DNA of 20,000 bases from positions 58,633 to 78,632 of the forward strand of contig JAXLQJ010000037.1 of assembly GCA_046331705.1 (NCBI GenBank), written 5' to 3'. How positions within the stretch are numbered: position 1 is the first letter of the stretch; every line of letters begins with the position of its first letter. The stretch comes from a bacterium. Lineage in GTDB: Bacteria > JADJOY01. The position numbers and the translations under genes are program-made. The notes beneath the pieces are model-generated. The model was not told the DNA's origin. It made no database searches and saw only the letters and a program-made list of their open reading frames with translations. Of this stretch, positions 1-20,000 are shown piece by piece.

Positions 1-1171
1 CCAGCGGCAGGACCGCGTGCCCGTGACGCTGGTTTTTCCGCGCACACCCGCACCCGCTACGGGCTACCCCGTGGTGATCTTCCAGCACGGCCTCGGTGGG
101 TCGCGCACCTCGATCTTCGGCATCGCCAACACGCTGGCGGCCGCCGGCTACGCGACCGTGGGCATCGACGCCGTCGCCCATGGCATGCGCTATCAGACGA
201 CGGATCTCGTGCACAACCTCACGGATGCGCCAGGTCCCGACGGATTCGCCGAGGTCGACGGCACCCAGGTGCCCGTCGGCTTCTTCGAGGCGTTCCTGGA
301 TCTGCTCGCGATCCGCGACAACTTCCGCCAGAGCGCCGTCGACTTGATGGAGCTGGCGCGCTTGATCGCCGATCCCGGCCTCGATCTCTCCGCCGTTCCC
401 GGCGCACCGCGGCTCGACGCGAGCCATCTGGTGGTGATCGGGGACAGTCTGGGCGCGATCATGAGCACCACGTTCGCCGCCGTCGAGCCCGCCGTCGAAG
501 CGGCGGTGCTCAACGTGGCGGGCGGTGGCCTCGCCAACTACCTGCTGGTCAACTCGCCCGTCGAGGGCGGCGAGAACATCCCGCTCATCGCCACGCTCTT
601 CGGCATCGACCTCGCCAAGCAGTATCCCGATCGCTGGATGCCCTTCGTCAACGTGGCGCAGACCATCGTGGAAGCCGGAGACTCGCTGGCGTTCGGGCCG
701 CATCTCGTGACCGAGCCGCTCACGGTGAGCGGACTCGAGCGCAACCGCCCGCGGCACGTGATGCAGATCGAGGTGATGGGCGACGAGGTCGTGCCGAACC
801 CATCCAACGAAGCGCTGGCGCGTGCCATCGGCCTCGACCTGCTGACGCCCGCCGCGCGCAACGTGGACGGGCTCGCGACGGCGGCGAGCGTCGTGAGGGG
901 CAATCGCACCATCGACGGACGCACGGCGACCGCGGCGCTGGTTCAGCTCAACCCCGCCACCCACGGGTCCAATCTCGAGAACCAGCGCGGCGAGCTGCGC
1001 TATCGACCCGGCTTCCCGTTTCCCGGGTCCGATCCCTTCCCGCAGCTCGCGGCGCCGATTCCGGTCGACGAGCCATCGCGCGAGCTCCAGGAGAGCATCG
1101 TCCGCTTCATCGACTCCACCCGCGCGGGCGTCGCCGAGATCGCGAGCCCGGTCGCACCCGAGCCGTACTGA
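1..1171 (+). CDS. Alpha/beta-hydrolase, lipase-like (resembles Pla-1/Cef-type extracellular lipases); 5' end lies outside the window
   Basis: The frame is open from position 2 (CAG CGG CAG GAC CGC GTG...), so GTG17 is probably internal. It has the oxyanion motif FQHGLGG, nucleophile elbow GDSLG (GxSxG), and candidate Asp (GDEVVPN) and His (THGS) triad residues. Stop TGA at 1169-1171. Confidence 0.8.
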   Translation, partial: QRQDRVPVTLVFPRTPAPATGYPVVIFQHGLGGSRTSIFGIANTLAAAGYATVGIDAVAHGMRYQTTDLVHNLTDAPGPDGFAEVDGTQVPVGFFEAFLDLLAIRDNFRQSAVDLMELARLIADPGLDLSAVPGAPRLDASHLVVIGDSLGAIMSTTFAAVEPAVEAAVLNVAGGGLANYLLVNSPVEGGENIPLIATLFGIDLAKQYPDRWMPFVNVAQTIVEAGDSLAFGPHLVTEPLTVSGLERNRPRHVMQIEVMGDEVVPNPSNEALARAIGLDLLTPAARNVDGLATAASVVRGNRTIDGRTATAALVQLNPATHGSNLENQRGELRYRPGFPFPGSDPFPQLAAPIPVDEPSRELQESIVRFIDSTRAGVAEIASPVAPEPY

Positions 1172-1197
1172 TCGCCGCCCTTCGACTCGACTCCTCG

Positions 1198-2517
1198 ATG
1201 CCCATCGCCAGCCTGCTCGTTCGTGCCAGCCGTTCGCGGCGAGCGCCCTGGCTCATCGCGCTCGCCGCGCTCTCGATGCGCATGGTGCTCGGCGTGGGGC
1301 TGCTCAACCCGCGCGCCGCTCCCATCGGCGACGAGGTCATCTACGCCGAGCTGGCGCAGAACATCCAGGAAGCCGGCGTCCTCGGGCTCACCCCCGACAA
1401 TCCCACGGCGCATCGCATGCCGGGCTACCCGTTCTGGATCGCCGGCATCCAGTCGCTCACGGGTTCGACGTTGCTGGCGCCGCGCATGGCGCAAGCGGTG
1501 GTCGGATCGACCACTCCGGTCGCCATCTTCCTGCTGACCCGGCTGCTCTTCGGCGCGGGCGCGGCGCTGATCGCCGCCGTGCTCGCGGTCATCGATCCGT
1601 TCCTGATCTTCTACGACTGGCATCTGTGGGCGGAGACGACGACCATCGCGCTGGCGACGTGGACCGTCTACTACGCGGTGCGAAACGTGGATCGGCTCGA
1701 GGCGCGCCGGGGCGCCGTGCTGGGCTTGCTGTGCGGAGCGACGGTCTATTTTCGTCCCGACGCGATCACCCTCGGCCCGGCGCTGGTGGCGTGGTTCGCG
1801 TTCCGCATTCGCCCGTGGAAGCGCTGGCTCGAAGTCGCCGCCAGCGCGGGACTGGTCACGGAGCTCTTGCTGGTGCCGTGGCAGATCCGCAACTACCGGA
1901 TGACCGGCCATTTCGTCCCGCTGACCACCGAGGCGGGCTACATCCTGTGGCAGACCAACAACGTCGAGAGCATGCACAACTCGGGGATCAAGGGGTTCTG
2001 GTATCCCTGGCCAGGACATCCCGAGGCCAACGATTACGCGGCTTACCTCGAGGGACCGGATCTGAAGAGCGATCCGCGCTTCGCCGGGCTCACCAACGAG
2101 GTCGACCTCGACCGCCGCTGCAAGGAGCTGGTGCGCGAGTTCTGGTGGGAGCACCGCGCCGAGATGCCGACGTACGTGCTCCTCAAGTGGGCGCGCTTCT
2201 TCGCGCTGAGCCCTTCGTTCTCGTTCTGGAACCCGATCTTCGTCTGGGTCTCGCGGCTCTGGTACGGGGGCGTGCTGACGGCGTTCGTGATCGGGCTGGG
2301 CATCGCCGCGAGACGGAAGCTGCCGATCGGTGTTTACCTGTGGCTGCTCGCCGCATTCTTCGTCAAAGCGGCGATCGTCCACGTAAACTTCCGCTACCGC
2401 TTGCAGGTCGAGGCGATCCTCTTGAGCCTCGCCGGGCTGACGACCTTCACGGTGCTCGAATGGCTTTCGAGCAGGCGCATCGTCGTCGCGAGCCGGCCCG
2501 CGGCGCCACCGAGCTGA
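1198..2517 (+). CDS. Polytopic GT-C membrane glycosyltransferase, ArnT/PMT-like (GT39/GT83-like)
   Basis: Many hydrophobic segments, an acidic first-loop motif GDEVIY followed by RMPGYP, a PW-x-x-RNY segment before a large soluble loop, and C-terminal RYRL. It begins 26 nt after the hydrolase stop. Confidence 0.8.
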   Translation: MPIASLLVRASRSRRAPWLIALAALSMRMVLGVGLLNPRAAPIGDEVIYAELAQNIQEAGVLGLTPDNPTAHRMPGYPFWIAGIQSLTGSTLLAPRMAQAVVGSTTPVAIFLLTRLLFGAGAALIAAVLAVIDPFLIFYDWHLWAETTTIALATWTVYYAVRNVDRLEARRGAVLGLLCGATVYFRPDAITLGPALVAWFAFRIRPWKRWLEVAASAGLVTELLLVPWQIRNYRMTGHFVPLTTEAGYILWQTNNVESMHNSGIKGFWYPWPGHPEANDYAAYLEGPDLKSDPRFAGLTNEVDLDRRCKELVREFWWEHRAEMPTYVLLKWARFFALSPSFSFWNPIFVWVSRLWYGGVLTAFVIGLGIAARRKLPIGVYLWLLAAFFVKAAIVHVNFRYRLQVEAILLSLAGLTTFTVLEWLSSRRIVVASRPAAPPS

Positions 2518-2550
2518 CCAGCGCCGCGCGCAGGCGCCACCGCCGCTGGA

Positions 2551-3213
2551 TCAGCGGCGCGTCAGCCGGTGCAGACGCGTGCGCATCGCCTCGCCCATCT
2601 CGGGCACCGTGAGATCCTCCACGGCATCGCGAAAGCCGCGCTCGCGGAGCCGCACGAAGAATGCGTCCGTGGCGACGTAGAGTCGATCGGTGACCCACGC
2701 TGCACCATCGGACGCGACGTGGCGGTCGAGGAACGCCGCCAGCGCTTCGTGTTGAAGTGGGTCGTAGACGACGTCGGCCGCCAGCACCAGGTCGAACCGG
2801 CGATCGAGGGTATCGCGGGTGAAGTCGAGCAGGACCGTTCGCCAGCCGACGAGCCCGTTGGCCCGCGCGCTCGCCGCTGCGAACGCGAGCGACTCGGGCC
2901 GCAGGTCCGCGAACGTGACCTCGGCTCCGGCGAGGCCGGCGGCCAGCCCCGAGAGCCCGAGCCCCGCGCCGAGGTCGAGCACGCGGCGGCCGATCAACCC
3001 CGCTGCTCCCACGACGGCCCGCGCCAACGCTTCCGCGCCGGACCAGACGAGCGCCCAATAGGGCGGCTCGGCGGGTGCCGCCGCGCGCAGCAGCTCGTCG
3101 CGATCCACGTAGCGCTCCAGGTCCGCCACCTCCCAGAGCCGCACCGCCCGCGCGCGCTCACCGTCGCTCAAGCCCACGGTCCGCAAGCGTGCCTCGAATC
3201 CCGCGATCTCCAC
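2551..3213 (-). CDS. Class I SAM-dependent methyltransferase, Methyltransf_16 (METTL21/ETF-beta lysine methyltransferase-like), 220 aa
   Basis: Motifs PPYWALVWSGA, VLDLGAGLGL (motif I) and DLVLAADVVYD (the family's DxxY). The start is reassigned from 3693 to GTG at 3213, which has GAGGG 7 nt upstream. The ORF-track extension is antisense to the 3287-3712 gene. Confidence 0.8.
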   Translation of the reverse strand: MEIAGFEARLRTVGLSDGERARAVRLWEVADLERYVDRDELLRAAAPAEPPYWALVWSGAEALARAVVGAAGLIGRRVLDLGAGLGLSGLAAGLAGAEVTFADLRPESLAFAAASARANGLVGWRTVLLDFTRDTLDRRFDLVLAADVVYDPLQHEALAAFLDRHVASDGAAWVTDRLYVATDAFFVRLRERGFRDAVEDLTVPEMGEAMRTRLHRLTRR

Positions 3214-3286
3214 GCGTTTACCCTCAGAACGTGCTTGGTTCCCCACGCCAACCCTGCCATAACATCGGCCACGATCAGGAGGCCCC

Positions 3287-3712
3287 ATGAATCGAGACGA
3301 TTTCAAGCGTACGCTCAAGACCCTGAACCAGGTCGAGCGCGATCTCAAGCGGCTGGTGAAGAATGCGCGCAAGCTCGCCGAAGGTCTCGGGCAGGACCTC
3401 GGCGGCGTGTTCGACGTCGCCGTGCAACGCCGCCTCGAGGAGGCCGAGCGGCTGCTGGCGCCCCTCGCGAACATCCTGCGTCTCGGCTCCCCGGGAAGCG
3501 GCGCAGCGAGCCCTCGCCCTGCCCCCAAGCGCCGGGCCGGGCGTCCCGCGCCGGCAGCGCGGAAGTCGCGCGGTGGTCGCGGCCGCAAGCTCAACCTGAC
3601 CGCCGAGCAGATCCAGGACGCGCTGAAGCGCGCGAGCGGCATCAAGACCAAGGCGGCCGAGCTTCTCGGCGTGAGCATGCCGACCTTCAACAAGTACTTC
3701 CGCGCGACCTGA
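3287..3712 (+). CDS. Small basic DNA-binding protein: N-terminal coiled-coil-like region, P/A/R/K/G-rich linker, C-terminal Fis-type helix-turn-helix
   Basis: Strong RBS AGGAGG at 3277-3282. The C-terminus IQDALKRASGIKTKAAELLGVSMPTFNKY matches the Fis/HTH_8 pattern (I..AL....G....AA..LG.S..T). There is no AAA+ or receiver domain. Confidence 0.8.
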   Translation: MNRDDFKRTLKTLNQVERDLKRLVKNARKLAEGLGQDLGGVFDVAVQRRLEEAERLLAPLANILRLGSPGSGAASPRPAPKRRAGRPAPAARKSRGGRGRKLNLTAEQIQDALKRASGIKTKAAELLGVSMPTFNKYFRAT

Positions 3713-3786
3713 CGCCCGGATCCGCGCGCCGGGGGCGCTCTCGGTCGCGACTGCGCGCGGGCGTGATGGCCTTCTCGTGCTCACGC

Positions 3787-4359
3787 TCACGCGCGTCCCC
3801 GGCTTTGCCCGCGGCCGATCCCACCGGCGATCAGGTGCGCGACGCGCAAGGGCTCGGGCAGCTTGCCGTGGATGGCGAGCCTCGCGATGACCGCCTCGGC
3901 CACCGCGAGCGAGAGACCGACGCGCTGAACCACCAGCCCCTGGGCGGGCTCCATGACGCCGGCGCTCACGATCGCTGCCCATTTCCGATCCCCGCCGCGC
4001 ACGCCCCCGCGCAGCGCGGTCTCGATCGAGCGCAGATCGGGCATCCGCCGCGCCACCACCAGCACGGGCACGCCGAGGGCGCGACTCAGCCGATGGATGT
4101 CGATCACGTTGAACCCCGCCACGGCGATTCCCTGCAGCATCACCAGCTGCACCTGCGCGGCGAATCGCGAGCGACGGACCATCGCGGCGATCGCCCGCGT
4201 GGCGTCGTCACCGTCGCGCGCCACGGTGCTCGAGAGCACGCCGTCGAGCCGGGTCCCGGCGTACACGGTGCCCACCACGCGGACCCGCGCACGCGCCTGG
4301 CGGTCGAATGGCGCGTCGTCGATACCCACCACGTGCGAGGGGAGCGGACGCCCGCTCAC
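3787..4359 (-). CDS. DUF99 / UPF0215 family protein (endonuclease V-like fold)
   Basis: Motifs VVGIDDAPF, DGDDAT, LQGIAVAGFNVIDI and C-terminal PEPLRVAHLIA are typical of DUF99. The start is uncertain: GTG 4359 preferred, ORF track gives 4404. Confidence 0.85.
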   Translation of the reverse strand: MSGRPLPSHVVGIDDAPFDRQARARVRVVGTVYAGTRLDGVLSSTVARDGDDATRAIAAMVRRSRFAAQVQLVMLQGIAVAGFNVIDIHRLSRALGVPVLVVARRMPDLRSIETALRGGVRGGDRKWAAIVSAGVMEPAQGLVVQRVGLSLAVAEAVIARLAIHGKLPEPLRVAHLIAGGIGRGQSRGRA

Positions 4360-4467
4360 GTGCGTCCCGGGGCGACTTGACTTGGGGGCGGTTCCAGACG
4401 ACACAGTTAGGGCTCCCAGCCCGCGACGGCGCCGCTCACTCGCGCCGTGGCCCCGCCCCGCTCAACG

Positions 4468-7014
4468 ATGCCCCGCGATCCCGAGATAGGTGACCCGCCG
4501 GCGTGGTGGACGGCGGACGGCGACGACGAGGGCTACCGCGCCGCCGCGTTCGACGCCGGCGAGACCGCTCGGCGGGCTCCAGGCGATCCGCACGGCGAGC
4601 CCTACGGTGTCCCGGACGAGCTTTCCGCGGCGGCGGACCCGCCCCCCGAGCTCGTCGCCGAGCTGCCGAACGTGCTCGCCGAGGTGCACCCGCCAGCAAG
4701 CCCCACCCTGGTGGGCTTGCCTGCGCCTCAGCGAGTGATTTCGGCGCTTCCCGCCGATCAGCTCGAGCACTACATCATCGCGGGCATCCACCAGGACCGC
4801 AGCCCCGGCAATATTCTGGTGATTCTTCATCCGGCCAAGCGAAGTCGGCTTCCTGACGGGCTTTTCGAGGGTCTGGCGGAGCTGGGTTTCGCGGTGCACG
4901 TGGTCGAGACCCATGCCGACCACCTGTCGAGCATCCGGCGGGTTCGCGACAAGCTGCTCGAGCTCTCGGCGCAGCGCGCGCCGCTCGACGTGATCGTGGT
5001 CGGCGGCGATGGGACCCTGGATCATCATTTCCTGCTCGCGGCGTTCGCGGCGTTCTATCCCGACCGCGTTCGCGAGCGAAGTGGGATCATCCAGGCCACG
5101 GGCATCACGCCGCAGGACCTGGCGCGGGTTCCGGAGGAGCTGCGGCGCGGGCTCGCGCTCGACGAGCCCATCCCCGCCGTCGCTCCCACCGACCCCAACG
5201 TCAAGATCTGCTGGGTGCTGCGCAACCAGGTCGAGCCGCTGCTTCGTCGCGGTGCGACCGCCAAACGCATCGTGCGCAAGACGCGCCGCAAGGCCAACGA
5301 TCCGCTGCTGCGCCTCGCCGTGTTGGCGACTCTCTTTCCCACCAAGGTCACGCTGCAGCCGCCGTTCCTCGACCTGAGCGGCCTGGCCGAGGCCCCGCAG
5401 TCGGAGACCTTTCGCGGCCTCTATCCGTGGATCCGGTCGATCGTGCCCTACCCGGCCGGCACCGCCGCGGACAACGCGGTGTTCGCCGGTGTGCCCGGGC
5501 TGCTGTTCGGCTTGATCGCCGAGCGGCTGCGCGGCAACCCCGTCACGCGCCCCTTGATCCGGCCGTACTCGAAGCGCGCCCGCGCCCAGTTCATCGACTA
5601 TTTCACCAAGCAGGCCACCATCGTGCCGGCGCGCATCTCGCTCAACCGCATCGACGGTCGCTGGCAACGCATCGGCAGTCACGCAGCAGGCGGGCCGGGC
5701 TCGGCCGGGTTCTTCTCCGGCGATCTAGTCAAGAAGACCAAGACCCTCGCGGGCTATCTGGCGCGCATCCCCCAGGTGGTGCTCGAGGAAGGCATCTTCG
5801 GCACCACCAAGCTGCGCGTCGAGGCGTTCGATCCGTGGGGGCGCTCGACCTCGGTGACGGAGGGCGGGATCGCCGAAGGGCTGTTCTCGAATCGCACCTT
5901 TCTCGGCGGCGTCGGCTCGCTGCCCACCACCACTCCCACGAGCTTCGGCGGTGAGAGCTCGCTGCTCTTGATCCCGTCGATCGTCGGCCGATCGCCTTCC
6001 GGCGCGCGCACGTTCTCGATGCGCGGCGTCGGCGCGCTGGCGGAAGCGATCGTCAAGGGAATCCTGGCGCGCATGCTCCATCACGTGGGTCTCAACCCGG
6101 GCCGGCTCGCCGGCGAGGGCGAGATGTCGGTGCTCCAGCCCGCGCACCAGGTAGCGCTCAAGGAAGGCGGAGTCGTCTCGATCCAGTACGCGTACCAGGA
6201 CGGCACGCCGCGCGCGACCCCGATCCAGATCAGCGGCGATCCGTTCCAGGCGCATTCGCTCGCGATCAAGGTGTTCTGGGGGCCCGTGCCGTTGCTCGCG
6301 TCCCACGAGTCGCTGCTGCTCTCGAGCACGCGCCGCACCCTCACCCACTTGCGGCTGCAGCAGTCCTACGGCCTCAAGATGGCGTACATCGGCGGCGTGC
6401 ACTATTTCCGGCACGAGACCGGACCGGTGCGCCGCGACGAGATCGAGGCCCGCACCGGGCTCGCCGCGCCGCCGCTCTACCTGCCGCTCGACCTCGCCGG
6501 CATCCGTCGCAAGCTGTGCGCCGCGTGGCAGCGGCTCGGCACCGGCGACTTCGTGGACACCAGCGAGCCGGGGCGTCGCCTGCGCCGCAAGAGCCTCTAC
6601 TGCCACAACAACGACCAGTCCGCCCACCTGCTGCTGATGCGCATCGAGCGCGGCGACCTGCTGGTGCGCCAAGTGCGTCGCACGCCCTTCGGCGGCACGA
6701 TCTTCGAGGCGCGCACCACCTACCGCCAGGAATGGGGGACCTACGTCATCTCCCAGAGCCAGGTCTTCCACTGGCCGCGGACGCGCCCCGCGCGAATCCT
6801 CCAGGAAGAGCGGTTCTTCCGCGACGCCGCCGAGTTCCAGATGGAAGCGCCGGCCTATTTCCCCGTGCTCGCCTCGATCCCGGGCGCGCCGACGCTGCCG
6901 ACCAACGCGATCGACGACGCGCGCGAGGGCGCGAGCACCCGTGCCCCCGCCGAGCGGCCCGATCCCGAGCGCGGACAGACGGACGCGCGCGGCGCCAAAC
7001 CGACCCAACGCTGA
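4468..7014 (+). CDS. Large diacylglycerol/lipid kinase (DAGK_cat, YegS/DgkB)-fold protein with an insertion and terminal extensions
   Basis: VIVVGGDGT, then YPAGTAADNA (cf. PxGTxNDxA), SNRTFLGG (cf. NxxxxGGG) and PIQISGDP (cf. PxQxDGEP), all in the expected order. Start ATG 4468 or GTG 4447. Confidence 0.65.
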   Translation: MPRDPEIGDPPAWWTADGDDEGYRAAAFDAGETARRAPGDPHGEPYGVPDELSAAADPPPELVAELPNVLAEVHPPASPTLVGLPAPQRVISALPADQLEHYIIAGIHQDRSPGNILVILHPAKRSRLPDGLFEGLAELGFAVHVVETHADHLSSIRRVRDKLLELSAQRAPLDVIVVGGDGTLDHHFLLAAFAAFYPDRVRERSGIIQATGITPQDLARVPEELRRGLALDEPIPAVAPTDPNVKICWVLRNQVEPLLRRGATAKRIVRKTRRKANDPLLRLAVLATLFPTKVTLQPPFLDLSGLAEAPQSETFRGLYPWIRSIVPYPAGTAADNAVFAGVPGLLFGLIAERLRGNPVTRPLIRPYSKRARAQFIDYFTKQATIVPARISLNRIDGRWQRIGSHAAGGPGSAGFFSGDLVKKTKTLAGYLARIPQVVLEEGIFGTTKLRVEAFDPWGRSTSVTEGGIAEGLFSNRTFLGGVGSLPTTTPTSFGGESSLLLIPSIVGRSPSGARTFSMRGVGALAEAIVKGILARMLHHVGLNPGRLAGEGEMSVLQPAHQVALKEGGVVSIQYAYQDGTPRATPIQISGDPFQAHSLAIKVFWGPVPLLASHESLLLSSTRRTLTHLRLQQSYGLKMAYIGGVHYFRHETGPVRRDEIEARTGLAAPPLYLPLDLAGIRRKLCAAWQRLGTGDFVDTSEPGRRLRRKSLYCHNNDQSAHLLLMRIERGDLLVRQVRRTPFGGTIFEARTTYRQEWGTYVISQSQVFHWPRTRPARILQEERFFRDAAEFQMEAPAYFPVLASIPGAPTLPTNAIDDAREGASTRAPAERPDPERGQTDARGAKPTQR

Positions 7015-7036
7015 CGCGCGCGACCGGCGCGCGTCA
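7012..7036. terminator. Perfect 10-bp hairpin between convergent genes, possible bidirectional terminator or stabiliser
   Basis: TGACGCGCGC-gaccg-GCGCGCGTCA. The outer triplets are the stop codons of the two genes. No U-tract on either strand. Confidence 0.45.
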
Positions 7037-9075
7037 TTCGATGTAGCCGAGCGCCCGCAGCCGTTCCTTCGCCTGATCGTCCGCGCGCAACGCGCCCTCC
7101 CCACCCTCGCCGCCCGCCATCGCGAGCGGCGCCGTCCACTCCGTCAGCCGCGCCGCCAGCGTCGACTCTTCGGCGAGCCCCTTGCCCGCGAGGTTGTGCT
7201 CCTCGCCGGGATCGGTCGCGAGATCGAAGAGCTCGTTCTCGCCGTTCGAGCCGGCGATCCACTTCCAGTGGTCGAGCACCAGCGCCCGCAAGGTGCGGTC
7301 GAAACGGGCGAGCGCCTGCGGCCCGTCGGTGCGTCCCGCGAGCGCGAGCTTCTTCTCGAGCATCTTGAGGACCGCGACGGGGCGATGGTACTCGCTCACG
7401 GCGATGTCCCGGGCCGGCTCACGCCCCGACGCGATCGCCGCCAGATCGCGTGGCGCTCGCTCGCTCGCCGGCGGCTTCCTCTGCCCCACGGCGGCGAGCA
7501 CGGTCGCGAACACGTCGTGAAGCTGCACGATGCCCGGCACACGCGTGCCACGCGCGAAGCCGGGCCCCACGACCAGCAGCGGAATCCGCGTGAGCGTCTC
7601 GTACACGCAGAGCTGGTGATCCATCAGGCGGTGCTCGCCGAGGCTCTCGCCATGATCGGCGGTGATCACCAGCAGCGTGCGGTCCCAGCTGCCGCTGGCG
7701 CGCAGCGCCGCGACGATCTCGCCGACCCGATGATCCACGTACGCGAGCTCGCCGTCGTAGAGACGGCGAATCGAGTCGAGCTCCTCGTCGCCGACGCTGG
7801 TCAGGCCGAGCATGTAGTCGAGAAAGCGATTGCCGTAGATGTCCACGCTGGGCGCGCGCCGCCCCTCGAGAAGACGCGAACGATACGGCTCCGGCGGCTC
7901 GTAGGGCGCGTGCGCCTCGATGAGATTCACGAACAGGAAGTACGGCGACTCGGCTCCGTCGCGCTGGATCCACCAGGTCACCCGCCGCGTGGCGTCGCGC
8001 GCACCCTCGTCCGGCTCGATGTCCGCGAGCCTCGCCAGCGCCCGCGGCAACGAGAGCATCGTCCAGGTCGAGCCCCGCCAGCTCTCGAAAAACCGCTCGA
8101 AACCGCGATCCAGGTTCGAGATCGAGCCGACCATCGCGTTGCCCGACGCGGCCCAGGTTCGATAGCCGAGCGCGCGCATCTGCTCCGCCAGCGTCGCGAA
8201 GCGATCGTCGAGCCAGAAATGCTCGCCCGTGGCCCCGTGCTCGCTGGGATAGAGCCCCGTGAAGAGCGATGCGTGCGAGGGCAACGTCCACGACGACGTC
8301 GAGTAGGCGCGGTCGAAGACCACTCCTTCGCGGCTCAGCTCGTTCAGCACCGGCGTGGTCGGATGCGGATAGCCGTAGAGGCTCATGTGATCGGGGCGCG
8401 CCGTGTCGAGGACGATCACCACGACGTTCGGCAGCACCTTCGAGGCGGGTGCGGGACGCGGCGGCAGCGTGCGATCGACGGGCGGCGCCGGCGCGCCGGG
8501 CTGACCGAGAGCGCGAGCGCGCTCAGCACCAGCGCGCCGGCCAGCGCGCGCCGCAGCCAGCGAGCCCGAAGCCAGCGCAACCAGCGCGGGCGCGTCGCGA
8601 GGTCGCCCAGCTTGAACACGAGTCGGTGAATGCCCCAGCAGAAGATCGCGTACGTCGCGAGCCGCGCCGCCACGGGCACGTGGCGAAACCAATCCGGGTT
8701 CTGCGTGGTCTCGGGGTGCTGGGCCAAGCTGGCGTCGGCCGCCGCCCAGAGCCCGAGCGCCAGCCACGCGACGACGGACGAGAGAACACGCAGCGGCAGC
8801 AGGCTTCCCGACTCCGTCGGTACCCGTCGCGCACGCCACACCAGCGCCAGGACCAACCCCCAGACCATGCCCACCACCAGACCCACGGCGCCGTAGCCGA
8901 GCGCCGCGAGACCGACCGAGTGCGCCGTCACCAAGGTGCCGAGGCCCCCCGCTGCGGCGCCCGCGATTCCCGCCACCCAGCGCGACCCGAGCCACCAGAA
9001 GCCCGCCTCGAGAAGCCCGCCGACGAGGAAGCAGACCGCCACGATCGTCGTGGTGGTCGTGACGATTCGCTTCAT
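7034..9075 (-). pseudogene. Membrane-anchored sulfatase-like (alkaline phosphatase superfamily) protein interrupted by a single frameshift near 8460-8520 (true lesion or sequencing error)
   Basis: Frame A (ATG 9075, ATGA overlap with the upstream stop) encodes several transmembrane helices up to ...LALSVSPA. Frame B encodes ...APAPPVDRTLPPRPAPASKVLPNVVVIVLDTARPDH...WTLPSHASLFTG...HAPY...TADHGE...ELFDLATDPGE...ERLRALGY. The span is 2042 nt, one base short of 681 codons. Confidence 0.8.
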
Positions 9076-10730
9076 CGGCTCACCACCTTCTCGCAGATCA
9101 CACCCGTCTCGGGTCCGAGGTCCGATCGAAAGCGCCCGGGAATCAGGTACGCGGATACGTACGTCCAGCTGCGGCGAACGCGAAAGCCGGAGCGTTCGAG
9201 AAGGCGCAGCAGCTCGGAGCGCGCCATCAGCGACACGTGATGCTCACGGCGGTCGGCCTCGGCGTAGAGCCAGCGCCGCAGCCGGTTCAGGTTGGGCGTG
9301 GTCACGTAGAGCAAGCCGTCGTCGGCGAGCACACGGTGCACGTTCGCGAGCACCCGCTGGGGCTCCACCACGTGCTCGAGGACATCCGTCAACGTCACGA
9401 GATCGAAGGAGCCATCCGGCATCGGAAACGGCTGCTCGATCTCGTGCACCGTGAACGAGATCGAGGGGCTGAGCTCGCGCGCGTGCCGCACCGCCGCGTC
9501 CGAGACGTCCATCCCCTCGACCTCGAAGTGACGGGCGAGTCGCCGCGTCAGGTACCCGTAGCCGCAGCCCACGTCGAGGGCGCGGCCGCCCTGCCGCTCC
9601 GCGAGGATCGGCTCCAGCAAGCGCTCGTAGTAGCTCGCCTCGTCGCGATGGCCACACGGCGAGAAGTGGGAATCCACGCCGTCGAAGTAGCGCTCGGTGT
9701 AGACGGCCTTGTAGTCGACGCCTTGCGAGTGATCCGGCACCGGATCCGGCGCAGCACGCCGAAAGCGCACATCGAGCCCCAACGCGCGCTGGAAGGCAGC
9801 CACCCACGCCGTGCCAGCGCACACGACCAATCCCAGCGGCAACGTCCAGGCCGTGCGCGGCGAGCTCGCCGTCAGCCGATGGAAGGCGAGCCGATGTGCC
9901 ACCAGCAACGCACACGTGAGCCCCACGAGCACGGGATGAGCCGTCGGCAGGCTCGTCTTCACGAGCTCGTGGGCCAAGAGCACGAACGGCCGCACCCCGA
10001 CGACCGTGATCAGCAGCGCAATCCACGTCGCCGCGAGTCGGCCATGAGGAACGAAGCCGTGGTACCGGGCGACGCCTTCCTCGATCCGCTCCGCCCAGCT
10101 GCGCTCGGGGGAATCGAGCCCCGACGCGGCGCTCGCGAGCAGCACCACGCGGCCCGCGCGCTTGAGCGCCCGAACCAACGCCCGTGCCCGCAGCGGATCG
10201 CTGCCGATCTGGGCATGGCCGCCGACGCGCTCGTACGCCTCGCGCTGAACCAACAAGAAATCGTCCCAACCCGCGGCTCGTCGATCGCGTGGCCCCGCGA
10301 ACTCGACGGGATCGACGCCGTCGCCGCTCCACTGCGCGAGGGTCGCCGAGATGCCCTCGCGCCAGGGCGAACGGCTGCGGGCGCCGCCGTGGATCGAGAC
10401 CGCGTGAGCGGAACGCTCGTCCGCCAGCCGGACCGCGGCGGCGATCAAGGCGGGATCGACCGCGACGGCGCGCCGAGTGAACAGGAACCAGCGCTCGCTC
10501 CGTCCCGCGAGCAGCGCGCCCTCGTCGCCGACCCGAACCACGACGCGCGCCGGCTCGCCCGGGTCGGCGGATTCCGGACCGCCGGTGGAATCGCTCGAGC
10601 ACGCCACCACCAGCACGTCGCCCGCGGCGAGCGCTGCCGACGACGGCGCGAGGACGATGCGATTGCGCGCGGCGCGCGCAGCACGCACCGTGAGCATCGA
10701 CGCGAAAACGAGGACGAGCCAGTCGAGCAT
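9072..10730 (-). CDS. Fusion of a degenerate membrane GT2-like domain (HpnB/CrtQ-like) and a C-terminal class I SAM methyltransferase
   Basis: N-terminal TM segment, WFLFT, FLLVQREAYERVGGH and C-terminal TM segments as in membrane GT2s, followed by ALDVGCGYG, FDLVTLTDVLEHV and LYVTTPN. ATG 10730 with GAGGT upstream is preferred to GTG 10868. Confidence 0.7.
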   Translation of the reverse strand: MLDWLVLVFASMLTVRAARAARNRIVLAPSSAALAAGDVLVVACSSDSTGGPESADPGEPARVVVRVGDEGALLAGRSERWFLFTRRAVAVDPALIAAAVRLADERSAHAVSIHGGARSRSPWREGISATLAQWSGDGVDPVEFAGPRDRRAAGWDDFLLVQREAYERVGGHAQIGSDPLRARALVRALKRAGRVVLLASAASGLDSPERSWAERIEEGVARYHGFVPHGRLAATWIALLITVVGVRPFVLLAHELVKTSLPTAHPVLVGLTCALLVAHRLAFHRLTASSPRTAWTLPLGLVVCAGTAWVAAFQRALGLDVRFRRAAPDPVPDHSQGVDYKAVYTERYFDGVDSHFSPCGHRDEASYYERLLEPILAERQGGRALDVGCGYGYLTRRLARHFEVEGMDVSDAAVRHARELSPSISFTVHEIEQPFPMPDGSFDLVTLTDVLEHVVEPQRVLANVHRVLADDGLLYVTTPNLNRLRRWLYAEADRREHHVSLMARSELLRLLERSGFRVRRSWTYVSAYLIPGRFRSDLGPETGVICEKVVSR

Positions 10731-10979
10731 GCGCGGAAGCACCTCACGGCGAGCGATGGACGCAAAGCGGCATCGAGGGAGAAGGGCTGGAGCGAAGACT
10801 GCGCGTCCGAGCGACGGGGCGCGCCCATCCCGCGGCGTCGCACCCATTCGTGCTCGCTGATTTAGCACTCGAACGAAGGCGACGAAACGACGCGCGCAGC
10901 CCGCGATGGACTCGACGTGTCGCCGAGCCCGCGACGCGGCGGCGGGCCGGCCCAGGCGGGGCCGACCACCGTAACCCCC

Positions 10980-11017
10980 AAAAGAAGAAACCGGCCGGGG
11001 AAGCCCCGGCCGGTTTC
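10980..11017 (-). terminator. Rho-independent terminator of pilA
   Basis: Perfect 14-bp inverted repeat (10987-11000 and 11004-11017; GAAACCGGCCGGGG / CCCCGGCCGGTTTC) with a 3-nt loop, followed on the minus strand by TTCTTTT. It lies 40 nt after the pilin stop. Confidence 0.92.
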
Positions 11018-11057
11018 CAGAAGACGGGCTCTTGCGAGCCCGACCTCATGCGACAGC

Positions 11058-11495
11058 TCAGTCCACGCGGATGCGGAACGTACGGGTCGCACCACCCTGG
11101 TTCGCCTGCTGGGTGAACGCGATGCCGTTCGAGCTGACCGTCACGAGGCCCACCTGGCACGAACCACCGCCCGGCGCCGTGTTGCTGTCGGCCGTGGTCG
11201 TGTAGGCGCGCTGATTGCGGTTGCGGGGGTTGTCCTCGTCCTGGTGCTTGTTGAGCGCGCAGGTGAGCACGCCGGCGTTCGTCGCCACCGCGCACTGTCC
11301 CGTACCGCCGTTCATCGCGCCGTCGAGCTCGTTCGCGACTTCGCCGTTCAGGGCGACGTAGATGTTGTCGCAGGTCGCGTTCCGCGCCTTCTCACGGGCA
11401 CCGAGAAGCTGCGGGATGGCGATAGCGGCCAAGATGCCGATGATCGCGATCACGACCAGGAGCTCGATCAGGGTAAAGCCCTTGCTATTCCGCAT
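11058..11495 (-). CDS. pilA: Type IVa pilin, probably the major pilin (6-aa leader, 139-aa mature protein)
   Basis: Class III signal [28 protein letters not shown] with G-1/F+1, E5 and P22. It has a purine-rich RBS (AAGGAGAGAGGG), its own sigma-54 promoter and a terminator, as expected of a major pilin. Confidence 0.9.
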
Positions 11496-11582
11496 GTTCC
11501 CTCTCTCCTTTTGCCGCCTGGGCGGCGTTGTGGGTTCCCAGAATCCTCGTTGGTTGGTTCGACAACCAGCACACTGTCGTTG

Positions 11583-11599
11583 AGCAAGGGGGATGCCAG
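11583..11599 (-). promoter_or_regulatory. Sigma-54 (RpoN) -24/-12 promoter of pilA
   Basis: The minus strand reads CTGGCATCCCCCTTGCT against consensus YTGGCACNNNNNTTGCW, with exact GG-N10-GC spacing. Predicted TSS is near 11572. Confidence 0.9.
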
Positions 11600-11845
11600 A
11601 TGGCCGATCTCGCGACCGCGATCACCGCCCCGGCCGAGATCGTCGCGATTCGCCTCCGGCAAATCTGAGCAATCCCGGGACATTATTCGCGAAATCGCAA
11701 CATTCGTGGCGCGCTGCGCCATGCGCGCACGGTGCCCCGTTCTCTCGCCAACCGTGCCGATCGACTGACGATTCACGTCACCGCGAGTGCCCGATCTCGT
11801 CCGCGACCCCGGATCACCGGCCATCTGCACGGGCCCGGGCCGCCG

Positions 11846-13030
11846 TCAGCCGAGAATGGCGAGTGCCTGGTCGAGATCGGCGATCAGGTCGGCGGCGTCC
11901 TCGATACCGATCGAGAACCGGATCAGGTTCTCGCGGATTCCGACCGCCGCGCGCTCCTCGGGAGCCAGCTCGTAGTAGCTCATGAGCGCCGGCTGCTCGA
12001 TCAGCGACTCCACCCCGCCCAGGCTCGGGGCGATGTACGGAATGCGCATGGCGTCGATGAAGCGACTGCCGTCGTCGAGCGTGCCGTCGATCTCGAATGC
12101 GACCACGCCGCCGAAGCCCGTCATCTGCGCCGCGGCGATGGCGTGCTGCGGGTGCGTCTCGAGCCCCGGGTAATGGACCCGAGTCACCCGCGGATGCGCC
12201 GCCAGGAAGCGCGCCACGGCGAGCGCCGACGCGTTCTGGCGCTCGACCCGGATGGCGAGCGTCTTGAGGCCGCGGATGAGCAGGTAGCAGGCGTGGGGAT
12301 CGGGAACCGCTCCCAGGATCGCCTGCAGCTCGCGGACGACGCTCACCAAGCCGTCGCCGCCGACGATCGCGCCCGCCAGCAGATCGTTGTGCCCGCCCAG
12401 GTACTTGGTGGCGCTGTGCACGACCAGGTCCACGCCGAACTCGAGCGGGCGCTGATTCACGGGAGTCGCGAACGTCGAGTCGATGAGCGTCTTGACCTTG
12501 TGCTTGCGCGCCAGCGTCACCAGACGCTCGAGATCGATCACGTGCAGGTAGGGATTGGTGGGCGATTCGCTGACGATCAGACGCGTGGTGGGCCGGATCG
12601 CGCCTTCCAGCGCGTCCCAGTCGTCGGGCTCGACGAGCGTGAACTCGACGCCGAAGCGCGACAGCACCGCGCGACAGAACTGGCGCGTGCGTCTGTAGCA
12701 ATCGCTCGTGAGCACCACGTGCTGACCCTGCGAGAGCAACGCCAGCATCGCGGTGGTGACCGCCGCCATCCCCGACGAGAAGAGCAAGGCGCTCTCGCCG
12801 CCGTCGAGCGCCGCGAGCTTCCGTTCCGCGGCCGCCTGCGTCGGATTGCCGTAGCGCCCGTACTCGGGGCGCTCGATGCGCCCCTCCATGTAGTCGCAGA
12901 GCTCGCCGGTATCGCGAAACGCATACGTGGCGGTCTGCACGATGGGCACGGTCACCCCGTGGCCCGCCTTCACCCGCTCCTCGCCGCCGTGCACCGCGCG
13001 GGTGCCGACACCTCGCCGATCGCTCTCCAT
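11846..13030 (-). CDS. metB: Cystathionine gamma-synthase (Cys/Met metabolism PLP enzyme), plant-type; 394 aa
   Basis: TRAVHGGE, EYGRYGNPT, SSGMAA, ESPTNP, DSTFATP, HSATKYLGGHND (PLP lysine) and SLGGVESL. The real start is ATG 13030, 5 nt after the thrC stop. The ORF-track extension to 13645 overlaps thrC out of frame. Confidence 0.85.
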   Translation of the reverse strand: MESDRRGVGTRAVHGGEERVKAGHGVTVPIVQTATYAFRDTGELCDYMEGRIERPEYGRYGNPTQAAAERKLAALDGGESALLFSSGMAAVTTAMLALLSQGQHVVLTSDCYRRTRQFCRAVLSRFGVEFTLVEPDDWDALEGAIRPTTRLIVSESPTNPYLHVIDLERLVTLARKHKVKTLIDSTFATPVNQRPLEFGVDLVVHSATKYLGGHNDLLAGAIVGGDGLVSVVRELQAILGAVPDPHACYLLIRGLKTLAIRVERQNASALAVARFLAAHPRVTRVHYPGLETHPQHAIAAAQMTGFGGVVAFEIDGTLDDGSRFIDAMRIPYIAPSLGGVESLIEQPALMSYYELAPEERAAVGIRENLIRFSIGIEDAADLIADLDQALAILG

Positions 13031-13035
13031 CGTCG

Positions 13036-14406
13036 TCAGCTCGCCCGCCGCCGGTCGATCTCGCGTCGCAGCGCGTCGCTCACCACCACCGGGTCGGCGG
13101 GAAGCTCGAGCGGAATGTTGCGGTAACGCGGCGCCACGTCCTCGAGCACTCCCTCGTGGTAGCGCACCTTGAACTCGGTGAACTTGAGCCCGTGCGCGGT
13201 GGACACGACCACCACCCGCTCCTTGGGATCGATCACGCCGCGGGCGACGAGCTTCTCGAGCACCCCCAGCGCCACGCCGGTGTGGGGGCAGTTGTACATG
13301 CCGGTCCGATCGGCGCGCGCGGCCGCGTTGGCCAGCTCTTCCTCGGTCGCCACCTCGACGATCCCGTCGAAGCGCTTCAGGACGTCGATGGCCTTGTAGA
13401 CGCTGACCGGATTGCCGATCTGGATCGCGCTCGCCAGCGTCTTGCGCGCCACCACCGGCTCGAAGGACCGGAAACCGTTCTGGAAGCTCAGGTAGAGCGG
13501 GTTCGCGCGCTCGGCCTGAGCCACCACGATGCGCGGCAGCCGATTGATGAGCCCCAGCTCCTTCATCATCAAGAAGCCCTTGCCGAGCGCGGTCACGTTC
13601 CCGAGGTTGCCGCCCGGGATGATGATCGTGTCGGGAACCTCCCAATCGAGCTGCTGCACCATCTCGATGCCGACGGTCTTCTGCCCCTCGATGCGCAGCG
13701 AGTTCATCGAGTTCGCGAGGTAGATCGTCCGATCGCGGGTGACTTCCTTCACCACCCGCATGCAGCCGTCGAAGTCGGTGTCGAGCGAGGCCACGATCGC
13801 GCCGTTGGCGATCGGCTGCACGAGCTGCGCGGTCGACACCTTGCCGCGCGGCAGGAAGACGATGCTCGGGATGCCGGCGGCGGCGCAGTAGGCCGCGAGC
13901 GCGGCCGAGGTGTCACCGGTGGACGCGCACGCCACCGCGTGGATGTCGGTGCCTTCGGAGATGATCTGCTTGACCACCGACACCAGCACCGTCATGCCCA
14001 GGTCCTTGAAGCTGCCGGTGTGGCTGTTGCCGCATTGCTTCACCCACAGATCCGCGACACCGATCTCACGACCGTAGCGCTCCGCCCAGAAGAGATTCGA
14101 GCCGCCCTCGAACATCGACACGATGTTCTCGTCGTCGACGACCGGGCACACCCATTCCTTCTTGCCCCACACGCCGCTGCCGTAGGGCCACGTGGTGCGC
14201 AGGAAGCGATCCTCGAAGAGCCGCATCCAGCGCGCCGCGGCGACCTTCGCCAGCGGCTCGGGATCGTGCACGACCTCGAGCAGCGAGCCGCAGTTCTCGC
14301 AGGTGTAGACGACCTCCTTGAGCGAGTAGCGCGCCCCGCAGCGATTGAAGCATTCGAACCAGGCGTGGTGCGGACTGGTCTCGGCGGATCGATTGGATGC
14401 GGCCAC
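13036..14406 (-). CDS. thrC: Threonine synthase (fold type II PLP enzyme), plant-like subfamily
   Basis: [10 protein letters not shown] (PLP lysine), [27 protein letters not shown] and STAHGLKF, plus an N-terminal CFNRC...CENC cysteine motif. RBS GGAGAGG precedes GTG 14406. Confidence 0.95.
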
Positions 14407-14434
14407 GAATCCTCTCCACGAGCGCGATCGGCGG

Positions 14435-14464
14435 AGTATCCGGAGCCATGCTCCACACCGTCAA
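14435..14464 (-). promoter_or_regulatory. Putative sigma-70 promoter of thrC-metB with a palindrome in the spacer
   Basis: Minus strand TTGACG (14464-14459)-N18-GATACT (14440-14435). The spacer holds GGAGC-N3-GCTCC (14442-14454). Confidence 0.6.
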
Positions 14465-14511
14465 CCGCTCACGGCGCAGGCGCCGCACGCGCCCCGAGCG
14501 CGCGCACGCGC

Positions 14512-15429
14512 TCAGCGAAACGAGTGCGCCCGCGGCCGCTCGCGGCGCGCCGCCGCCGCCACCCGCGGAACGACCTCGGCGGGATCGATGCCCCAGGAGA
14601 CCGGGTCTCCGTCGGGCTCGCCGCGCAACGCCTCCACCCACGGGGCCGCGGGTGCCCACTCCCGCGGATCGGTGGGCCCGAAGATCAGCACCGACGGTGC
14701 GCCGACGGCGGCAGCCAGATGGCTGGCTCCCGAGTCGTTGCCGAGGTAGACGTCCACGCTGGCGGCGAGCTCCGCCAGCTCGGTGAGCGCGGGGTCGCGA
14801 ACGACGTCCGGCTCGGCGCCGAGATCGAGGCCCGCTGCCCGCTCGGCTTCACCGACGACCCAGCTCACCTGCCAGCCCATCTCCCGCATCCGCAGGGCGA
14901 CGGAGCGGAAGCCCGCCAGGCTCCAGCACTTGGTCCTCCCGCCGCTGCCGGGGTGGATCAGCAGCCGCGAGCCGGTGCGTTGGTGCGTCGCGGTCGCCAC
15001 CCAGCTCGCCGTCGCCATCTCGTTCGACACCCCCAGGATCGCCGCCACGTGGACGTGCGCCGAGCGTCCCGCCGGTGGCCGCGCGCTGGCCACGCAGACC
15101 TCCGCAGGGGTGTGCTCGCGGAAGCGCTGGGCGAGCGTGCCATCGGGATCGGCACGCAGCACGACCACCCGAGACGCCCCGCCGAGATCCGCGGGCCACT
15201 CCCTCGCGCTCTCGCCGACCAGCAGCGCACCGAGGGGCCCGTCGAGGTCGAGCCAGCGCTCGATCCCCGCGACCCGGCCAGCGAGCGTGAGCACCGGCCC
15301 GCGCCCCGCAAGCCACACCGAGCCCGGGAGCCGCGTCAGCACTCCCAGCGCCAGCACCACGTCCCCGAGGCTTCCGGGGTGCACGACCAGCGTGGCGCCC
15401 GCGGCCGAGGATGGTGGGTACGCGGTCAC
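14512..15429 (-). CDS. Glycosyltransferase family 9 (ADP-heptose:LPS heptosyltransferase-like), 305 aa
   Basis: HPGSLGDVVL, LIHPGSGGRTKCW, YLGNDSGASHLAAAVG and FGPTDPREWAP. Start GTG 15429 overlaps the IclR stop (GTGA). The ORF-track extension to 16323 is spurious. Confidence 0.88.
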   Translation of the reverse strand: MTAYPPSSAAGATLVVHPGSLGDVVLALGVLTRLPGSVWLAGRGPVLTLAGRVAGIERWLDLDGPLGALLVGESAREWPADLGGASRVVVLRADPDGTLAQRFREHTPAEVCVASARPPAGRSAHVHVAAILGVSNEMATASWVATATHQRTGSRLLIHPGSGGRTKCWSLAGFRSVALRMREMGWQVSWVVGEAERAAGLDLGAEPDVVRDPALTELAELAASVDVYLGNDSGASHLAAAVGAPSVLIFGPTDPREWAPAAPWVEALRGEPDGDPVSWGIDPAEVVPRVAAAARRERPRAHSFR

Positions 15430-16229
15430 GCGCTCGCGGCGCGCTCGATCTCGCAGCCCAGCCGCCCGGAGACCTCGAGCGCCGCGTGCACGACCTTGCT
15501 GGCGATCTCGCGGGTCAGGCGGTCCGCCCCGAGCCGTGTCGCCGGCGCCGAGACGGTGATCGCGCCCACCACGCGGCCGGTGTAGTCGCGAATCGGCGCG
15601 GACACGCAGCGCACACCGTCCTCGTACTCCTCGTCCTCGGTCGCGTAGCCGTGGCGCGAGACCTTCGCGAGCTCCTTGCGGAGCGCGTCGGGATCGGTCA
15701 GCGTGCGCGACGTGAACGAGCGCAACGGCGCACCCAGGACGCGTTCGACCTCCGCATCGGGCTCGAACGCGAGCTGCACCTTCCCGGACGCGGTCGCGTG
15801 CGCGGGCAGATGAACGCCCACTTGCGCCACGACCCGAACCGTCTGACTCGCTTCCACCGCGTCGACGCACACGGCCTGCCCTGCGCGCAGCACCATCAGA
15901 CAGCAGGTCTCGTCGATGTCCCGCGCCAGCTCCGTCATGATCGGCCGCGCCTGACGGACCAGCCCCGTCTGCCGGATGTACGACTGTCCGAGCTCGAGGA
16001 TCTTGATCCCGAGCCGGTAATTCTCGGTCAGCTTGTTCTGCTCGACGTAGCCGCGCGCCTCGAGGGTGGCGAGCAGCCGGAAGACGTTGTTCTTGTGCAG
16101 CTTGAGCTTCCGCGACAGCTCGGTGACGCCGTACTCGGCGACGTCGCCCTTGAACTCCTCGAGCACGTCGAGCGCGTGCGCAACCGACTGGATCAGGTAG
16201 TTCGTCTTGTCGCGACGGTTCTTGGCCAC
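15426..16229 (-). CDS. IclR-family transcriptional regulator
   Basis: N-terminal winged HTH (IQSVAHALDVLE...GVTELSRKLKLHKNNVFRLLATLEARGYVEQ...YRLG), plus PAHATASGKVQLAF and the IclR signature GYATEDEEYEDGVRCVSAPI. Confidence 0.95.
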   Translation of the reverse strand: MAKNRRDKTNYLIQSVAHALDVLEEFKGDVAEYGVTELSRKLKLHKNNVFRLLATLEARGYVEQNKLTENYRLGIKILELGQSYIRQTGLVRQARPIMTELARDIDETCCLMVLRAGQAVCVDAVEASQTVRVVAQVGVHLPAHATASGKVQLAFEPDAEVERVLGAPLRSFTSRTLTDPDALRKELAKVSRHGYATEDEEYEDGVRCVSAPIRDYTGRVVGAITVSAPATRLGADRLTREIASKVVHAALEVSGRLGCEIERAASA

Positions 16230-16256
16230 GGCGATCTCGCCTCAGCGCGGAACCGT

Positions 16257-16265
16257 ATTGTAACA
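16257..16265 (-). promoter_or_regulatory. Extended -10 promoter element for the IclR-GT9 pair
   Basis: Minus strand TGtTACAAT, 27 nt upstream of the GTG start, in an AT-richer patch. The -35 is poor. Confidence 0.65.
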
Positions 16266-16434
16266 GCGTTTGAGCGGAAAAGGCCAGCGAATTTCGCTCG
16301 TCGACAGCGGATGGAGAAACCACTTCGAGAAACCGTTTTGCCGCCGCCGGCGACGACGACGATGGCCCCCCGCGGCGCGGCGCGGGTGCCGTGCCCCCAG
16401 CGCGCCCGCCGCGGCTCGCAGCGCGGCGGCGACG

Positions 16435-17982
16435 TCACGCGGCCGGCGCTTCCAGACGGCGGCGGATGAGCGACGCCAGCAGCCGGATCTCCGGCATGAA
16501 ACGGTAGAACCGGAGCGCGATCCGCGCGCGCACCAGCGCGCCGTACGCCCGCACCAGCCCGCGCACCGCCACGCCGTCGAGGAGGTATTCGGCGAGGGTG
16601 CGCCCGTCCACGAAGCCGGTGAAGAGCGAGGCGTTGCGCAAGAAGCGCTGGGTTCGGGCATCGAGCCACGGGTAGTCGATGCGGTTCCAGTGGTAGCGAC
16701 TCCACGCCTCCAGCGTCTGCGGCAGCTTCACCCCCAACGCCTCCGCCTTCGGGAAGAGCGGTGTGCCGGGATAGACCGCCAGGAGGTGGAGCTGGGTCAG
16801 GCGCGCTGCGGGATGATCGCGCTTGAGGGCGCGCATCAGATCCAACGTCGCTTGCAGGCGCTCCGGCGTCTCCTCCGGGAACCCGGCCATGAAGCTGTAC
16901 ACCGGCACGATCCCCACACGGGCGAGCTTCCGATTCGCCTCGCGCACGTCGCCGCCGACGATGCGCTTGTTCACCGAGTCCAGGATCTCCGGGCTCGCGG
17001 TCTCGACGCCGACGTAGAGCTGCACGAAGCCCGCGCGCCGCCACAGCGCGAGGTCGGCCGCGTCGATCCGCACCAGGTACTCGAGCAGGCAATTCGCCTT
17101 GAGCCGATACGGGCTGCCACGGGCGATCAATCGTTCGCAGAGCTCGTTGACGCGATGGCGGTTGGCGAAGAAATCGTCGTCACCGACGTAGAACGCCCGC
17201 ACGTCGAACGCCGCCGCGAGATGATCGAGCTCCTCGAGCACCCGCGCCGGGCTCTGGGCGCGCCAACGACGGTTGTTGAACGGCACGTTGTAGCAATACG
17301 AACACGCATGCGGGCACCCGCGGCTGGTGGCGATTCGCAGATCCCAGTCGCCGAGGACCTGGCGCGTGCGGTAGCGACGGAAGTCCACCAGCTCGGTCGA
17401 GAGTCGCGGCAACGCGTCGAGATCGAGGAACGGGCGGTCGGGCGCGTGGCGCACCAGGCCGTGCGCATCGCGTGCGCTCACCCCCGCCACCGTCCATGGC
17501 TCGCGTCCGGCCCCGACCGCGGCCACCAGCTCGAGCGCCGTCGCCTCGCCCTCGCCGCGGACGATCGCGTCCGCGAGCGGATGGGCGAGCGTCTGCTCGG
17601 CCATGAGCGAGGGGTGCACCCCGCCCCAGACGATCGGCGTTCGCGGCGCGAGCGCCCGCGCGGTCTGCGCCGCCGCCAGCGCGCCGCGGATCTGGAACCC
17701 CGTCATCGAGCTCACGCCCACGTACGCGGGCTCGAGCTCGCGTATCGCGCTGGCGAGGGCGTCGAGCGGACTCGGCTCGACGCGCTCGTCCACGATGCGC
17801 ACCCGTACGCCGTGTGCTTCGAGATAACTGCCCACCGACAGGACCGAGAGCGGCAGCGACACCATGCCCTCGCGGTCCCAGCCCGTCCGCGGATAGAAGA
17901 GCACCACGCTCGGCCGCGCCGGCGGCACCGTGGCGGCGCGCGAAGCGATCGCCGGCACCGCGGCGCGAGGCATCGCGGTCAC
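16435..17982 (-). CDS. B12-binding-domain radical SAM protein (class B methyltransferase-like), copy 2
   Basis: N-terminal cobalamin-binding Rossmann domain (VGVSSMTG, WGGVHPSL, GEGE), TSRGCPHACSYCYN (CxxxCxxC), GVETAS and YPGTPLF. Start GTG 17982 overlaps the upstream stop (GTGA); alternative ATG 17973. Confidence 0.9.
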   Translation of the reverse strand: MTAMPRAAVPAIASRAATVPPARPSVVLFYPRTGWDREGMVSLPLSVLSVGSYLEAHGVRVRIVDERVEPSPLDALASAIRELEPAYVGVSSMTGFQIRGALAAAQTARALAPRTPIVWGGVHPSLMAEQTLAHPLADAIVRGEGEATALELVAAVGAGREPWTVAGVSARDAHGLVRHAPDRPFLDLDALPRLSTELVDFRRYRTRQVLGDWDLRIATSRGCPHACSYCYNVPFNNRRWRAQSPARVLEELDHLAAAFDVRAFYVGDDDFFANRHRVNELCERLIARGSPYRLKANCLLEYLVRIDAADLALWRRAGFVQLYVGVETASPEILDSVNKRIVGGDVREANRKLARVGIVPVYSFMAGFPEETPERLQATLDLMRALKRDHPAARLTQLHLLAVYPGTPLFPKAEALGVKLPQTLEAWSRYHWNRIDYPWLDARTQRFLRNASLFTGFVDGRTLAEYLLDGVAVRGLVRAYGALVRARIALRFYRFMPEIRLLASLIRRRLEAPAA

Positions 17983-19469
17983 AGCACGTGCGCCTGGACG
18001 AAGCGCAGCAGCCGCGGCATCACGGCCCAGCGGAAATCGAGCCGCTCGACGCGCCTGCGCATGGCGGGGGCGACCAGGCGCGCGACGAAGCGGAAGAGTC
18101 GCGAGCGCACGAAGAGGTATTCCGGCGACAGCAGCACGGTGGCGTAGTAGAGCCACAAGCGGCGCGCACGCTCGCGCGCGCTCAGCCAGCCGAGCTTCAC
18201 GCCGCCGTAGTTGTAGCTCGCGAACGTGCCCCATTGCTCGAGCGTCGCGGGCGCCACGAATCCCCGCGCCTGCGCCAGCTCGTAGAGCTCGGTGCCCGGA
18301 TAAGGCAGGAACGGCTTGATGTTCCCGATGGTGGCACCGGGATGCTCGACCTCGAGCCGCAGCATCGCGCGGATCGTCGCGGCGAGCTCCTCGTCGGTCT
18401 CGTCGGGAATCCCGCTCATGAAGCTGTAGGTCGGCTCGATCCCGGCGGCGGCGAGGCGCCGATTCACCGCGAACAGGTCGTCGACGCGGTAGTCCTTGCG
18501 AATCGAGTCGAGCACCCGCTGCGAGCCCGACTCGGCGCCCACCAGCACCTCGCGCAAGCCACACGCGCTGAGCACGCGCAGCTCCTCGATCGTCCACTTC
18601 CGCAGGTTCTGCACGTGGGCCCCGAGCACCGACCACTGAAGGCGTGGCAGCGCCGCGTGCAGCGCTTCGGCGATCGCGCGCACGCGCTCCCGGCTCACGA
18701 AGAAGTTGTCGTCGAGAAACTGGACGTGGTCGAGGTCGAGCCTCCTCACCAGCTCGCCGACCTCCTGCGCGACCCGCTCGGCCTCGATCGGCTTCCAGCG
18801 CGCGCCGCCGAAGAACGCGACGTTGTAGCAAAAGGAGCACCGAAAGGGGCACCCCCTGGACGAGAACACGCTGAGCGTGCGCCCGAATCGGATGCGCCGG
18901 ACGTAGCGGCGCAGATCGAGCAGCTCGTAGGGCAAGCGCGGCAGCGCGTCGGCAGCGAGCGCCGCGCGCGGCCCCGCGCTCGCCGGCACGCCGTCGTGTT
19001 TGTGCCAGAGCCCGCGGATGCCCACGGTGTCACCGCCCGCGGCGAGGGTGTCGCAGAGCGCGGCAAAGGTTTCCTCGCCCTCGCCTTGCACGACGAAGTC
19101 GAACGCCGGATGCGCGAGGGTCTCGGCGGGAAGCAGGCTGGGGTGAACACCGCCCGCGACCACGGGTGTGGAGCCGGCGCGGCGCACGCGCTCCGCGACG
19201 TCGATCGCATCCAGGATCTGCTTGCCCGTCATCGTGGTCACGCCGACCACCAGCGGGCGACGTCGCAAGGCCGCGTCGAGACGCCCGCGCCAGTCGCGCT
19301 CGATGCGTTGATCGATGAGCGTGACGCGGTATCGGCCCACCAGCGGTGCCGCCACGGCGAGCAGCCCGGCGGGTACGGTGCCGTCGCCGATGAAACGCCA
19401 ACCGTGCGGATTGACCAGCACGACTTCCGGGCGCGGGTCGGGCAACGTCCGTGAGATGAGCTCAGGCAT
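17979..19469 (-). CDS. B12-binding-domain radical SAM protein (class B methyltransferase-like), copy 1
   Basis: VGVTTMTG, AGGVHPSL, GEGEE, SSRGCPFRCSFCYN, DDNFF, GAESGS and PYPGTELY. Start reassigned to ATG 19469, downstream of the predicted promoter. Confidence 0.9.
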   Translation of the reverse strand: MPELISRTLPDPRPEVVLVNPHGWRFIGDGTVPAGLLAVAAPLVGRYRVTLIDQRIERDWRGRLDAALRRRPLVVGVTTMTGKQILDAIDVAERVRRAGSTPVVAGGVHPSLLPAETLAHPAFDFVVQGEGEETFAALCDTLAAGGDTVGIRGLWHKHDGVPASAGPRAALAADALPRLPYELLDLRRYVRRIRFGRTLSVFSSRGCPFRCSFCYNVAFFGGARWKPIEAERVAQEVGELVRRLDLDHVQFLDDNFFVSRERVRAIAEALHAALPRLQWSVLGAHVQNLRKWTIEELRVLSACGLREVLVGAESGSQRVLDSIRKDYRVDDLFAVNRRLAAAGIEPTYSFMSGIPDETDEELAATIRAMLRLEVEHPGATIGNIKPFLPYPGTELYELAQARGFVAPATLEQWGTFASYNYGGVKLGWLSARERARRLWLYYATVLLSPEYLFVRSRLFRFVARLVAPAMRRRVERLDFRWAVMPRLLRFVQAHVL

Positions 19470-19513
19470 GAAGCGCCGGGCAACGGGCGCGATCGAGGGG
19501 GTCGAGCGACCGG

Positions 19514-19543
19514 ATGGTAGGATGCCGGTCTTTCCCCTGTCAA
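19514..19543 (-). promoter_or_regulatory. Sigma-70 promoter for the radical SAM pair
   Basis: Minus strand TTGACA (19543-19538, perfect -35)-N18-TACCAT (19519-19514). Confidence 0.7.
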
Positions 19544-19583
19544 AAGCGCGCGGGACACCGTCGTGTCGATTTCGTCGAGGCGC

Positions 19584-20000
19584 ATGGACCCGACCGTTCC
19601 CCCGCCCCGCCGCCCGACTGCGCCGCACGCCGCCACCTGGCTCGCGTCGCTGGCGGTGCTGGTGTTCCACGCGCCGCTGCTCACGGGCCGCGTGCCCGAC
19701 GGCTTCGACGTCGTCAACGAGAAGCTCTTCTGGCGTACGTGGACGTTCGATCGCTTGCGCCACGGCGAGTGGCCGCTCTGGAATCCCGCGGTGCTGGGCG
19801 GCTATCCGATGCACGCGGACCCGGTGCAGGCGCTCTTCTATCCGCTCGAATGGATCCACCTGGTGTTGCCGCATCCCCTGGCGATCGGGGTCTCGTTCAC
19901 CGCGGCTGGGCTGATCGCGTGCTGGGGTGCCATTCGACTCGCGCGCGCCCTCGGCGCCGAGCCCTGGGGCGCGGCCGTCGCCGGCGTCGCGTGCGCCACG
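19584..20000 (+). CDS. YfhO-like GT-C membrane protein, N-terminal part only (runs off the window; absent from the ORF track)
   Basis: My translation from ATG 19584 (GAGG at 19577-19580) gives MDPTVPPPRRPTAPHAATWLASLAVLVFHAPLLTGRVPDGFDVVNEKLFWRTWTFDRLRHGEWPLWNPAVLGGYPMHADPVQALFYPLEW..., with no stop through 20000. GxxPLWNPxxxGGxP..A......FYP is characteristic of YfhO-type proteins. Confidence 0.85.
   Translation, partial: MDPTVPPPRRPTAPHAATWLASLAVLVFHAPLLTGRVPDGFDVVNEKLFWRTWTFDRLRHGEWPLWNPAVLGGYPMHADPVQALFYPLEWIHLVLPHPLAIGVSFTAAGLIACWGAIRLARALGAEPWGAAVAGVACAT

Follow-up and report, generated by a model that had tools for sequence, protein, structure and literature searches.

The 20,000-nt stretch analysed here (the window) comes from a sludge bacterium of a small candidate phylum and carries, on its minus strand, a threonine synthase gene (thrC) directly followed by a gene of the Cys/Met PLP enzyme family (metB). 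The following features were identified:

13036..14406, minus strand: thrC, open reading frame of 456 aa with a GTG start
11846..13030, minus strand: metB, 394 aa with an ATG start, nested in a longer mechanical open reading frame (11846..13645)
13031..13035, minus strand: thrC-metB spacer of 5 nt, between the thrC stop codon (TGA, 13038..13036) and the metB start codon (ATG, 13030..13028)
14411..14417, minus strand: Shine-Dalgarno-like GGAGAGG, read from the sequence, 4 nt ahead of the thrC GTG
14435..14464, minus strand: sigma-70-like promoter candidate, TTGACG (14464..14459), an 18-nt spacer and GATACT (14440..14435)

The two genes are thus co-oriented and 5 nt apart, as a preliminary description of the locus had reported. 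The promoter candidate was the sole sigma-70-like match in the 3.3 kb between positions 11500 and 14800 (mean of 0.1 in shuffled sequences), and counting from it gave a predicted thrC leader of about 22 nt. An Rfam scan of the whole window retrieved zero families at gathering score, and a scan of positions 14300..14800 zero families at E<=1, in agreement with the earlier view that the leader is too short for a riboswitch or attenuator. RNA-library contigs covered the stretch in part (their gaps carry no meaning, and DNA carry-over was uncontrolled); a 255-nt contig (12947..13201, 0 differences) spanned the thrC/metB junction, and a 200-nt contig (14332..14531, 0 differences) extended over the predicted promoter to take in the end of the gene upstream. 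Because of this second contig, the candidate is unconfirmed as a start site, and the earlier claim of one predicted promoter holds for the single sigma-70-like site without establishing a one-promoter picture. Transcription of thrC and metB as one unit is a component of the O-phosphohomoserine (OPH) explanation developed below and shares its joint standing, which is somewhat better than even. No tie to the pair was found for the neighbouring genes (GT9, IclR, a pilin-like gene, a methyltransferase and a B12 radical-SAM gene).

Relationship of ThrC and MetB to the plant enzymes

ThrC passed the TIGR00260 model (threonine synthase, EC 4.2.3.1) with 216.4 bits, the cut-off being 167.1, and matched PF00291 at 191.8 bits. 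Arabidopsis thaliana threonine synthase (TS) 1 is a chloroplastic enzyme activated by S-adenosylmethionine (SAM; PDB 1E5X, 2C2B, 2C2G). Among solved structures, 1e5x was the closest to ThrC (582 bits, E 6e-174, query 3-448 on chain 29-477), followed by a next-best structure at 181 bits, and the E. coli-type TS 1vb3 reached 60 bits. This nearly full-length alignment included the N-terminal domain (query 3-85), which is missing from other solved TS. The PLP lysine K134, in the shared motif GSFKD, corresponds to K163 of 1e5x and did not vary in any of 19 rows. ThrC was 61-63% identical to algal plastid TS, and the ThrC tree placed the protein in a clade of 34 rows (SH-aLRT 100) together with 9 eukaryote TS, the eukaryotes (99) being sister to the bacterial rows (94). 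ThrC differs from the Arabidopsis enzyme in having no transit peptide and in carrying the features of the bacterial side of the clade, namely an N-terminal Cys4 motif (C19, C23, C36, C39) present in 23 of the 25 bacterial rows but in none of the 9 from eukaryotes, and nine alignment columns that set ThrC-clade bacteria apart from all 9 eukaryotes (motif pairs GVWG/GVWS, VACAS/VGCAS and NVSALGKGF/NVYAFYKGF).

MetB aligned to PF01053 along positions 2-380 of the 381-position profile (456.1 bits). Its closest solved structure was the OPH-dependent cystathionine gamma-synthase (CGS) of Nicotiana tabacum (1I41/1QGN; 429 bits, query 9-390), ahead of methionine gamma-lyases (next-best, 328 bits) and of the E. 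coli CGS 1cs1 (253 bits), and for both ThrC and MetB the close solved structures were plant enzymes only. The motifs EYGRYGNPT, DCYR(K/R)TR and SATK(Y/F)LGGHND are common to MetB and tobacco CGS; the PLP lysine K209 lies in SATKYLGGH (SATKFLGGH in tobacco) and did not vary in any of the 15 rows. MetB was 49-54% identical to CGS from plants, green algae and cryptophytes, and UniRef gives the tobacco enzyme the name 'plant cystathionine gamma-synthase'. Unlike the tobacco enzyme, MetB has no N-terminal extension, a regulatory feature confined to plants (the alignment begins at tobacco residue 58, with 8 bacterial residues before it), and has R114 in place of tobacco K165, a position held by R in every one of the 15 rows of alignment A1 and by Q in the three ThrC-MetB fusions that were read.

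No NCBIfam equivalog reached its cut-off for MetB, the best being NF006097 (PRK08249; 401.2 bits against 600), and labelling at E<=1e-150 named 2 of 36 representatives. The NF006097 type was rejected for MetB, as a true member (P0469, 749 bits) was 41% identical and fell outside the MetB clade; so was methionine gamma-lyase TIGR01328 (370.9 bits; cut-off 549.7), whose representative P0461 also lay outside. In the trees, MetB grouped with the CGS of plants, Micromonas and Hemiselmis, to the exclusion of methionine gamma-lyases and of the PRK08249 type, and the eukaryote CGS group (100/97) was nested among bacterial rows of this clade, the deep internal branches of which are weakly supported (34-62 bootstrap).

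Judged by sequence, ThrC is a threonine synthase that falls in one clade with the plastid enzyme, and MetB is a member of the clade of plant CGS. All ten peptide segments quoted in the preliminary description occur in the translations and are identical or near-identical in Arabidopsis TS and tobacco CGS, and its placement of both proteins with the plant rather than the E. coli or Bacillus types was borne out by structure scores and trees. Its label 'plant-type' is apt for clade membership and does not extend to rarity, as both protein families are very large and spread across many bacterial phyla, with the plant enzymes forming one branch.

Arrangement of the two genes in other bacteria

Of 80 metB loci from other phyla, 70 of them with enough upstream DNA, 23 had a co-oriented thrC immediately ahead of metB, as did 3 of 4 loci of the organism's own phylum, two of these with a 4-nt overlap. 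Genomes with this type of MetB also bore this type of ThrC in 37 of 50 cases. Single-chain ThrC-MetB fusions of 797-857 aa made up 62 of the best 120 'longer' matches, under Nitrospira and Nitrospirae names. The ThrC/gamma-synthase unit thus occurs as a tight operon, as an operon with a SAM riboswitch between its two genes, or as a single fused polypeptide, and the pair is common in many little-studied bacterial phyla. Neither a bacterial OPH-dependent PF01053 gamma-synthase nor a ThrC-MetB fusion was reported in the literature within reach of the search, which did not extend to subscription papers such as bacterial methionine reviews.

SAM riboswitches were detected directly upstream of metB in 10 of the 50 loci scanned. 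Five of these were SAM-II elements between thrC and metB in Latescibacterota, and the other five were SAM-I elements ahead of metB, including two loci in which the gene after metB encodes AdoMet synthetase or aspartate kinase. In these other lineages riboswitches mediate SAM control of metB, and such elements upstream of metB orthologs argue for a biosynthetic role of MetB.

A putative O-phosphohomoserine branch point and its alternatives

The source genome is 95.67% complete in a 118-contig assembly, so that gene absences from it are not proof. A search for metA and metX, as proposed in the preliminary description, found neither: MetX (TIGR01392) gave only a 21-bit match, MetA (TIGR01001) gave no match, and tblastn with three MetX proteins and one MetX-like protein as queries returned nothing. 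Both were also missing from all 6 genomes of the phylum, one of which is 100% complete. The genome encodes ThrB (238 bits, elsewhere than in the operon), MetH (1607 bits) and two CysK above cut-off. The thrC product is its sole ThrC above cut-off, the next match being a threonine ammonia-lyase. Only two PF01053 paralogs are present, metB and C1:9092-10285, which leaves no MetY/MetZ. The best family for the second paralog was NF005455, which it matched at 391 bits (cut-off 504); the structures closest to it (5ijg, 7swh) are named in the PDB table in generic or putative terms only, and a second paralog is present in all 5 phylum relatives as well.

From the gene order, family membership, genome content and thrC-metB links in other bacteria, we infer, with modest confidence, an operon at an OPH branch point, in which ThrC and MetB would both draw on OPH. 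ThrB, encoded elsewhere, would make OPH. Since the genome has no other ThrC above cut-off, conversion of OPH to threonine is provisionally assigned to ThrC. MetB would let the thiol of cysteine take the place of the phosphate, yielding cystathionine, which would then be cleaved to homocysteine, likeliest by the second Cys/Met PLP paralog, and homocysteine would be methylated to methionine by MetH. As the lineage has neither MetA nor MetX, homoserine would not be acylated. MetH could, against this scheme, do nothing but recycle homocysteine.

Given the 5-nt spacer and the lack of a riboswitch, either translation or the properties of the two enzymes would have to decide how OPH is split. SAM activation of ThrC, by analogy with the plant enzyme, is one way of doing so, which we consider rather unlikely. 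The SAM site of TS is described without naming residues in the available parts of PMC9081730, PMC6957218 and bioRxiv 10.64898/2026.04.17.719144, and those of PMC9796171 and PMC13381585 contain no list of SAM-site residues.

The scheme resembles the E. coli MetA/MetB/MetC and the MetX/MetY routes in that a Cys/Met PLP enzyme performs a gamma-replacement toward homocysteine, and departs from them in the source genome's lack of MetA, MetX and a MetY-like protein and in the low scores against the E. coli enzymes given above. The MetM/MetO route relies on a ThrC-like enzyme and a sulfur-carrier protein. According to Hasebe et al. in 2024, it reportedly runs from O-phospho-L-homoserine in Streptomyces. 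A DUF39 route to homocysteine has also been proposed (PMC4045070). Both resemble the present scheme in yielding bacterial homocysteine from OPH with no need for acyl-homoserine; the source genome differs in that no second ThrC-like (MetM-type) protein and no HcyBio/DUF39 were found in it, and the enzyme here is a PF01053 protein.

The cleavage step leaves room for another reading. Canonical MetC (cystathionine beta-lyase) was not found in the source genome, where the best PatB/MalY match (96 bits) was below cut-off, as was PatB in 5 of 5 other genomes checked. Because no canonical MetC was found, MetB might instead convert OPH to homocysteine in one step, as an OPH sulfhydrylase using sulfide or as a bifunctional synthase/lyase, with OPH still shared with ThrC; this we regard as unlikely. 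A minor OPH sulfhydrylase activity is a property of plant CGS. Among 30 MetB-positive genomes, metB was the sole PF01053 gene in 6, including a closed 4.08-Mb Latescibacterota chromosome (G025) that has neither MetX nor MetA, a situation that direct sulfhydrylation fits better than a two-enzyme route. MetH was not found at E<=1e-50 in this genome or in genome G027. A comparable single enzyme, the putative bifunctional MetB/MetC of Xanthomonadales termed MetBX, has been proposed (PMC13759103), likewise a MetB-like enzyme in genomes where methionine synthesis could not be linked to any MetC-like gene; MetBX, however, is partnered with MetA, uses O-succinylhomoserine and shares 57-60% identity with E. 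coli MetB, whereas the present MetB belongs to the plant-CGS clade in a genome with no MetA. Against a one-step MetB, its nearest characterised relatives are cysteine-using cystathionine synthases, the second PF01053 paralog retained in the source genome and its 5 relatives could be the lyase, and class I/II aminotransferase-like proteins (96-169 bits to PatB) could serve as C-S lyases.

A further reading, in which MetB acts on acyl-homoserine, the acyltransferase being too divergent or in the unassembled part of the incomplete genome, and the link to thrC comes down to common regulation of the aspartate family, appears distinctly improbable. Plant CGS accepts acyl-homoserines in vitro, and many genomes with this MetB do have an acyltransferase: a MetX-grade match occurred in 16 of 50 (and a MetA-like match in 1 of 50), and four operon-bearing Methylomirabilota/Rokubacteria genomes had MetX-like matches of 150-250 bits. 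Among the 50, MetX-grade matches were found in 2 of 20 operon genomes against 14 of 30 without the operon, and in a sample of the phylum Latescibacterota, counting MetX only, in 14 of 84 MetB-positive against 7 of 17 MetB-negative genomes; both contrasts are statistically weak, as relatives are not independent. In the phylum of Plesiocystis pacifica (Myxococcota), MetX or MetA was present in 16 of 37 MetB-positive and 25 of 84 MetB-negative genomes, that is, with no anticorrelation, and both were often missing where this MetB was missing too. The acyl route is opposed by the absence of MetX and MetA from all 6 genomes of the organism's own phylum, by the failure of real MetX proteins to retrieve a homologue, by the lack of any MetX within 4 kb of metB in the 80 loci, and by the ThrC-MetB fusions, which are hard to account for without a common substrate.

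A catabolic or reverse-transsulfuration role for MetB, as a methionine or cystathionine gamma-lyase in a cell that takes up methionine, is very improbable: methionine gamma-lyases are its next-best solved relatives and next NCBIfam families, and the many Myxococcota devoid of MetA, MetX and this MetB suggest that auxotrophy may be common in such bacteria, but the methionine gamma-lyase models score far under cut-off and their representative lies outside the clade, no CBS was found to supply a gamma-lyase, orthologs have SAM riboswitches ahead of them and genes for AdoMet synthetase or aspartate kinase next to them, and metB is in an operon or fusion with thrC.

The OPH branch point thus remains the favoured explanation. 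Of the plant-style split without acylation put forward in the preliminary description, the absence of MetA and MetX and the presence of ThrB and MetH uphold the core, while the lack of MetA/MetX does not track MetB in Myxococcota, and, as no canonical MetC was found, the thiol donor may be cysteine or sulfide.

Meaning for bacterial methionine synthesis

OPH-dependent transsulfuration is treated in textbooks and pathway tools as a plant trait. The sludge bacterium probably makes methionine the plant way; the pathway is known from plants, and its bacterial members are the new part. More broadly, and as a tentative proposal, OPH-based methionine synthesis may be the normal route in many bacterial phyla, with ThrC and the gamma-synthase forming one unit, the plastid enzymes descending from this bacterial pair, and the split, where no riboswitch is present, set at the protein level through an effect of SAM on ThrC or through physical contact of the two enzymes. 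This would hold for the organism's own phylum, for Latescibacterota, Methylomirabilota and Binatia, and in part for Nitrospirota, Myxococcota and Chloroflexota.

If the bacterial clade does use OPH, this would fill the apparent methionine gaps (no MetA or MetX) of many uncultured phyla, and perhaps such gaps in the fusion-bearing Nitrospira-named bacteria too. It would also bear on the origin of the plastid enzymes, as the eukaryote CGS are nested in non-cyanobacterial rows and the eukaryote TS are sister to the bacterial clade, in trees that contain no cyanobacteria. The pair would provide a bacterial, easily expressed model for the threonine/methionine branch point of plants, and the fusions and riboswitch-split operons would represent natural experiments on how two enzymes competing for one substrate are balanced.

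The thrC-metB locus and its transcription

The window has a G+C content of about 70% and carries thrC and metB on its minus strand. No connection with amino-acid synthesis was found for the genes flanking the pair, including the prepilin-like and radical-SAM genes.

Features of the thrC-metB locus, in order of transcription
16435..18852, minus strand: large B12-binding radical-SAM protein, upstream of thrC
15426..16229, minus strand: IclR-type regulator, upstream of thrC
14512..15600, minus strand: family-9 glycosyltransferase, upstream of thrC
14464..14435, minus strand: sigma-70-like site, TTGACG-18-GATACT
13036..14406, minus strand: thrC, 456 aa, GTG start with GGAGAGG ahead of it
11846..13030, minus strand: metB, 394 aa, ATG start
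11058..11495, minus strand: small protein bearing a prepilin N-terminal methylation motif, located 350 nt downstream of metB
9072..10868, minus strand: methyltransferase-domain protein, downstream of metB

The thrC TGA and the metB ATG are separated by 5 nt. The sigma-70-like site was the only one of its kind in 11500..14800 (mean of 0.1 in shuffled sequences), an interval in which no terminator-like sites were found, and no Rfam family reached its gathering score in the window or E ≤ 1 in 14300..14800. The preliminary description of a co-oriented pair with 5-nt spacing, a single predicted promoter and a riboswitch-free leader was correct.

Among contigs from sludge metatranscriptome libraries, one of 255 nt (12947..13201, 0 differences) bridged the thrC/metB junction, and pieces of thrC were present in four runs from two studies. 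A 200-nt RNA-library contig (14332..14531, 0 differences) took in the start of thrC, the predicted promoter and the tail of the upstream glycosyltransferase gene, which hints at read-through from upstream or DNA carry-over in the library. The stretch occurs in activated-sludge, wastewater and digester metagenomes, with 14 runs from 8 studies containing half or more of the sampled words. Long overlapping ORFs were also present on both strands of the window (e.g. 13156..15585, plus strand, 809 aa, antisense to thrC); as these are expected at 70% G+C, they were considered mechanical and not genes.

Relationships and distribution of ThrC and MetB

ThrC scored above the cut-off of the threonine synthase equivalog TIGR00260 (216 bits against 167). 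Compared with all solved structures, it matched Arabidopsis threonine synthase with 582 bits over query residues 3-448, whereas the runner-up enzymes from Mycobacterium, Thermus, Aquifex and Bacillus reached 168-181 bits and aligned only from residue 84-87 onwards; the E. coli-type enzyme scored 60 bits. In a 46-row tree (quick search, without cyanobacterial or land-plant threonine synthases), ThrC fell in a clade with an SH-aLRT of 100 and a long stem (0.87), comprising nine plastid enzymes from eukaryotes (red algae, Closterium and others) together with 25 bacterial sequences, the eukaryotes (99) being sister to the bacterial set (94). Eukaryote sequences for the trees came from a search limited to longer proteins and from a cluster-representative search with name look-up.

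MetB matched PF01053 (Cys/Met metabolism PLP-dependent enzymes) over its full length and no NCBIfam equivalog at cut-off (top NF006097, 401 bits against 600). Among structures, it scored 429 bits with tobacco cystathionine gamma-synthase, 328 with the best methionine gamma-lyase and 253 with E. coli cystathionine gamma-synthase. Trees were built with 71 rows (quick) and with 54 rows (bootstraps), the latter without 17 unnamed outgroup representatives. The plant, Micromonas and Hemiselmis enzymes formed one group (100/97) among the bacterial MetB rows, with a Spirochaetaceae sequence as its nearest neighbour (94/97); a methionine gamma-lyase representative, a bona fide member of PRK08249 and the second PF01053 paralog of the source genome fell outside the clade, whose deep branches were weakly supported (34-62 bootstrap). 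The structure scores and tree positions of both proteins bear out the plant-type ThrC and plant-CGS-like MetB first proposed from sequence segments.

"Plant-type" is nevertheless a mere convenience label, as both families are large and bacterial, with source names from many phyla. Each protein had at least 8000 relatives at E ≤ 1e-60, the best 120 of which showed 69-92% identity for ThrC and 63-100% for MetB. Of the 600 pattern matches listed from one genome per GTDB species, 597 encoded a MetB relative. From these listed matches, 80 metB loci were kept (53-68% identity to MetB), originating from Deltaproteobacteria-labelled MAGs, Methylomirabilota/Rokubacteria, Anaerolineae and other Chloroflexota, Latescibacterota, Binatia, Entotheonella, Myxococcota, Leptospirales, Planctomycetota and others, and including the cultured Bellilinea caldifistulae and Plesiocystis pacifica. 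All six species genomes of the source phylum encoded MetB (82-100% identity) and the second paralog.

Of the 80 loci, 70 had at least 1450 nt of upstream sequence, and 23 had a same-strand thrC directly before metB. Within the source phylum this arrangement was found in three of four loci, the fourth ending at a contig edge, and in two loci the thrC stop and metB start overlapped by 4 nt. Single ThrC-then-MetB chains of 797-857 aa accounted for 62 of the best 120 matches among proteins of at least 491 aa (among P0241-P0319, e.g. P0246, P0276, P0297), some named Nitrospira/Nitrospirae; a short, basic stretch of about 20 residues links the two parts. Across 50 genomes with MetB, 37 had the matching ThrC type (57-70% identity), 8 a distant ThrC only (Bellilinea included) and 5 no match.

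The proposed route to homocysteine

The source genome (95.67% complete, 118 contigs) encoded ThrB (238 bits), MetH (1607 bits) and exactly two PF01053 proteins. Neither homoserine acyltransferase was found: MetX gave only a 21-bit match, MetA none, tblastn with three real MetX and one MetX-like protein gave no match, and both were absent from all six genomes of the phylum, one of them 100% complete. HcyBio/DUF39 and MetE were also not found in the source genome, nor was cystathionine beta-synthase (its model matched three proteins, two of them CysK over cut-off and the third CysM-like) or a second ThrC-like protein (the next match was threonine ammonia-lyase). Gamma-replacement on O-phosphohomoserine (OPH) by MetB is therefore the sole visible homocysteine route, and OPH is the probable substrate of MetB.

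The second paralog (G000:C1:9092-10285, also L003:1501-2694) is a candidate for the missing beta-lyase. It scored 391 bits against a cut-off of 504 for NF005455, a family whose sole name is "cystathionine gamma-synthase family protein", and the PDB table names its nearest structures (5ijg, 7swh) only in generic or putative terms; the best PatB/MalY score in the genome was 96 bits, below cut-off. The combination of OPH as substrate, cysteine as donor and this paralog as lyase appears slightly better than an even bet. A serious rival is that MetB alone converts OPH to homocysteine, through sulfide or as a bifunctional enzyme, because metB was the sole PF01053 gene in 6 of 30 MetB-positive genomes examined and PatB was under cut-off in all five genomes checked. 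Among the former is G025, the closed 4.08-Mb Latescibacterota chromosome of locus L054, in which no MetX/MetA was found; MetH was also not found there (search at E ≤ 1e-50), and PatB stayed below its cut-off.

Elsewhere, co-occurrence with acyltransferases was mixed. MetX-grade proteins (340 bits or more, or a clear fragment) were present in 16 of the 50 MetB genomes, weaker matches (91-248 bits) in 9 and a MetA-like protein in 1; with a thrC-metB operon the MetX-grade share was 2/20, against 14/30 without. In a Latescibacterota-phylum sample (n = 101, MetB in 84; MetX alone searched), MetX accompanied MetB in 14/84 genomes compared to 7/17 lacking MetB, whereas in the phylum of Plesiocystis pacifica (n = 121) the pattern failed (MetX or MetA in 16/37 with MetB and 25/84 without). 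These counts, uncorrected for kinship and drawn from incomplete MAGs, allow OPH use and fall short of proof. The idea of an OPH route without homoserine acylation stands as the best reading for the source genome, with ThrB present and MetA/MetX absent, but may not extend uniformly to other MetB carriers; in MetX-bearing genomes, MetB may use O-acetylhomoserine, or both routes may coexist. Four operon-bearing Methylomirabilota/Rokubacteria genomes (G008, G015, G017, G018) encoded MetX-like proteins of 150-250 bits, three full-length and one partial.

SAM control at the proposed branch point

A SAM riboswitch lay directly before metB in 10 of 50 loci scanned (50 of the 80).

SAM riboswitches upstream of metB
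SAM-II (SAM_alpha, RF00521; 39.7-46.2 bits against a gathering score of 36), in the thrC-metB interval of five Latescibacterota loci: L040:3808-3882, L053:3821-3896, L054:3851-3926, L057:3848-3923, L064:3462-3537
SAM-I (RF00162; 60-91 bits), directly upstream of stand-alone metB in three Anaerolineae, one Myxococcales and one unclassified locus: L025:3744-3868, L047:3734-3870, L072:3658-3851, L049:3544-3663, L035:3634-3740

Given its position inside the operon, the SAM-II element would place metB alone under SAM control. In two SAM-I loci, metB was followed by an archaeal-type AdoMet synthetase (L047) or an aspartate kinase (L072). Such riboswitches and neighbours indicate that the MetB family is methionine-biosynthetic, and argue against MetB being a catabolic lyase.

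As the window has neither riboswitch nor intergenic space, protein-level control or none is left. Published work on Arabidopsis threonine synthase places four SAM molecules at its dimer interface (PMC6957218; bioRxiv 10.64898/2026.04.17.719144). SAM activation of the bacterial ThrC, suggested initially, is unsupported. Most bacterial members of the clade carry an N-terminal Cys4 motif, CxxxC...CxxC (C19, C23, C36, C39; window 14290-14352, minus strand), which is probably a zinc ribbon; 23 of 25 bacterial rows have it, whereas all nine eukaryote rows have lost it. Nine alignment columns separated all eukaryotes from bacteria in this clade, including ThrC positions 81 (G vs S), 159 (A vs G), 272 (S/T vs Y) and 275 (G vs Y), and may mark a candidate plant-specific effector site.

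No description of ThrC-MetB fusions or of operons split by a SAM riboswitch was found in the literature searched, subscription titles lying outside its reach, and most of the value of the finding comes from these two natural arrangements. The metB riboswitches of other lineages show that SAM feedback operates at this branch in bacteria, and the thrC-metB pair adds a new bacterial case to a pathway already known in plants.
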